From the NCBI GenBank assembly GCA_038243585.1, contig JBBSQY010000010.1:1-64000 (forward strand): DNA of 64,000 nt, read 5' to 3'. This DNA is from Candidatus Sumerlaeales bacterium. Lineage in GTDB: Bacteria > Sumerlaeota > Sumerlaeia > Sumerlaeales > Sumerlaeaceae. How positions within the stretch are numbered: position 1 is the stretch's first letter; every line of letters begins with the position of its first letter. This document shows positions 1-64,000 of this stretch, piece by piece. The notes under the pieces are model-generated. The model did no database searches. It saw nothing but the letters and a program-made list of their open reading frames with translations, and had not been told where the DNA came from. A program made the translations under genes and the position numbers.

Positions 1-139
1 GCAGCGCATCAGCGTCTGAATGGCCGTCCAGACCTCGATCATGCGGTATGGAAATCCCGCCTAAAATAAGGGGACGCCCCTCTACCAATTGGTGAACATC
101 GAACCCGATTCCAAAACGATATTCCGGCTGACCACTCAT
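1..139 (-). CDS. ispF: 2-C-methyl-D-erythritol 2,4-cyclodiphosphate synthase, 5' part (runs off window)
   Basis: Manual translation from ATG at 139 gives [46 protein letters not shown] (GxDVH and GHSDAD motifs); ATGA overlap with the ispD stop; absent from ORF track. Confidence 0.93.
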
Positions 140-852
140 TGGATTCTCCCCCTCAGTATCGCCTCTGCCATAGCAAAATCTTCCGAATAGGTTATTTTTA
201 TGTTACTTCTTGATCCCGTAACCAGGCTCACTTCCCAGCCAAGGTGTTCAAAGGCGGATGCATCATCTGTAAGTTCAGCCTGTTGTTCAAAACAGGTCTC
301 CAGCGCCAGCATCAGCTTATCGCGGGCAAAAATTTGAGGCGTCTGGACAGCCCACAGATCAACCCTCGGAATAGTTTCCACTATGAGCCGACCGTTAGCC
401 CGCTTCATGCTGTCTGTCGCCGGGATTGCAAACACGGCCGCGCCGGATCGTTTTGCCTGCAACAACCCTTCTTCAAAGTTTTCCGGCGGAAATGGTCGAG
501 CGCCGTCGTGAACCGCCACAAAATCGCAGTCATCCGCAACCACTATCCCTGCATAAACGCTTTCCTGTCGCAGCGCTCCCCCAGCAACAATTGACAGAGG
601 CGTTGAGAAATCGATACTGTACAGCAGTTCAGCCGCCCTGGACATCCACTCCTGAGGCACTACCACAATTACGCGGTCAACAGCGGGGTGATTTCCGAAA
701 AATCGCACAGAATGCGCCAGCAATGGCTCGCCTCCGAGCAGGCAAAACTGTTTTGGTTCTTCTCCGCCCATGCGGCTACCGGTTCCACCCGCAACAATTA
801 CACACGCTGTTTTCGTCAATGTTTTAGTCTCATTTAATGTTATAATCCCCAT
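136..852 (-). CDS. ispD: 2-C-methyl-D-erythritol 4-phosphate cytidylyltransferase
   Basis: [26 protein letters not shown] and NIKIT motifs; directly upstream of ispF; start uncertain (ATG 852 or TTG 819). Confidence 0.93.
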
Positions 853-1285
853 GAACTCGCAACCGCCACCGTCGTTTTTCCAGAGAAATCGCATCTGGCT
901 TCAGCCGCTGGGCCACATCTGGGCCTCTCCCAATACAATGCTGGGAATATTACTTGGGCTTACCGGCCGCAACAGCTGGCAGATTCATCGGCGCACTCTC
1001 GAAGTTTTACTGAAAAGCGGCCCGGTTCCGGCAATTTGCAGACGCCTGAGGATTTCCGCTTTCACCCTTGGCGATTGCGTTTTATACACGGCGGTGCCAT
1101 GCGAAAACCTGCGCAGTCACGAAGGCCGACATTCCGTGCAATACTGGATTTTAGGCCCGCTTTTTTTGCCGGCATACTTCATCCTTCTGGCGCTCCGCGG
1201 CTACCATCGACACCCGTTTGAGAAGGACGCGCGCCATTGGGAACAGAAGGAGTGCGGTAGCCTATACCATGATGCCTGTAAGTAA
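851..1285 (+). CDS. small hypothetical protein with HExxH motif (putative zincin-like metallopeptidase)
   Basis: AFTLGD...HEGRHSVQY..LGPLFLPAY...HPFEKDA pattern; start taken at ATG 851. Confidence 0.65.
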   Translation: MNSQPPPSFFQRNRIWLQPLGHIWASPNTMLGILLGLTGRNSWQIHRRTLEVLLKSGPVPAICRRLRISAFTLGDCVLYTAVPCENLRSHEGRHSVQYWILGPLFLPAYFILLALRGYHRHPFEKDARHWEQKECGSLYHDACK

Positions 1286-1312
1286 CTAATCTGCCGGAAG
1301 TTTCACTTCCCC

Positions 1313-1351
1313 AAAAAAAAGTCCGGGCAGTCAAAAAAGACCCACCCGGAC
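1313..1351 (-). terminator. rho-independent terminator after rpsB
   Basis: Minus strand GTCCGGGTGGGTC-TTTTTT-GACTGCCCGGAC hairpin followed by T8. Confidence 0.75.
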
Positions 1352-1381
1352 AACACAACTTGAATTTTTGGGGTTAAACCC

Positions 1382-2407
1382 TTATGATTGTTCTTTAGCT
1401 TCCGGATTAGCCGCAACCAATTCTTCTTCTTTGACTGGGGCATCCTCGTTGGCTGGATGAATCTTATCAGTTTCATCTTCACCCTTTGCAGGCGCTGGCG
1501 CGTCTGCTTCCGGCGCGCCGACGTCGCTGTCAGATTCAGCAGCAGGTGGAATCGCGTCTGCTGAAGGTGTTTCCGCGGTGTCATCCGCAGCTGCAAAATA
1601 ATTCGCTTCGCCTTCTTCGTCGCCTGTTCCAACAACGTCGCGGTATTTCTTCTCCAGGCTTTCAATATCCACACCAAGGGTGCCAGACGGAACTTCAGCC
1701 TGTAGAGGCAATCCACTATCAACGCGGGCCTGAAGGCCTTCGGCAACGCTTTCGGCCATTTTCTGGCTGATCAGCTTTACGGCGCGAATAGCATCGTCAT
1801 TGCCCGGAACTACCCAGTCAATGAGGTCAGGATCGCAATTAGTATCTACGATGGCGACAATTGGAATGCGGAGTTTCCGCGCTTCACGAACAGCGATGTC
1901 TTCTTTGTGGGGATCCACAATAAAGATAACGCCAGGAAGCTTGTCCATTTTCTTCACGCCGGCAAGATTCTTCTCCAGCGACATGCGTTCTTTGGTCAGC
2001 ATGGACTGTTCTTTTTTCTTATAGTGCTGAATTGTGCCATCCTGCTCCATACGCTCGATTTCAAGCATGCGAAGCACCGAGCGGCGCACAGTGCGGAAGT
2101 TGGTCAGCATTCCGCCAAGCCAGCGGTTATTTACATAATACATATTACAGTCGCGAGCAGCTTCAAAAATGGATTCTTTGGCCTGCTTCTTCGTGCCGAC
2201 GAACATAACGGTTTGACCGTCAGCCACGGCATCGCGAACAAATTTGCAAGCATCGCGCAGAAGCTTAAGCGTTTTCTTAAGATCAATAATATAGATCCCG
2301 TTACGCTCAGTATAGATATACTGCTTCATTTTCGGGTTCCACCGGCGGCTTTGGTGACCGAAGTGGACACCCGCCTCCAGCAGTTGTTTCATGGTGATGT
2401 TGACCAT
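1382..2407 (-). CDS. rpsB: 30S ribosomal protein S2 with long acidic C-terminal extension
   Basis: [37 protein letters not shown] and PGNDDAIRA motifs; GGAGG RBS before ATG 2407. Confidence 0.97.
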
Positions 2408-2424
2408 GGTGCTGCCTCCAGATT

Positions 2425-2510
2425 TGGTTAGTTTTCCTCCGCCTGCGTCATCTCGAGCCGCACCTGAATTTACTCCAGGCACCACGGCTGACGATCGGCA
2501 AACGTGTGAA
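2425..2510 (-). ncRNA. rpsB leader (t44-like S2 autoregulatory element)
   Basis: Minus strand CACACG...GGTGCCTG-loop-CAGGTGCGG...GGCGGAGGAAAACTAACC immediately upstream of rpsB, the layout of the conserved S2 leader. Confidence 0.7.
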
Positions 2511-2661
2511 TTCGAGTCCGAGGAATCGTTGATGGCATTTAGGCATCAGTGCTACCATTATTCAAGCGATGCCGCCAAATCCAGCCATTTCAAACTGTTC
2601 TTTGGCTTAAGCAGTTGGCATTACGCTGAATTTTTCGTTCACCCTATGGAAAAGTCGGAAT

Positions 2662-3312
2662 GTGAAAACGATTAACAACAAAGCACCGATGATACCCGGC
2701 GGTTTGCTTATCGCTTTTGAGGGGATCGACGGCAGCGGGAAAACGACCATGTCCCGCCGGACTGCGATTGCATTGAGACAGGCTGGGTATAACGCAGTCA
2801 ATTTGCGCGAACCCACCGACGGCCCGCATGGCCGACGGCTGCGGGAAATAATGCTGTCCCCTGAAACGCGCGACCCCAAACTGGAGTTTGAACTGTTTCT
2901 GCTTGATCGGCAAGACGATGTGCGGGAAAATATACAACCTGTTCTGGATGTCGGCGGAATCGTTTGTATCGACCGCTATTATATTTCGTCCATGGCTTAC
3001 CAAGGGGCACTCGGGCTTGACCCACAGATTATCCGAGCGGAAAATGAAAAATTTGCTCCGGCTCCTCATCTTATCCTATTGTACAAATTATGCGTAGATA
3101 CTGCACTAAAAAGAATTGGCAGTTCCAGACCTGACGGGGCCAACGAGTTTGAAAAGCACGATTACCTTAAAATGGTAGATCGTGAGTTTGCGCGAATGGA
3201 TTTTTCGCAGATGATCGAGGTAGATGCCATGCAGAATCAGGATGCCGTGTTTAGCCAAACATGGGAAATTGTGAACGCCAATTTAAGCAGTCATCATGCC
3301 AACAACAAATAA
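2662..3312 (+). CDS. tmk: thymidylate kinase
   Basis: FEGIDGSGKTT P-loop, REPT and DRYYISSMAYQG motifs. Confidence 0.93.
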   Translation: MKTINNKAPMIPGGLLIAFEGIDGSGKTTMSRRTAIALRQAGYNAVNLREPTDGPHGRRLREIMLSPETRDPKLEFELFLLDRQDDVRENIQPVLDVGGIVCIDRYYISSMAYQGALGLDPQIIRAENEKFAPAPHLILLYKLCVDTALKRIGSSRPDGANEFEKHDYLKMVDREFARMDFSQMIEVDAMQNQDAVFSQTWEIVNANLSSHHANNK

Positions 3313-3413
3313 TTTTCATCTAGTGTACGTTTTCTCTTGCTTAGGTATTGTGGAATTCGGCAACCGGTACTTTTAATTATTGAAGTGAAACAAGAGGTTA
3401 GGAGCTCTCACAC

Positions 3414-3824
3414 ATGAAAAAACTTATCACCGTCAGCCTGCTGGCTGCACTATGCGTACCCTTTTCCGGGTGCGACACAACAACGGCAAATGCACCGGGC
3501 AACACAACACTAGGCGGCGCTGCTCTTGGCGGCCTTGCCGGTGCTGGCATCGGCGCAGCCACTAATGGTGGAACTGGCGCTGTAGTCGGCGGCCTTCTCG
3601 GCGCAGGCGCTGGTGGCCTTGTTGGCAACCAGATGGAGCGCAACCGTAATGCGGCCGCTTACAACCAGCAGTATGCTGCCCCGGCACCAGCTCAATATGG
3701 CGCCCCAGCACCAGCTTATCAGTCAGCCCCATCATATTCGGCACCTGCATCTACGGGTGGCTCTTCTGCCGGATATGGCGCACCAGCTCCAGGCTTTGGC
3801 GCTCCGCCGCCAACCAGCTACTAA
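3414..3824 (+). CDS. glycine-zipper lipoprotein with Pro/Ala/Tyr-rich tail
   Basis: Signal peptide with lipobox FSGC; GGAALGGLAGAGIG...GAGAGGLVG zipper; AGGAG RBS; followed by a terminator. Confidence 0.8.
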   Translation: MKKLITVSLLAALCVPFSGCDTTTANAPGNTTLGGAALGGLAGAGIGAATNGGTGAVVGGLLGAGAGGLVGNQMERNRNAAAYNQQYAAPAPAQYGAPAPAYQSAPSYSAPASTGGSSAGYGAPAPGFGAPPPTSY

Positions 3825-3845
3825 TTCAGCTAGCATTTCCCTCTC

Positions 3846-3882
3846 AAATCTCCCTGTCCAACTAGACAGGGAGATTTTTTTT
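3846..3882 (+). terminator. rho-independent terminator (possibly bidirectional)
   Basis: AAATCTCCCTGTC-CAACTA-GACAGGGAGATTT followed by a T-run, between convergent genes. Confidence 0.8.
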
Positions 3883-3892
3883 GGGGACTAAC

Positions 3893-4660
3893 TCATGAAG
3901 TCTCAGCAGCTTTTTTCTCAAGAAGTCGCTTTTCCACGCGGATAACATCTTCCGGCGTATCCACTCCCACTGCGGAAGAATCCGTAAGCACCATCCGAAT
4001 TTTAATACCGGCTTCCAGCAGGCGTAATTGCTCGAGTTTCTCCGCCAGTTCGTATTTAGAGGGTGGTAGCCGCACGAACGCCTCCAGCGCCGGTCTGCGG
4101 TAAACGTATAGCCCTACATGTTTTAATGGTGCATCGGCGGCTTGTTGCTCATCTGGTGACAACCTGGTCATATCCGGAATGGGCGCACGACTAAAATACA
4201 TGGCATAGCCTTGATGGTCGGTCACTACTTTCACCATGTGCGGCTCTGTGTAATCCTCCCCATCACGAAAATAAGTCATAGCTGAAACGACCCCAGCAGC
4301 AGCGTCATTCTGAAGCGCCGCCACACAAGCATCGACCGTTAACGGATCCAGCAGCGGCTCATCGCCCTGTATGTTAACAATGATCCCATGTTGGCAGCCG
4401 GCAACTGCCTCAGCTATTCTGTCGCTTCCACTGGGACAGTCTGGAGAGGTCATTACTGCGCGCGCGCCAAAATGGAGACATTCGTTAAGTACCCGGTCAT
4501 CGTCAGTCGCCACAACGATTTCGTCCAGGGTAGAGCAGCCCTGTGCCGCTTCCCAGACCCAACGTATCAGGGACTTTCCGGCGATTTCTACTAATGGTTT
4601 TCCTGGCAGGCGTGTGGAAGCGTAGCGAGCCGGAATTACTGCTATTACCTTGTCATTCAT
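3893..4660 (-). CDS. kdsB: 3-deoxy-manno-octulosonate cytidylyltransferase
   Basis: IPARYASTRLPGKPL, SGSDR, NIQGDEP, YFSRAPIP and EKLEQLR motifs. Confidence 0.95.
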   Translation of the reverse strand: MNDKVIAVIPARYASTRLPGKPLVEIAGKSLIRWVWEAAQGCSTLDEIVVATDDDRVLNECLHFGARAVMTSPDCPSGSDRIAEAVAGCQHGIIVNIQGDEPLLDPLTVDACVAALQNDAAAGVVSAMTYFRDGEDYTEPHMVKVVTDHQGYAMYFSRAPIPDMTRLSPDEQQAADAPLKHVGLYVYRRPALEAFVRLPPSKYELAEKLEQLRLLEAGIKIRMVLTDSSAVGVDTPEDVIRVEKRLLEKKAAETS

Positions 4661-4814
4661 ATTAAACCTTTAAATAAATCAGCATCTAAGGAAATCACTT
4701 GTGCCTTAGTGGTATAAATGCAGGGTTGTCGTCTACCCCGGTCTTTTAGCTCAAAATACAGATACCGGGTTATCTTAGCTCCCTTGCACACACAAACTTA
4801 TAAAAGGAATTTCT

Positions 4815-5768
4815 ATGACTGAAATGATGGATGTTGTTGACCAGAACGGAAACCGGCTGCGGATTACGCGCCAGGATTATGCTTCTCAGGTGATGGCTGC
4901 AGCACGTGAGAACTGGGGCAATATCCAGTTCTTTCGTCAGATTGCGCCCCAGTTGCTGAATGAAGGTTTTGTTGACGAAGCGCTTGAACTGGCTGAACGG
5001 GCCTGCGTGATAAGCGGAGGCCATATCCCTGACCTTTATTGGAAAGCCGCTGCACTGGCGGAGTCTGGTGAACTTGACCGTGCTGGAGACGTTTTTGCTG
5101 AAGTTCAGGAAGACGCCGCGTATCCAGCTGATCAGGCTCGTGCGGCCATGGGTCTTGCGCGAGTGCGCGCACGCCAGGGTCGTGAAGATGAGGCGGAAAA
5201 GCTGCTGGAATGGGCCGTCGTTACGGAGCCTGAAAATCCTCAATACCTGGTGCTTCTCTACGGCTTTTTTAACGAGCGAAACCAAGCGGACGATGGCCTT
5301 GAGCGCGTTAAAAAACTGGCATCAAAGCATAAATCCAAAGTGACCGGCCTACGTGCGCTTATGCAGATCGCGGCAAGCCGAAGCGAGATCACAGAAGCGC
5401 GACGCTATGCGGATGAAGCCTTTAAGCAGGCTAATGACATGGAAAAACAAAGTATCTTTGCAGAGATGTCATGGCATTATGGTCAAGCAAAAATGCCTGA
5501 GGAAATTGTCAAATTGCTCTACCCGCAGATAGATGAGGTGAAGCACCCGCTTGCGTTGATGAATTTGGTACAGGCTTACATCGATACAGATCGCCGTGAA
5601 AATGCGTTAAAACTGCTTCAGGCACTGGAAAAATCAGCACCGCCTGAACTTAAACCGATGGTTGATGCCAAATTAAAAGAGCTGACCGAGCCTGAAGCAG
5701 TCCCTGCTGCAGAGACTCCTTCCGAAGAATCAGAGCCGGAGCCTAGCACTGCAAATACGCCGCAATAA
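4815..5768 (+). CDS. TPR-like helical repeat protein
   Basis: Ala/Leu/Glu-rich helical repeats (e.g. AAMGLARVRARQGREDEAEKLL); AAGGA RBS. Confidence 0.7.
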   Translation: MTEMMDVVDQNGNRLRITRQDYASQVMAAARENWGNIQFFRQIAPQLLNEGFVDEALELAERACVISGGHIPDLYWKAAALAESGELDRAGDVFAEVQEDAAYPADQARAAMGLARVRARQGREDEAEKLLEWAVVTEPENPQYLVLLYGFFNERNQADDGLERVKKLASKHKSKVTGLRALMQIAASRSEITEARRYADEAFKQANDMEKQSIFAEMSWHYGQAKMPEEIVKLLYPQIDEVKHPLALMNLVQAYIDTDRRENALKLLQALEKSAPPELKPMVDAKLKELTEPEAVPAAETPSEESEPEPSTANTPQ

Positions 5769-5806
5769 AGCGATTTAAGATCAATCACTAAGGGATAGTA
5801 TCGGTT

Positions 5807-7120
5807 ATGCGGATAGCGGTGTTTGGGTTGGGATATGTGGGTACAGTCTGTGGAACGTGCCTGGCCTATCACAAGCATCATGTTATCGGAGTCGATATCC
5901 AACGCGCAAAGGCTGATCTTATTAACAACGGGATAGCTCCTGTGGTGGAACCGGGCCTTCAGGAGCTACTCGCGGATGTGGTGACGTCGGGGCATTTTGA
6001 AGCTACGGTGAACAGTGCAGACGCGATGAAAGATGCCGAGGTTATTTTCCTTTGCGTTGGTACGCCGTCGCAGGCGGATGGGACTTTAAACATGGCGTTC
6101 CTTAAAACTGTCATTAAAGAGGTGGCGGCCAATCTGTGTGTCGCGGCAGAATTTCCGGTCATCGCTATCCGATCGACCGTGCCTCCGGGCACACTTGCTG
6201 CCTGTGAAAAGCTAATTTCAGAAGCGACCGGCGGCGTTGCGGGTGTGGACTTTGGCGTTGTCTTAAATCCGGAATTTCTTCGCGAAGGGTCCGCACTCGC
6301 CGATTTTGATACACCACCTTACACCGTTATTGGAACGGAACATCAGCGAGCGGCTGAGGTGATGAAAAAGCTCTATTCCCATGTGCAGGCGCCGTTCCTG
6401 GCGACTTCTATCGGGGCGGCTGAAATGATTAAATACGTTAACAACAGCTTTCATGCTCTTAAGATTACATTTGCCAACGAGATCGGATTGCTTTGCAAAT
6501 CGTTCGGCATCGACAGCCACGAAGTAATGGATCTTGTGTGCAGAGACAAGCAGCTTAACATTTCTCCGACCTACTTAAAACCGGGCCTGGCGTATGGCGG
6601 ATCTTGTCTGCCGAAAGATCTTGCGGCCTTAAATCATGCATCCCGGTCGCACGGTTTAACGACTCCGGTACTGGCCCACATCGCCGAAAGCAACTTCGAG
6701 CATTTGTCTCACGCCATACGTATGATTGACGAGGCAGGTAAACAGCATGTTGGAATTTTGGGGCTTAGCTTTAAAGCTCAAACAGACGATCTGCGCGAAA
6801 GTCCGGCAGTCGCAATCGTTCAAAATCTAATTCAACGTGGGTATCAAGTTAGAATATTCGATCCCAGTATAAACATCGCTCGTCTTATAGGTGCCAACCG
6901 AAAATTCATAGATTCTAGTATCGAGAATCTGCCGGATATGCTGGTGGCATCTCTGAAGGAGCTTTTGGATTTCGCGGAAACCGTTGTTGTGACGAACAAC
7001 GATACGAGCTACAGCGACGTATTGAACCGCGTTACAGACCAACATATAATTATAGATATGACTCGTCTCCCTAATTGCCCGACCGTCTCAGGAGAGCGCT
7101 ACCATGGCATCTGCTGGTAA
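5807..7120 (+). CDS. UDP-glucose/GDP-mannose dehydrogenase family protein (AlgD-like)
   Basis: GLGYVG, CVGTP, RSTVPPGT, NPEFLREG, YGGSCLPKD and DDLRESP motifs. Confidence 0.92.
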   Translation: MRIAVFGLGYVGTVCGTCLAYHKHHVIGVDIQRAKADLINNGIAPVVEPGLQELLADVVTSGHFEATVNSADAMKDAEVIFLCVGTPSQADGTLNMAFLKTVIKEVAANLCVAAEFPVIAIRSTVPPGTLAACEKLISEATGGVAGVDFGVVLNPEFLREGSALADFDTPPYTVIGTEHQRAAEVMKKLYSHVQAPFLATSIGAAEMIKYVNNSFHALKITFANEIGLLCKSFGIDSHEVMDLVCRDKQLNISPTYLKPGLAYGGSCLPKDLAALNHASRSHGLTTPVLAHIAESNFEHLSHAIRMIDEAGKQHVGILGLSFKAQTDDLRESPAVAIVQNLIQRGYQVRIFDPSINIARLIGANRKFIDSSIENLPDMLVASLKELLDFAETVVVTNNDTSYSDVLNRVTDQHIIIDMTRLPNCPTVSGERYHGICW

Positions 7121-8360
7121 TGAGATTCCGCCAGGCCTGACGAATCAGCGGGTGCTTATCATTGTGGAAAATCTGCCTGTCCCGTTTGACCGACGCGTAT
7201 GGCTGGAAGCTCTTGCCCTTCGCGATGCGGGTTGTACCGTTAGCGTTATATGCCCGAAAATGAAGTGCTTCACGCGCACCTTTGAAATCCTCGAAGGCAT
7301 CCGCATTTATCGCCACCCTCTTCCGTGCGAAGGTTCACACAGGGCGATGGGCTTTTTAATGGAGTATTTAAGTGCGCTGTTTTTCGAGCTCGTCTTATCC
7401 TTATGGATCTATGTAAGGCATGGATTTGACATCATCCACGCCTGCAATCCGCCAGATACGATTTTTATTATTGGAATGCTGTTCAAGCCGTTTGGAGTAA
7501 AATTTCTGTTTGATCAGCACGACATTAATCCGGAACTCTACATTGCCAAGTATGGGCGAAAAGATTTTTACTATAAAGCCTTGTTGTTTTTAGAAAGAAC
7601 GACTTACCGCATTGCCGACGTCGTCATATCCACTAACGAGAGCTACAAGGCAATTGCTTTGGAACGCGGCAATAAAAATCCCAATGATGTTTTCATTGTG
7701 AGAAGCGCTCCGGATACTTCCCAGTTTCATCCGGTTCGACCTGATCCAGCCCTGAAAAATGACAGAGAGCATCTTGTCGCCTACCTTGGAGTTATGGGTA
7801 AGCAGGAGGGGGTTGATCTTCTATTGGAGTCGATTCGCCATATTGTATTTGATAGGAAGCGGACTGATACTGCGTTTCTTATCATTGGTGGCGGACCCGA
7901 GCTTGACAACCTGCAGATTTTAGCAAAACGTCTTTTTCTGGACAACCATGTTACCTTCACCGGGCGCATACCTGATTCCGAACTTCTCACATGTCTGTCC
8001 ACTGCGGATGTTTGTGTGAACCCTGATCGAGTTAACGAAATGAACGACAAAAGCACGATGAACAAAATTATGGAATACATGGCTGTCAGAAAACCCATAG
8101 TGCAGTTTGATATGACCGAAGGACGGTATTCCGCCGGTGATGCTTCGGTTTATGCGAAACCCAATGATCCAGTGGATTTTGCTGAGCACATTATTAAGCT
8201 TCTGGATGATCCCGAAGCCCGCGCTCGTATGGGAGCCTTTGGGCTTGCTCGCCTTCAAAATCACCTCGACTGGAAGTTCTCCCGGCAGGCTCTCTGGACA
8301 GCCTATTCTCATCTGGTCGAAGCTGACGCATCTTTCGCACCCACGGAAAAGCCGGTCTGA
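7104..8360 (+). CDS. glycosyltransferase family 4
   Basis: VENLPVPFDRRVW, HACNPPD and NKIMEYMA GT-B motifs; overlaps the upstream gene. Confidence 0.88.
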   Translation: MASAGNEIPPGLTNQRVLIIVENLPVPFDRRVWLEALALRDAGCTVSVICPKMKCFTRTFEILEGIRIYRHPLPCEGSHRAMGFLMEYLSALFFELVLSLWIYVRHGFDIIHACNPPDTIFIIGMLFKPFGVKFLFDQHDINPELYIAKYGRKDFYYKALLFLERTTYRIADVVISTNESYKAIALERGNKNPNDVFIVRSAPDTSQFHPVRPDPALKNDREHLVAYLGVMGKQEGVDLLLESIRHIVFDRKRTDTAFLIIGGGPELDNLQILAKRLFLDNHVTFTGRIPDSELLTCLSTADVCVNPDRVNEMNDKSTMNKIMEYMAVRKPIVQFDMTEGRYSAGDASVYAKPNDPVDFAEHIIKLLDDPEARARMGAFGLARLQNHLDWKFSRQALWTAYSHLVEADASFAPTEKPV

Positions 8361-8361
8361 A

Positions 8362-10164
8362 TTGCAATGGCACTGGTACTTTGCGCGTCTACGGCAGATG
8401 TCTCCTCGTGAGGTAGCATGGCGAGCGGTTCAGTTACTGCGCTCTCGCGCCCGATCAACTTCTTCAATAAAATCCGTTTTGCCGTATAGGGCTGCGGAAC
8501 TTCGAAATGACTTACCTGCTCTCACACGGGCATGGCCCATTTCCTATTTTTCCGTGTCGTTCCTTTGGGACGGAAATGATATTGCCTGGCAGGGCAGCGC
8601 ACACAACGACCGGCTCGCCACTGTTCATTGGAGCAGAATCAATTATCGCGATACAGCCGCAATTGGTGATCCCAAGCAGATTTGGGAACTGAATCGTCAT
8701 CAGTTTCTTCGGCATTGGATTTTAAGCACAGACATCAGCATTCAGGAACGGGTAGACGCTGTCAGCCATCTTCTGCTCCAGTGGATCGAGAAAAACCCGT
8801 ATGGTCGCGGCATGAACTGGACCAGTTCCCTGGAGCTTGCTCTTAGACTCATGGCATGGGAGTCGTGTTTGACATCTTTAGGAAAAAACAACTTTGATCC
8901 CCAGGTTATAGAGGTTGTTGAGGCATCTGTTGTGGAACACTGCCTCCACCTGCGACAGCAGCCGTCCCTTTATTCCTCCGCAAACAATCACAGGGTGGGA
9001 GAACTTGTTGGTGAAATGGCCGCAGCTGCTATGTTTCCTGACCACAGTACCCTTTCCTCGGCGGCCAAAAAAGCATGGGCGCTGCTTCAAATTGAAGCCC
9101 GTCGACAGGTCACGCGAGATGGGATCTGCCGCGAACAGGCATACTATTATCATGCCTACACCATGTTGTATTTTAAACGAGCCGCTTCCTATGCTAAGTC
9201 ACTATTTCTCGCAGTGCCGCCGTGTTTTACTGACCTGACACAGAAGATGCAGGATGCTTTGGATGCCGTTACCGACGAGCAAGGCAACTGGTTCGAAATC
9301 GGCGACAGGGACGATGGCGATCTTCACGCCCTTCAGCCGCTCCAGGAAGAGCCGCAGTCAGTTTCTGTCCCCGCCCGAATTGGATTTTTTCATTACCAGG
9401 ATGGTGGCTACGCCGTCTGGAAAACGCCCGCGTTCCATCTGCTCTTCCGGTGCGGCCAGTTTGGCTATCCATCTATCGCGGCCCATGCCCACTGCGACCA
9501 GCTTTCCGTGCTTTTAAAGATGAACAATAAGGATATATTAACGGATAGCGGCACGGGAAGCTACCACGAAAACGAAACCTGGAGACGTTATTTTCGGGGA
9601 ACTACAGCCCACAACACCATACGGGTGAACGATGAAGATCAGGCCGAATATGGCGGCCCCTTTCTCTGGAACACTGCGCCCGCAGGCGTCATTTCGGAAG
9701 CCCTTCCTGCAAAGGTCATCGGATCAACGAATGCCTGGATTTGCAGATTATACCCGGTCACGCATCAGCGATCCATAGAATTTGATCCCGAGAACATAGA
9801 TTTTCTGCGCGTTCACGATAACCTTATGCCGGAAAGCCACGCAGACCACTCACGAAAGTATGAATTAATCTGGAATTTCGGCCTCGGAATAACCGTTCAT
9901 TCAGATGAAACCAACAGCAACATACAAAAACCTTCCGACGTCTTTTACCTCACTATTATTTTGGAACATGAGCCAATTCTGCGGATGACGATTTCTCTCA
10001 GCGATCTTTCCTGGTGCGCCATCCATCATGGGGATGAGTCATTACCGGCTGGATTTTACAGCAGAAAGCTTGGGGAAAGAATTCCCATTACTCAAGTTCG
10101 CATTACCGGTAATTCCCCGGCATGGCGCGCGTCGACGTTTTTTTCCAGAATAGAGACAGCCTGA
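8362..10164 (+). CDS. heparinase II/III-like protein
   Basis: WELNRHQ, NPYGRGMNW, SANNH, IGDRDDG, HAHCDQLS, DSGTGSY and RGTTAHNT motifs; start uncertain (TTG 8362 or ATG 8398). Confidence 0.85.
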   Translation: MQWHWYFARLRQMSPREVAWRAVQLLRSRARSTSSIKSVLPYRAAELRNDLPALTRAWPISYFSVSFLWDGNDIAWQGSAHNDRLATVHWSRINYRDTAAIGDPKQIWELNRHQFLRHWILSTDISIQERVDAVSHLLLQWIEKNPYGRGMNWTSSLELALRLMAWESCLTSLGKNNFDPQVIEVVEASVVEHCLHLRQQPSLYSSANNHRVGELVGEMAAAAMFPDHSTLSSAAKKAWALLQIEARRQVTRDGICREQAYYYHAYTMLYFKRAASYAKSLFLAVPPCFTDLTQKMQDALDAVTDEQGNWFEIGDRDDGDLHALQPLQEEPQSVSVPARIGFFHYQDGGYAVWKTPAFHLLFRCGQFGYPSIAAHAHCDQLSVLLKMNNKDILTDSGTGSYHENETWRRYFRGTTAHNTIRVNDEDQAEYGGPFLWNTAPAGVISEALPAKVIGSTNAWICRLYPVTHQRSIEFDPENIDFLRVHDNLMPESHADHSRKYELIWNFGLGITVHSDETNSNIQKPSDVFYLTIILEHEPILRMTISLSDLSWCAIHHGDESLPAGFYSRKLGERIPITQVRITGNSPAWRASTFFSRIETA

Positions 10165-12089
10165 TGTGTGGCATAGTTGGGGTTCTCTCTGCCGGCGCCG
10201 GCCACCGCGACCCATCTTTGATTACCCGCATGACCGACCAACTCATCCATCGCGGGCCTGACGACAGCGGCTTTTTTTCATCAGGTCCTGCCGCCCTGGG
10301 TTTTCGTCGCCTTTCGATTATCGATCTGCCCGCAGGACACCAGCCAATGGTTTCTCAGGACGGGCGCTTCGCCATGGTTTTTAACGGCGAGATATATAAC
10401 TTTCAGGAAATTAGGAGTGAGCTCCAACAGGATCATCAGCGCCATTTTCTCACTCGATCCGATACGGAAGTTGCTCTACAGGCATTTGAATTATGGGGTG
10501 CCGAAAGCTTTGCGCGATTTAATGGTATGTTCGCCATTGCCATCTGGGACAACCACCGCCACCGCCTGACCCTCGCCCGCGATCGCGCCGGGAAAAAGCC
10601 GCTTTACACCTATTCCACCGCTTCTGCCTTTCTCTTCGCCTCTGAGATAAAGGCGTTGTGCGCTCATCCCCTCTTCATGGCGCAGCCTGATCTGTCGCGC
10701 ATTGCAAGCAGCATGGCTTACAGATATGTACCCGGCCACGAAACGCTTTTTAAAAACGTCAACGCACTGCCCGCTGGACACTGGGTTTCACTGGACGTCG
10801 ATTCTGGATACCAAATAGATCCGCAGCCGTTTTGGACGAATCCGGCGTGCACCACGAACGGTTCCCGCCCCAGACAAATTTCTCCCGCCACAGCCGCAGC
10901 AAACCTTCGCGAAAAACTGACGGCCTCCATTCGCAGGCGAATGGTTGCCGATGTTCCCGTGGGCGCATTCCTATCAGGAGGTCTCGATTCTTCCCTGATA
11001 GTCGCGTTAATGGCCGGCGAAGGCGCACAGCAGATCAACACGTTTTCCATCGGTTTCGACACCGGATTTTCCGAACACACCTATGCTCGATCCGTAGCTG
11101 ATCACTTCAAAACCACTCACCATGAAACCATAGTCAACGCCGCCGATCTGCTTAAAGAAATTCCGCAGGTTCTCTGGCATCGGGAAAGTCCCATCAGCGA
11201 GGCGTCGGACATACCCCTTTATATGCTTTCCCGCGAAGCCCGCCGCCATGTCACCGTTGTGCTGAGCGGCGAAGGCAGCGATGAACTTTTTGGCGGTTAC
11301 CCCAAATATCTGGCGGAACATTACCTGTCGCGTGTTCCGGCCTGGCTCCTGCGCTGCCTGATTCCCGTAGTATCAAAACTTATGAAAACGGGCCATGGAG
11401 CAAGCTCTCCGGCCACTCTTGCAATCGCCAGTATGAATGAAAAAGATCCGTTCGATTCCATGGCACGATGGTTTGGAGCTTTCGGTCCACAGGAACAGCG
11501 AAAGCTTTTCCAGCCGCCTCTGGCTTCGCATTTACCAGGCATCCATACGTTCGCCCGACACCTCCATGGTCAATGCCCGGGCACGTCCCGGCTCACAATG
11601 ATGCAGTTGCAGGATTTCGCCCATTGGCTGCCCGCCAACTTACTCTTGCGTGGCGATCGAGTAACCATGGCCCATTCCCTCGAACTTCGCTGTCCATTTC
11701 TCGACCCAGACCTAATCGATTTTGCTTTCGTCAACTTGCCCGACCACATGAAGATCCGTAATGGCCAGGGCAAGTGGCTTGTGCGGAAGATGGCCCGCGA
11801 CCTTCTGCCCCGCGAGATAATCGCCCGAAGAAAATGGGGCTTTAAAGTTCCCACTGCGGAATGGTTCCGAGGTCCTCTCCAACCCGTTTTAAAGGAAATT
11901 CTGCTCTCCCCGCGGGCCACAGGCCGAGGCTACTTTCACACCCACGAAGTCCAGCGACTGATGACCGAACACATCCGCCATGGCGCCAACCATTCCAAAC
12001 AGCTCTGGTACCTGCTTCAGATGGAACTGTGGCACCTGATGTTTATTGACGGGCAACTTAACCCATCGGACAGCTTGTTGACTATCTGA
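10164..12089 (+). CDS. asnB: asparagine synthase (glutamine-hydrolyzing)-like amidotransferase
   Basis: N-terminal MCGI (Ntn Cys), HRGPD, RRLSIID, FLSGGLDSS and SGEGSDELFGGY; start overlaps the previous stop. Confidence 0.92.
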   Translation: MCGIVGVLSAGAGHRDPSLITRMTDQLIHRGPDDSGFFSSGPAALGFRRLSIIDLPAGHQPMVSQDGRFAMVFNGEIYNFQEIRSELQQDHQRHFLTRSDTEVALQAFELWGAESFARFNGMFAIAIWDNHRHRLTLARDRAGKKPLYTYSTASAFLFASEIKALCAHPLFMAQPDLSRIASSMAYRYVPGHETLFKNVNALPAGHWVSLDVDSGYQIDPQPFWTNPACTTNGSRPRQISPATAAANLREKLTASIRRRMVADVPVGAFLSGGLDSSLIVALMAGEGAQQINTFSIGFDTGFSEHTYARSVADHFKTTHHETIVNAADLLKEIPQVLWHRESPISEASDIPLYMLSREARRHVTVVLSGEGSDELFGGYPKYLAEHYLSRVPAWLLRCLIPVVSKLMKTGHGASSPATLAIASMNEKDPFDSMARWFGAFGPQEQRKLFQPPLASHLPGIHTFARHLHGQCPGTSRLTMMQLQDFAHWLPANLLLRGDRVTMAHSLELRCPFLDPDLIDFAFVNLPDHMKIRNGQGKWLVRKMARDLLPREIIARRKWGFKVPTAEWFRGPLQPVLKEILLSPRATGRGYFHTHEVQRLMTEHIRHGANHSKQLWYLLQMELWHLMFIDGQLNPSDSLLTI

Positions 12090-12198
12090 CCGTAAGATAA
12101 GCCGCCCACGCGACGTCAGATTATAGCGATTGATGCCATAAGCCGGAAGTTTAATTTTGTTGTCAAATTTAGCAGGTATACGGATCGGCACCGACGTG

Positions 12199-13665
12199 TC
12201 ACAATTTGGTGGTATCACCACTCCCGGCAGCAGCGAGCGCCGCGTTATAAATCTCCATTACCGGCACCCTGCGCTCTTTTGACAACAAACGACAATCTTC
12301 GTACTCTGGCGAACTCCGTAATACCTTATCTCCCCAAAGCCCCAGCTTCACCTTCACCGGACCAAAACCTGTCTCTACGCTTACTACCCGGCGCTTCAGG
12401 CTTAGGCGCTCGCAAGGCAAAAGTTTTATTCCGAACGTCGTTGTTTCCCGAAATATGATTTCCAGCAAATCATCAATTCGTTGCTGGTCAGCAAGCACCT
12501 GCAGACTGACGGCTGGACGATTTTTTTTCATCTGAACCGGGACAAAGTGGCAATCCAGCGCGCCGGCCGTGATCAGCGACTCCATGGCGGCACCCAAAAG
12601 TTCCGCGGGCATATCATCAATTTCGGCGGTAATAAGTGTTAGATTCTCTCTTAAGACCGGCAGGTTCGCTCCCGCGACACCAGCGTCGGCGGACCGAGTC
12701 TTTCCCAGCAGGATTCTCAGATAATTGGTATGGTCCGGATACTCGCGAGTCCCAGCTCCGTAGGCCACTTTGTCGATCATAAAATTTTCCAGGGGACCAA
12801 AACCCTCCGCAATAGAAGTGAGAATTGCGGCACCAGTAGGCGTTGTTAACTCGCCGGTCACCGGACCGGTACATATCGGAACGCCTGCCAGCAGTCGGGC
12901 CGTTGCAGGTGCGGGAATAGGCATTTCTCCATGAGCTACGCGAATCGTTCCGCTGCCAACCGCAATGGTAGACGCAAGCACCCTAGTGATCCCCAGGCGT
13001 TCGAGGCACCACATGGCGCCAACGATGTCCACTATTGCGTCCACTGCTCCCACTTCATGAAAATGTACGGCCTCAATGGTCGTCTCATGTACGGCAGCTT
13101 CTTCCACGGCAATTCGTTTAAATGCCGCAACAGCCTGCTGCTTGACCGTCTCTGAAAAGTTGCTTTCTTCAATAATTTTTTTGATGTCGGAATAGCCGCG
13201 ATGCGAATGGCTGTGCTCTGCTTGGGCCGGATGATCATGATCATGGACGTCATGCACATGATCATGATGATGACGGTCATCATGACTGTGGCCATGCTTT
13301 AATTCGACAACTGCGGCGGGCTCGTGTATATGCAGGGTTTCCTGATTGTGATCGTGAGAATGTCCATGGTCGTGGGAGTGACTGTGCGAATGCTCATGGT
13401 GGTGATCATGAGAATGTCCATGGTCGTGCGAATGGTCATGATTGTGCGAATGGCTATGGCCAATCAACTTAACCTGCACCTGCGTGCCGCCAATTCCGCA
13501 TCGTTGCACATGGGTGCAGCTAATCTCATAGCCGTCAATCGGCAAGCCTGTTAGCGCCGATTTTAATTCCTCAAAAGGAACTCCAGCATCGACCATTGCT
13601 CCAAGTATCATATCACCGCTAATGCCGCTGAAACAGTCAAAATACGCTACCGTCATTCTTTTCAC
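12199..13665 (-). CDS. larC: nickel pincer cofactor biosynthesis protein LarC (Ni insertase) with His-rich insert
   Basis: YFDCFSGISGDMILGA, HFHEVGAVDAIVDI, PAPAT, ELTTPTGAA, MKKNRP, ETTTFG and PEYEDC motifs. Confidence 0.93.
   Translation of the reverse strand: MKRMTVAYFDCFSGISGDMILGAMVDAGVPFEELKSALTGLPIDGYEISCTHVQRCGIGGTQVQVKLIGHSHSHNHDHSHDHGHSHDHHHEHSHSHSHDHGHSHDHNQETLHIHEPAAVVELKHGHSHDDRHHHDHVHDVHDHDHPAQAEHSHSHRGYSDIKKIIEESNFSETVKQQAVAAFKRIAVEEAAVHETTIEAVHFHEVGAVDAIVDIVGAMWCLERLGITRVLASTIAVGSGTIRVAHGEMPIPAPATARLLAGVPICTGPVTGELTTPTGAAILTSIAEGFGPLENFMIDKVAYGAGTREYPDHTNYLRILLGKTRSADAGVAGANLPVLRENLTLITAEIDDMPAELLGAAMESLITAGALDCHFVPVQMKKNRPAVSLQVLADQQRIDDLLEIIFRETTTFGIKLLPCERLSLKRRVVSVETGFGPVKVKLGLWGDKVLRSSPEYEDCRLLSKERRVPVMEIYNAALAAAGSGDTTKL
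13355..13428. repeat. 54-bp-period internal duplication within the larC His tract
   Basis: TGAGAATGTCCATGGTCGTG exact at 13355-13374 and 13409-13428. Confidence 0.8.
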
Positions 13666-13755
13666 GTCCTATTGTTTCTGGTGACTAAAACCTAAAATTT
13701 TAACTCAACCGGCCTACATTGTCCAGTGCATCGCTTCTGTTCATCAACGCTTTAT

Positions 13756-14526
13756 TTACTCGCGCGTCTGCCCCACCTTATTTATCATATGAGCCAGTAA
13801 CGCGCCGCCAAATCCGTTATCAATATTTACGACACCAATACCACCGCTGCACGCATTCAACATCCCCAGCAGCGCCGCCATACCCTTCATGCTGGCACCA
13901 TATCCAACGCTCGTCGGCACCGCTACCACTGGAGCTCTCACCATCCCTCCAACCACACTGGTTAGCGCAGCCTCCATCCCGGCGATGGTAATTACCACCG
14001 AGGCGCGGCCCAATACATCAGCGACCGAAAGAAGCCGGTGCAAGCCCGCCACGCCTACATCGTACAGCCGATCCACCGAGTCACCCCATATCTCCAGGCA
14101 TCGGGCGGCCTCCTCAGCCACAGGGATGTCAGTAGTGCCGGCGGTTACGACGGCAACCCTGCCAAATCCCGGGCTCGGCGCTTCGTTTACCTTGTATAGC
14201 AAACGTGCTACTGGATCGTAGGAAAAGCCCGGTAAGCCACCCAATATACCGTCAGCCACTTGCTGCACAACCCGGGTACAAATGACGTTTTGCCTACAGC
14301 CGTCAAGGCGCAGCGCAATCTCAACAATCTGCTCAGGAGTTTTACCTTGGCAAAACACTGCCTCGCTCACTCCCCTGCGGCGCCTTCGATCTGTATCCAG
14401 CTTTGTGTGGCCAAGATCAATATATCCGAAGGGCTTTTCACCTGCCACCAGTTCCACGGCATCGACAGGAGACAACTCCCCAGCTGCGACCGATTGCAGC
14501 AGCATCTTTAAACTTTCTTTATCCAT
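13756..14526 (-). CDS. larB: nickel pincer cofactor biosynthesis protein LarB
   Basis: D.DRRRRRG.SEAVFCQGKT, AGTTDIPVAEEA, DVGVAGLHR, PTSVGYGA and VVNIDNGFG motifs; upstream of larC. Confidence 0.93.
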   Translation of the reverse strand: MDKESLKMLLQSVAAGELSPVDAVELVAGEKPFGYIDLGHTKLDTDRRRRRGVSEAVFCQGKTPEQIVEIALRLDGCRQNVICTRVVQQVADGILGGLPGFSYDPVARLLYKVNEAPSPGFGRVAVVTAGTTDIPVAEEAARCLEIWGDSVDRLYDVGVAGLHRLLSVADVLGRASVVITIAGMEAALTSVVGGMVRAPVVAVPTSVGYGASMKGMAALLGMLNACSGGIGVVNIDNGFGGALLAHMINKVGQTRE

Positions 14527-14696
14527 CAGGCACCGACTTCGCTTACTTGTTCCACCAATGTCAATTCCAGTCGCATTGATTTATTGACTCTGAGTTCGAG
14601 AATGGGTGATGCCAGATCGAACTGGAAACACTTGCAAAAATTTTAGAAAGCTCAGAAATCCATAACCAGTTGAGGTTATGTCGAAAGGGTATTAGT

Positions 14697-15674
14697 ATGC
14701 AGAGTGAAATGTCAGTATTGTACGTCCTAATGGCGGTAATTATATTTCTCGCGCTGATGGCGGCGATCGGAGCCTGGGCGCGCGGCGGTGGGCTTAAGCG
14801 GGAAGATGCCGAGAGCTTATTTAACGAATCCCGGGAACGGCACCGCGAAGAAATTGCTCAGCTTCAGAAGGTGGTCGATGAGGCGCGGGTTGCGGCTGAA
14901 CAGGCTCAGATCAATGCGCAACAGGCGCAGACTCGGGCTGCCGAGGTCCAAGAAAATTCTGCAAATGCTCTTGCCTCAAAGCTTCAGGACATTGACGCTC
15001 ATGTAAACCAAACCCGCAGCGACCTGGAATCAGCGGTTTCGAGAACAGCGGAAGAGAACCATAAGGCTTTTTCAGGCCAACTCAACTTGGTAACCCAAAA
15101 AATGGGTGAATCTGAGTTGCGCATGAACGAAAATGTAAACACGCTAAACGAGGCTATGCACGGACTCCATGAACAGGTTGGTCATGCAGGCGAGCAAATG
15201 AAAAATGCCCTGATGGAAATTGCCCGCCAGCAGCAGGATCAAAAGGCACAAGGCACAATACAGATGTGCGAAGCACTTATCACCAGCCTTGGAACTCTGA
15301 AAACCAGCATCGCAAGTCAGCTGACGCTAAACGCCTATGATGAAACACCAAAGCAAATGGTGGACGCGGACCTGTTAGGCAACATCGGGCACCCGGATCA
15401 GATAGACGAGGCCGAACAGTCCAATATATCTGACGATGCTGACGACAGTGATGCAACTGAATCCACGACTGCCAGTGACGATGATACGGGAAATGACATC
15501 CAGCAGGAATCAGATTCAACACCTCAAGCTGACACATCCAGTTGGGGCGACGCTATGCACTTGCCTCCCAACGATGAAGCAACGAACAAGAATACGCTAA
15601 AAGACAACAGCAGTGACAATGGCGACGAGAACGTCGACAACGAATATGACCGCAATCCGCCTCCCATTTATTAA
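14697..15674 (+). CDS. membrane-anchored coiled-coil protein with acidic disordered tail
   Basis: N-terminal hydrophobic helix, long Q/E/A heptad region, D/N/S-rich C-terminus. Confidence 0.7.
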   Translation: MQSEMSVLYVLMAVIIFLALMAAIGAWARGGGLKREDAESLFNESRERHREEIAQLQKVVDEARVAAEQAQINAQQAQTRAAEVQENSANALASKLQDIDAHVNQTRSDLESAVSRTAEENHKAFSGQLNLVTQKMGESELRMNENVNTLNEAMHGLHEQVGHAGEQMKNALMEIARQQQDQKAQGTIQMCEALITSLGTLKTSIASQLTLNAYDETPKQMVDADLLGNIGHPDQIDEAEQSNISDDADDSDATESTTASDDDTGNDIQQESDSTPQADTSSWGDAMHLPPNDEATNKNTLKDNSSDNGDENVDNEYDRNPPPIY

Positions 15675-15679
15675 AAACT

Positions 15680-15716
15680 AAAAAAAAGGACCGGATTCAG
15701 AAACTGAATCCGGTCC
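15680..15716 (-). terminator. rho-independent terminator after sdhB
   Basis: A8 then GGACCGGATTCAG-AAA-CTGAATCCGGTCC, a perfect 13-bp stem. Confidence 0.85.
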
Positions 15717-15728
15717 AGACATTTAGTT

Positions 15729-16526
15729 CTAGTCGTTACTTTTAAAGAATTTTTTAATGGCATAACCGGTCGCCTGCCGATTCACATCAAATATGCTCTC
15801 CGTAAGTGGGATGCCTTTCGGGCAGACGCGGATGCAATTACCGGCCTTACCGCAACCCTGCACGCCGCCTTCTTCAAGCATCTCTTCAAGCCGACTGCTG
15901 GCGTGCATCTTTCCTGTCGGATGTGCATTATATAAACGAACTTGCGATATTGCTGCAGGGCCTATGAAATCGCTATGATCATTTACTTGAGGGCACGCTT
16001 CAAGACAGCAACCACAGGTCATGCAGGTCTGGAGCGTATACATTTTCGCACGCTCCTCCTCAGCCATGCGGGGACCCTCACCCAAGTCGTATGTCCCGTC
16101 AATCGGAACCCACGCCTTAACCCGCTTGAGATCCTCAAACATCGAACTGCGGTCTACAACAAGATCGCGCACGATCGGAAATTTCTTAAATGGTTCAAGC
16201 ACGATCGGATCCGGCAGTTTATCGACCAAGGCGCTACAGGCCTGTCGCGGTTGCCCATTGATGTTCATGGAACATGACCCGCATACTTCTTCCAGACAGG
16301 CGGCATCCCATGCAACCGGGGGAGATTTTTCTCCCTCAGTCGTGTAGGGATTTCCACGCAATTCCATCAGCACCGAAATAACGTTCATTTTCGGGCGGTA
16401 CGGGATGGAATATTCTTCCCAGAATGGCTCAGCGGTTGTGTCCAGCTGACGCAAAATGCGAATATTAATTGTTTTACGGCCTGAATCGGCCGTAGCGGAT
16501 GGATTAGGTAAGGCGGCAGTAGTCAT
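15729..16526 (-). CDS. sdhB: succinate dehydrogenase iron-sulfur subunit
   Basis: CLEEVCGSC..QAC 2Fe-2S motif, RDLVVDRS, CMTCGCCLEACP and CGKAGNCIRVCPK (Bacillus-type SdhB). Confidence 0.93.
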   Translation of the reverse strand: MTTAALPNPSATADSGRKTINIRILRQLDTTAEPFWEEYSIPYRPKMNVISVLMELRGNPYTTEGEKSPPVAWDAACLEEVCGSCSMNINGQPRQACSALVDKLPDPIVLEPFKKFPIVRDLVVDRSSMFEDLKRVKAWVPIDGTYDLGEGPRMAEEERAKMYTLQTCMTCGCCLEACPQVNDHSDFIGPAAISQVRLYNAHPTGKMHASSRLEEMLEEGGVQGCGKAGNCIRVCPKGIPLTESIFDVNRQATGYAIKKFFKSND

Positions 16527-16616
16527 ATCAATTTCAATCTATAACTTGATATTGCGTTCATTCGTCAATGAGCTTCATGGAACCATAGCTACTCAAGAAA
16601 TTATTATAAAAATCTC

Positions 16617-17876
16617 GTGAAAATCTTTTCAAAAATACTATGCGCCGTTTTCGGCGCACCGTTTGTCCTGATAATGTTATGCATGTCGGCAATCCGGCGC
16701 CTGATCCGCGGCCCTTATTTCCAACATCCGGAAATCCTGTTCGAGTATTCGCAAGTAACCTGGGACGAAGTATGGCAACGTCCTCAACAGTACGCATGGC
16801 TTGTCTCGGAGCAGCTCCCGGCTGTTTACTGTTGTCCGGTACAGCTTCACAACCTCTTGTTTCTTCGCGGGAAATGGAAGCCTGTCCGCCTTATTGAAGA
16901 TGGCGAGCGCATGCTTCTCGTTCTCTCCCCTCTCATTTTTAGCGGGCATTTTAAATTTCGACTCATTCATGATTTTAATTGTTGGATCACAACCTGTCAT
17001 CTGAAGTTAGCGGTTAAATCTGGAGGGCAAATCAGGACAATCGCAAATACCCCCTTCGCTCTGCCGGTGATAAAGGGCTGGTTTTTCCCCTCCGGCTCAC
17101 GATCAGAGTCTTTAAAACGTCTAGTATACGATGTTATAGACGATTTTACGGTTTTTGACTGGTCCCCCGCCTTTGGCAAAGCATTTGACGAGGAACTAAC
17201 TGCCTTGTCAGATTCGGTAATTGCCGGAACAGACGTGTTGGCCCAGCGCCGCAACGCGACCTTTATCCCGTGCGGAGTCGACTTCCAGTTGTTTTCGACT
17301 CCGCAGATTGCTCCTCTGGATCTCCAGCGGTTGCCCGAGCCTATCATTGGATATTTCGGCACAATCAGCGAACGTATTGATCTTGAGATAATCGCACAAC
17401 TTGCTGATCATTTCCATCAAGGCAGCATTGTACTTATAGGTCCGGTTCACCTGCCGTCTCACTCGCTGCCCCAGGGCTCCAACATTCATTATATGGGACT
17501 GCGACGTCATGCAGAACTACCAGCTTGCGCCCAGGCTTTTGACGTTGGGCTTATTCCCTTCAGAATAACGACTGCGACAGTTAAGCTCAACCCGGTTAAA
17601 ACTCTCGAATATCTTGCCGCCGGATTGCCGGTCGTGGCGACCCGCCTTCCCGACCTCGAAAAGTTTTATTCCAGTATCGTTTATATCGCAGACTCCCCTG
17701 CAGCGTTTGTTCGAGAAGTCGAACGTGTGTTGGCAAACCCTGATCCTCAAAGAACCGCGACAGGTGTTGACGTTGCCCGCGCCGCCTCGTGGGAAAGCAT
17801 GGTGGAACAAATTAACAATGCGATGCAAATCCGCCCTCCGCGACAGCCAGCCGCGCCTGAGCCGTGCCTTCCATGA
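16617..17876 (+). CDS. glycosyltransferase (GT-B, TuaH-like)
   Basis: WQRPQQ, YDVIDD, IGYFG, DVGLIPF and NPVKTLEYLAAGLPVV motifs. Confidence 0.85.
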   Translation: MKIFSKILCAVFGAPFVLIMLCMSAIRRLIRGPYFQHPEILFEYSQVTWDEVWQRPQQYAWLVSEQLPAVYCCPVQLHNLLFLRGKWKPVRLIEDGERMLLVLSPLIFSGHFKFRLIHDFNCWITTCHLKLAVKSGGQIRTIANTPFALPVIKGWFFPSGSRSESLKRLVYDVIDDFTVFDWSPAFGKAFDEELTALSDSVIAGTDVLAQRRNATFIPCGVDFQLFSTPQIAPLDLQRLPEPIIGYFGTISERIDLEIIAQLADHFHQGSIVLIGPVHLPSHSLPQGSNIHYMGLRRHAELPACAQAFDVGLIPFRITTATVKLNPVKTLEYLAAGLPVVATRLPDLEKFYSSIVYIADSPAAFVREVERVLANPDPQRTATGVDVARAASWESMVEQINNAMQIRPPRQPAAPEPCLP

Positions 17877-19015
17877 AAATTTTCATTGATGCCCGCTACC
17901 TGCGTTCCGCTTTTAGCGGAATTGCCACCTACTCTGAACTGCTGTTGACCGCCATGGGCCGCCTCGACCAGCACAATAGCTACACGATTCTCACCCACTC
18001 TTCTTACCGAGGCGATCTTGACCTGCCTTCAAATTTCACCGTCATTGAGGATGATGCGCGCCCTGTTTCGCTGCGCACGCTGTTCACTCTCCAGAATTTA
18101 GTCCAGCTTTACGAACCAGACATATTTCATTCTTTGATGCCTTTGTGGCCTCTGGCGCTACGAAAAAACTATCACACTGTTGCCACTATTTTTGACCTTC
18201 AGCCCATTCTGGACCCGTATTTCACCTCCGGGCGCGGAGCGATAAAACGCCGCGCCTACGACATCTTTTATTATTTTGCCTATCGCCAATGTTTCACCTT
18301 GGCGGATTATCTCATCGCCATTTCCTACGCCACCAAACGCGACGTGGCGAGGTGCTTCCCTGCTGCGGCGGAAAACCTGTTAGTCGTTCATCCGGGGTAC
18401 GACGCCGAAGTTACGGAACCCCCGACAGATGAACAGCTTGCTTTGATAACGGAAAAATTTGATCTTCCGCAGCGTTACATCTTGTACCTGGGCAGTACCA
18501 GGCCAAACAAGAACCTGACGCGAATGCTCGACGCTTACGAAGAATTTCTGCGTCGTCACCCAGACGACAAAGACCTGCGGTGGGTGATGGTGTTGAAGCC
18601 TGACAGATTCTTCGACCCGTTTTTTGCCGCTGTTCGTAAAAAAGGCCTACTTCGACAGGTTCAGATTCTTGAACAGGTAACAGAACTTGAAAAGCGGATA
18701 CTTTACCACAACGCAAAGTTGCTTTACTTCCCTACAATGTTCGAAGGTTTTGGCCTGCCCGTGCTGGAGGCTCAGGGCAACGGTCTGCCCGTCCTCGTCT
18801 CAACGCACTCTGCCCTTCCGGAGGTTGCAGGCAAAGCTGCCGTTTTCGTGGATGCGGAAGACGTCACATCTATTGCGGACGGTCTGGAAACAGCTCTGTA
18901 CGACACGGCGGTACGAGCGGAGATAATCAATCTCGGCTACGAAAACATTAAACGATTTTCCTGGGATGCTGCCGCGCAAGAAACAATAAACATGTATGAG
19001 CACCTGCTAAAGTGA
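17873..19015 (+). CDS. glycosyltransferase family 4 (MtfB-like)
   Basis: IDARYL..SGIATY, RPNKNL and FEGFGLPVLEA motifs; ATGA overlap. Confidence 0.88.
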   Translation: MKIFIDARYLRSAFSGIATYSELLLTAMGRLDQHNSYTILTHSSYRGDLDLPSNFTVIEDDARPVSLRTLFTLQNLVQLYEPDIFHSLMPLWPLALRKNYHTVATIFDLQPILDPYFTSGRGAIKRRAYDIFYYFAYRQCFTLADYLIAISYATKRDVARCFPAAAENLLVVHPGYDAEVTEPPTDEQLALITEKFDLPQRYILYLGSTRPNKNLTRMLDAYEEFLRRHPDDKDLRWVMVLKPDRFFDPFFAAVRKKGLLRQVQILEQVTELEKRILYHNAKLLYFPTMFEGFGLPVLEAQGNGLPVLVSTHSALPEVAGKAAVFVDAEDVTSIADGLETALYDTAVRAEIINLGYENIKRFSWDAAAQETINMYEHLLK

Positions 19016-20316
19016 AGTTCCCTCTCAATGTTTACGACCTCGCATATTTGACCATTCTGCCTCCCGCCGCGGCCATGGTTGGCTACAAAATGGTACGCCA
19101 TGGGAAATATCGAGAAAGCGCACCCGCACTGATTGGTTTAGGTTTGGCAAATGAAGATCCGGCGCCGTGGCAGAACGGTAGTGTATGGGTTCATGCTGTC
19201 AGCGTGGGAGAAGTCATTGCCGCTCGAGCCATGCTGCCTCTACTGCGCGAAAGGTTTGCTCCGCTTCCAATCCTTCTGACCACCCATACAGAAACAGGCC
19301 AGGCAGCAGCGCGCGCGCTGCCAGACGGAATGGCCGATGCCGTTCGCTACTACCCCCTTGATTTGTCATGGATCATGCGAAAATACGTGAAGCTTTATAA
19401 ACCGAAGGTTTTCATTCCCATGGAGACGGAACTTTGGCCAAATGCCCTGGACATCATCGCGGAATCCGGAGCAAAAATTTTTACATTAAATGGGAAAATT
19501 TCAGAAAAATCGTTTCGCAGCTACAAAAAATTAAAGGGTATTATCCAGCGGCCTCTCTCACGGATCACCGCATTTTGTGTGCAGACTGACGCTGACCGCG
19601 ATCGCGTGGCGGACCTGCTGGGCTCTGACAAAAATGTCCACGTTACAGGGAACTGCAAATTTGACGTTGAAATTCCGATTCTTGACTATGACGCAAAGGC
19701 TGCATTGGCGGGTGAACTTAAACTGCCGTGGCCGACTCGTTTGATCGTCGCCGGAAGCACTCATCCCGGCGAAGAGAACATAATACTGGACGCTTTTGAC
19801 GCCGTGCGGAAGAATTTCCCCGAGGCGCATATCGCCTTGGTGCCCCGCCATCCAGAGCGGTTTCAGGAGGTTTGGACGCTGCTGAAAAATCGCGGCGTTT
19901 CTGCTCGGCGCGTCTCGGACAACGCGACTTCCGGCGGAGCCGACCCTCACATCCACCTGATTGACTGCATGGGGGTGCTTACCAAGCTATACGGACTGGC
20001 GGAAGTCGCCATTGTAGCGGGCAGCTTCGTTAATGGCATAGGAGGACATAACATTCTTGAACCAGCGGCTCACGGTGTGCCCGTCATCTACGGTCCCGAT
20101 ATGAAAGGCCAGCGCGATATGGCCCGCATCCTGTCACCCGACAATGGCGGGACGATTGCCACACCAGCCTCACTTGGCGCGGCAATAAATCATCTTCTTG
20201 GAAATCCGTCAATAGCCCTGGAAAATGGAACACGCGGTCGAAACGCATACGAAGCGAATCGGGGCTCCGCATCTAGAAATATGAAAATTATAAACAAGTA
20301 TTGCGAGGAAATTTAA
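19012..20316 (+). CDS. waaA: 3-deoxy-D-manno-octulosonic acid transferase
   Basis: WVHAVSVGE, ETELWPN, GNCKFD, AGSTHPGE, VPRHPER and GGHNILEPA motifs. Confidence 0.93.
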   Translation: MKFPLNVYDLAYLTILPPAAAMVGYKMVRHGKYRESAPALIGLGLANEDPAPWQNGSVWVHAVSVGEVIAARAMLPLLRERFAPLPILLTTHTETGQAAARALPDGMADAVRYYPLDLSWIMRKYVKLYKPKVFIPMETELWPNALDIIAESGAKIFTLNGKISEKSFRSYKKLKGIIQRPLSRITAFCVQTDADRDRVADLLGSDKNVHVTGNCKFDVEIPILDYDAKAALAGELKLPWPTRLIVAGSTHPGEENIILDAFDAVRKNFPEAHIALVPRHPERFQEVWTLLKNRGVSARRVSDNATSGGADPHIHLIDCMGVLTKLYGLAEVAIVAGSFVNGIGGHNILEPAAHGVPVIYGPDMKGQRDMARILSPDNGGTIATPASLGAAINHLLGNPSIALENGTRGRNAYEANRGSASRNMKIINKYCEEI

Positions 20317-20317
20317 C

Positions 20318-20659
20318 ATGATAACCATACTTCGCATGGCGGGTCGCTTTTTTAAAACATGGTTTCTTTCATCGCCCGCCCATGACGCTTTTATAGCAGC
20401 CTCGACCTCCACCATCAAGGAAGAACCATCAGTACCAGAAGGCGAGCCTGAATCCGTCCGATCGATTGCCGAGAACATTGATGATGATGCTACTATGGCC
20501 ATAGACGAATCCACCGGTCAGGAACGTCGCCGCAACCGGGTGCCATCGGAGAGCCGGGCCATAGACTCATCTACCTTCAGCAATCTTGTAAAAGAACCGG
20601 AAGCCGATAACGAACGCATGAGCCGCGTGCGAAAATTTGATGATGAAACCGGCGGGTAG
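20318..20659 (+). CDS. hypothetical acidic protein
   Basis: ORF starts 2 nt after the waaA stop with a GAGG RBS; no recognised motif. Confidence 0.5.
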   Translation: MITILRMAGRFFKTWFLSSPAHDAFIAASTSTIKEEPSVPEGEPESVRSIAENIDDDATMAIDESTGQERRRNRVPSESRAIDSSTFSNLVKEPEADNERMSRVRKFDDETGG

Positions 20660-20758
20660 TAATGGTTGAGATGGCATTCGCAAAATAAGGACCGACTTTT
20701 CGTCCTCTGAACAGATTCCGAGTTAAACAATACAAAACTATAAGAAATAGCTAACAAA

Positions 20759-20971
20759 GCATCAGCAATTTAAGAGCCCTCAACAAGCTCGCGGAAGCGG
20801 GGTGAAAATCCCCCACGGCACACGCCGCTGTAACCGGTGACGATGTTCGCATAATAAAAATCCACTGGCCCATCAAGGCCGGGAAGGAAGCGAACAAAGG
20901 ACGACCCGGAAGTCAGAAGACGGAACTGCTCGATGCTCCCATATCAAAGGCTTCTCCGTGTGGAGAGAAGC
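20759..20971 (+). promoter_or_regulatory. cobalamin (B12) riboswitch with expression platform
   Basis: GCGGAA-GCGGGGTGAAAATCCCC-CACGG...CGCCGCTGTAA core; GTTCGC/GCGAAC stem; CCACTGGCC..GGCCGGGAAGG; B12 box GGAAGTCAGAAGAC; P1 GCATCAGCA/TGCTCGATGC; downstream hairpin 20950-20971 containing CCGTG, complementary to CACGG (kissing loop), next to the RBS. Confidence 0.9.
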
Positions 20972-20985
20972 GAAGGGTTCAAAAG

Positions 20986-21801
20986 ATGAAACGTAGCATT
21001 TTGCAGACGATTTCTTTAAAGAATTCGTTTGGTCGCGTTGCTATGGCTGCGGCATTCAATATTACAATTTTCGCCGCGGTCGCCCAGACATTTCCGGACT
21101 CCGTGAAGGCTTTCGTACCGGGAGCCAATTCCGGACACGGACAAGCCTTTTATCCGGCGAACGTACTTGGTCCGCCACGCGGCACATCGAATCCCCAGGT
21201 TCCAACCTTTTCCCAAGCTGACCTGCTTTCCCTCGGCACGGGTGGTGCCATTACGCTGGAGTTTTCCAGCAGCCGCATAATTGATAAACCCGGTCCCGAT
21301 TTTACGGTATTTGAAAACCCGGTGCAACCCTCTGGGCACCCGGAGCAGACCTATGCCGACACCGCCATTGTAGCGGTTTCAGATGATGGCATTGCATGGC
21401 ACACCTTCCCTTTTGACATGGTCAGTTCTGCTCCAAACAAGATAGCACTAAAAAGCAATTACGTTGGCTTCGCCGGAGTGCAACCGAGTCTCAGTTCACC
21501 AGAAAACGGCGTTTCACCTTTTGATCCGGCAGTAAGCGGCGGCGACCAGTTCGATCTGGCTGATTTAGGTCTGCCCCACGTTCGTTTTATCCGGATTACC
21601 GATTCGGGCGATGCTCGTCATTTACCCGCTTTTGATTTGCATGGTGACATCGTATATGACTACGGCAACGTTCTTGATCCCGACCCAACAGAACCTGAAA
21701 ATGGAATAGCCGCAGGGTTTGATCTTGATGCCGTCGCCGGGATAAACACAGAGCCGTGGTCGCCTAACTCCGGGGTCCCGCACTGGTTTTTGTATGACTA
21801 G
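20986..21801 (+). CDS. secreted/cell-surface protein under cobalamin riboswitch (putative B12-binding)
   Basis: Signal-like N-terminus ending AVA-Q; LSLGTGGAITLEF...DKPGPDFTVFEN, GGDQFDLADLGL..VRFIRITD and GFDLDAV motifs; C-terminus SGVPHWFLYD. Confidence 0.75.
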   Translation: MKRSILQTISLKNSFGRVAMAAAFNITIFAAVAQTFPDSVKAFVPGANSGHGQAFYPANVLGPPRGTSNPQVPTFSQADLLSLGTGGAITLEFSSSRIIDKPGPDFTVFENPVQPSGHPEQTYADTAIVAVSDDGIAWHTFPFDMVSSAPNKIALKSNYVGFAGVQPSLSSPENGVSPFDPAVSGGDQFDLADLGLPHVRFIRITDSGDARHLPAFDLHGDIVYDYGNVLDPDPTEPENGIAAGFDLDAVAGINTEPWSPNSGVPHWFLYD

Positions 21802-22444
21802 GGCGCCCAGTTATATACGCGCTTTTACCCTCATTGAGCTTCTCATTGTTGTCGCAATTATTGCCGTACTCGCCGTGATTGCAGTGCCTAACTTTTTAAT
21901 GGCGCAGCGCCGCGCAAATCAGGCGCGCTGCGCTACGAATCTAAAAGCCATCGCAGTGGCCCTTCAGACCTATAAAGTCGACATGAACAAATATCCACTC
22001 GCCGACGGAATCGCAGGCGAGGAGGAAAGCATGGCTGAGACCTTAATCGGAATGGGCCCAGCAGCCAACGGAAGCTGGGACGGTGTGCCGCGCATCCTGG
22101 TGCGTCTCGGTTACCTTGGATCTTCGACATACCTGTTTTGCCCTGAGTTCCGCAATCGCTTTCGCGGCGATCGGATGCAAAAATTTCGCTATGCTTACAA
22201 CAACAGCGCCGCCGACACCGGTGGAACAACCGGCGGAACCCATGACGTGGATCGCGACTCCGGTGACATTTGGTTCTGTCGATGCCTGTGGGTACCGGTA
22301 AAATATAGCTTCAAACCCGGCAGCAAAGACGTAAGTTTTCCCCACGGAGAGGACCGCACTTTGGAAAACGTTCTCTATTCCGACAGCCGAGTAACTCCCC
22401 GAGACGGACTTGACGACTACGAACAAGCCTATAATTTAAATTAA
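21794..22444 (+). CDS. prepilin-type N-terminal cleavage/methylation domain protein
   Basis: RA-FTLIELLIVVAIIAVLAVIAVPNF; C-terminal PHG..ENVLYSDSRV resembling H-X9-DG; 8-bp overlap with the upstream gene. Confidence 0.88.
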   Translation: MTRAPSYIRAFTLIELLIVVAIIAVLAVIAVPNFLMAQRRANQARCATNLKAIAVALQTYKVDMNKYPLADGIAGEEESMAETLIGMGPAANGSWDGVPRILVRLGYLGSSTYLFCPEFRNRFRGDRMQKFRYAYNNSAADTGGTTGGTHDVDRDSGDIWFCRCLWVPVKYSFKPGSKDVSFPHGEDRTLENVLYSDSRVTPRDGLDDYEQAYNLN

Positions 22445-22572
22445 AATGCGACCGAGACAAATCACTGAACTGGCATAAAACCGTTTACTTTCCAGCCCAT
22501 CATATGAAAACAGATTCAATCACTTAAACAGCAGCCGCTATCCTAATCCCAAACCGAACAAGGATACTAACC

Positions 22573-25500
22573 ATGTCGCGTCCTTCGAATCTCCAGCAAT
22601 CACGAACTTTTCCAGGATTGTTAACCGTTTCTGTTCTCACTATTGCGATTTGCTTGTCGGCGATTGGGCGCACCACAATGGCCGCCACCACCGCAGTTAA
22701 TCTTCGCTGCGAGTTGCGCGAGAACCCCGTCGGCGTTGACAGTCTTAGCCCGCGTCTTAACTGGCAAATCGCTTCCAACCTCGCCGACAATCCCGCCGGC
22801 CAATCCGCCTATCAGATTCTCGTCGCCACCAGGCAGGAGCTCCTCGCTCCTGAAAAGGCCGACCTTTGGGATAGCCAACGCCTAGAATCCAGCAGTACGC
22901 TTCAGATCCCTTACGAAGGCAAGCCGCTCAAGTCCAATCAGCAGGTTTGGTGGACGGTGCGCACATGGGACATTGACGACGCGCCATCACCGTGGGCAGC
23001 GCCTGCCCAATGGACAATGGGACTTCTCTCTCCCTCGGACTGGCAAGGCCAATGGATCGGCACTACACCCGCAGGTGGTGAAACAAAGCGGCCGATAGAA
23101 CAGGCTATGTGGATATGGTCGTCTGAAGCCCAGGATGCTTTGGATGAAGGAACCACCGCTGGTAAGCCCGCCTCAAGTGCCGTACGATATTTCAGGCTGC
23201 AATTTACGCCGCCTGCCAACGCAGATGTGGCAAAGGCCCGCATTTACATGGTCGCCGACAACAAGTCACAAATTTACCTTAATGGGCAACATCTCGGCAA
23301 TCACGACGACTGGAGTGTGTTGAAAACACTGGAGACGGGAAATCTCATAAAGGCCGGCGCTCCGAATTGGCTGAGCATCAAGGTAAGCAACTCCGGCTCA
23401 ACAGCCAACTCCGCCGGGCTTGCCGCTGTCGTCCAAATCCCTGTAGCCGATGGAAGTATCTTCAGCGAGTTTACCAACGACAAATGGGAAACCAGCCGCG
23501 CGCCCGACTCTGAAGGCTGGCCGGCGGCCCTGGCAAATGAAACTACAGAGACCGCACAGTGGGCACCAGCACGCATCCTCGGCAAATGGGGCATGGTGCC
23601 CTGGCACAAAGTGCGCAGCGGAACTCACCCGATCCTGCCGATCCTGCGTAAAGAATTTGCACTTGATAGACCCATCCGCCGGGCTCTTACCCACGTCTCA
23701 GGCCTGGGCCATTATGTACTTTCCATCAACGGCAAAAAAGTTGGCGACCATTTTCTCGATCCGGCATGGTCGCAATACAAAAAAACCGTCTACTACAACA
23801 CATTCGACGTAACGCCTTTCTTGAAGAATGATCTGAACGCCCTAGGAATCATGCTTGGCAAAGGGTTTTACAGCACGGCCGGAGATAGGCGAATCCATGG
23901 TTCATTTTCCGACCGCCCGCTTGCCCTCATGCTCCAGACAGACATTGAATTTGAAGACGGGACAACAACCAGGGTCGTCACAGACTCGTCCTGGAAATGG
24001 ACCAGCGGCCCCCTCACCCATAACAGCATCCTCGGCGGGTCGGACTACGACGCCAGACTGAATCCAGAAGGTTGGGACAAGCCCGGCTTCGATGATTCCC
24101 ATTGGCAATCGGCATTCAAAACGACCAACCCGGGAGGTGTCCTTAAAGCCGCGTTCGCTCCACCCATGCGACAATTCGAGAATTTCAAACCGGTCAGCAT
24201 TGAAGAGCCTGAGCCGGGAAATTTCGTGTATGACTTCGGCCAGAATGCAAGTGCATCTCCCCGCTTGAAGATTATAGGCCCGGCTGGTTCGACCATTAAA
24301 CTGACCTGGGCCGAGCAGCGGAAGGGACAGGATCCCAATTCAAATAACGGGAAAGGTGTCGTCGATCAATCCGGCATCGGGCACGGTTACGTAACCTACA
24401 CCCTAAGGGGCGACAACCAGGAAGAGGAATGGTTCAGCGAACTCTTCTATACCGGATATCAGTATCTCGGACTAACTGGCGGCGTGCCTGCAGGCTATCC
24501 AAACCCTGATGGAAAACCTGTTGTGACAGAACTTACTTCTGTTCATGTCCGCACAGATCAGCCGATAGTCGGCGCCTTCGCCACATCTAATCAAATGTAT
24601 AACCGCATTGATCAGATGGTGGATTGGGCCGTCCGCAGCAATCTCGGCCACGTGTTTACCGATTGCCCCACTCGCGAAAAACTGGGTTGGCTAGAAGTGC
24701 CGTGGCTCATGTGGGCATCCGTGGCGAGCCGCTACGACATTGGCGGTTACGGAGAGAAGATCGCCGGCGACATCCGCGACAGCCAGCTGACAAATGGTCA
24801 GATCCTTACAGTCGCGCCCAGCTATCCGGAATTCGGTGGCGGCTTCCACTATACACCAGAATGGGGTGCCGCGGGCGTTTTCGTTCCTTGGGATTTGTAC
24901 GAATGGTACAATGACCGCCGAGCGCTGGAACAGAATTACGAGATGATGCGTGGCTTTGTGGATTATATGGCCGCAACATCCGACAATCTCATTGCCGCTC
25001 CCGGCCTGGGCGACTGGTATGACTACATACCGGGCGAGCAACCTGGCGCGGCAAAGTACACGCCACCAGAGCTTAGCGCCACCGCAGTTTTCGCCGGATG
25101 CGCGGATATCGTATCCAGTTCCGCCGCTATACTTAAAAATCCTGCCGATCAGCAGAAATACGCAAAGCTAGCGTCTGAAATCAGGACGGCGTTCAACAAA
25201 AAGTTCCGGCAGGGTCCCGGTCAATATGCAAACAATGGCAGCCCGCAAACCGGTCATGCGATGGCGCTGGTATTTGACATCGTACCCCATGCGGAACGCG
25301 CTGCCGCGGCGCAGGCAATAGTCGATGACCTGGAAAAGCGAAACTGGCAGCAAACCTCCGGAGACGTTGGCTACCGCTTCTTACTTAACGCTCTCGCCCA
25401 AACAGGCCATTCCGACGCGATCTTTAAAATACTTAACCGCGACGAACTAGGCAGTTACGCCTACCTGGTCAACTCCGGATGGACATCTCTGCCGGAAGCG

Positions 25501-25911
25501 TGGAATGCGAATCCCACCAGCAGCATGAACCACTGTATGCTCGGCCACATCCAGGAATGGTTCAGCCAGCACCTCGTCGGGATCGCGCCAGCACCGGGAA
25601 GTGTCGGATTTGACACCATCGCAATCCAGCCCACTCCCGGCGAAGGAGTCACATCTGCCACCGGCACATTAGATTCTCCGCGCGGTAAGATTACCGTCAA
25701 CTGGGAACAAAAAGACGGCTATTTTACCTGCGACGTCACTATCCCGCCGAACTCAACGGGTCTTATTCGCCTGCCTGTGCCTACCGATGCAATCATAACT
25801 GAAGCAGGAAAACCCATAGAAGAAAACAAAAGCATCATACGCCTGTCCCGTGACGGGTACAGGGAAGTCTTTCGCGTTCCCAGCGGCAGATACCAGTTCA
25901 TTGCAAAGTAA
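22573..25911 (+). CDS. alpha-L-rhamnosidase (GH78), secreted
   Basis: Signal peptide; LRCE..NPVG, LWDS, LRKEF, GLGHY, YDAR, DFGQN, TDCPTREKLGW, GDWY and SMNHCMLG motifs. Confidence 0.9.
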   Translation: MSRPSNLQQSRTFPGLLTVSVLTIAICLSAIGRTTMAATTAVNLRCELRENPVGVDSLSPRLNWQIASNLADNPAGQSAYQILVATRQELLAPEKADLWDSQRLESSSTLQIPYEGKPLKSNQQVWWTVRTWDIDDAPSPWAAPAQWTMGLLSPSDWQGQWIGTTPAGGETKRPIEQAMWIWSSEAQDALDEGTTAGKPASSAVRYFRLQFTPPANADVAKARIYMVADNKSQIYLNGQHLGNHDDWSVLKTLETGNLIKAGAPNWLSIKVSNSGSTANSAGLAAVVQIPVADGSIFSEFTNDKWETSRAPDSEGWPAALANETTETAQWAPARILGKWGMVPWHKVRSGTHPILPILRKEFALDRPIRRALTHVSGLGHYVLSINGKKVGDHFLDPAWSQYKKTVYYNTFDVTPFLKNDLNALGIMLGKGFYSTAGDRRIHGSFSDRPLALMLQTDIEFEDGTTTRVVTDSSWKWTSGPLTHNSILGGSDYDARLNPEGWDKPGFDDSHWQSAFKTTNPGGVLKAAFAPPMRQFENFKPVSIEEPEPGNFVYDFGQNASASPRLKIIGPAGSTIKLTWAEQRKGQDPNSNNGKGVVDQSGIGHGYVTYTLRGDNQEEEWFSELFYTGYQYLGLTGGVPAGYPNPDGKPVVTELTSVHVRTDQPIVGAFATSNQMYNRIDQMVDWAVRSNLGHVFTDCPTREKLGWLEVPWLMWASVASRYDIGGYGEKIAGDIRDSQLTNGQILTVAPSYPEFGGGFHYTPEWGAAGVFVPWDLYEWYNDRRALEQNYEMMRGFVDYMAATSDNLIAAPGLGDWYDYIPGEQPGAAKYTPPELSATAVFAGCADIVSSSAAILKNPADQQKYAKLASEIRTAFNKKFRQGPGQYANNGSPQTGHAMALVFDIVPHAERAAAAQAIVDDLEKRNWQQTSGDVGYRFLLNALAQTGHSDAIFKILNRDELGSYAYLVNSGWTSLPEAWNANPTSSMNHCMLGHIQEWFSQHLVGIAPAPGSVGFDTIAIQPTPGEGVTSATGTLDSPRGKITVNWEQKDGYFTCDVTIPPNSTGLIRLPVPTDAIITEAGKPIEENKSIIRLSRDGYREVFRVPSGRYQFIAK

Positions 25912-25934
25912 AATTGGATTGCCATTTAAAATCA

Positions 25935-25964
25935 GAAGCCCAGGATAAACTCGTCCTGGGCTTC
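25935..25964. terminator. hairpin/terminator between convergent genes
   Basis: GAAGCCCAGGA-TAAACTCG-TCCTGGGCTTC 11-bp stem. Confidence 0.65.
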
Positions 25965-26000
25965 CTTATATTTTGCTTCGTTAAAATAATTGGAGACGCA

Positions 26001-26023
26001 CACAGGCGGGACGCCTATGCTAC
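26001..26023 (-). repeat. single GTAG-type REP-like palindrome
   Basis: Minus strand GTAG-CATAGGCG-TCC-CGCCTGTG: GTAG tetranucleotide followed by an imperfect hairpin. Confidence 0.55.
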
Positions 26024-26030
26024 TTCATAT

Positions 26031-26489
26031 TTACTTTTTCGAGTTCTTTATGCTTTCCGGCTCAGCGTCTGTTGCTACCATTAACCGGTTCCAGGTATTG
26101 ATCAACGTCACTGCCATCATGGCTTTCGCAAAGTCCTCTTCGCCAAGATGTTCCAGAACATCGTCGTAGATTTCATCGGGAACGCCTTCTTCAGAAATAA
26201 GGGTCATAGCGTCCGTAAGCGCTAAAACAGCCTTTTCCTTCTCTGTAAAAAACGGAGAGTCATGCCACGCCGTCAAGGTCATCAGGCGTTGATCGCTAAA
26301 GTTCAATTTACGAGCGTCTCCCACGTGCATGTCCAGGCAATAAACGCACCCGTTAAGTTGCGATGCACGCAGTTTTATAAGCTCCTGCAACGTCTTGTCC
26401 AGCCCGCTGTCATTTATAAACTTGCCCAACACTGTCAATGCTTTGTAGCCTTCCGGCAGAACCTCTTTAAACGATACGCGATGTTGCAT
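26031..26489 (-). CDS. carboxymuconolactone decarboxylase / AhpD-like protein
   Basis: ELIKLRASQLNGCVYCLDMH and INTWNR motifs; AAGGAG RBS. Confidence 0.9.
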   Translation of the reverse strand: MQHRVSFKEVLPEGYKALTVLGKFINDSGLDKTLQELIKLRASQLNGCVYCLDMHVGDARKLNFSDQRLMTLTAWHDSPFFTEKEKAVLALTDAMTLISEEGVPDEIYDDVLEHLGEEDFAKAMMAVTLINTWNRLMVATDAEPESIKNSKK

Positions 26490-26720
26490 GGAATATGGCT
26501 CCTTAGTTTAGAAATCTTTATACAGATGCTAGCTGATTGGCTGCGGTAAAATTCCCATCATGGGGGTCGTGAGAAATCGCTACTGTTGTGAATCAGGAAA
26601 AGGTAAAATAGATCCGCTTTTTTTACATTATCACCTTCTCAGCGTTCTCGCAACAAATCCCACCGCTCGTTGTAGCCAAGGGAAACCCAGTAAAAAACAC
26701 GAAAATCCACAGGAACTTCC

Positions 26721-28394
26721 ATGCCAGAATTCGTCTACAGCATTCACCGTCTCAACAAAAGCTACGGCCAGAAACAGATACTTAAAAACATCAATCTCTC
26801 CTTCTATCCCGGTGCGAAGATCGGCATCGTCGGCGATAACGGATCCGGGAAATCGACTCTGCTACGCATCATGGCAGGTACAGACAAAGACTTCGACGGC
26901 ACTGCTGAACCCATGAAGAACATTCGCGTGGGTTACGTACCCCAGGAACCCCGTCTGGACGAAACGAAAAATGTCCGCGAGAACCTGGAAATGGCTTTCG
27001 CTGAAACGGTTCGCCTGCTCAAAGAGTATGAAGAGATTGCCAACAGCATGGGCGAACTCGAAGGCGACGCCATGGACAAGGCGCTGGATAAAATGGCCAC
27101 CATGCAGGACAAGATTGAAGCGGTGGACGGCTGGAACCTCGACCAGAAGCTTGCCGTCGCCAGCAACGCCCTCGTGCTGCCTCCCGACGAAATGGACGTA
27201 ACGAAGCTCTCTGGCGGAGAGCGCCGCCGAATCGCCCTGGCGAAAGTTTTGCTTGAACAGCCGGACGTTCTTCTGCTGGACGAACCTACTAACCATCTGG
27301 ACGCGGAAACCATCGGCTGGCTTGAGCAGCAGCTCAAGGAATATGCCGGAACGGTCATCATTGTTACTCATGATCGTTACTTCCTCGACAACATTACCAA
27401 ATGGATTCTTGAACTGGACGCCGGATCCGGCATTCCGTTCGAGGGCAACTATTCCTCCTGGATCGAGCAGAAACTTGAACGGCTCACTCAGCAGGAAAAG
27501 AAAGCGTCTCCCCGCCGCAAGTCGCTGGAAAGCGAACTTAAGTGGATACGCATGAACACCGCTGAACACCAGGAACTCAGCCGCAACCGACTCTCGGATT
27601 TTGAGCGCCTCGTTGCCAAGGAACGTGCAGAGGGCGACGGTGAAGAATCCGGCTTCCGCATTGCTCCCGCCGAGCACCTGGGCGATCAGACCATCGAAGC
27701 GGACAAAGTCACCAAAGGCTATAACGATGTTGATCTCATTAAAGATCTGACATTTAATCTGCCCAAGGGTGCGGTCGTTGGAATCATCGGCCCCAACGGC
27801 ACCGGCAAGACGACCCTGTTCCGCATGATTACAGGTCAGGAACAGCCCGACAGCGGTGCTGTCACCGTCGGAAGCACCGTTCATCTGGCCCACGTCGATC
27901 AGCATCGCGACAGCCTCAACGGCGACAAATCCGTATACGACGAAATCAGCGAAGGTAAAGACGACATTGACTTCGGCAAGCGCACCATCCCCGCCCGCAG
28001 CTACGTGTCGCAGTTCAACTTTAAGGGTGGCGATCAGCAGAAGCTGGTTAAGAATCTGTCCGGCGGTGAACGCAACCGCGTCCATCTGGCCAAGCTTTTA
28101 AAGAGCGGCGGCAACGTAATCCTTCTCGATGAGCCCAGCAACGACCTGGACGTTAACTCCTTGCGAATGCTGGAAGACGCCATTTCCGGCTTTAGCGGCT
28201 GCGTCATGGTCATCAGCCATGATCGTTTCTTCCTGAACCGCGTCTGCACCCACACGCTGGCTTTCGAAGGCGAAGCAAACGTCCGCTGGTTTGACGGCAA
28301 CTACGAACAATACGAAGCATGGCGGAAGAAAGAATTCGGCGACGAAACCGGAAACCGGAGAGCCCGATACCGGAAGCTGCCTCGGGCGATCTAA
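26721..28394 (+). CDS. ettA: energy-dependent translational throttle protein EttA (ABC-F)
   Basis: LSFYPGAKIG, two ABC domains (GDNGSGKS/LSGGE/DEPTNHLD; GPNGTGKT/LSGGERNR), no TM segments, 557 aa. Confidence 0.92.
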   Translation: MPEFVYSIHRLNKSYGQKQILKNINLSFYPGAKIGIVGDNGSGKSTLLRIMAGTDKDFDGTAEPMKNIRVGYVPQEPRLDETKNVRENLEMAFAETVRLLKEYEEIANSMGELEGDAMDKALDKMATMQDKIEAVDGWNLDQKLAVASNALVLPPDEMDVTKLSGGERRRIALAKVLLEQPDVLLLDEPTNHLDAETIGWLEQQLKEYAGTVIIVTHDRYFLDNITKWILELDAGSGIPFEGNYSSWIEQKLERLTQQEKKASPRRKSLESELKWIRMNTAEHQELSRNRLSDFERLVAKERAEGDGEESGFRIAPAEHLGDQTIEADKVTKGYNDVDLIKDLTFNLPKGAVVGIIGPNGTGKTTLFRMITGQEQPDSGAVTVGSTVHLAHVDQHRDSLNGDKSVYDEISEGKDDIDFGKRTIPARSYVSQFNFKGGDQQKLVKNLSGGERNRVHLAKLLKSGGNVILLDEPSNDLDVNSLRMLEDAISGFSGCVMVISHDRFFLNRVCTHTLAFEGEANVRWFDGNYEQYEAWRKKEFGDETGNRRARYRKLPRAI

Positions 28395-28408
28395 ATACTA
28401 AAGCAATT

Positions 28409-28507
28409 TTAACGCAGAGACGCAGAGAATGGGAGGACGCAGAGAGCAGGTCGTGTAATCTCTGGTCCTCACTTTCAACCCTCTGCGTCTCCGCGACTCT
28501 GCGTTAA
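28409..28507. repeat. 99-bp palindromic intergenic element (REP/MITE-like)
   Basis: Terminal inverted repeats TTAACGCAGAG / CTCTGCGTTAA; three ACGCAGAG units on the left and three CTC(T/C)GCG units on the right. Confidence 0.75.
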
Positions 28508-28519
28508 GGTTTTTAAACG

Positions 28520-29029
28520 TTGAATTCTAACTTTACAGATCCCGCCGAACTTTTGGCCGTCGTAGATAAAAACGATAACGAAATCGGTTCCGAGCGCCGC
28601 GATATAATCCACCGCGACAACCTGCTCCATCGCGCCATCCATTTGTTCGTATTTCGCCATAACGGAGAACTCCTTCTCCAACAACGCAGCGCTAAAAAAG
28701 ACCGCTACCCGCTCCACTGGGAATGCGTAGGAGGCCACCTCGGTCCCGGTGAAACTTACGACGCCTGCGCAATCCGAGAAGGCGAAGAAGAACTTGGCAT
28801 TCATATAACCCAAGTCGAAAAAATCTGCAAACTACCTGCCAGCCCAGCCACCGACTACGAGTTTATTACAGTTTACCGAACAACAACAAATGCCACACCC
28901 AAGCCTAATCCCGACGAAATCATTGCCACCCAGTGGCAAAAACCAGCCCAGTGGCAAAAGGAAATTGAAGCAACCGCCCGCCAGTTCTCCCCCACCCTGC
29001 TCCACTCAATAATCAAAAGTGGATTATAA
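28520..29029 (+). CDS. NUDIX hydrolase, isopentenyl-diphosphate isomerase type 1-like
   Basis: LLHRAIHLF, LLLQQRS..K and GGHLGPGETYDACAIREGEEELGI Nudix box; TTG start. Confidence 0.8.
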   Translation: MNSNFTDPAELLAVVDKNDNEIGSERRDIIHRDNLLHRAIHLFVFRHNGELLLQQRSAKKDRYPLHWECVGGHLGPGETYDACAIREGEEELGIHITQVEKICKLPASPATDYEFITVYRTTTNATPKPNPDEIIATQWQKPAQWQKEIEATARQFSPTLLHSIIKSGL

Positions 29030-29081
29030 AACTAACGCTTTGCTTTTCCTTCGCGTTTTTTGCGCCTTAGCGTCAAAGTTT

Positions 29082-30512
29082 TTATACCTCCACCAACTCC
29101 CCGTCTACCTCAGGTTCCGACTCCCCCACCGCCACGCCAAACTTTTCCAGCCGGTAGCGCAGCGTTGCGCGGCTCATGCCAAGGAGTTTCGCCGCTCGGC
29201 TTTTGTTTCCGGCTGATCTGTCCAGCGCCTGCATTAACAGGTCTTTTTCATGCTCTTCCATGTTAAACCCAGCCGCCGGAATCAGGAACTTCCCACTGTT
29301 TCCTGCTTCTGCACCCATGCCTCCCCCGAACATCCCTGACCCGGTTACGAACGCAAGATCATCCTTTGTCAGCATGTCACCCTGAAGCAGAATCACCGCT
29401 CGCTCGATGGTGTTTTGCAGTTCCCGCACGTTTCCCTGCCAGCTGTTCGCCATCAGTAAGGTCTCGGCATCTTTAGCAATATCCGCGGGACGCCGTCCCA
29501 TCTCTCCGCAGAACTTCTTAAGGAAAAACCGCGCAAGCGGGATAATATCTTCGTGCCTGTCCCGCAGCGGAGGCAGATGAATTGGAAATACGTTTATCCG
29601 GAAAAACAGATCCTCTCGAAAGGTTCCCGCCCTCACCGCCCCACGCAAATCTTTATTTGTCGCGGCAATAAACCGCACGTCTGTCTTGATCGTCCGGTTG
29701 CCACCCACTCGCTGAAACTCCTGCTGCTCAATGGCCCGTAGCAGCTTCGCCTGCACGGAAATGTTCATTTCGCCGATTTCGTCCAGGAAAAGTGACCCGC
29801 CGTCCGCCTGTTCAAACTTGCCAATCTTCCGGTCTGTCGCACCCGTAAACGATCCCTTTTCGTGGCCAAAGAGTTCGCTCTCAAGCAGATTATCAGGAAT
29901 CGCGGCGCAGTTTATCGCCACGAATGGCTTATGCTTGCGCCCTCCGCTGTCATGGATCGCCCGCGTAATCAACTCCTTGCCGGTCCCACTCTCGCCGTAC
30001 ACCAGCACGTTTGCATTGCTGTTTGCCACCGCCCTCACGCAATCCAGCACCCGCTTCATGCTCGGCGCTTCCGCCACCATCCGGCCCACGTTCAGTTTTT
30101 CTGCCACGAGTTGACGCAGATTCCGGTTCTCGTCCATAATCCGGCCAAAACTCAGCGCCCGCTCGATGGAAACGTTCAACTTCGTCTCTTCGAACGGTTT
30201 CGTCACATAATCGATGGCTCCCGCCTGCATCGCCTCGACCGCGTTTTCAATGGAACCGAACGCAGTGATAACAATTACCGGCGTACATGGTGAATGCTCC
30301 TTGATCTTTTTTAACAGTGTCAGTCCGTCCATGTTCGGCATCCGCAAATCGGTAATAACGGCGTCGAAATGCCCCGCCTGAAAATGCTCCCAAGCCTCGG
30401 CACCATCCGGCGCCAGCGTCAGGTCATATCCCTGCGTGCTGAGCAGCATTTGCAGCAAACGCCGCAAGCGCTCCTCATCTTCAGCTATTAATATTCGTGC
30501 CTCTTGCGCCAT
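29082..30512 (-). CDS. sigma54-dependent response regulator (NtrC/AtoC family)
   Basis: Receiver domain (TDLRMP), GESGTGKE, ESELFGHEKGSFTGA, FREDLFFR and Fis-type HTH. Confidence 0.93.
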   Translation of the reverse strand: MAQEARILIAEDEERLRRLLQMLLSTQGYDLTLAPDGAEAWEHFQAGHFDAVITDLRMPNMDGLTLLKKIKEHSPCTPVIVITAFGSIENAVEAMQAGAIDYVTKPFEETKLNVSIERALSFGRIMDENRNLRQLVAEKLNVGRMVAEAPSMKRVLDCVRAVANSNANVLVYGESGTGKELITRAIHDSGGRKHKPFVAINCAAIPDNLLESELFGHEKGSFTGATDRKIGKFEQADGGSLFLDEIGEMNISVQAKLLRAIEQQEFQRVGGNRTIKTDVRFIAATNKDLRGAVRAGTFREDLFFRINVFPIHLPPLRDRHEDIIPLARFFLKKFCGEMGRRPADIAKDAETLLMANSWQGNVRELQNTIERAVILLQGDMLTKDDLAFVTGSGMFGGGMGAEAGNSGKFLIPAAGFNMEEHEKDLLMQALDRSAGNKSRAAKLLGMSRATLRYRLEKFGVAVGESEPEVDGELVEV

Positions 30513-30514
30513 AG

Positions 30515-31651
30515 CTATTTCCCTTCCGTGACAGGCAAAAGTATTTCTATAACCACGCCGGGTTTATCCTCGTTGTTGCACGCGCTGATCTTTCCACGAT
30601 GGCTTGTGATGATCTGATGCACGATGGAAAGCCCGAGACCGGTGCCTGCGGACTTGGTCGTAAAAAAAGGATCGAAAATTTTGTCTATGTCCTCCTGACG
30701 AATGCCCTGTCCGTTATCCATGAACCGGATGCGAATACATTTGTCTGCGACATCCGCCCGAATAGCCAACACTCCTCCACGGGGACAGGCGTGTTCAGCA
30801 TTGATGATCAGATTGAGAAAAACCTGGTGCAGCAGGTCTGGGTCAGCCTGGGTGAAAGGCAGGTGCGAACACATTGGAGGCTGCACGTGAAATTGCTTGT
30901 TACGGGCTGCACCCTGATAACTGTTGGCCACTTTGCGGATGATATCGCCCACGTCCACAGCTTCTCGCATGAGCGGCTTTGGTCGGGCAAACGCCAGAAA
31001 GTATTTCATCCGCTCGTCAAGACGACGCACTTCATCTTTAATGTAGCTTGCGGCCTCTCGACGCTGCTCTTCGGGGCGCTTTTCGTTCAGCACAATTTCT
31101 ACGCTGGACATTAGAATACCTAGCGGATTTTTGATCTCATGTGCAATTCCGCTTACCAGAGAACCCAGCATCACAAGGTTCCGATTCTCGATCAGCTCAT
31201 CTTCCAGCCGTTTCCGCTCCTCGTTGTCGCGAATCGCGTCCAAATCCGGGTCAGAAAGCGTAACCGCGAAAACAGGTGGCATACCTCCACATGTACATTC
31301 ATCATATCTTAAGCTAGTGATGCGGACGTGGGTTCGCTTGCCCAGATGATTCAGGAAAAACTTTGCTGGTTCAGGGCTATTCGAAGTCGAGAGCTCAGCA
31401 AAAATTTCTCGAACCTTAATAAAGTTTACATCCGGAAATGTCTCAGTCACAAATGTTTCAAGTTCAATGATGCCGTCAGAATCGCAGTTGCTGTAACGTG
31501 CCCGAGCTTCCGGATTGGCATATAGGACAGTTAAATTGGGAGAAGAGACTAGCAGGGTCGAGTCAGAAAGACCTGCCACAAAACTCAGCAGATCAGGCGA
31601 TACCTGATTTTCCACAGTCTTCGCGCCGTGGTTGCCGGTGCCGGTTACCAT
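30515..31651 (-). CDS. cytoplasmic sensor histidine kinase (PAS-like N-terminus)
   Basis: AHEIKNPL H-box, NLIINA, DNGQG, FDPFFTTK and GTGLGL; no TM segment; GAGGG RBS before ATG 31651. Confidence 0.9.
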   Translation of the reverse strand: MVTGTGNHGAKTVENQVSPDLLSFVAGLSDSTLLVSSPNLTVLYANPEARARYSNCDSDGIIELETFVTETFPDVNFIKVREIFAELSTSNSPEPAKFFLNHLGKRTHVRITSLRYDECTCGGMPPVFAVTLSDPDLDAIRDNEERKRLEDELIENRNLVMLGSLVSGIAHEIKNPLGILMSSVEIVLNEKRPEEQRREAASYIKDEVRRLDERMKYFLAFARPKPLMREAVDVGDIIRKVANSYQGAARNKQFHVQPPMCSHLPFTQADPDLLHQVFLNLIINAEHACPRGGVLAIRADVADKCIRIRFMDNGQGIRQEDIDKIFDPFFTTKSAGTGLGLSIVHQIITSHRGKISACNNEDKPGVVIEILLPVTEGK

Positions 31652-31894
31652 ACAATTTCCCTCAAAAGTTCGGTGTATATTTTTACCATTCCAAACATGG
31701 CTTAATTCAGCCACACAGCCTTACCGATGTGTATCCTTTTAACCCATCAGCGCAGTATTCCCGGCAAGATCTGCTATGGATCAAATTGATGACATCAGCG
31801 CCCTGAATCATCGAAAGTAACATCTTCCCCACCTCTACCTCGTTCAATAAATTTTCCGATTGACCCTGCAGTCGCCGCACGTAAGCAGATACTT

Positions 31895-32671
31895 ATGACA
31901 AGCGTAATAATCAGCGGCCCGTTTGGGCGTATGGGTCAGGCTCTATGCCGCCTCGCGCGCGAACATAGTGACATGAACCTACTAGGCGGGTTAACCGCGT
32001 CAGAAGCAAGTCCGAGCGCCACGGCTATCCATGATTTGGCTCTGTATATAAATATGGCCAGCATTCCGGTCCATCAGCGCCCGTATGTGGTTATTGATTT
32101 TACGGAACCCGGCGCGACTCTATCCCGTCTTAAAGAGGCCGTAGAGTTCAATATCCCCGTCGTCATCGGCACGACCGGATTCTCATCCGATCAGTTAACA
32201 GAAATTAGCGAACTCAGCTGTAAAATTCCCATCCTACTCTCAGCCAATATGAGCCTCGGGATTAACCTGCTCCTCGATATGGTGGAGAACCTGGCTGGCC
32301 GCCTGACCGAATATGACATAGAAATAACAGAAACCCACCATCGCCTGAAAAAGGACGCCCCCAGCGGCACTGCGCTGGCCTTGGCCGGAGCCGCCGCCGC
32401 TGGTCGTAACGCCAGCCTCAACGACATTGCTGTCCACGGACGCACCGGTCTTACGGGCACGCGTCCACCCGGAGAAATAGGAATTCACGCCATACGTGGC
32501 GGCGACGTTGTTGGTGACCACACCGTGCTGTTCGCCGGGTTGGGCGAGAGGATCGAACTAACTCACAAAGCAAGCAGCCGAGACACCTTCGCCAACGGTG
32601 CCCTCTTTGCTGCCCGCTTCCTAGCTACCCAGTCCCCCGGTCTGTATACCATGAAAGACGCCTTAGCTTAA
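31895..32671 (+). CDS. dapB: 4-hydroxy-tetrahydrodipicolinate reductase
   Basis: GRMG, IDFT, VIGTTG, ETHHRLKKDAPSGTA and RGGDVVGDH motifs. Confidence 0.95.
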   Translation: MTSVIISGPFGRMGQALCRLAREHSDMNLLGGLTASEASPSATAIHDLALYINMASIPVHQRPYVVIDFTEPGATLSRLKEAVEFNIPVVIGTTGFSSDQLTEISELSCKIPILLSANMSLGINLLLDMVENLAGRLTEYDIEITETHHRLKKDAPSGTALALAGAAAAGRNASLNDIAVHGRTGLTGTRPPGEIGIHAIRGGDVVGDHTVLFAGLGERIELTHKASSRDTFANGALFAARFLATQSPGLYTMKDALA

Positions 32672-32675
32672 ATCT

Positions 32676-32708
32676 AAAGTCAGAAACGGATTTTCCTTTT
32701 CTGACTTT
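32676..32708. terminator. hairpin/terminator between convergent dapB and S55 genes
   Basis: AAAGTCAGAAA...TTTCTGACTTT inverted repeat followed by T-rich sequence. Confidence 0.55.
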
Positions 32709-32744
32709 TGCTTTTCGCAGTGATATCGTGCCATTCTGTTAAAC

Positions 32745-34853
32745 TTACTTCCGCTCCACCTTTAGCTTCGTGCCCGCCGTCCCGCTCACTTCATACGTTG
32801 TCGCCACATCCGCATCCACAACGAAATTCCCACGAACTGGGTCAAAATACTCTCCGTCTACCGTATCTTGAATCAGACTTATAACGCGGCCTGGCAGCTT
32901 CGGCATTTCGCTGCCACTCACTGATACCCCGGTATCCTGATCGACCAGAGATATATAAACCCTGTTCTCTGCAAAGTTCTCGCGGACCTTCCGCAACACA
33001 TCGCCGAAATTGAGCAGCTTCTCTCCACCAGGATTTCGCTTTGCCTCGACCGACTGCCGTGCTGCCGCGTCACTAATAACAATGTCATACTCGCCGTCCG
33101 GCAGGCCCACCGGTATATCAAACGAGTAAGTCATCCGAACCGGCTCCTGTCGAAACGGACGCAGCAACCACTCAACGGTCGCCCTCTCTCCTGGCCGGTA
33201 GACATCTTTTTCCATAATTGATGACTCAATCTTTGCCTGACGAAGCCGATCCATCACGCGCATCTCAAAAGAAAATTCTTCTACTCCGACAGGCTTGAAC
33301 GGGTTATTCATTAAAATACCCGTATCGGCCATAGCTCCGAAAACGGCCATTAAGGTTCCGTTTGCGTCAGAGCTATAGTTTTCAGCTGACACGGTCGTGC
33401 CGTCATCCAGTTTTATAGAGTAAGAATAAAGCGCGGCGGAATCTCCACCCGTCCGCGCAGCGGTTCCAATGCTCTCCAGTAACGTGGTTAAAACCAGCCC
33501 AGGCGACATTCCCCGATCATTCCACACCCGATAATTAAACTCCCGCTTTCCCTGATAGTGCGGGTCGCTAATAGTCGCAATCACCGGAAACATCTTTGCC
33601 GTCTGCCCAAATAATCCGCCAATGGCCGGCAGACGATCTTCGCGAACCATGCCAATTTGGCCTACCGACTCTCCCAGCTTGAAAGGTTTTGTTCGGCTTC
33701 TGACAATATCGGTAATGCGTGCAGCTGCCATGGGACAGTATACGGTTCCGTTTTGGAACATAGGGTGTCCAAAAGCGATCAACCGATTACCGTTACGCCA
33801 AGTCACCGTCCCCACTCCGGCCATGTTCATATCTCCTTCCACAAACGGAATGGCCAGGCTGGACCCGCCAACAATGGAATCAGAGAGTTCCTGAAGATTT
33901 TCAACAGGCCCGCCGGGAGCATTTCTCGCCAGAGTTGACGGTATAACGAAATCGGTCGCGGTCATTGCCTGCGCCTCCTGCCCGGTGGATACCACGTTAA
34001 GGCTCGGAAAAACCGAAGCGGCCAGCTGCGACGTCAACGAATGCTGGGAACTGATATATGCCGGAGCCGAAAGCGGCACTAATGTAAAAGAATCCGGCAG
34101 GTTATACTGCTGCGCAATCCCGGATTCGAAGTCCGACCTGCGGACCTGCAACGGCTGAACACTTTGCCCCGGCATTGCCACCCGCTTTAAATTCTCCATG
34201 GATGGATCCAGTTTGAGTGCCATAAAATTATCAAAGGATCCGAAGCCTCCACCCGCTACAGAATCGTCCGGTTCCTGTGCCGGGATTACAGGCGTGCTGT
34301 TGTAGACACCCAACATCGCCTCTATGGGCGTCACCCCCGCCAGCGGATCGTCCACATCAGTAAAGCCGTATGCCACGGCACCGATTAACTTACCATCCAT
34401 ATACACCGGGCTACCGCTCATGCCGGCTACAACGCCAATGCCGACCAGATGTGGGGATGTCAGGCGGCACATGATGATGTCCGTTCCCGCCAGCATTCGA
34501 TGTCTCACGCCGATAACTTCCGCTTCAAAACGCTCTGGCTCAAATCCGCTAAATACCGACATGCCGTAGCCCTTCATGCCGGGTCTGATGTCGGAAATGC
34601 GCATCATGGTTGCCTCATCGAAAGGCGTGGCCGAAACACTACCGGTTGTTTCTGGATATGTTATGGGCAAGCTTTCGGAGCTTAGCCCAGTGTCGCGATA
34701 CGAAAAATCCGGGTCAGGTGTCCGCGCATCCCTCACCACCGCAGTGGTTGCGATGTCATGGGCCTCACCTTCCACGGGTATTGTTTGCGCAACAACGCCA
34801 TTAACACCTGAAAATATAACCAAAGGCAAAACAAAATACCAGACCAAATTCAT
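32745..34853 (-). CDS. secreted SpoIVB peptidase S55 domain protein
   Basis: Signal peptide; IRPGMKGYG, GVVAGMSGSPVY..GKLIGAVAY, GTVT and AFGHP motifs. Confidence 0.85.
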   Translation of the reverse strand: MNLVWYFVLPLVIFSGVNGVVAQTIPVEGEAHDIATTAVVRDARTPDPDFSYRDTGLSSESLPITYPETTGSVSATPFDEATMMRISDIRPGMKGYGMSVFSGFEPERFEAEVIGVRHRMLAGTDIIMCRLTSPHLVGIGVVAGMSGSPVYMDGKLIGAVAYGFTDVDDPLAGVTPIEAMLGVYNSTPVIPAQEPDDSVAGGGFGSFDNFMALKLDPSMENLKRVAMPGQSVQPLQVRRSDFESGIAQQYNLPDSFTLVPLSAPAYISSQHSLTSQLAASVFPSLNVVSTGQEAQAMTATDFVIPSTLARNAPGGPVENLQELSDSIVGGSSLAIPFVEGDMNMAGVGTVTWRNGNRLIAFGHPMFQNGTVYCPMAAARITDIVRSRTKPFKLGESVGQIGMVREDRLPAIGGLFGQTAKMFPVIATISDPHYQGKREFNYRVWNDRGMSPGLVLTTLLESIGTAARTGGDSAALYSYSIKLDDGTTVSAENYSSDANGTLMAVFGAMADTGILMNNPFKPVGVEEFSFEMRVMDRLRQAKIESSIMEKDVYRPGERATVEWLLRPFRQEPVRMTYSFDIPVGLPDGEYDIVISDAAARQSVEAKRNPGGEKLLNFGDVLRKVRENFAENRVYISLVDQDTGVSVSGSEMPKLPGRVISLIQDTVDGEYFDPVRGNFVVDADVATTYEVSGTAGTKLKVERK

Positions 34854-35060
34854 AGAAAACCTTTCGGAAGGCAGTAACTTTCTCTGCCTCTTACGTCCCT
34901 TTGCATGTTTGCTTTTTGTAATATCTAATCTTTAGGCTTGCTTCCCATTAAACTTAACGCGCTCATCCAAACCTTATGGACTGGAAACCGCTCACTAGTG
35001 GCGACCGCGTCCACCGGATATAACAAACCCTATTTGATACGTAGATTGCTCCTTTTGTTC

Positions 35061-35789
35061 ATGCTGATGACTCAGAATCGAAAAACGTTTAATAAGCAGT
35101 GTCTTAATGCTCTGGCTGCTCTGGCGATTGTTTCATTTTCTGCCTGCGCGACGCAGAGAAAACCTGTCCCTGCGACGGACCTGCATGGTCATCAACGCGC
35201 CCGATTTGACATACCTGAAAATCGCCCTGCTCCCTCAACCGTTCCCTATGGGAAAACGGACTGGACCGCCGTAACAACCGCTCTCGGTGGCGCCGGCAAA
35301 AAAGCAGCGGATCTCACTCTTCAGGCTGGCGGGTACGGTAAAGCGGCGTGGGCCGGCACCGGCGGAAAAATCGTTGATCTCGCAGCTGGTAAGATTGTAA
35401 CAGACCGACCCGGTGTCAGCAGCACTTGCGGATACGCCTGGCCTACAAATGGAAAAATCTCCCGCGGTTTCCGTCCGTCGGACAATCATAAAGGCCTGGA
35501 CATTACGAACGAAATTGGAACCCCGATTTTCGCGGCTCGTGCCGGTAAAGTGATCTATGCCAGCAACGAGCTTTCCGGATTTGGCAACTGCATCATCATA
35601 CAGCATGATCCAATTTGGACGACCTTCTATGCCCACAATGATCAGAATCTGGTGCAACCCGGAGACGTCGTTCAGTGTGGGCAACTTATCGCAGAGCTTG
35701 GCCAGACTGGACGCGCAAGCGGTCCGCATCTGCATTTCGAGATCCGGCAAGACGGAACTCCGCTTGATCCTCACCCGATGCTACCATAA
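35061..35789 (+). CDS. M23 family peptidase lipoprotein
   Basis: Lipobox FSAC; WPTNG, HKGLDI, YAHN and GPHLHFE motifs; start uncertain. Confidence 0.88.
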   Translation: MLMTQNRKTFNKQCLNALAALAIVSFSACATQRKPVPATDLHGHQRARFDIPENRPAPSTVPYGKTDWTAVTTALGGAGKKAADLTLQAGGYGKAAWAGTGGKIVDLAAGKIVTDRPGVSSTCGYAWPTNGKISRGFRPSDNHKGLDITNEIGTPIFAARAGKVIYASNELSGFGNCIIIQHDPIWTTFYAHNDQNLVQPGDVVQCGQLIAELGQTGRASGPHLHFEIRQDGTPLDPHPMLP

Positions 35790-35913
35790 TTTAAATGACT
35801 GCTAGTCTTGTTCGTGGATCCAACAGATTACTCCAATTCTTACAAATCATAAGCGGTGTGCGACATTCCTGAAAAACGACTATAAAAAGTCAATCCAGAG
35901 CCGAAAGACCTAA

Positions 35914-37434
35914 TCAGGAATCCGCAGGCTCCACCCATATTTCAGCAATGGCAAGACCGACGTCTCGCCCATCGCTGCGGGCAGGCTGAGCATTCAGCAG
36001 GCCCGGCTGCATAATACAAAGCTCTACAACTGGGGATTTGATTTTTTCAAGGGGCAAACTGATCTTTTGCCATCCATCATATGCCAACAGAAGTGGATAC
36101 TCAGTGCCGTTCAAGAAAAACTTGGGTGAAGGTGTGTGAGTTTTCGCCGCGGTGGCATTATAAGAGATGGACAGCCTTGTAGAAGGGCCATTGTTTTTTA
36201 TATAAAACACCGCAGCGGTCAGGAGATAGCGGGCAGTCGTTCCTTCTACAGTCTCAGCGCCACGTACACCTCGAACTACCATTCGATTTATAGCGTTGGC
36301 TGTAAGATCAAGATGGGTGGTGTGATGCCGGGCCGGCAGATAATCCCTAACGGCGGCAGCGGCATTGGAGGGGGCATCGGGAAGAGATACAAGTAAATCG
36401 GACATAGGAATTGCTGGGACATCGGTCGGAATTATTGCAGGTTTTAGTTGGCGTTTTACGCCGCTCTTTATCGCATAAAGATTCATACATCCTGCGGTGA
36501 AATCCAAAAGACGCGCAATTCTTCCTTTTACAAGCCGAGTGCTGAGCCGACGATTAAGATCAAATCCAATTTTCAGGCGCTGTTGTAAACGGTTGATGCG
36601 GTGTCCAAAACAAATGAAATAGCATTGGACCTGAATGTCGTGAAAACCGGCTGCCCGCAGTGCTTTATGATACCGCCGGAAATACGGACGTGTCTCATGC
36701 ATTCCCTCTTCATAATCAAGATCCCCCTGCTGATACTCTGCAGGGTCATCAATAATACTGGCCAACGGCTCTGAAATGAGTAAAAGTTGACCGTTTGGAC
36801 GAAGAACCCGACTTGCTTCCCTCATAAACTGGTTCAGATCAAACAAATGATGCGCTACCGCGCGCAAAACGACGCAATCAAATGAACTATCGGGAAACGG
36901 AATATTATCACCGTCCGCAATTGCACGATGAAACGCAGGGTCTGGGATTGGTTGTCCGGTAAGGCGCTCGCTGAAACTAAGATCAGTTGGGAGATTAAAC
37001 GTCATCCAGCGAACATCATAGTGCAGATCATACATGTTTAGGTCTATTGCATATACATCCGCCCCAAGCTCCGTTAACTTATGGGCGACTTCACCACATC
37101 CTGCGCCCACGTCGAGTATTTTCGGATTTTTGGAAAAATCAATTCGGCTACAGGCCTGGTCAAAATAGGTGACCAAATTTTCAAATATAACTGCGCTCGT
37201 ATCCTCATGCGGGGCTAGACGGTCTCGCTCAATAGCACCGGACTTAACCTTACGGCAGAAATCGCGGTAGAGCAAAACTTCCCTTAACTTAAGATACCAA
37301 TCTTGTCCATATGCGACAAGGTAGGGCACACCGTCACGGACGGGATAAGTTAATTTGCAAGCAGCACAATATAAGGCAGCGTCGCCCGATTCAAGCTCGC
37401 CGGTGCACCGGGGGCATACATAAGGCAGGGTCAT
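35914..37434 (-). CDS. class I SAM-dependent methyltransferase with N-terminal Trm112-like Zn knuckle
   Basis: CPRC..C..C..YPVRDGVP; LDVGAGCG; PFPDSSFD; RVLRPNG motifs. Confidence 0.85.
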   Translation of the reverse strand: MTLPYVCPRCTGELESGDAALYCAACKLTYPVRDGVPYLVAYGQDWYLKLREVLLYRDFCRKVKSGAIERDRLAPHEDTSAVIFENLVTYFDQACSRIDFSKNPKILDVGAGCGEVAHKLTELGADVYAIDLNMYDLHYDVRWMTFNLPTDLSFSERLTGQPIPDPAFHRAIADGDNIPFPDSSFDCVVLRAVAHHLFDLNQFMREASRVLRPNGQLLLISEPLASIIDDPAEYQQGDLDYEEGMHETRPYFRRYHKALRAAGFHDIQVQCYFICFGHRINRLQQRLKIGFDLNRRLSTRLVKGRIARLLDFTAGCMNLYAIKSGVKRQLKPAIIPTDVPAIPMSDLLVSLPDAPSNAAAAVRDYLPARHHTTHLDLTANAINRMVVRGVRGAETVEGTTARYLLTAAVFYIKNNGPSTRLSISYNATAAKTHTPSPKFFLNGTEYPLLLAYDGWQKISLPLEKIKSPVVELCIMQPGLLNAQPARSDGRDVGLAIAEIWVEPADS

Positions 37435-37694
37435 GTTCGCATTGTATTGCAGTTATCGTTTTAAAATTCCCACAGCACTTCCCTTCTTTGGCGTTCGGGT
37501 TGGATATTACCCGACCGGAGAAAATCCAAATGCTTATCCCTAATCTTGGAAACCGTTGAAATCCCGCTCTTCTAGCGACCGCGTCAGCTGTAAAGTAACA
37601 CGAAGACAATTCCTCCCGTGCCCGGCATACGATGCTAATGATTTATGTATGACGATTGTAACATTCTTTAACTCGTTATGTAGCACCAATTCTC

Positions 37695-39026
37695 ATGGAC
37701 CCTGCCCAAATAAGGCGCGGATGGACTCTTCCCAAGTCTTTAAGCGCCCTACAATATCCCAATTACCGGCTGTTTATCAGCGGGCAAATCGTTTCTCTTA
37801 CCGGTGCCTGGATACAAAACACTGCCCTTAGCTGGCTCGTATATAACTTATTAACCCAAAGCAGCTTTTATCTAGGTCTACTTAATTTCGCCGCCCAAAT
37901 CCCGATCCTGATACTCGGATTAGTTGCGGGTGCCGTCGCCGATTCCACTAACCGCCGTCGCCTGCTAATCTGGACCGAGTCGCTGTTTATGCTGGAATCT
38001 TTTGCTCTCGCCTGGCTTACTCTCACCCACAATATCGACGGTATTCCGCTTATTACTTTCGGGTCAGCCCTCGGCCTCGCCACCTTCAGCGGAGTGCTAC
38101 ACGCTTTCGACCTCCCGGCCCGGCAGGCTTTTCTGTTGGAAATGGTGCCGCGACATCAGCTTCAAAACGCGATCGCCCTCAACAGCCTCACTTTCAACTG
38201 TGCCCGCATTATCGGCCCCAGCATTGCCGGCGTTTTAATAGCGCAAATGGGACAGCTCCGCCCTAACCAGAAAGGGTTTGGCGAAGGTATGTGTTTTCTC
38301 ATCGGCGCTCTGTCTATCAGCGCAGTTCTTTATAGTCTCTTCAGGATGAACATAAAATCTGTTCCTAGCCCGCCCGTTACTGATAGCCGGTTTAAGTATC
38401 TGACAGACGGGTTTCGTTATGTGCGCCATCAGCCTCACGTCCGGGCCCTGATGCTCCATTTGATGGCGATGGCGTTTTTTGGCATTCCATATTTGATTAT
38501 AATGCCTGTCTACGCGAGAGAAGTCCTGCTCGGGTCGGCCAACGTATACGGCTCGCTCATGACCGCCGTTGGAATCGGGGCAGTGTGCGGCGGAGTTCTG
38601 ATGACTCGCAGGCGCAGCATCAAAGGTATGGGGTCGCACATGAGCAGATGCGTGTTTGGTTTCACTCTCGCACTTCTGCTTTTGTCATTCAACTCAAGCT
38701 TTGTAATTGCGCTTGGCCTTCTAGCCATCGCCGGATTTTTTATGGTCATGGCCATGATCGGCAGCCAGACCCTCGTTCAAACTCTCATTCCCGAAGATAT
38801 TCGGGGCCGCGTCATGAGTATTTACACAATGATATCCGTCGGATGTCTGCCCTTGGGCAGCCTGCTTAGTGGAGCTGTAGCTGAACAGTACGGAGTTCGC
38901 TGGATGCTCGCCGGCAACGCCGTAATATGTGCTCTCTCCACCACCTACTTCACATGGCGACTGCCCGTACTGCGAAAGCACGCTATGGCCACGTCCGAAT
39001 ACCGGGCTGCCATAGGCGCCGACTAA
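37695..39026 (+). CDS. MFS transporter
   Basis: About 12 hydrophobic segments; YRLFISGQIVS, AFDLPARQA, ARIIGPSIAG and RGRVMS motifs. Confidence 0.9.
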   Translation: MDPAQIRRGWTLPKSLSALQYPNYRLFISGQIVSLTGAWIQNTALSWLVYNLLTQSSFYLGLLNFAAQIPILILGLVAGAVADSTNRRRLLIWTESLFMLESFALAWLTLTHNIDGIPLITFGSALGLATFSGVLHAFDLPARQAFLLEMVPRHQLQNAIALNSLTFNCARIIGPSIAGVLIAQMGQLRPNQKGFGEGMCFLIGALSISAVLYSLFRMNIKSVPSPPVTDSRFKYLTDGFRYVRHQPHVRALMLHLMAMAFFGIPYLIIMPVYAREVLLGSANVYGSLMTAVGIGAVCGGVLMTRRRSIKGMGSHMSRCVFGFTLALLLLSFNSSFVIALGLLAIAGFFMVMAMIGSQTLVQTLIPEDIRGRVMSIYTMISVGCLPLGSLLSGAVAEQYGVRWMLAGNAVICALSTTYFTWRLPVLRKHAMATSEYRAAIGAD

Positions 39027-39099
39027 CCACCTCGTAACATTACCGCAATCATGCCCCATCTCAAGCTGCGAGTTGCAGCTCAGGGTTTAGTGTATCAGG

Positions 39100-39693
39100 C
39101 TATTTACCAACATATCCGCCAGCACCTGTAACCATACCGCCTACGCCCTGGACGCCACCGCCTGCCAACGCAGCGCCCGGTTGTCCGGCATACGGATCAA
39201 CACCGACCCCACCGCCAAAACCAACTCCCGGTGCGCCCGGGATAACCCCCTGAGGGGCCGCTGGCTGCTTGTTCGCAATCGAGTTTTTTAGCTGTAGTGA
39301 AACCGCTGCCTGCCCTTTAACCTTCTCCTCATATGCTTCCGCAAGTTCTTCGAGCGTGTTCGGACCCGCAGGCGCTCCAGCGGGTGCAGAGGCTATTGGA
39401 TGCAACCTCGTAACCGCTACTGCCGGCACATAGCCAATCTCGCCGTTAAAAGCCAGCGTTACTATCTGACCATTCGATCCAAACGCTAAAAAGCGGCTAT
39501 CCACCGGCAATGCACCAATAACCTGGTTTGTAGCCAGCGACTGCACTGCAATGGGTGAGCCAGGTGATTGCGCCATGGAAACCACCGTCTGCCATATCGG
39601 TTTACCATGTACAGGCACCGCCGCGAGCTCCTGGGCTACAGCAACAGAGGCCAATATTGAACAAACTGTAATACCGATAATTGCTTTTTTCAC
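39100..39693 (-). CDS. secreted hypothetical protein (possible SH3b-like domain, Gly/Pro-rich tail)
   Basis: Signal peptide ending AVA-Q; FNGEIGYVP; GGAG RBS before GTG. Confidence 0.6.
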   Translation of the reverse strand: MKKAIIGITVCSILASVAVAQELAAVPVHGKPIWQTVVSMAQSPGSPIAVQSLATNQVIGALPVDSRFLAFGSNGQIVTLAFNGEIGYVPAVAVTRLHPIASAPAGAPAGPNTLEELAEAYEEKVKGQAAVSLQLKNSIANKQPAAPQGVIPGAPGVGFGGGVGVDPYAGQPGAALAGGGVQGVGGMVTGAGGYVGK

Positions 39694-39784
39694 GCCAGAT
39701 ACTCCATGCTAAAAATCATAATATTACTACCATCAACCATCAAAGAAAACACAAAGCCAGAAAAAAGCAGTTATTAACTCCGGA

Positions 39785-41608
39785 CTAATTGGCGCTATAC
39801 CGATAGTTAAACCGTCCTGCCGGAGCCACGTCCCCGTTCAGAAAAAAGTCCATAATCGTGTTTTCGTTCTGCATGTTATCCGACCACTTGAATTCAAAAT
39901 TTATAGCGGTGCCGATCCCCAGCGCGCTCTGGGGAATTTCTAGTTCCATTTTGTTATCTTTCACGGAGAAAGCGACGCCGGTAACTTTCTCCCAACTCCA
40001 GCCTTCTTTAGACTTTTCTAAAATGGCGTCTTTATCCGGCGATTGGCGGTTCACTACATAATCATAGCCTTCCCAGCCGGTCTTTTTGTTCCTGTCTACG
40101 TCGATGAAAAGACGCATCCACGCTGGATCGCTGACGCACGTAATTGGACCGCTCGTTTCGATTAAAAAATACAGATTCTTAGCATCACGAGCCACCTTAG
40201 CTCGGGTAAAATCGTTACGCCCTGTATCGTTAGAATAGTATTTGCCCTGCCAGCCGGGGCTATCCCGGTGAAGCGTGCTTCCTATGTGAGCCTTGAACTC
40301 CGGCTCGACTGCGTCCCATTCTTCGAATATACCGTCTATTGCAATAGTGACCGGCTCAGATGCGGAGGCCGCGGGAGGCATCCCCTTGAAGCGCCGGATG
40401 TTACTGATCATCTGGTAATAATAATTATCGCCATGGCCGCCCTTCATTGGCTCGATGTCGCGACTATGCTCCTGACTGAACTGATCGGGAAATGCATTTT
40501 CCTGCCCATTCCACTCTTTGAACCGATTGGCTACCCACTCGTTCCATCCGGTGATAAAAATAAAATCCGGATTAATGTTCAGCGCACGGTCCCATTGCTC
40601 CTGAAAATTAAGGCCCAAGTTAACTGCATAAGGATCACCGGCATGGCCTCGGACATGGGTATAGCTCCTGCCAAAAGTAAGCGGAGCATTCATGGCAGTA
40701 AGACCACGTTCTTCCGACCAGTTTTGTCCAACACCCACGGGAACTTGCTCAAATCCACCGTCAGATTTCTGAAAAAACCCATGCTGGGGAAAGACCTGCA
40801 ACCAGCCCCAATGATCGGCCCGCTGCGGCCCGGTATCATAAAGCGGCTGACCGGGCCGGAATGTAAAGAATTCCCGGATTTCCCTGTGGACGGCAGAAGC
40901 AGCCTCATCACCGGGCACATCTACCAAGGTGTCGGGATAAGCCATTATGAGCGGTTTCCCCTGCCACTGAAACCAGAGGTCCCGGTAAAGGCCAGGCTTG
41001 TAAAGATCCTTATACAGCTCCACCATCGCCATCCGGCTACCATCCGTGCCACCAAAGGCGAGAAGAAAGGCTACTTGCGGTGTTTTGATTCCAGCCGTCC
41101 GTGCCTCCGTCCAGGCTTCGCACAGGGCCATGTAGGATTCTTTCCAAGTGAGGTGGCCATTTGTGCAGTCGAAAAAAACAACGTCCACGCCAGCATCTGC
41201 CAGCATTTCAGCGTGCTTACGCAACACCCAGCGGTCGCTGTTTCTGTAATAGCCAAAAAGCGGTTCATCCCAGAAAAAATAGCTATTGTTGAGCGGGCTG
41301 GGCTTCGGCCAGGCATAGTGGTAATAGTTGTCCGCTGCTTCTGGATTCTGTGTGAGTACTTCACGGATGTTGTGCGGCGGATTATTATGGAAGTTCATAT
41401 GCCACGTCCAGTAAAATAACCCTACATACTTATCAGGTCTTACGTCGCCAACCTCCGCGTGAGTCGGCAGCTTTCTGCCAAGACCATCAGTGGCTGGCAA
41501 GGTAGCAGAATAATTAATCAGTTCCGGCCGGGCAGAAATCTGCGATATATTCGCAATACAACACACAATTAGAAGCCGGAAACAGACTGGTATAAAAGTA
41601 TTTTTCAT
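39785..41608 (-). CDS. secreted putative glycoside hydrolase (GH99/GH71-like TIM barrel plus C-terminal beta domain)
   Basis: Signal peptide; ATDGLGR, VGLFYWTWH, WDEPLFGYY, HAEMLADAGVD..FFDCTN, FITGWNEW and SRDIEPM motifs. Confidence 0.72.
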   Translation of the reverse strand: MKNTFIPVCFRLLIVCCIANISQISARPELINYSATLPATDGLGRKLPTHAEVGDVRPDKYVGLFYWTWHMNFHNNPPHNIREVLTQNPEAADNYYHYAWPKPSPLNNSYFFWDEPLFGYYRNSDRWVLRKHAEMLADAGVDVVFFDCTNGHLTWKESYMALCEAWTEARTAGIKTPQVAFLLAFGGTDGSRMAMVELYKDLYKPGLYRDLWFQWQGKPLIMAYPDTLVDVPGDEAASAVHREIREFFTFRPGQPLYDTGPQRADHWGWLQVFPQHGFFQKSDGGFEQVPVGVGQNWSEERGLTAMNAPLTFGRSYTHVRGHAGDPYAVNLGLNFQEQWDRALNINPDFIFITGWNEWVANRFKEWNGQENAFPDQFSQEHSRDIEPMKGGHGDNYYYQMISNIRRFKGMPPAASASEPVTIAIDGIFEEWDAVEPEFKAHIGSTLHRDSPGWQGKYYSNDTGRNDFTRAKVARDAKNLYFLIETSGPITCVSDPAWMRLFIDVDRNKKTGWEGYDYVVNRQSPDKDAILEKSKEGWSWEKVTGVAFSVKDNKMELEIPQSALGIGTAINFEFKWSDNMQNENTIMDFFLNGDVAPAGRFNYRYSAN

Positions 41609-41967
41609 AGAGTTAATGGGACTTCCGGAAAATTTATCGGTTAATAGTTTAACCAGCCATGGAGCTAACGAAACACCCAGCCGTATATGCGCGCATGGCC
41701 CGTTGTTCAACGAGCACACTTAACTGCTACTCATGAATATGATAGTTTATCTGCGATGGTGTGGCAGAACACCCTTTTAGATTTTCACAGGAACATAATT
41801 GACAAATATCGGACAAACTCCTTGCAAATCCGTTTTTAAACTCGCTCCGCTATGTTCTGTGTGAGGCATATTCGTCCTCCAAGATTAAGGCAGTTTACAA
41901 CGCTTACGAACACTTGTGATTTCACCAATTTTTAGACGCAGCTATTGCGCTTTAAGGGGTCGTGTAA

Positions 41968-43305
41968 ATGAGTCATGATAACCAAAGTGGTAAATTTTCT
42001 CGCCGAACTTTTCTAATGGGCGCCTTGGCTTCGGCTACAATGCCTGCCATTTTTTCCACGAGATATGCCCGAGCGAACGCCGGCCCAAATGATACGATCC
42101 TGCTTGGATTCATCGGCGTCGGACGACAAGGCCGCCACGATATGAAGGAATGCATTCATCAGGGTATGGACGCCAATGTGCGTGTCGTGGCCGTGTGTGA
42201 TATTGATTCCAAGCGAGTAACGTTGGCAAAGGAACTGGCAGAAAAAATATATAAGGAAGCCGGCGACAAAGTTACCGGTTATCCCGGCTGCACCGGATAC
42301 AGCGACTTTAGAGAACTGATCAAACGGGAAGATCTGGACGGGGTCGTGATTGTGACTCCGGATCACTGGCATGCAATACCAGCCCATGCGGCATTAAAAG
42401 CCGGCAAAGACGTTTACCTTGAAAAACCAATGACCTACACTATTCCGGAAGGTCAGGCGCTGGTTAAAGCGGTTCGGGATAACAAGCGCATTCTGCAGGT
42501 GGGATCGCAACAGCGATCGTCTATCTATTTCCGAAAGGCGTGTGAACTGGTGCGCAACGGCCATGTTGGCCCTTTGCATACCATACGTGTCGCGCTGCCA
42601 GCGGACCACGGCACAGGGAACGCGGAAGAGGTGCCTGTTCCCACAAATTTAAATTATAATATGTGGATGGGGCCAACGGAAAAAGTTCCTTACGCGGTGG
42701 ACAGAGCGCACCCGCAGGATGGCTTTGGGAGACCGGGCTGGTTACAGAATGAGCGCTACTGCAAGGGTATGATTACCGGTTGGGGGGCTCACATGAATGA
42801 TATTGCCCAGTGGGGCAATGGAACGGACGATTCTGGCCTGGTAGAGATTGAAGCGACTGCCGAGTTTCCAAAGCGCGGACTCTTCGACGTACATACGAAA
42901 TTTAAGGCGGAAGGCAAGTTTTCAAACGGAGTCAAACTCTTCCAGGAGACCGGCGAGGCGGGCGTCCGGTTTGAAGGCGATGACGGCTGGGTATTCGTAT
43001 CGCGAGAAAAATTACAAGCGTCGGATCCGGCATTACTAAAGATAAAAACCGCTCCAGATGGTGTGCTGCTTTATGAGAGCAGCAATCACATGAAGAACTT
43101 TTTCGATTGTATGCGCAGCCGGAAAGATCCTGTTGCGCCTGTAGAGGTGGGCCATCGGTCCAACTCTATTTGCCTTATCACCCATATCGCAATGAAGGCC
43201 GGGCGAAAACTTACCTGGGATCCCAAAACTCAAAAGTTTACGAACGACGAGCAGGCGAACGCCATGCTTGATTACCCTCACCGCGAGCCATGGGCAACAT
43301 TATGA
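41968..43305 (+). CDS. Gfo/Idh/MocA oxidoreductase with Tat signal
   Basis: SRRTFL twin-arginine motif; GFIGVGRQG, TPDHWH, YLEKP, QVGSQQRS and WGAHMND motifs. Confidence 0.92.
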   Translation: MSHDNQSGKFSRRTFLMGALASATMPAIFSTRYARANAGPNDTILLGFIGVGRQGRHDMKECIHQGMDANVRVVAVCDIDSKRVTLAKELAEKIYKEAGDKVTGYPGCTGYSDFRELIKREDLDGVVIVTPDHWHAIPAHAALKAGKDVYLEKPMTYTIPEGQALVKAVRDNKRILQVGSQQRSSIYFRKACELVRNGHVGPLHTIRVALPADHGTGNAEEVPVPTNLNYNMWMGPTEKVPYAVDRAHPQDGFGRPGWLQNERYCKGMITGWGAHMNDIAQWGNGTDDSGLVEIEATAEFPKRGLFDVHTKFKAEGKFSNGVKLFQETGEAGVRFEGDDGWVFVSREKLQASDPALLKIKTAPDGVLLYESSNHMKNFFDCMRSRKDPVAPVEVGHRSNSICLITHIAMKAGRKLTWDPKTQKFTNDEQANAMLDYPHREPWATL

Positions 43306-44288
43306 GGCATTTACTGGCTACTGCCTGCTGTCTGATGTTATCGGCTTCTGTCGGAGCAGAGACAGCAGGCACTTCCAGTACCTTTACTCTGAAAGCCGAT
43401 GATGCAACAGGCCAGCTAAACGCCGCTTTGGATGATTCCAGTATCTTTCTCTATAACTACGGTGAAGAGTGGAATCTGCCGCACTTCTATCCTTTTAATA
43501 CTCCCTCTGGAAAAAACTTACTCGTCCAGATTACCGAACCGTATCCCCACCACCGGGCATTCTGGGTATCGGATACAGTTATGCGGGACGGGGTTAAGGG
43601 AGACATTTATAACGGGTATTACAGCGGAGTTAAAACCGGAAAAAAGACGTTCGGTCCGCCGTTTAACACCGCGGTCCGGCACATGAGCTTCGACCTGACA
43701 ACAAGTACACCTGGCATGGCTGCAATTAAAGAGCATCTTGTGTGGGAGACCCAGCGGACGACCTCCACTTATCCCCTGCTCGATGAGCACAGGGATATTA
43801 AGCTTGTTGCTCTTGCGGGTGGAGATTACCTTGTGGATTTTTCTTTCCGGCTGGAGGCGAAATATGGAGACGTCAAGTTTATCAGCGATCCCGTGCATTA
43901 CTCCTGGCCGTACCTTCGGTTGAACTCAACCTTTAGTGGCACGGACGGCGGTGTGATTACGACTGACAGCGGGGCAACCGGCCAGGAGGCAACAAACCTG
44001 AAGCCGGCCCTTTGGATTGATTATTCGAACACGGTAGACGGCGAGACAGAAGGCGTTGCGATGTTTCAATGGCCTTACAAAGTCGACGAACCCCGCAAAT
44101 GGTTGACCCGAGACTACGGGACATTTGGCCCCCGTCGCCCGGATAGCCAAAGTGGCAAGCCTTTCACCCTGAAACACGGTGACTCCCTTGCGCAACGGGT
44201 TGGTGTATTTGTACACCGTGGTGACGTTAAAACCGGAAATATTGGCGAGGTCTACCAGCAGTTTGTCGACGAGAAGCTCAGCCGATGA
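43302..44288 (+). CDS. secreted DUF6807 / PmoA-like family protein
   Basis: Signal peptide; PHFYPFNTPSG, PYPHHRAFW, WIDYS and WLTRDYG motifs; ATGA overlap. Confidence 0.75.
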   Translation: MRHLLATACCLMLSASVGAETAGTSSTFTLKADDATGQLNAALDDSSIFLYNYGEEWNLPHFYPFNTPSGKNLLVQITEPYPHHRAFWVSDTVMRDGVKGDIYNGYYSGVKTGKKTFGPPFNTAVRHMSFDLTTSTPGMAAIKEHLVWETQRTTSTYPLLDEHRDIKLVALAGGDYLVDFSFRLEAKYGDVKFISDPVHYSWPYLRLNSTFSGTDGGVITTDSGATGQEATNLKPALWIDYSNTVDGETEGVAMFQWPYKVDEPRKWLTRDYGTFGPRRPDSQSGKPFTLKHGDSLAQRVGVFVHRGDVKTGNIGEVYQQFVDEKLSR

Positions 44289-45511
44289 ACCGTAGACAAT
44301 TTCTTCAAACTGCTTCAGCTATCGCGTTGGCTGCCGGCCTGCCACGCTCTGCCGGCGCGGCTGAGGCTTCCGGCGTTAAAATCAGCCGCGTAGACCTGTT
44401 TCCAGTAAGGTATCCGATGGTTGGATATTTTAAATTCTTCAGCGGCGCCAAGGGGGCAGGTGGGCGTGCGGCCGTAATTATAAAGATAACTGCAGACGAC
44501 GGCAAAGTCGGCTGGGGCCAGTCAGTTCCAATACCACGCTGGAGTTATGAGACTCTTGAAACCGCAACTATCGTCTTACGGGATTACTTTGTGCCGGAGC
44601 TGATAGGGCGGGACCCAGCGGATATTGAAGGCGCGCTTTCGGCCCTGGACAAGGTCGTTGCTCCAAGCTTCACCACCGGAATGCCGATCACCCGCGCAGG
44701 AGTTGATATTGCGCTTCACGACCTGCTGGGCAAAATACACGGGAAAAATGTGAGCGAGTTGTGGGGGAAGGCCGCCGGGAGTTCCCTGACTCTTAGCTGG
44801 ACCGTCAACGTCACAAAAATTGAAGATGTTGATAAGGTAATGGGCGAAGGTCGCAGCCGTGGCTATCAGCATTTCAACATCAAGGTTGCTCCAGACCCCG
44901 CTTTTGATATTGAATTGGCAAAAGCTGTCCGCCGGCTGGCTCCGGACGCTTTTCTATGGGCGGACGCCAACTGCGGCTATGAGCCGGAAGCTGCCTTGGA
45001 ACTTGCGCCCAAACTGGCGGATGCTGGTGTCGATATCTTCGAGGCTCCAATCCGCCCCAACCGTATTTCCGGCTACCAGGCTCTCAGGAAGCAGGGCGCG
45101 CTGCCGATTCTGATGGATGAAGGCGTTGTCTCGCCCGTGGAACTTGAGGAATTTATCAAGCTTGGTATGCTTGATGGAATGGCCATGAAGCCAGCTCGTT
45201 GTGGCGGTCTGCTTTCCAACAAACGCCAGATTGAATTGTGCGAGCACCACAACCTGATGTGGGTTGGCAGTGGCCTTACAGATCCGGATATTTCCTTTGC
45301 GGCGTTGCTGGCCTTGTACGGTGCCTATGGATTGAAAAAGCCGGCAGCGCTGAACGGTCCGCAGTTCCTCACTGCTGACGTGTTGAAGAAACCGATCAAA
45401 GTGGAAAACGGCGTTGTTCATATTCCTCAAGGGCCGGGGCTGGGAATTGAAGTGGATGAGGACAAGGTCATTGATCTGATGAAAAGCAGTGGCGGGGATA
45501 AGCTTTTATGA
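44285..45511 (+). CDS. enolase superfamily (muconate lactonizing enzyme-like) protein with Tat signal
   Basis: MNRRQFL; DIALHDL.GK; metal ligands DAN, EAP and DEG; MKPARCGG; PQGPGLGIEVD. Confidence 0.88.
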   Translation: MNRRQFLQTASAIALAAGLPRSAGAAEASGVKISRVDLFPVRYPMVGYFKFFSGAKGAGGRAAVIIKITADDGKVGWGQSVPIPRWSYETLETATIVLRDYFVPELIGRDPADIEGALSALDKVVAPSFTTGMPITRAGVDIALHDLLGKIHGKNVSELWGKAAGSSLTLSWTVNVTKIEDVDKVMGEGRSRGYQHFNIKVAPDPAFDIELAKAVRRLAPDAFLWADANCGYEPEAALELAPKLADAGVDIFEAPIRPNRISGYQALRKQGALPILMDEGVVSPVELEEFIKLGMLDGMAMKPARCGGLLSNKRQIELCEHHNLMWVGSGLTDPDISFAALLALYGAYGLKKPAALNGPQFLTADVLKKPIKVENGVVHIPQGPGLGIEVDEDKVIDLMKSSGGDKLL

Positions 45512-46431
45512 TTTTCAAAGTTTTGCTTTCATTCGGGGTGCTTCTTTTGGCATGTCCGTTAAATGCGATAGAGTTTGTAGAAGACCCGGCAACAACCGGT
45601 GTCGTGACTGTGCGTGATGGAATGACCAACGTGCTCAGTTATAACTTTGGTGATCAGCTAATGGCGGGCGTTGATCCAAAATACACCCGTTCTTCCTACA
45701 TCCATCCCCTCTACTCCCTGGATGGCGAGCCACTTACGGACGACTTTCCTGCCGACCACCACCACCACCACGGAATTTTCTGGGCCTGGCCCGTAGTTAA
45801 GGCGCGGGGAGAAAAAACGCAAAACTGGCATCCGCACGTCCCGTCACTACGCCACCACATGGTTCGTTGGACCAAAGAGACTTCGGGTACTGCTACTGCT
45901 ATACTTGCTATTGAAAACCGCTGGCTGCTCAACGAGAAGGAAGAAGTGGCGCAGGAAAAGGTTACCCTGCTGATACATCCTAAAGAAAACGACAGCCGCG
46001 CCATTGACGTGGTGATCAAGCTCGAGGCAGTGGGTGGTCCTTTGACCCTGGAAGGCACGTCTGAGGGGAACAAAGGCTACGGCGGCTTTTGCTTTCGGGG
46101 CGCACCGGATTTTAAAGGTGCGAAAATATTGACCGACACTGGAACCCAGGAAAAGGACGTTGTGGACGAGTCTCAGAAATGGGTGGATCTTTCAACCGAC
46201 AAACACGGCATGGCAATTTTTTCTTCTCCCGACCACCCGGACTATCCACCTAAATGGATGGCCCGCAACAGCTACGCCGGCTTTATGAACGTTTCCTGGC
46301 CCGGCCTGTCCACCAGAGTCCTGGAGCCCGGCAAGCCGGTCACACTTCGTTACCGGCTATATGTCCACTCAGGGCCGGCCGAGCCTGCCGCACTTCAGCA
46401 GGCTTACGAAAACTATGCTGCAATGCAGTAA
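45508..46431 (+). CDS. secreted DUF6807 / PmoA-like family protein (second paralog)
   Basis: Signal peptide; YIHPLYSLDG..LTDDFPADHHHHHGIFWAW, KGYGGFCFR, WVDLS and LRYRLYVH motifs. Confidence 0.78.
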   Translation: MIFKVLLSFGVLLLACPLNAIEFVEDPATTGVVTVRDGMTNVLSYNFGDQLMAGVDPKYTRSSYIHPLYSLDGEPLTDDFPADHHHHHGIFWAWPVVKARGEKTQNWHPHVPSLRHHMVRWTKETSGTATAILAIENRWLLNEKEEVAQEKVTLLIHPKENDSRAIDVVIKLEAVGGPLTLEGTSEGNKGYGGFCFRGAPDFKGAKILTDTGTQEKDVVDESQKWVDLSTDKHGMAIFSSPDHPDYPPKWMARNSYAGFMNVSWPGLSTRVLEPGKPVTLRYRLYVHSGPAEPAALQQAYENYAAMQ

Positions 46432-46496
46432 CTGCCCAACCCGGCAATAAAAACGAAAAGTAGGCGTCCGCACGTCATACGCCCTCAGAATCCAGT

Positions 46497-47990
46497 CTAA
46501 GAAGCCGCAACCTTAAGCTTCTCTTTCTGCTCTTTTTTGACAGTCTTTACCTGCTCAGCCTCGGGACGATTTTTGTAATAGTCGTCCAGCGGGAAGCAGC
46601 CGGAAATAATCCCATTACGCGGCGCCGTGGTGCAGTCGGAGAAAGTGCGGCAGATCAGCCTTGTCTGAAGCTCGCCCTTTTCCAGCGAATCTGCAACGAT
46701 CCGGGGGTAAGAAAGTACCATCCGACCAATACCGACCATATCCGTCCAGCCTTCCCGCACCAGCGCCTGCGCAGTCTGGGGAAGGAATTCCTGCAGATAC
46801 GTTAGACCGGTACTGACGACCGGCAGATCAGGAACTGCAGCTTTCAGTTTTTGAACAACCTGAATTTGCCGATCAACATTGATCAGCGGATCTTCCGCCG
46901 GCTGGTATCCATCAGACGGCGGATAAATGGCCGGCCTCTGGATATGTGGCACATAATAAGGTGATCCGCAGGTGACATTCAGAACCGCAACTCCCCAGGA
47001 CTTCAACATTTTCATGTATTCGATTGGTTCTGAAAGATCATACTCGACAGGGTTATCCTTATTAACGCCAAAGCCAAATCGATACGGCAAGGCGTCAGAG
47101 TAATCTTCTGGAATACCCGGTCCGAGGTTCCCGCCTACTGCGCGAGTGGAGTCCGGTTTAAAGGGAACAAAATCAAAAGCGGAAAGCCGGACGCCTATTA
47201 TCAACCGCGGCGCTACCTGACGGATGCCCTCAATGATTTCACGGGCAACCGTACTACGTTCCTCCAGCGTCTCCCCCCCGTACCGGCCGGGGCGGGTATA
47301 AGCGGAAAGGAATTCGTGGAGCAGATATCCGTGACATTGTTTCACGTCCACAAACGGCACGCCCGCCCGATCCGCGATTTCCGCTGCGAGAACATAATCC
47401 TCAATTAGCGCCTTCACATGGTCATCCGTCATAATAGGATGATCCGCCGACAGGCCAAACTTGCGGTTGAGAATCGGATGCGAATAAGCTATCTGCGGTT
47501 CCAGCTTTTTTTTATCATTTGGTCGGCAGAACCTTCCGGAATGGGTCAGCTGAAACCCCCACAGCAGGTCATCAGCCGTACCGAAATCTTCCCTGTGGGC
47601 CTCCAGAGCGCCTTCGGCTGCTTCCATGATAGGACCAATTGTGTTGTCGTTAATAATCAGCTGATTAGGGTTGGCGCGTCCGTCGGGGCGAACAGCTACA
47701 GCCTCCATACCCCAAAGCAACTTAGCGCCTGAACGCCCAAATCTGTCCCAGCGGCGACGCAATGTATCCGTCGGATGCCCGTCGGTTGTCGCATCCCATC
47801 CCTCCATGGGATGGATGCAATACCGGTTACCAACTTTAAAGCCGCCGATATTTATCGGGTTCGCAAGCGGCGACGAATCTCCCGTTGAAATAGCATCATC
47901 TATTGGAAATTGAATCCCCAATTCCGTCATACGTTCGCGCAATGCTTCAGCGGATTTAATACCTGTAAGTCGTTTTATATCGAGAGTCAT
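46497..47990 (-). CDS. NADH:flavin oxidoreductase (old yellow enzyme family)
   Basis: NRYCIHPMEGWD, QLTHSGR, DVKQCHGYLLHEFL and GIGRMVLSYP motifs; C-terminal CRTFSDC..C. Confidence 0.88.
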   Translation of the reverse strand: MTLDIKRLTGIKSAEALRERMTELGIQFPIDDAISTGDSSPLANPINIGGFKVGNRYCIHPMEGWDATTDGHPTDTLRRRWDRFGRSGAKLLWGMEAVAVRPDGRANPNQLIINDNTIGPIMEAAEGALEAHREDFGTADDLLWGFQLTHSGRFCRPNDKKKLEPQIAYSHPILNRKFGLSADHPIMTDDHVKALIEDYVLAAEIADRAGVPFVDVKQCHGYLLHEFLSAYTRPGRYGGETLEERSTVAREIIEGIRQVAPRLIIGVRLSAFDFVPFKPDSTRAVGGNLGPGIPEDYSDALPYRFGFGVNKDNPVEYDLSEPIEYMKMLKSWGVAVLNVTCGSPYYVPHIQRPAIYPPSDGYQPAEDPLINVDRQIQVVQKLKAAVPDLPVVSTGLTYLQEFLPQTAQALVREGWTDMVGIGRMVLSYPRIVADSLEKGELQTRLICRTFSDCTTAPRNGIISGCFPLDDYYKNRPEAEQVKTVKKEQKEKLKVAAS

Positions 47991-48108
47991 TATGTTAAGA
48001 AGCCTTGACACGCGATTTCAAAAAATCCAATAAAAAACGTATCTGTTCAACAGGAGATCATCTATCCAGCCAAGCACTGATAAGCTAAAGCATACGACCC
48101 AATCGACC

Positions 48109-49518
48109 ATGGTCGGATCGTCCGTCAAAGTGGTGGAAGTCCAATCGTATATGCGTCAAATGCGCAGCCGCATGCCCTTTCGCTTTGGCACGACCGTTAT
48201 GACCGGAATGCCGGTACTTCACCTTCGCGTTTTAATGACAGACGAAATGGGCAGGTCATTTGAAGGCTGGTCAGCCTGCGGCGTCGTCTCCATGTGGTTT
48301 GACAAAGACTACTCGAAACCGGAATCGCAGCGAGAAGCCGACCTCCTCTACAGTGTAGGCAAAGCCATAGACGGTTATCTTCAAGCCGGAAGCGGCTCAG
48401 CCTGGCATTTACATCAAACGGTTGAGCCGGAAGTGCGCCGGCACCTGACAACGCATGGACTTAATGCATTAGCGGCTGGCTACGGCATAGCACTTGTAGA
48501 TTCCGCTATTATTGATGGTGTATGTCGAAACTCGGGCGCGTCCTTTTACCAGGGACTAAAACACGGAATCCTGGGATTTGATCCAGCAATAGCTGACGCA
48601 CTCCCCCGGCAGCCGACGCCCTCCATAGCCCTTCGTCACACGATCGGCCTTGGCGATCCTCTCGTTGCCGGTGATGTTTCAGAATCCCTGACCGACGGCC
48701 TTCCGCAAACTCTTGAGCAGGTTATTGACAGTTATGGCGCTAAGTTTTTTAAGATCAAAATTAATAGCGACATCGAAGCATCCCTGGACCGACTCAGGCG
48801 TATAACCTCTGTCTTAAATAGTCGATCCGTAGAATACAGGGCGACCCTTGATGGCAACGAGGCCTTTCCCGATATGGAAAGTTTCCTGGAATTTGTTTCA
48901 GCTTGTGCGAGCACGTCTGATTTACGACCGCTTTGGGAGCGCGTCCTCTGGATAGAGCAACCAGTAGCCCGACACAGCGCACTGGATGACTCAGTTCTTC
49001 CCTCCCTGAGACAGATTTCGGCGATGAAACCCGTAATTATTGACGAATCTGACGATGATGATTCCGTCTTAGGCCGTGCACTGACTTTAGGCTACCGCGG
49101 CATCTCCGCTAAAAACTGCAAAGGTATTTTCCGCACCCTTCAAAGTTTTCTCACGATTCAGAATGCGCCCGCCGACGCTAATCTTATCCTGTCGAGTGAA
49201 GACCTCACGAATCAGCCAATTCTCCCCAATCATCAGGATCTGTGCGTAGCGGCGGCCCTCGGAATATCCCATTCAGAAAGAAATGGACACCACTTCTTCC
49301 GCGGGTTTGAATTCCTGTCGGCAACCGAGCGCGAGCAGGCGTTACAAGAATATCCATCGCTTTACGAATCCACGGCCACCGGGATTCCGTCTTTGCGCTT
49401 TTTAAACGGTGATATGTCAATGCATGAAATTAACTCGAGTGTAGGATTGGGCGTTGTTTCCCCGCCGAACTGGCAGGCAATGGAACCCATTGCATTACCT
49501 GGCCGCCTGCTGCCGTAG
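48109..49518 (+). CDS. enolase superfamily-like protein (mandelate racemase-like), cytoplasmic
   Basis: RMPFRFG, FFKIKI, TLDGNE, WIEQP, IIDESD and SAKNCKG motifs. Confidence 0.75.
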   Translation: MVGSSVKVVEVQSYMRQMRSRMPFRFGTTVMTGMPVLHLRVLMTDEMGRSFEGWSACGVVSMWFDKDYSKPESQREADLLYSVGKAIDGYLQAGSGSAWHLHQTVEPEVRRHLTTHGLNALAAGYGIALVDSAIIDGVCRNSGASFYQGLKHGILGFDPAIADALPRQPTPSIALRHTIGLGDPLVAGDVSESLTDGLPQTLEQVIDSYGAKFFKIKINSDIEASLDRLRRITSVLNSRSVEYRATLDGNEAFPDMESFLEFVSACASTSDLRPLWERVLWIEQPVARHSALDDSVLPSLRQISAMKPVIIDESDDDDSVLGRALTLGYRGISAKNCKGIFRTLQSFLTIQNAPADANLILSSEDLTNQPILPNHQDLCVAAALGISHSERNGHHFFRGFEFLSATEREQALQEYPSLYESTATGIPSLRFLNGDMSMHEINSSVGLGVVSPPNWQAMEPIALPGRLLP

Positions 49519-49606
49519 GTAGAACTCTTAAAAGAAGGCTGTTTCTAAGGATCGGTTTAAATTATAGCAGCGCAAGCACCAGATTTACAATAAGACAGGC
49601 ATATCC

Positions 49607-51379
49607 ATGAGTAAAACGCAAACCCAGTCAAAAGCTGAATCAGCGGTTCTGAAGCAACAGGACGCGGTAACCTCTTCCCGAGTGGAAAGAGATCGGCAGA
49701 TACTAGTAAAGGCGCACTCGCGTGGAGGTATTGCTCCAATAGGAGCATTTTTGCGGCTATCCGGGCCTGGATGGCTCCAGAGCGCCATCACCCTGGGCGG
49801 CGGCTCGCTGTCAGGTGCTTTATATTTGGGGGTCCTCGGCGGTTATAGTTTCCTATGGCTTCAGCTGCTGGCGATAATTCTTGGAATCATTATGCTTGGC
49901 GCAATATCCTACGTTACCCTGGCCACCGGACAACGGCCGTTTCAGGCCATCAGGCGCTTCATAAATCCTGTGCTGGCATGGGGCTGGGCAGTTGCCTCAA
50001 TCGTCGCAAGCCTTGTGTGGTGCCTACCGCAGTTCAGCCTCAGCGTCGCGGTCGTGCAGCAGAATCTTTTGCCTGGATTAGTCGGGCCTGAGAGCGCGCT
50101 GGGTTTGATAGGCGGCAAGATTCTCATTTGTGCCTTACTGCTGGCCATTGCGACCACGATTGTGTGGCGCTACGCTCGCCCCGGCAGAGGCATCCGCATT
50201 TTCGAAGCCATCCTCAAAACAATGGTTGCGGTCATAGTCTTTAGTTTTGTGGGTGTTGTTTTAAAACTGGCCTTCAGTGGAGACGGATTACCCTGGGCCA
50301 GTATTTTTGCCGGATACATCCCAGACCTGACCAGTTTTACCCGACCGGCTGCAACCTTTCTTCCCTTCCTGAACGAAATTGCACCTGATCAACGGGATTT
50401 CTGGACAAAAGCCATCGTGTCGCGTCAGCAGGATGTCATGATAGCCGCAGCAGCGGCAGCCGTCGGAATCAACATGACGTTTTTTCTGCCATATTCCATT
50501 CTTGCCCGTGGATGGACACGAGAGTTTAAAGGCCTTGCGATATTTGATTTGGCAACAGGCCTGGCGATTCCGTTTGTCCTGGTCACTTCCTGCATAGTTA
50601 TTGCTTCGGCCAGCCAGTTCCACACGAAACCGGGAAAAGGGCTTTTGAATGACGGAACTCCAACGGCAGGTATACAGCGGGAATACAATTCACTGCTGGA
50701 ATCCCGGTTAAACAACGGCGGTAGCGGAGCTGCAAAAACTTCGATACTTTCGCCTGAAGAGAAGTCGGCGCAGGTAAATGCCCTTCCGCAGGCGGAGAAA
50801 GAAATGGCGGCCATGCTTGTTAACCGCGACGCCTTCCAGCTGGCTGATTCCCTCGCCCCCCTTACCGGACGAGTAGTATCACAATGGTTGTTCGGAATCG
50901 GTGTGCTGGGCATGGCGCTTTCCACCGTTATTATGATGATGGTAATAACGGGAGTTGTATTGCGGGAGATGTTTGACTGGCCCCAGGGAGGGACCAAGCA
51001 ACGACTGGGCAGTATGCTCGCGGGCGTCGGAGTACTTGGTCCATTTGTATGGTCTGGAAAAGCCCTGTTTTGGCTGGCGGTTCCAGCGTCTGTTGTCGCC
51101 ATGACACTTCTGCCAATCGCCTACTTCACCTTCTTCTTGATGATGAACTCCCGCAAACTTATGGGCGAAAACCTGCCGAGAGGAGCCCACCGGGTCGTTT
51201 GGAACGTGCTCATGATCATTGCCACTTTAAGTGCATCAATTGCGGCAGCATGGAGCATCTGGACGAAGTCCGGCTGGATAGGAACCGGGGCTGCGATAAG
51301 TTTTATCGTTTTAGCTATTGTCGCTCAGTTTGCAAAAAAATCTGACCATACAGAAACAGAAGAAAGAGCAAATGCTTAA
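49607..51379 (+). CDS. NRAMP-fold transporter lacking the DPGN metal motif
   Basis: About 11-12 TM segments; GPGWLQSAITLGGGS, AVGINMTF and LMMNSRKLMG motifs. Confidence 0.75.
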   Translation: MSKTQTQSKAESAVLKQQDAVTSSRVERDRQILVKAHSRGGIAPIGAFLRLSGPGWLQSAITLGGGSLSGALYLGVLGGYSFLWLQLLAIILGIIMLGAISYVTLATGQRPFQAIRRFINPVLAWGWAVASIVASLVWCLPQFSLSVAVVQQNLLPGLVGPESALGLIGGKILICALLLAIATTIVWRYARPGRGIRIFEAILKTMVAVIVFSFVGVVLKLAFSGDGLPWASIFAGYIPDLTSFTRPAATFLPFLNEIAPDQRDFWTKAIVSRQQDVMIAAAAAAVGINMTFFLPYSILARGWTREFKGLAIFDLATGLAIPFVLVTSCIVIASASQFHTKPGKGLLNDGTPTAGIQREYNSLLESRLNNGGSGAAKTSILSPEEKSAQVNALPQAEKEMAAMLVNRDAFQLADSLAPLTGRVVSQWLFGIGVLGMALSTVIMMMVITGVVLREMFDWPQGGTKQRLGSMLAGVGVLGPFVWSGKALFWLAVPASVVAMTLLPIAYFTFFLMMNSRKLMGENLPRGAHRVVWNVLMIIATLSASIAAAWSIWTKSGWIGTGAAISFIVLAIVAQFAKKSDHTETEERANA

Positions 51380-52757
51380 TACCGATATGAGCCTGCGGGC
51401 TTCTGACCTACTTCCCGCTATTACCCGTATGTGGGAACTTTCCGCGACAAAAATCTCGTCCATAGAAAAGTCCTGGAGCGCTCAGGAAGGGTCGCCGGTC
51501 TTTACGATCGACGGCAACTATACTGCTCAGGGGTGGACGGAATGGACCCAGGGATTTCAATATGGGTCGGCGCTGTTGCAGTTTGACGCTACTGATGACA
51601 CAGCATTTCTTGAAATAGGACGACGTAAAACGATCGAAGTAATGGCGCCGCATATCACCCACTTCGGGGTTCATGATCACGGGTTTAACAATGTAAGCAC
51701 CTACGGCAATCTGTGGCGCATGATGGAAGAGAATCGCATTACCTTTCAGCCGGATGAAAAACATTTCTGCGAACTCGCTTTGAAATGTAGCGGAGCCGTA
51801 CAGGCGAATCGCTGGACCCCTACCGCCGATGGTGGTGGGTTCATTCATTCCTTTAATGGTCCACACTCCTTGTTCGCGGACACCATAAGGTCTCTGCGCT
51901 CTCTTGCCCTTGGCCACCGTTTAGGCCACTGGCTTCTAGGAGAAAAAGACTCCCGCGTTTCACTGTTGGAGCGCCTTGTCCAGCATGCTCAGTCCACCGC
52001 CGAATACTCCGTTTACTATGGAAACGGCCGGGACTCTTATGATATCCGTGGTCGTGTCGCCCATGAATCGGTGTTCAACACAAAAAACGGAAACTACCGG
52101 TGTCCAAACTCCCAACAAGGCTACTCCCCTTTCACCACTTGGACCCGCGGTCTCGCCTGGATTGTCTGCGGCTATCCTGAGTTGCTAGAGTACCTCGAAA
52201 CCATCGACGATGCCGCCCTGGAACCCATGGGAGGTCGCATCGCCATCGAAACCATGATGCTGGATGCGGCACGGGCAAGCGCAGATTTTTACATCCAGCA
52301 TAGTCCTTCTGACGGAATTCCATACTGGGACACCGGCGCACCAAACCTGCACAAACTGGGTGACTATCTCAATAATCCTGCTGATCCGTTCAATAATTAT
52401 GAACCGGTAGACAGTTCGGCCGCTGCAATCGCCTGTCAGGGGCTGATGCGTCTAGGTCGCTACCTCTCCCGCCGCGCAGATAACGCCGGATCAGCCTATA
52501 CGCAGGCAGGCCTGACAGTTCTCCGCCGTCTTCTCGAAGAGCCATACCTCAGCACCGACAACGCTCACCAGGGACTACTTCTACATACCATATATCATCA
52601 ACCCAATGGTTGGGACAACATACCGCAAGGCGCAAGCATTCCGTCCGGAGAATCCTGCATGTGGGGCGATTATCATCTGCGAGAAGCGGCATTTTACGTC
52701 CAGCGCCTGAGCAACGACGCACCTTACTATACATTCTTCGGACCGAGGAGTAACTAG
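51372..52757 (+). CDS. GH88-like unsaturated glucuronyl hydrolase, no signal peptide
   Basis: WTQGF, HDHGF, QGYSPFTTWTRGLAW, PYWD, DSSAAAI and WGDYH..EA motifs. Confidence 0.8.
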   Translation: MLNTDMSLRASDLLPAITRMWELSATKISSIEKSWSAQEGSPVFTIDGNYTAQGWTEWTQGFQYGSALLQFDATDDTAFLEIGRRKTIEVMAPHITHFGVHDHGFNNVSTYGNLWRMMEENRITFQPDEKHFCELALKCSGAVQANRWTPTADGGGFIHSFNGPHSLFADTIRSLRSLALGHRLGHWLLGEKDSRVSLLERLVQHAQSTAEYSVYYGNGRDSYDIRGRVAHESVFNTKNGNYRCPNSQQGYSPFTTWTRGLAWIVCGYPELLEYLETIDDAALEPMGGRIAIETMMLDAARASADFYIQHSPSDGIPYWDTGAPNLHKLGDYLNNPADPFNNYEPVDSSAAAIACQGLMRLGRYLSRRADNAGSAYTQAGLTVLRRLLEEPYLSTDNAHQGLLLHTIYHQPNGWDNIPQGASIPSGESCMWGDYHLREAAFYVQRLSNDAPYYTFFGPRSN

Positions 52758-52760
52758 ACC

Positions 52761-53546
52761 ATGTCGGCAAACTCAACCCGAAAAGTTGCCCTTGTAACCG
52801 GCGGAGCAAGAGGCATTGGCCTTGGTATCTCCGCCGCGCTGGCCAAATCCGGCTTCGACCTGGCTATCTGCGGCGTACGCGATTTGGCTGCCGTAGAAAA
52901 CGCTATTGCCGGCCTCGAAAGCGCTGGTGCGCAAGTTCATTACTGTCAGGCCGACATTAGCATTACCGATGACCGGCAGCGTTTGGTGGACTTCGTTAAG
53001 GAAAAGTTCGAATGCCTTAACGTGCTAATCAATAATGCGGGAGTAGCCCCGACGGTTCGGGCGGACATACTTGAAGCCGACGAAGAAAGCTTCGACCGGC
53101 TCATGCGCATTAACTTAAAAGGTCCCTACTTTCTGACCCAGCTGACGGCGCGGTGGATGATCGAACAGCGACAACACGACGCCTCGTTTAGCGGTTGCAT
53201 TATCAATGTGTCTTCCATATCATCGTTTGTTGCGTCAACCTCCCGGGGCGACTACTGCCTGTCTAAAGCGGGAGTCAGCATGTCGACAAAACTTTGGGCA
53301 ACGCGTCTGGGAGAATTTGGACTGCCGGTTTATGAAATTCAGCCGGGCATTATTAAAACAGACATGACCGCAGGCGTAACAGATAAATATGACAACCTTA
53401 TAGCAGGCGGCTTGTTGCTGGAAGAAAGATGGGGAACCCCTGAGGATGTTGGGCGAGCTGTAGCCACTCTGGCTCGCGGAGACATCCCTTATGCTACAGG
53501 CAACGTAATTCAACTGGACGGTGGGCTGGGAATCCAAAGGCTTTAA
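52761..53546 (+). CDS. short-chain dehydrogenase/reductase
   Basis: TGGARGIG, NNAG, YCLSK (YxxxK) and PGIIKTDMT motifs. Confidence 0.9.
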   Translation: MSANSTRKVALVTGGARGIGLGISAALAKSGFDLAICGVRDLAAVENAIAGLESAGAQVHYCQADISITDDRQRLVDFVKEKFECLNVLINNAGVAPTVRADILEADEESFDRLMRINLKGPYFLTQLTARWMIEQRQHDASFSGCIINVSSISSFVASTSRGDYCLSKAGVSMSTKLWATRLGEFGLPVYEIQPGIIKTDMTAGVTDKYDNLIAGGLLLEERWGTPEDVGRAVATLARGDIPYATGNVIQLDGGLGIQRL

Positions 53547-53753
53547 CCTTCCGCCACATTTACTCTCACAACGTATGAAGCTTAATTAATAATAATATTG
53601 TTTGAAACGTAACTCGCACCAAGTTTTCAAGCACACTTAATATCAAAGTCAGACTGAGATAATGGCTTCGCACCTGACTTTGAAATATCAAAATGGGCCG
53701 TGCGCTTTTACCTGTATTGCCTAAAATGCGGAAGAACTGAGGTTCAATTGACA

Positions 53754-54428
53754 ATGTCAGAAACGATCATTAGTGACCCTCATCGAGACAGTGAAACTCT
53801 AATACACGGTCCATCGCCGGAGAGTTCGGCTGCAACCATGATTTTGCTACATGGCCGCGGTGGAAGCGCTTTAGGCATGCTGGAACTCTTTAAAACCTTG
53901 GGTACGGATAATGTTGCCGCGATCATTCCCCAGGCACATGATCGAACATGGTATCCATATTCGTTTCTCGTGCCGTTGGCAGAGAACCAGCCTTACTTTA
54001 CCTCAGCCATTGCGCGAGTGGATTCAGTTATTACTGATTTGGTATCCCGCGGCGTCCCCCGACAGAAAATCATAATACTAGGTTTTTCTCAGGGGGCTTG
54101 CCTGGCAACGGAATATGTAGCACGGCACCCGCGCCGTTATGGAGCAGTTGTAGCCCTCTCCGGCGGGTTTTTTGGTCCCTCGACAGACCTGGCAAACTAC
54201 CACGGCAGCCTGGACAGCACTCCTGTATTCATGGGAGCTGTCGATCCTGACTCTCACGTACCATTTGAGCGGGTTCAAGAAACGGCATTAATTCTAAATA
54301 AACTGGGTGCGGATGTAGAAATGCGGCGCTACCCCGGCTTGCCTCACAGTGTTAACCAGGATGAGCTGAACGTTTGCCGCAATCTCGTCGATCAGGTAAT
54401 TTCCGCTAGTTTCATAAAGACGCCATAA
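53754..54428 (+). CDS. phospholipase/carboxylesterase (alpha/beta hydrolase)
   Basis: LLHGRG, GFSQG nucleophile motif, DPDSHVP and PGLPH. Confidence 0.88.
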   Translation: MSETIISDPHRDSETLIHGPSPESSAATMILLHGRGGSALGMLELFKTLGTDNVAAIIPQAHDRTWYPYSFLVPLAENQPYFTSAIARVDSVITDLVSRGVPRQKIIILGFSQGACLATEYVARHPRRYGAVVALSGGFFGPSTDLANYHGSLDSTPVFMGAVDPDSHVPFERVQETALILNKLGADVEMRRYPGLPHSVNQDELNVCRNLVDQVISASFIKTP

Positions 54429-54680
54429 ACATTACCTGCTTATGTTGTTTGCGTCACACTCGCGGAGCCGCCACATGCAACCGACACGTTCTTCGCACCA
54501 CCACCTGCAATTTTACTACAAATGTTAAATGCACTTAGACCAGTTAGAAAATCTGAAGCCAATGTTGGAGTTTACATCAACCCCGCCGATGGCAATCCCG
54601 ACGAGAAATCGGGTGATGCTGATTATTAAACTCTACAGAGCATCGGCAAAGTCACATCTGACGCGCCTATCGAAATTGAT

Positions 54681-55910
54681 TTGACCAGTTTGTCAAACCC
54701 ACTGAAGACTCGTCGCAAGCCACCGTCTCTTTTGGCAATCAATGGCGGCTCGTCGAGCATCCGCTTTGCGTTGTATGAGAACGTAGAACCATTGCGGCAG
54801 AGCTTGGTTGGGAAGGTGGATCGCGTCGGTTTGACCGGCATGACTTTAACCTTCACAGACTCTGCCGCACCAACCCCGAAACGTCGCATCATCAAGATGG
54901 ATGATCACCAGTCGTCCGTCACCTTTCTACTGGATTGGCTAGAAAGCCAGCAGGTGTTCGCCACGGTTGCAGCGGTGGGACACCGGGTGGTGCACGGGAT
55001 GACGCATAGCAAACCTGAGCTAATCACGCCCGAGTTGCTCGCAGATTTGCGCCGCATCACACCGTATGACCCAGAGCATCTTCCGCTTGAAATCGAATTG
55101 ATGGAGGCGTTCCACCAACACTATCCGGCATTGCTCCAGGTGGCATGCTTTGACACCGCGTTTCACCAGACCATGCCACGAGTCGCCAGTATGCTATCAA
55201 TTCCTCGGCGCTACGAAGCGGCTGGCGTTCGCCGGTACGGCTTCCACGGTTTGTCTTACGAGTTCCTCATGGAGGAACTTGCGCACCTTGGCGACCCGGC
55301 GGCAACGAAGGGGCGCGTGATACTCGCTCATCTCGGCAACGGTGCAAGCGTGGCCGCAGTGCGCGACGGCAAAAGCATCGATACCAGTATGGGTTTCACA
55401 CCGACGTCGGGATTAGTGATGAGCAGGCGCTCAGGGGATCTCGATCCAGGACTTGCCTCCTACATGGCGCGCACCGATCATATGAGTACAGCGCAATTTC
55501 AGCAAATGGTGAACCACGAATCAGGCTTGCTCGGAGTATCCGAAATTAGCTCTGACATGCGCGACCTACTCGAGCAAGAAACGCGGGATATCAGGGCGGC
55601 GGAAGCCGTGGCGTTGTTTTGCTATCAAACGAAAAAGTGGATTGGCGCTTACGCCGCCGCGCTTGGCGGACTCGACACGCTTGTTTTCGCAGGCGGCATC
55701 GGGGGAAACGTGCCGGTTATTCGCGCCCGCATCTGCGAGGGTCTCGGCTTTCTCGGAATCGAACTTGATGAAATACGAAATGCTGCAACTGACGCGGTAA
55801 TTTCTGCAGTCGCCGGCAGCGTCGCAGTTCGTGTTATCACCACAAACGAAGAATTGATGATTGCACGCTCTGTGCGCCGTATTCTGAGATTAGTGACTGG
55901 AAACCTTTAA
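54681..55910 (+). CDS. ackA: acetate/propionate kinase
   Basis: INGGSSS, GHRVVHG, FDTAFH, RYGFHGLSY, HLGNGAS, TSMGFTP and TNEELMIA motifs. Confidence 0.93.
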   Translation: MTSLSNPLKTRRKPPSLLAINGGSSSIRFALYENVEPLRQSLVGKVDRVGLTGMTLTFTDSAAPTPKRRIIKMDDHQSSVTFLLDWLESQQVFATVAAVGHRVVHGMTHSKPELITPELLADLRRITPYDPEHLPLEIELMEAFHQHYPALLQVACFDTAFHQTMPRVASMLSIPRRYEAAGVRRYGFHGLSYEFLMEELAHLGDPAATKGRVILAHLGNGASVAAVRDGKSIDTSMGFTPTSGLVMSRRSGDLDPGLASYMARTDHMSTAQFQQMVNHESGLLGVSEISSDMRDLLEQETRDIRAAEAVALFCYQTKKWIGAYAAALGGLDTLVFAGGIGGNVPVIRARICEGLGFLGIELDEIRNAATDAVISAVAGSVAVRVITTNEELMIARSVRRILRLVTGNL

Positions 55911-55932
55911 AGATTAAATTGTCAAATTTGGC

Positions 55933-55987
55933 ACACTGCCCCGGAGCTGCTGCAAAAGATGGACGCTTACTGGCGATTCGAGCCAAT
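55933..55987 (+). pseudogene. xfp: phosphoketolase N-terminal relic
   Basis: 55941-55976 translates PELLQKMDAYWR, followed out of frame by GCC AAT (AN); matches the Xfp N-terminus ..ELL.KMDAYWRAANYL; lies directly after ackA. Confidence 0.65.
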
Positions 55988-56116
55988 GACACTCAGGATG
56001 ACCTGGTTTCGGCAATAAATCGTAACGCGGAAGCCATTCAAATAGTATATTAATAACCTTTTTGGTGGAAAGCAGCAAGATTTGACTTTTACCTTGCCAT
56101 GTCGTGTTCTAAATAG

Positions 56117-59100
56117 ATGCCCCTAACTATACCTCCTTCCATGAAAGCCCGTTTTCGCCAACGCAGTGATGCTGACAAGTTGGTTAGACAATTTGGCATT
56201 GAGCAGCCACTAAATCAGGAGCTGTTAAGCACGCAACAGCTAGGGCAACAGGCCAGGCTTTTGGCACAAGCCCATAAAATTAGTGATGCTCACCGTCCTG
56301 ACCAGCTTCTACCTCGTCTTTCACAAAATGAAGCGGTGTTATTGCGTACACATAAAATCATTGCATCAGCAGCTGAACAAGGCAGCGAGATATCGACCAT
56401 AGCGGAGTGGTTACTTGACAATTTCCACTTAATTGAAGGACAGATCCGCAAGGCCCGACTCCACTTACCCAAGTCCTATAGTCGCGAGCTACCTCGCCTT
56501 CTCAATGGCACGCATCGCGTTTATGATATAGTTCTAAAACTGATCTCGCACTCTGATGCGCGCCTTGACGCCGAGAACCTGGCATGGTTTATATCCGAAT
56601 ATCAACAGGTGACATCTCTCAAACTAGGCGAATTGTGGGCTATCCCCATTATGCTGCGTCTTGGACTTATTGAAAACCTGCGCCGCATAGCATCCAAGAT
56701 AACTGCACGCCATGTGGAATATGAAAAAGCCGTTTACTGGGCAAATCGCCTGATGGAACAGGCGGAGACTGATCGTATTAAGCTGGTGGTTAAAGTCGCA
56801 GAACTTGCTATGTCAGATGTAACTCTCGAAAGCGCCTTTGTCACGGAATTTACCCGTCGCCTGCAAGGTCAAGCTACAGAGCAAACCTTCACCCTTGCCT
56901 GGCTGGATCAGCAACTGGCTCAAAAGAACACATCAGTCCGCCAGCTGGTCCAACTGGAAAATCACGCACAGGCCGCAGAGCAACTTTCCATCAGCAACTG
57001 TATCGCAAGCTTGCGATCGCTAGATGCCATCGATTGGCGAGATTTCGTCGAAAGCCTAAGTTACGTTGAAAAAACGTTGCGCAACGATCCAGCAGACGTT
57101 TACAAAAATTCCGATTTTAGTACACGAGACACTTATCGCCATGCGATAGAATCTGTCTCACGATATAGTCAATCGACAGAAGTTGAGGTCGCTGAACTTG
57201 CGGTAAAACTAGCCACTGATGCTGCGATTGACGGTATTGAAAGCGCACGTAAAGGTCACGTCGGCTATTACCTGGTGGGACCCGGGCTTAAACAGCTTCA
57301 CCAAGCGGTGAGAGCGCGTCCGGGCTTTCTGTCGAACGCCGGTGATTTATCCCGGAATCATGCTCTTTTTCTTTACCTTTTTTCGGTTATTGCCTTGGCC
57401 ACTATCGTAACTTTTTTTATCCTTACTTCACCTCTGGGCAATGTCTCTACATGGCTGGCTACTTTGCTCGGCATTGCTACTCTTTTTCTGACAATACAAA
57501 TAGCCTTAGATATTGTCAATCGCGCTGCAATGCATATTGTTAAACCACGCCGTCTTCCCCGAATGAATTTTGAACATGAGATTCCTTCGGAGTTTACGAC
57601 GCTTGTTACCGTGCCGACATTGCTTACCAACACGCAATCCGTGGAGGAACTGCTGGAGGGATTGGAGGTTAGATTCCTTGCTAACCGACAGGAAAATATT
57701 TACTTCAGCTTACTTACAGACTTTCCGGATGCTCCTCAAGGTCAAATGCCCGGTGACGCAGAACTGCTTGCACAGACAGTCACTGGTATAGAGTCGTTAA
57801 ACGAAAAATATGGCTCAACAAACCACGAATCACCGTTTTATCTTTTTCACCGCCCGCGGCTTTGGAATAATCAGGAAAACGTGTGGATGGGCCGCGAACG
57901 AAAACGCGGAAAACTTTCAGATCTAAACGCATTGCTGCGCGGCGAACGAAACGGCGCATTTGCTAAGACAGTGGGTGACATACAAGTCTTGCAGGCCGTG
58001 AAATTTGTCATAACCCTTGATACTGATACTTTACTTCCTCGTGACAGCGCCAGGGAACTTATAGGGACTTTGGCCCACATACTCAATCTGCCGGAAATTA
58101 ATGAGTCAACCGGTTGCGTACGGCACGGTTACGGCATTCTACAGCCCCGCATTAGCACAGACCTCCCTTCCAGATCGAAAACGATTTTCCACAACCTATA
58201 TGGTGGCCAGCCGGGAATTGATCCATACACTCAGACAGTCTCTGATGTGTACCAGGATCTTTTTTATGAAGGCTCTTTTATTGGTAAAGGCATCTATGAT
58301 GTCGACGCGTTTCAGATTGCGTTGGAAAATCGTCTCCCTGATAATCGGATTCTAAGTCATGACCTTATTGAAGGATGTTACGCACGCTCAGGACTGCTCA
58401 GCGATGTCCAACTTTACGAGTCATATCCACTGCGGTATGCTACGGACGTCAGTCGCCGACGCCGCTGGATTAGAGGAGACTGGCAGATAAGTCTCTGGGC
58501 TTTTTCCAGTCCTCCAGACAAAGATGGAAACCCGGTTTGTAATCCACTGCACGGTATTTCCAGATGGAAAATTTTTGATAATCTTCGGCGCAGTGTTCAG
58601 CCTGCTGCAATGACGATGCTGTTTTTTCTGGCCTGGCTTACGCCCGTGCCATATATATGGACTGCTACTATAATCGCGTTGTTATCCGCTCCATATATTC
58701 TTACATCAATTATTAACCTACTAAAAAAGCCAGTGGATCTGCCTTTTACCGTTCATGCGTCACGCGGAATTAAAGATCTGCTTCGCCATGTGGGACAGCT
58801 CCTTTTTTCTATAACCATGTTACCTTTCGAAGCGGCTTTTTCACTGGATTCGATTTTCAGATCTCTCGTGCGAATGTTAGTTACGAAGCAACATCTCCTA
58901 GAATGGACCACATCCATTGACGCCGAGCGCAGTGCAAAATCAACTTTGACAGCGTCTCTATACCAAATGTCGGTAGCCCCTGTAATTACGATTGTTATCG
59001 GCATCGTCATTTGGTTATTTAATCCTCACGCTCTACCAGTTGCCGCACCGTTTCTCATTGGATGGTTCTTTTCGCCAGTTGTCGCTTGGTGGGTGAGTCG

Positions 59101-62100
59101 AATATTGCCGGTCAACGTACCGCATTTATCTGCCGCACAAATCCGCTTTCTTGAGATTCGGGCACGAAAGATCTGGCGTTTTTTCGAAACATTCAGCGGG
59201 TCTGATAACAATTGGATTCCAGTTGATAATTACCAGGAATACCCCGTTACAGCCACGGCGCGACGTACGTCTCCCACGAATATTGGAATGGGGCTGGTCG
59301 CAAACATCGCAGCTCATGAGTTCGCCTATATTTCTACAGGAATGTTACTCGAGCGCACCGCCAACACTTTAAATACCATGCAGCGCATGGAGAAGTTTCG
59401 CGGACATTTCTTTAACTGGTACGATACTGTGTCGCTCCAGCCTTTAATGCCGAAATACGTTTCTTCTGTAGACAGCGGAAACCTTGCCGGGCATTTGCTC
59501 GTTTTGCGTCAGGGGCTGCTCGCCCTTCAGGAAAAAGCGGTGTTGTGTCCGCAACTTCGCAATGGGGTTGCTCACACCTTACAGGTCATCGTAGATGTCA
59601 TCAATAGCAGATCATCTGAGACATCAAAACCGATTCCTCCAGAATTGCTGGTTCGGTTAAAATCACTGGAAAATCAGCTGGCAAACCCTTGCGCTGGAAT
59701 TGCTGAAGCAAAACACCTGCTTACGCTCTTATCCGTTGAAGCAGCCTCTCTTTTCCAAACCTTTGGTCAGGGACTGGATAGCGAAACCTCATACTGGCTT
59801 GATGCTTTTCAGCACCAGTGTAATGATCTTGTTGCAGACTTGGAGCGCTCTGCTCCATGGACTGAGCTGGTTAAAGAATTAACGGATGTTATTGAGACTC
59901 AGTACTCCGATGATGTTACAAAGCGTGATCTACGGGATTTTTTAATCAATCTGAACGGTCACATTTCTTTGTCTGGACTTGCAAATTTAAGAAACATCGA
60001 TCTGCAGTTTTTGAAAACCGCCCCGGCACAGGACTCCAACTCAGACTCACCAATCGCTGCATTATTGCAGCAGCTAAATGAAGTCCTGCTAGCGGCCAGC
60101 GACGAAGCGTCTTCAACCATTAAAGAAATAACAACTCTGGCGGATCTTTCCGGACAGCTGGCAAACTTTGAATGGGATTTCCTATACGACAAGTCGAGAA
60201 GTCTTCTTACAATCGGGTACAATGTTGATGAAGTTCGTCGTGATGAAAGCTTTTACGATCTGCTTGCCTCAGAATCCCGGCTCGGTAGTTTTGTCGGTAT
60301 TGCTCAGGGGCATTTCCCGCAAAAGCATTGGTTTTCTCTAGGACGGCAGCTCACAACCTCTGGTGGACAGGCGGCTTTGCTTTCCTGGAGCGGCTCTATG
60401 TTCGAGTACCTTATGCCTAACCTGGTCATGCCCAGCTATGATAGTACTTTGCTGGAGGAAACTTGCAGAGCTGTTGTAGACAGGCAGATAGAATACGGCC
60501 GCCAGCGCGGCGTGCCGTGGGGGATTTCAGAATCCGGATATAACGTTGTCAATACCCAGCTGGACTATCAGTACAAGGCTTTTGGTGTGCCAGGACTTGG
60601 ACTGAAACGCGGCCTATCAAAGGATTTGGTCATTGCCCCTTATGCCTCCATGCTGGCGCTGATGATTGAGCCTGAGAAGGCATGTGAAAATATAGAACGA
60701 ATGGTTCTTCAAGGTGCTGAAGGTGCCTACGGGATGTACGAAGCGATTGACTATACCAGCGCTCGCGTGCCTCGCGGCCAGGCGTTTGCCATGGTGAGGT
60801 CATTTATGTCACATCACCAGGGCATGAGCTTTCTTTCCCTGGCCTATATCCTCCTGAATCGTCCGATGCAGAAGCTATTTGCCATGGATCCCAATTTTCG
60901 TGCGACAGAGCTCCTGCTGCAAGAGCGAATTCCTCAAATTTCCCCGTTTTATCCTCACACAGTAGAGGTGGAAAATATAAGGACCGGCTCGTCTTCTGAA
61001 GAAGATTTAGTCGGCATCTTTAATACGCCAGACACGCAGGTTCCGGTAGTTCAGTTATTGTCCAATGGTCGCTACCACGTTGTTGTTACGGCAGCAGGTG
61101 GTGGATATAGCAGATGGAACGACATGGCTGTTTCGCGATGGAGAGAAGATCCCACTTGCGACAATTGGGGCCAGTTCTGTTATATCCGAGATGTCGAATC
61201 TGGAGAGTTCTGGTCTACGACTCACCACCCCACGCTAAAAACGACCCGCCGATACACAGCAATCTTTTCGCCGGGGCGTGCAGAATTCAGGCGCGTTGAC
61301 AAGGACATCGAAGCCTACACAGAGATCGTAGTATCTTCCGATGACGACTTTGAATTGCGCCGCACAACTATTACCAACCGCTCTCTCACGCTGCGCAATA
61401 TTGAAGTGACAAGCTATTCTGAAATTGTACTTGCACCCCAGGCTTCGGACGAAACCCACCCCGCGTTCAGCAATCTTTTTGTCGAAACAGAAATTGTTCC
61501 GACACACAACGCCATACTCTGCACTCGCCGGAAACGGTCCCCGGAAGAACACCATCCTTGTATGGTGCACATTATGGCAGTTCATTCTGCAAACATAGGT
61601 CCAGCTTCTTACGAAACTGATAGAACTAAGTTTATCGGACGTGGAAATAGCGTTGCAAATCCGGTAGCCATGAAGGTCCCATCCGCACTGTCAGGAAGCG
61701 ATGGCCCCGTGTTGGATCCCATCGTCTCAGTCCGGCGCACTGTTACCCTGGAACCTGGCGAAATCGCCATTGTAGATATTATTACCGGAATTAGTGAATC
61801 TCGCGAGCTTGCGCTGGACTTTCTCGGTCGATATCAGGATCGACATCAGGCAGATCGGACCATCGAACTTTCCTGGACTCACGAGCGCATACTGTTTCGC
61901 CACCTTGCTTTATCCCGGAGCGTTCTACAGATATATCAGCAGCTGGCTAGCGCTGTGATTTTTGTCAGCAAAGCGTATCGGGCGCCAACGGCTACCCTTG
62001 AACTGAACAAGCGAGCGCAGCCAGGTCTGTGGTCGCTAGGCATATCCGGTGATCTACCCATTGTCCTGCTACGTGTGGAGGATATGGCCCACCTGGCTTT

Positions 62101-64000
62101 GGTCCGCGAAACCCTTCACGTTCATGCCTACTGGCATGAAATGGGATTAAAAACCGATCTCGTTATCTTAAACGAAGACCGCTCTGGATATAGACAGTTA
62201 CTCCACGATGAGTTACTAGGGCTGATAGCTATAAGTGGTGAGCTGATTGACCGCCCCAGCGGGATTTTTCTGCGCCATAGCGATCAGATGACTGAGGATG
62301 ATCGAGTACTGCTGCAAGTCGCATCGCGGGTAATCCTTAGTGGCAACGATGGCTCGCTGGCCAATCATGCGGAACGGCGTCGTGCTAAGAATCCTGTCAT
62401 TCCCAAACTGGAAAGATCGTTTAGGGCACGCCAGGATGATCCACCACCCATGCAGCCGCCTTTCCGCGAGCTTTCCTTCTATAACGGATTTGGTGGGTTT
62501 ACTCCCGATGGACGCGAATACGTCATTACAACTGACAGAAGAATCCGTACTCCAGCGCCTTGGGTTAACGTAATTGCAAACCCATACTTTGGTACCGTTG
62601 TTACAGAAAGCGGAGGTGGATACACCTGGCGGGAAAATGCCCATGAGTATCGTTTAACCCCATGGTCAAATGATCCCGTCAGTGACTCAACAGGTGAAGC
62701 TATCTACATTCGTGACGAAGAGACTGGATCGCTGTGGTCACCAACACCATTGCCGGCTCGCAGCACAAACTCTTATGTCACACGCCATGGGTTTGGCTAC
62801 ACGGTATTTGAGCATGAGTACCAGGGTATCATTACAGAGCTTTGGATTTATGTCGCAATGGATGCTGGAGTAAAATTCTCAGCGCTTAAGATACGCAACG
62901 CCTCTGGTAGACCCCGTCGGCTGTCTACGACTGCCTACGTAGAATGGGTGCTTGGAGAACTGCGTCGAAAGACCATGATGCACGTCAAAACCGAAGTGGA
63001 CTTACAGACCGGTGCGCTATTCGCCACCAACCCGTATAACTCAGAAATGGGAGATCGCGTAGCGTTTCTGGATGTAAACGTCCGCGAGCGTACCGTCACT
63101 GGCGACCGAACCGAATTCCTCGGCCGAAACGGAACAATGAGAAAGCCGGCAGCGCTTTCTCGTGTGCGGCTATCGAACAGGACCGGTCTTGCAATGGATC
63201 CTTGTGGCACCATTCAGGTGAAGTTGGATCTCGCAGACGGAGAAACTCGTGATATCGTTTTTCTTTTAGGGGCGGGGCGCGACAGGGATGACGCACGGGC
63301 ACTGGTGGAGCGATTCAACAAATTTGAACAGCCGCTCCAGGTCCTGGATAGCGTCTGGCAATACTGGAATAATACATTGGGCGGCATTAACATCGTAACA
63401 CCCGACAAATCCGTCGACCTCCTCGCCAATGGCTGGCTTCTATACCAATCCATTTCTTCGCGGATGTGGGGCCGAAGCGGCTTCTACCAATCCGGCGGAG
63501 CTTTTGGATACCGCGATCAGTTGCAGGATGCTATGGCACTTATCCATGTGCAGCCGGTCCAGTTGCGCGACCATCTTTTGCTGAGCGCAGGCCGTCAATT
63601 CCTTGAAGGCGATGTTCAGCACTGGTGGCACCCCCCTGCTGGACGAGGGGTTCGCACCCATTGCTCAGACGACCTCTTGTGGCTGCCTCTGGCCGTGTGC
63701 AGGTATGTAGATGCCATTGGAGATACTGGCATACTGGACGAACAGATAGAGTATCTGCAAGCGCCGCTTTTGGATCAGAACCAAGAAGCTCATTATGACC
63801 TTCCGGCACAATCTGGCCAGTCAGGCTCTCTATATGACCATTGTGTAAGGGCCCTCGAAAAAGGTCTGACTTCCGGCGCTCATGGTCTGCCGCTGATTGG
63901 TGGATGCGACTGGAACGACGGCATGAACCTGGTAGGTGCAGAAGGTAAGGGAGAGAGCGTGTGGCTGGCATTCTTCCTATACGACATCCTTCATAAATTC
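56117..64000 (+). CDS. ndvB: cyclic beta-1,2-glucan synthase (GT84 + cyclization + GH94 domains), runs off window
   Basis: One reading frame from ATG 56117 (or 56141) to the window end, with no stopped ORF of this frame in the track; RERKRGKL, TLDTDT, GKGIYDV, LSHDLIEG, RWIRGDWQ, TSPTNIG, YDLLASESRL, SWSGSMFEYLMP, GAFGYRDQLQD and DWNDGMN motifs. Confidence 0.92.
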   Translation, partial: MPLTIPPSMKARFRQRSDADKLVRQFGIEQPLNQELLSTQQLGQQARLLAQAHKISDAHRPDQLLPRLSQNEAVLLRTHKIIASAAEQGSEISTIAEWLLDNFHLIEGQIRKARLHLPKSYSRELPRLLNGTHRVYDIVLKLISHSDARLDAENLAWFISEYQQVTSLKLGELWAIPIMLRLGLIENLRRIASKITARHVEYEKAVYWANRLMEQAETDRIKLVVKVAELAMSDVTLESAFVTEFTRRLQGQATEQTFTLAWLDQQLAQKNTSVRQLVQLENHAQAAEQLSISNCIASLRSLDAIDWRDFVESLSYVEKTLRNDPADVYKNSDFSTRDTYRHAIESVSRYSQSTEVEVAELAVKLATDAAIDGIESARKGHVGYYLVGPGLKQLHQAVRARPGFLSNAGDLSRNHALFLYLFSVIALATIVTFFILTSPLGNVSTWLATLLGIATLFLTIQIALDIVNRAAMHIVKPRRLPRMNFEHEIPSEFTTLVTVPTLLTNTQSVEELLEGLEVRFLANRQENIYFSLLTDFPDAPQGQMPGDAELLAQTVTGIESLNEKYGSTNHESPFYLFHRPRLWNNQENVWMGRERKRGKLSDLNALLRGERNGAFAKTVGDIQVLQAVKFVITLDTDTLLPRDSARELIGTLAHILNLPEINESTGCVRHGYGILQPRISTDLPSRSKTIFHNLYGGQPGIDPYTQTVSDVYQDLFYEGSFIGKGIYDVDAFQIALENRLPDNRILSHDLIEGCYARSGLLSDVQLYESYPLRYATDVSRRRRWIRGDWQISLWAFSSPPDKDGNPVCNPLHGISRWKIFDNLRRSVQPAAMTMLFFLAWLTPVPYIWTATIIALLSAPYILTSIINLLKKPVDLPFTVHASRGIKDLLRHVGQLLFSITMLPFEAAFSLDSIFRSLVRMLVTKQHLLEWTTSIDAERSAKSTLTASLYQMSVAPVITIVIGIVIWLFNPHALPVAAPFLIGWFFSPVVAWWVSRILPVNVPHLSAAQIRFLEIRARKIWRFFETFSGSDNNWIPVDNYQEYPVTATARRTSPTNIGMGLVANIAAHEFAYISTGMLLERTANTLNTMQRMEKFRGHFFNWYDTVSLQPLMPKYVSSVDSGNLAGHLLVLRQGLLALQEKAVLCPQLRNGVAHTLQVIVDVINSRSSETSKPIPPELLVRLKSLENQLANPCAGIAEAKHLLTLLSVEAASLFQTFGQGLDSETSYWLDAFQHQCNDLVADLERSAPWTELVKELTDVIETQYSDDVTKRDLRDFLINLNGHISLSGLANLRNIDLQFLKTAPAQDSNSDSPIAALLQQLNEVLLAASDEASSTIKEITTLADLSGQLANFEWDFLYDKSRSLLTIGYNVDEVRRDESFYDLLASESRLGSFVGIAQGHFPQKHWFSLGRQLTTSGGQAALLSWSGSMFEYLMPNLVMPSYDSTLLEETCRAVVDRQIEYGRQRGVPWGISESGYNVVNTQLDYQYKAFGVPGLGLKRGLSKDLVIAPYASMLALMIEPEKACENIERMVLQGAEGAYGMYEAIDYTSARVPRGQAFAMVRSFMSHHQGMSFLSLAYILLNRPMQKLFAMDPNFRATELLLQERIPQISPFYPHTVEVENIRTGSSSEEDLVGIFNTPDTQVPVVQLLSNGRYHVVVTAAGGGYSRWNDMAVSRWREDPTCDNWGQFCYIRDVESGEFWSTTHHPTLKTTRRYTAIFSPGRAEFRRVDKDIEAYTEIVVSSDDDFELRRTTITNRSLTLRNIEVTSYSEIVLAPQASDETHPAFSNLFVETEIVPTHNAILCTRRKRSPEEHHPCMVHIMAVHSANIGPASYETDRTKFIGRGNSVANPVAMKVPSALSGSDGPVLDPIVSVRRTVTLEPGEIAIVDIITGISESRELALDFLGRYQDRHQADRTIELSWTHERILFRHLALSRSVLQIYQQLASAVIFVSKAYRAPTATLELNKRAQPGLWSLGISGDLPIVLLRVEDMAHLALVRETLHVHAYWHEMGLKTDLVILNEDRSGYRQLLHDELLGLIAISGELIDRPSGIFLRHSDQMTEDDRVLLQVASRVILSGNDGSLANHAERRRAKNPVIPKLERSFRARQDDPPPMQPPFRELSFYNGFGGFTPDGREYVITTDRRIRTPAPWVNVIANPYFGTVVTESGGGYTWRENAHEYRLTPWSNDPVSDSTGEAIYIRDEETGSLWSPTPLPARSTNSYVTRHGFGYTVFEHEYQGIITELWIYVAMDAGVKFSALKIRNASGRPRRLSTTAYVEWVLGELRRKTMMHVKTEVDLQTGALFATNPYNSEMGDRVAFLDVNVRERTVTGDRTEFLGRNGTMRKPAALSRVRLSNRTGLAMDPCGTIQVKLDLADGETRDIVFLLGAGRDRDDARALVERFNKFEQPLQVLDSVWQYWNNTLGGINIVTPDKSVDLLANGWLLYQSISSRMWGRSGFYQSGGAFGYRDQLQDAMALIHVQPVQLRDHLLLSAGRQFLEGDVQHWWHPPAGRGVRTHCSDDLLWLPLAVCRYVDAIGDTGILDEQIEYLQAPLLDQNQEAHYDLPAQSGQSGSLYDHCVRALEKGLTSGAHGLPLIGGCDWNDGMNLVGAEGKGESVWLAFFLYDILHKF

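Follow-up and report, generated by a model that had tools for sequence, protein, structure and literature searches.

A cobalamin riboswitch precedes a BtuH-like protein and a conserved pilin-like protein in Sumerlaeota: a candidate corrinoid capture module without BtuB

Results

Organization of the locus

The locus described here lies on the + strand of the window, by which we mean the whole 64 kb stretch of DNA that was analysed, and it consists of a cobalamin riboswitch followed by two genes that overlap by 8 nt. The first gene, ORF1 (20986..21801), encodes a predicted secreted protein of 271 aa with a signal-like segment at its N-terminus, a BtuH-like beta-sandwich fold, and the C-terminal tag W-F-L-Y-D, as called from its structural model, a fold search, a sequence profile, and the context of its family. 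The second gene, ORF2 (21794..22444), encodes a 216-aa prepilin-type protein, called from its N_methyl match, whose head domain was not found elsewhere in the genome. A first-pass annotation, made from the sequence alone, had described two overlapping genes of these kinds with no B12 gene beside them, and both observations hold. The upstream neighbour is a Kdo transferase and the downstream neighbour a GH78 rhamnosidase, which lies 128 nt 3' of the locus with no terminator predicted between; btuB, btuFCD, cob/cbi, and metE are not among the adjacent genes, nor are genes for pilus or secretion machinery.

The riboswitch and its expression platform

The Rfam Cobalamin model (RF00174) matches positions 20793-20921 (+) of the window with 81.1 bits and E 2.1e-18, above the gathering score of 31.5, which confirms by covariance model the cobalamin riboswitch called in the first pass. 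The same place was returned with the same score when the whole genome was searched, and this is the sole Rfam match within the window. The match spans model positions 47-167 of 189 and leaves the P1 outer helix outside; in the minimum-energy fold, approximately 20758-20767 pairs with approximately 20927-20936, and we set the limits of the aptamer at 20758..20936 (+) from the Rfam core and this flanking helix. The z-score of the aptamer fold against shuffles is -2.64.

Between the aptamer and the ATG at 20986 lies a candidate expression platform. The ribosome-binding site, GAAGGG (20972..20977, +), stands 8 nt before the ATG, and a candidate anti-Shine-Dalgarno segment, CUCCC (20936..20940, +), is predicted by both the minimum-energy and centroid folds to engage it through CCC-GGG pairing; relatives have CCUCC facing GGAGG at these positions. 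Immediately 5' of the ribosome-binding site is the expression-platform hairpin (20950..20971, +), called from sequence and fold, whose loop CGUGUG (20957-20962) is the exact complement of the L5 loop CACACG (20819..20824, +). The structure line of the Rfam alignment gives P5 as GG/CC with a loop of 6, and we regard L5 as the candidate kissing-loop donor. A kissing loop had been proposed in the first pass with CACGG at 20814-20818 as donor; the kind of contact was right but its place was not, as those letters are helix and junction, and the true L5 is 5 nt away. The CACG core of L5 is invariant in 10/10 relatives from the same taxonomic family, and the loop of the platform hairpin is CGUG in 6/10 relatives and CGNUG in the remaining 4. 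Because none of the 10 relatives has a compensatory change in L5 or the hairpin loop, the putative contact agrees with the data but is unproven. No terminator-like site was found on the + strand from the aptamer to the ATG, which agrees with translational control.

ORF1 resembles the B12-binding domains of BtuH2 and BtuG1 in its predicted fold

The predicted structure of ORF1 (pLDDT 90.7) is a sandwich of the discoidin/CBM32 type, a fold for which there were many matches at Z 8-9. Two solved structures score higher than the CBM32 matches by 3 Z units: 8blw_B, the H-domain of BtuG1 (Z 12.6, rmsd 3.1 A over 164 residues, chain 392-660), and 7biz_A, BtuH2 (Z 12.5, rmsd 3.4 A over 157 residues, chain 316-592). 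The match after these has Z 9.4. The first-pass annotation had suggested a likeness to the surface proteins of Bacteroidota B12 loci, and in its predicted fold ORF1 is indeed nearest to the B12-binding domain of these two proteins. Passages of PMC8941943 and PMC10404256 describe 7BIZ as BtuH2 bound to B12 and attribute to BtuG1 a homologous C-terminal extension of approximately 250 residues; a passage of the former names His476, Tyr510, Trp511, and Trp577 as the BtuH2 residues that contact B12.

Sequence searches gave a less clear picture. A family profile (A5) searched against the PDB gave one match at E <= 10, a weak one to residues 431-497 of the BtuG1 H-domain (E 0.038, 16.6 bits). Our first ORF1 profile (A1) returned no Btu protein among solved structures, and its two matches were to capsid proteins at chance level (E 0.096 and 0.14). 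No Pfam family matched ORF1, and the only NCBIfam model to do so was that of the LIC_13355 lipoprotein, with 43.4 bits where the cut-off is 120. The sequence motifs quoted in the first pass are real, in that 11 positions (L83, G84, G87, D105, F109, E110, N111, G185, G186, D187, and D190) do not vary among 35 members of the ORF1 family.

We also considered whether ORF1 belongs with BtuJ1 and BtuJ2, which are secreted beta-sandwich B12 binders of the DUF4465 family that are linked to riboswitches and transport genes in several phyla (PMC13398666). This assignment was rejected: unlike those proteins, ORF1 and the 34 members aligned with it in A1 had no match to DUF4465, or to any other informative Pfam family, at E 10, and no BtuJ structure was among the matches listed.

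ORF1 lacks a lipobox, and no cysteine occurs among its first 40 residues; its Myxococcota relatives do carry a cysteine ('TACG'). Its Sumerlaeota relatives end in W-x-L-Y-D/E, a C-terminal tag carried by 21 proteins of this genome, of which no more than two have known B12 regulation. We compared by eye the pairing of genes for tagged proteins with genes for pilin-like proteins, and found one clear adjacency (contig C59), too little to claim that the two kinds of gene are systematically paired.

Relatives of ORF1 in many phyla lie behind cobalamin-class riboswitches, which were found upstream and on the same strand in 55/79 loci, the sum of four sets (16/20, 16/20, 13/20, and 10/19). Outside Sumerlaeota the neighbours of these relatives are often TonB-dependent receptors, and they further include BtuF, FecCD, and ABC genes as well as DUF5074/YncE propellers. 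The 120 longer forms of ORF1 that were listed include 47 with a DUF5074/YncE propeller, as in BtuG1, and 24 with Ig/PKD domains, as in BtuH2. Not one of the 120 carries a pilin domain (N_methyl or DUF1559), and the family therefore offers no fusion evidence for a physical link between ORF1 and ORF2.

Considered as a whole, ORF1 is like BtuH2 and the BtuG1 H-domain of Bacteroides thetaiotaomicron (PDB 7BIZ and 8BLW), which are B12-binding surface lipoproteins of riboswitch-controlled btu loci, in its fold, its riboswitch control, the partner domains found in its family (propeller or Ig/PKD), and the TonB-dependent receptors that adjoin its relatives elsewhere. It differs from them in being a putative binder that is a stand-alone domain of 271 aa, with no lipobox, PKD domain, or propeller and with the W-x-L-Y-D tag, and in its setting, a genome in which neither BtuB nor BtuG was detected to receive the vitamin.

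ORF2 is a pilin-like protein with a head of its own

ORF2 matches N_methyl (PF07963; 27.7 bits, cut-off 21.2) and TIGR02532 (27.8 bits, cut-off 16.3), and it has weak matches to GspG. The residues F11, T12, L13, E15, and L16 are invariant in 43 aligned orthologues, and the prepilin signal, including Glu5, is present in 43/43. Glycine is usual before the prepilin cleavage motif; in ORF2 the residue before FTLIE (position -1) is Ala, and in its relatives Gly or Ala. The model of ORF2 (pLDDT 94.1) has a helix at residues 13-64, and a search of all PDB representatives with it ranked pilins and pseudopilins highest (Z 6.1, 5.8, and 5.6), with ComP at Z 4.7; a Foldseek search against the PDB gave nothing at E <= 0.001. 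The head matched no solved B12 binder, its best matches being ordinary pilins at Z <= 6.1. Like type IV pilins and the pseudopilins of type II secretion, ORF2 combines a class III signal peptide, Glu5 included, with a long helix at the N-terminus and a predicted pilin fold, but it is set apart from them by a head with no close solved relative (best Z 6.1), by its place under a B12 riboswitch, and by its distance from assembly genes.

The genome contains 47 prepilin-type frames in 3.4 Mb. The resemblance of ORF2 to approximately 31 paralogues stops at residue 68-72 in most cases, and at 110 at the furthest, and by this sequence comparison the head is specific to its orthologue group and absent elsewhere in the genome. 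Prediction of a complex between ORF1 (33-271) and ORF2 (35-216) scored 0.00 in both runs, which carries no weight for or against binding.

The ORF2 orthologue is the most conserved gene behind Sumerlaeota B12 riboswitches

Cobalamin riboswitches are kept in 71/75 Sumerlaeota genomes, and the gene most conserved behind them is the pilin-like ORF2. A single-copy orthologue (E <= 1e-30) is present in 68/75 genomes and in 42/43 of those of high quality. On the same strand and contig, a riboswitch lies within 5 kb upstream of the orthologue in 52/68 genomes; in 12 it is within 450 nt and directly before the gene. The other 16/68 have no riboswitch on the contig, and five of these orthologues start less than 2 kb from the low-numbered contig end. 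The survey proposed in the first pass thus shows that the ORF1-ORF2 pair, or ORF2 together with other secreted proteins, recurs behind riboswitches across the phylum, beside the 55/79 loci of the ORF1 family.

Where ORF1 is missing, the ORF2 orthologue comes after two secreted propeller proteins (PQQ_2- and BNR_4-like), for which tblastn found no match in the present genome. The accompanying secreted protein varies among Sumerlaeota families between BtuH-like proteins and these propellers, with the ORF2 head conserved throughout, and ORF2 is always accompanied by secreted proteins that carry the C-terminal tag. Downstream of the ORF2 orthologue, L089 has a BtuF-like gene, and L090 has both such a gene and an ABC ATPase.

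B12 and envelope genes in this and other Sumerlaeota genomes

No btuB was found elsewhere in the genome, as the first-pass interpretation presupposed. In this assembly, which is 89.7% complete, there were 0 matches to the TonB-dependent receptor barrel (PF00593) and 0 to its Plug domain (PF07715) at E 0.1, and tblastn with three receptors linked to ORF1 relatives likewise gave 0 matches. Two ORFs have a TonB_C domain. No receptor barrel was found in 63/75 Sumerlaeota genomes, two of which are one-contig genomes, and each of the other 12 has one match, never on a contig that holds a riboswitch. As one example we point to G066, a genome of the same taxonomic family in one contig (96% complete), which has the riboswitch-ORF1-ORF2 arrangement and no barrel match.

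The genome encodes a MetH-like protein (a 1238-aa frame with a B12-binding domain), and elsewhere a BtuF-like protein, a BtuC-like permease of the FecCD type, and a BtuD-like ABC ATPase; no CbiC was found in the genome. Neither the BtuF-like nor the BtuC-like gene lies behind a riboswitch, and a second riboswitch precedes the gene for a propeller-like protein. Because BtuF-, BtuC-, and BtuD-like genes are present, only the outer-membrane step is left without a known component. Other envelope genes include Omp85, which occurs twice, three secretin ORFs, and 18 matches to T2SSE, approximately 12 of PilT size.

Discussion

A corrinoid capture module without BtuB

Ordinary porins cannot pass a molecule the size of B12, and to our knowledge every well-studied outer-membrane bacterium imports it by the TonB-dependent receptor BtuB. 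The locus shares with BtuB-BtuFCD of Escherichia coli and BtuBG of Bacteroides a cobalamin riboswitch, here predicted to act on the ribosome-binding site, in a genome with a BtuF-like protein, a FecCD-type permease, and an ABC ATPase. It departs from those systems in that no TonB-dependent receptor was detected and the genes behind the riboswitch are those of a putative soluble surface binder and a pilin-like protein.

We consider it probable that the locus is a B12-repressed module for corrinoid capture that works without BtuB, in a host with an outer membrane and no detectable TonB-dependent receptor. When B12 is scarce the ribosome-binding site would be free, and ORF1 and ORF2 would be co-translated through their 8-nt overlap. 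An ordinary signal peptide would export ORF1, the W-x-L-Y-D/E tag used in Sumerlaeota would bring it to the cell surface, and its BtuH-like domain would there bind corrinoid. ORF2, with its dedicated and highly conserved head, would be cut by prepilin peptidase and enter a short fibre like those of type IV pili or type II secretion systems; elsewhere the genome encodes secretins, assembly ATPases, and ATPases of PilT size that could serve it. ORF2 might receive corrinoid without an intermediary, or by way of ORF1 and of the propeller-like protein encoded after the second riboswitch; its likely part would then be to bring the corrinoid through the secretin to the periplasm, for import by the BtuF-like, BtuC-like, and ABC ATPase proteins. 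With ample B12, the aptamer would bind its ligand, dock on the platform hairpin, and close the ribosome-binding site. The interpretation offered in the first pass is, overall, supported, and none of the computational tests proposed there refuted it.

A stronger form of this proposal is that Sumerlaeota import B12 by means of a dedicated pilin, in which a corrinoid-binding head on a fibre retractable through a secretin replaces the TonB-dependent receptor. We put this forward tentatively, as a possibility with the odds somewhat against it. ComP, the DNA-binding competence pilin of Neisseria, is a precedent for uptake of a substrate after a pilin head has bound it; we know of no pilin that carries a vitamin. 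Were the proposal true, this would be the first small-molecule nutrient moved by a pilin and the first function for the DUF1559-like expansions, each paralogue of which would become a candidate substrate-specific uptake subunit.

Alternative roles for ORF2 and ORF1

ORF2 might instead form no fibre at all, and be a periplasmic B12 trap anchored in the inner membrane, or a docking protein for BtuF/BtuCD, with the vitamin crossing the outer membrane by another route. The BtuF-like gene after ORF2 in L089, and the BtuF-like and ABC ATPase genes in L090, would suit such a role, as would the name SBP_bac_10 that Pfam gives to the related DUF1559 family, the lack of adjacent assembly genes, and the Ala rather than Gly at position -1 of the prepilin site. 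We think it unlikely, however, since a trap leaves unexplained how a molecule of approximately 1.3 kDa passes the outer membrane when no TonB-dependent receptor is detectable, and since a plain membrane anchor has no need of a prepilin signal that is invariant, Glu5 included, in 43/43 orthologues. The wealth of secretins and pilus ATPases in the genome also argues against it.

It is rather improbable that ORF2 is an export pseudopilin, which would deliver B12 binders such as ORF1 and the propellers to the surface by a route like type II secretion and have no contact with B12 itself. Pseudopilins of type II secretion do push cargo through secretins, ORF2 has its weak GspG matches, and its companions are always secreted, C-terminally tagged proteins. 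Against this, the cargo changes among Sumerlaeota families when the head of ORF2 does not, and in 12 genomes ORF2 comes directly after a riboswitch of its own. Moreover, B12 regulation is known for only two of the 21 proteins that share the tag, so there is no obvious call for an exporter subunit dedicated to B12.

The genome might yet hold a conventional BtuB that is unassembled or too divergent to detect, with ORF1 and ORF2 as accessories of a normal TonB-dependent system. The incompleteness of the assembly (89.7%), its two TonB_C ORFs, the receptors that adjoin ORF1 relatives in other phyla, and the barrel matches in 12/75 Sumerlaeota genomes could all be read in this way. We hold it to be very unlikely, as no barrel was found in 63/75 genomes, including the one-contig G066 with the same riboswitch-ORF1-ORF2 locus, as 0/12 barrel matches fall on a riboswitch contig, and as the Plug (E 0.1) and tblastn searches were empty.

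Finally, we give hardly any credence to a reading outside B12 uptake, in which ORF1 is a CBM32-type carbohydrate module that serves the rhamnosidase and the riboswitch is incidental or governs some other B12-dependent adjustment of the surface: the fold is of the discoidin/CBM32 type with many matches at Z 8-9, and the GH78 gene follows at 128 nt with no predicted terminator, but that neighbour recurs only in L004 among the relatives examined, BtuH2 and BtuG1 outscore the CBM32 matches by 3 Z units, and the riboswitch stands at 55/79 loci over many phyla with B12 transport genes alongside.

Significance and relation to other pilin-like families

The capture module that we favour would bear on a wider puzzle, in that Sumerlaeota is an outer-membrane phylum from which TonB-dependent receptors are mostly missing, yet B12 riboswitches are found in 71/75 of its genomes. 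If ORF2 binds or carries B12, there would be a second outer-membrane route for the vitamin, BtuH-type binders would extend far past the gut Bacteroidota, and the hundreds of uncharacterised pilin-like paralogues in Sumerlaeota and neighbouring phyla would gain a first handle defined by a ligand. Our literature search found no paper that ties pilins or DUF1559 to B12, or that covers B12 uptake in Sumerlaeota. A term search of PMC8092238 found neither B12 nor cobalamin nor TonB mentioned, and type IV pilus motility mentioned once.

The pilin-like DUF1559 (SBP_bac_10) proteins form very large families in Planctomycetota, Verrucomicrobiota, and Armatimonadota. ORF2 is weakly like them, and its genome too has a large paralogous family. 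Its match to DUF1559 (PF07596) covers residues 43-78 only and, at 21.0 bits, is under the curated cut-off of 23.3; some of its orthologues carry a precomputed PF07596 label, and its language-model look-alikes, which score 0.91-0.95, include clusters with PF07596. It is unlike DUF1559 proteins in that sub-threshold score and in having a head particular to its orthologue group. In a Planctomycetota sample, the gene that comes first behind one riboswitch is a true DUF1559 gene (L130).

The riboswitch and its expression platform

A cobalamin riboswitch ahead of two overlapping genes had been proposed in the first-pass annotation, and a covariance-model check bore this out: positions 20793-20921 (+) of the window score 81.1 bits (E 2.1e-18) with Rfam Cobalamin (RF00174), whose gathering score is 31.5. 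The match covers model positions 47-167 and is the sole Rfam match within the 64-kb window. In the minimum-energy fold the outer helix pairs approximately 20758-20767 with approximately 20927-20936, and the leader has a folding energy of -77.5 kcal/mol, with a z-score of -2.64 relative to 200 shuffled sequences. The riboswitch itself is ordinary.

The Rfam alignment places the L5 loop, CACACG, at 20819-20824 (+), and its exact complement, CGUGUG, occupies 20957-20962 (+) in the loop of a hairpin at 20950-20971. The kissing loop proposed earlier had its L5 side at CACGG, 20814-20818, which is not the L5 loop of the alignment. The ribosome-binding site GAAGGG (20972-20977, +) lies directly 3' of the hairpin, with the ORF1 ATG 8 nt further, and in the computed fold CCC at 20938-20940 pairs with the GGG of this site. 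No terminator-like site was seen on the + strand from the aptamer to the ORF1 start codon, and the arrangement as a whole fits control of translation. Among ten leaders from the same taxonomic family (Sumerlaeaceae), the CACG core of L5 is invariant in all ten; six carry CGUG in the hairpin loop and the other four CGNUG. Because no compensatory change between L5 and the hairpin loop occurs in these ten leaders, we regard the loop-loop contact as plausible rather than demonstrated.

ORF1 resembles the BtuH type of B12 binder

ORF1 (20986-21801, +) encodes a 271-aa protein with an N-terminal signal-like segment that contains no cysteine, and matches no Pfam family. Its relatives of comparable length number more than 800 and are named 'cell surface protein' in some sources; those with named hosts come from Sumerlaeaceae, Myxococcota, Chloroherpetonaceae and an unclassified 'bacterium', and several carry a type IX secretion tail. 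The motifs that the first-pass annotation quoted for ORF1 are real, being invariant in an alignment of 35 members.

The AlphaFold2 model built on the 35-member alignment has a mean pLDDT of 90.7, and Foldseek ranked 8BLW chain B (BtuG1 of Bacteroides thetaiotaomicron) and 7BIZ as its top two matches. A second structural alignment, run on Foldseek's 1000 best chains, returned 8blw_B (Z 12.6, rmsd 3.1 Å, 164 aligned residues, chain 392-660) and 7biz_A (Z 12.5, rmsd 3.4 Å, 157 aligned residues, chain 316-592), with a generic CBM32/discoidin-type domain third at Z 9.4. 7BIZ is B12-bound BtuH2, in which the C-terminal globular domain holds the vitamin (PMC8941943), and BtuG1 has a C-terminal extension of approximately 250 residues that is homologous to BtuH2 (PMC10404256). 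By the domain descriptions in the excerpts of these two papers, the chain ranges matched by ORF1 are exactly the BtuH2 C-terminal domain and the BtuG1 extension.

At the sequence level the link is faint. A first ORF1 profile found nothing relevant among PDB sequences; a broader one (28 members, more phyla) gave a single PDB hit at E <= 10, BtuG1 residues 431-497 (E 0.038), with the SLG-GG and DF-x-x-x-N motifs aligned. We rejected ORF1 as a DUF4465 protein: DUF4465 (BtuJ; PMC13398666) is a distinct family, and none of the 35 aligned members of the ORF1 family matches it even at E 10.

We scanned ORF1-family loci in one genome per species (n=79) and found a cobalamin-class riboswitch upstream, on the same strand and within a flank of up to 3 kb, in at least 55. 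Per batch the counts were 16/20, 16/20 (one riboswitch matching the AdoCbl model), 13/20 (with one further locus having a downstream riboswitch only) and 10/19. The total is a minimum, since several of the misses (loci L019, L022, L031 and L040) have their flank occupied by a receptor gene. Pfam assignments for 84 ORFs neighbouring ORF1 relatives (loci L004-L043) include TonB-dependent receptors, BtuF-type binding proteins, FecCD permeases and ABC ATPases, as well as DUF5074/YncE/NHL propellers. Of 228 longer relatives at E <= 0.001, the 120 listed include 47 with a DUF5074 and/or YncE propeller, the BtuG1 architecture, 24 with Ig/PKD domains, the BtuH2 architecture, and none with a pilin motif.

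Fold, context and domain partners thus agree in placing ORF1, a predicted B12 binder, with the BtuH type, as a distant, stand-alone member or cousin. The BtuH domain has been reported from gut Bacteroidetes and three Firmicutes (PMC8941943); the ORF1 family, of BtuH type, adds riboswitch-preceded loci from Sumerlaeota, Myxococcota, Fermentibacteria-type lineages, KSB1, Kapaibacteria, Binatia and others.

In a Polyangiaceae genome of high G+C, a single 952-aa frame (L013:2760-5615) contains an ORF1-like domain (match at 3001-3606) together with a Plug domain and a TonB-dependent barrel, and looks like a candidate fusion of a BtuH-like domain to the receptor. Two cobalamin riboswitches (121.5 and 96.4 bits), one on each strand, stand back to back in a Fermentibacteria locus (L038:2461-2878), and in Corallococcus (L015:1150-4245) the ORF1 relative has one riboswitch before it and one after.

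ORF2 is the constant member of the regulon

ORF2 (21794-22444, +; 216 aa) overlaps ORF1 by 8 nt and carries a prepilin N_methyl motif (27.7 bits against a cut-off of 21.2); below threshold are DUF1559/SBP_bac_10 (21.0 against 23.3 bits) and GspG. We surveyed 75 Sumerlaeota genomes, including the one that holds the window (G000). A cobalamin riboswitch is present in 71, a single-copy ORF2 orthologue (E <= 1e-30) in 68 (42 of 43 high-quality genomes), the ORF1 family in 30 and a TonB-dependent barrel in 12, where no barrel match shares a contig with a riboswitch. A riboswitch lies upstream of the ORF2 orthologue (same strand and contig, within 5 kb) in 52 of the 68 genomes, accounting for nearly half of the phylum's 107 riboswitch matches; 5 of the 16 orthologues lacking one start within 2 kb of the contig's low-numbered end, the one end considered. 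The distance is at most 450 nt in 12 genomes, so that ORF2 is the first gene there; it is 450-1200 nt in another 12, which fits an intervening ORF1, and greater in 28. The constant member of the B12 regulon is ORF2, not ORF1. Our literature search found no published account of a pilin-like protein at the core of a B12 regulon, and a term search of a comparative study of the phylum (PMC8092238) found no mention of B12, cobalamin or TonB.

We inspected nineteen more ORF2 loci, mostly from genomes without an ORF1-family match, and ran 53 of their ORFs through Pfam. Typically, two secreted proteins with PQQ_2-like and BNR_4-like propeller signatures precede ORF2; it is followed by a BtuF-type protein in L089, and by a BtuF-type protein and an ABC ATPase in L090. 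In two relatives (L007 and L008) the operon runs riboswitch, ~376-aa protein, ORF1 relative, ORF2 relative. The ~376-aa protein is 33-34% identical to a 366-aa secreted, propeller-like protein of G000, the one gene controlled by that genome's second cobalamin riboswitch (C33:6593-6784, 87 bits, full length; locus L003, C33:5334-6784). The two proteins are homologous, so that G000 splits one ancestral module between two riboswitches. Its language-model look-alikes are NHL/SGL propellers (0.87-0.90), which we take as a lead only. Immediately upstream of this riboswitch is a heme oxygenase gene.

Both riboswitch-controlled secreted proteins, ORF1 and the 366-aa protein, are among 21 G000 ORFs of at least 100 aa whose last residues before the stop read W-x-[LMIVTC]-[YFW]-[DEQ] (21784-21798, +, in ORF1), a pattern with 0 occurrences at any of ten internal control offsets. 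A crude hydrophobic-stretch test recognises a signal-like N-terminus in 15 of these 21 ORFs. The looser pattern W-x-x-[YLW]-x closes 21 of 33 first or second genes of the phylum's B12 operons by our own count, and the tag's place is taken by a lipobox in Myxococcota ORF1 relatives and by a type IX secretion tail in other phyla. The tag is a candidate phylum-specific C-terminal sorting or anchoring signal without a transmembrane part.

Outside the phylum, we sampled 41 Planctomycetota genomes, which yielded 30 riboswitch loci. A true DUF1559 pilin-like gene comes first after the riboswitch in one of these (L130:1501-2707 in genome G079; SBP_bac_10 57.2 bits, N_methyl 32.5 bits), starting 135 nt past it; it resembles ORF2 only at residues 9-61, and the two heads are unrelated. 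Eleven other first genes were assigned by Pfam, among them two TonB-dependent receptors, three BtuF-type proteins and three propellers.

A possible route without BtuB

The ORF2 model (pLDDT 94.1) has a long pilin-type N-terminal helix at residues 13-64. Its best matches among 48,161 PDB representatives are a type IVb pilin (Z 6.1), EpsG (5.8) and PilA4 (5.6), with the DNA-binding pilin ComP at 4.7; none reaches Z 8, and Foldseek returned nothing at E <= 0.001. ORF2 is similar to approximately 31 of the 47 prepilin-motif frames of G000, in matches that mostly stop at residue 68-72 and extend to 110 at most, and the remainder of its head has no counterpart in that genome. Its orthologues are numerous (42-85% identity; named ones from Sumerlaeota), and in 43 of them the prepilin motif is invariant, as are head residues Y60, D63, D71, W95, R132, Y133, Y135, N136, W160 and R163.

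G000 (3.43 Mb, 99 contigs, 89.7% complete) has three frames with a B12-binding domain, one of 1238 aa and MetH-like by size, and no CbiC match; the host is likely a B12 auxotroph. It has one strong FecCD permease match, flanked by UvrA-like and DegT-like genes, one BtuF-type protein with the best ABC ATPase match approximately 4 kb away, two Omp85 and two TonB_C matches, three secretin ORFs, and 18 T2SSE-family ATPase matches, of which approximately 12 are of PilT size. For 3.4 Mb, the pilus-type inventory (47 prepilin-motif frames, three secretin ORFs, 18 T2SSE-family ATPases) is large. The host thus combines an outer membrane, an inner-membrane importer and abundant pilus-type machinery with no known B12 route across the outer membrane.

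The best-supported reading, and in our view a probable one, is of a module for B12 capture and uptake that B12 itself represses and that needs no BtuB. In it, ORF1 would be the surface binder, of BtuH type, and ORF2 a dedicated pilin-like carrier or acceptor using machinery encoded elsewhere; complex prediction for the two returned no verdict. Much as competence pili take up DNA, a pilus might be retracted through a secretin, a step we put forward tentatively. This interpretation, advanced in the first-pass annotation, withstood all the computational tests named there, and on balance we favour riboswitch-controlled B12 scavenging with a pilin in BtuB's place.

ORF2 could instead be a periplasmic trap anchored in the membrane, which we think rather unlikely; its pilin-type helix and invariant prepilin motif are found in a genome rich in pilus-type machinery. 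We doubt strongly that it is an export helper serving the binders, the secreted proteins that precede it. An undetected BtuB is improbable to a still greater degree: the G000 assembly is incomplete, yet it gave 0 matches to the TonB-dependent barrel, 0 to the Plug domain at E 0.1 and 0 tblastn hits with three receptors from ORF1 loci, and the riboswitch-ORF1-ORF2 locus recurs in a one-contig genome of the same family (G066, 96% complete) that likewise gave no barrel match. A carbohydrate role unconnected to B12 we hardly credit, given how regularly a riboswitch precedes relatives of ORF1. The pair has glycosyltransferases and a Kdo transferase upstream and a GH78 rhamnosidase downstream, with no btuB, btuFCD, cob/cbi or metE gene adjoining, as initially described.

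The rhamnosidase gene starts 128 nt downstream of ORF2, and because the + strand of the intervening 22445-22572 shows no terminator-like site, read-through from the riboswitch-controlled transcript may occur. Among the relatives examined, L004 alone has a rhamnosidase N-terminal domain after the pair, beyond a 575-aa ORF. LarB-like (AIR carboxylase family) and LarC-like (nickel insertion) genes come directly after the pair in two relatives (L006:2671-4668 and L106:1915-3929), and in the window they lie approximately 6.5 kb upstream of it on the opposite strand (12202-14526, -). An open frame of at least 2628 aa (56117-64000, +) runs past the window end.
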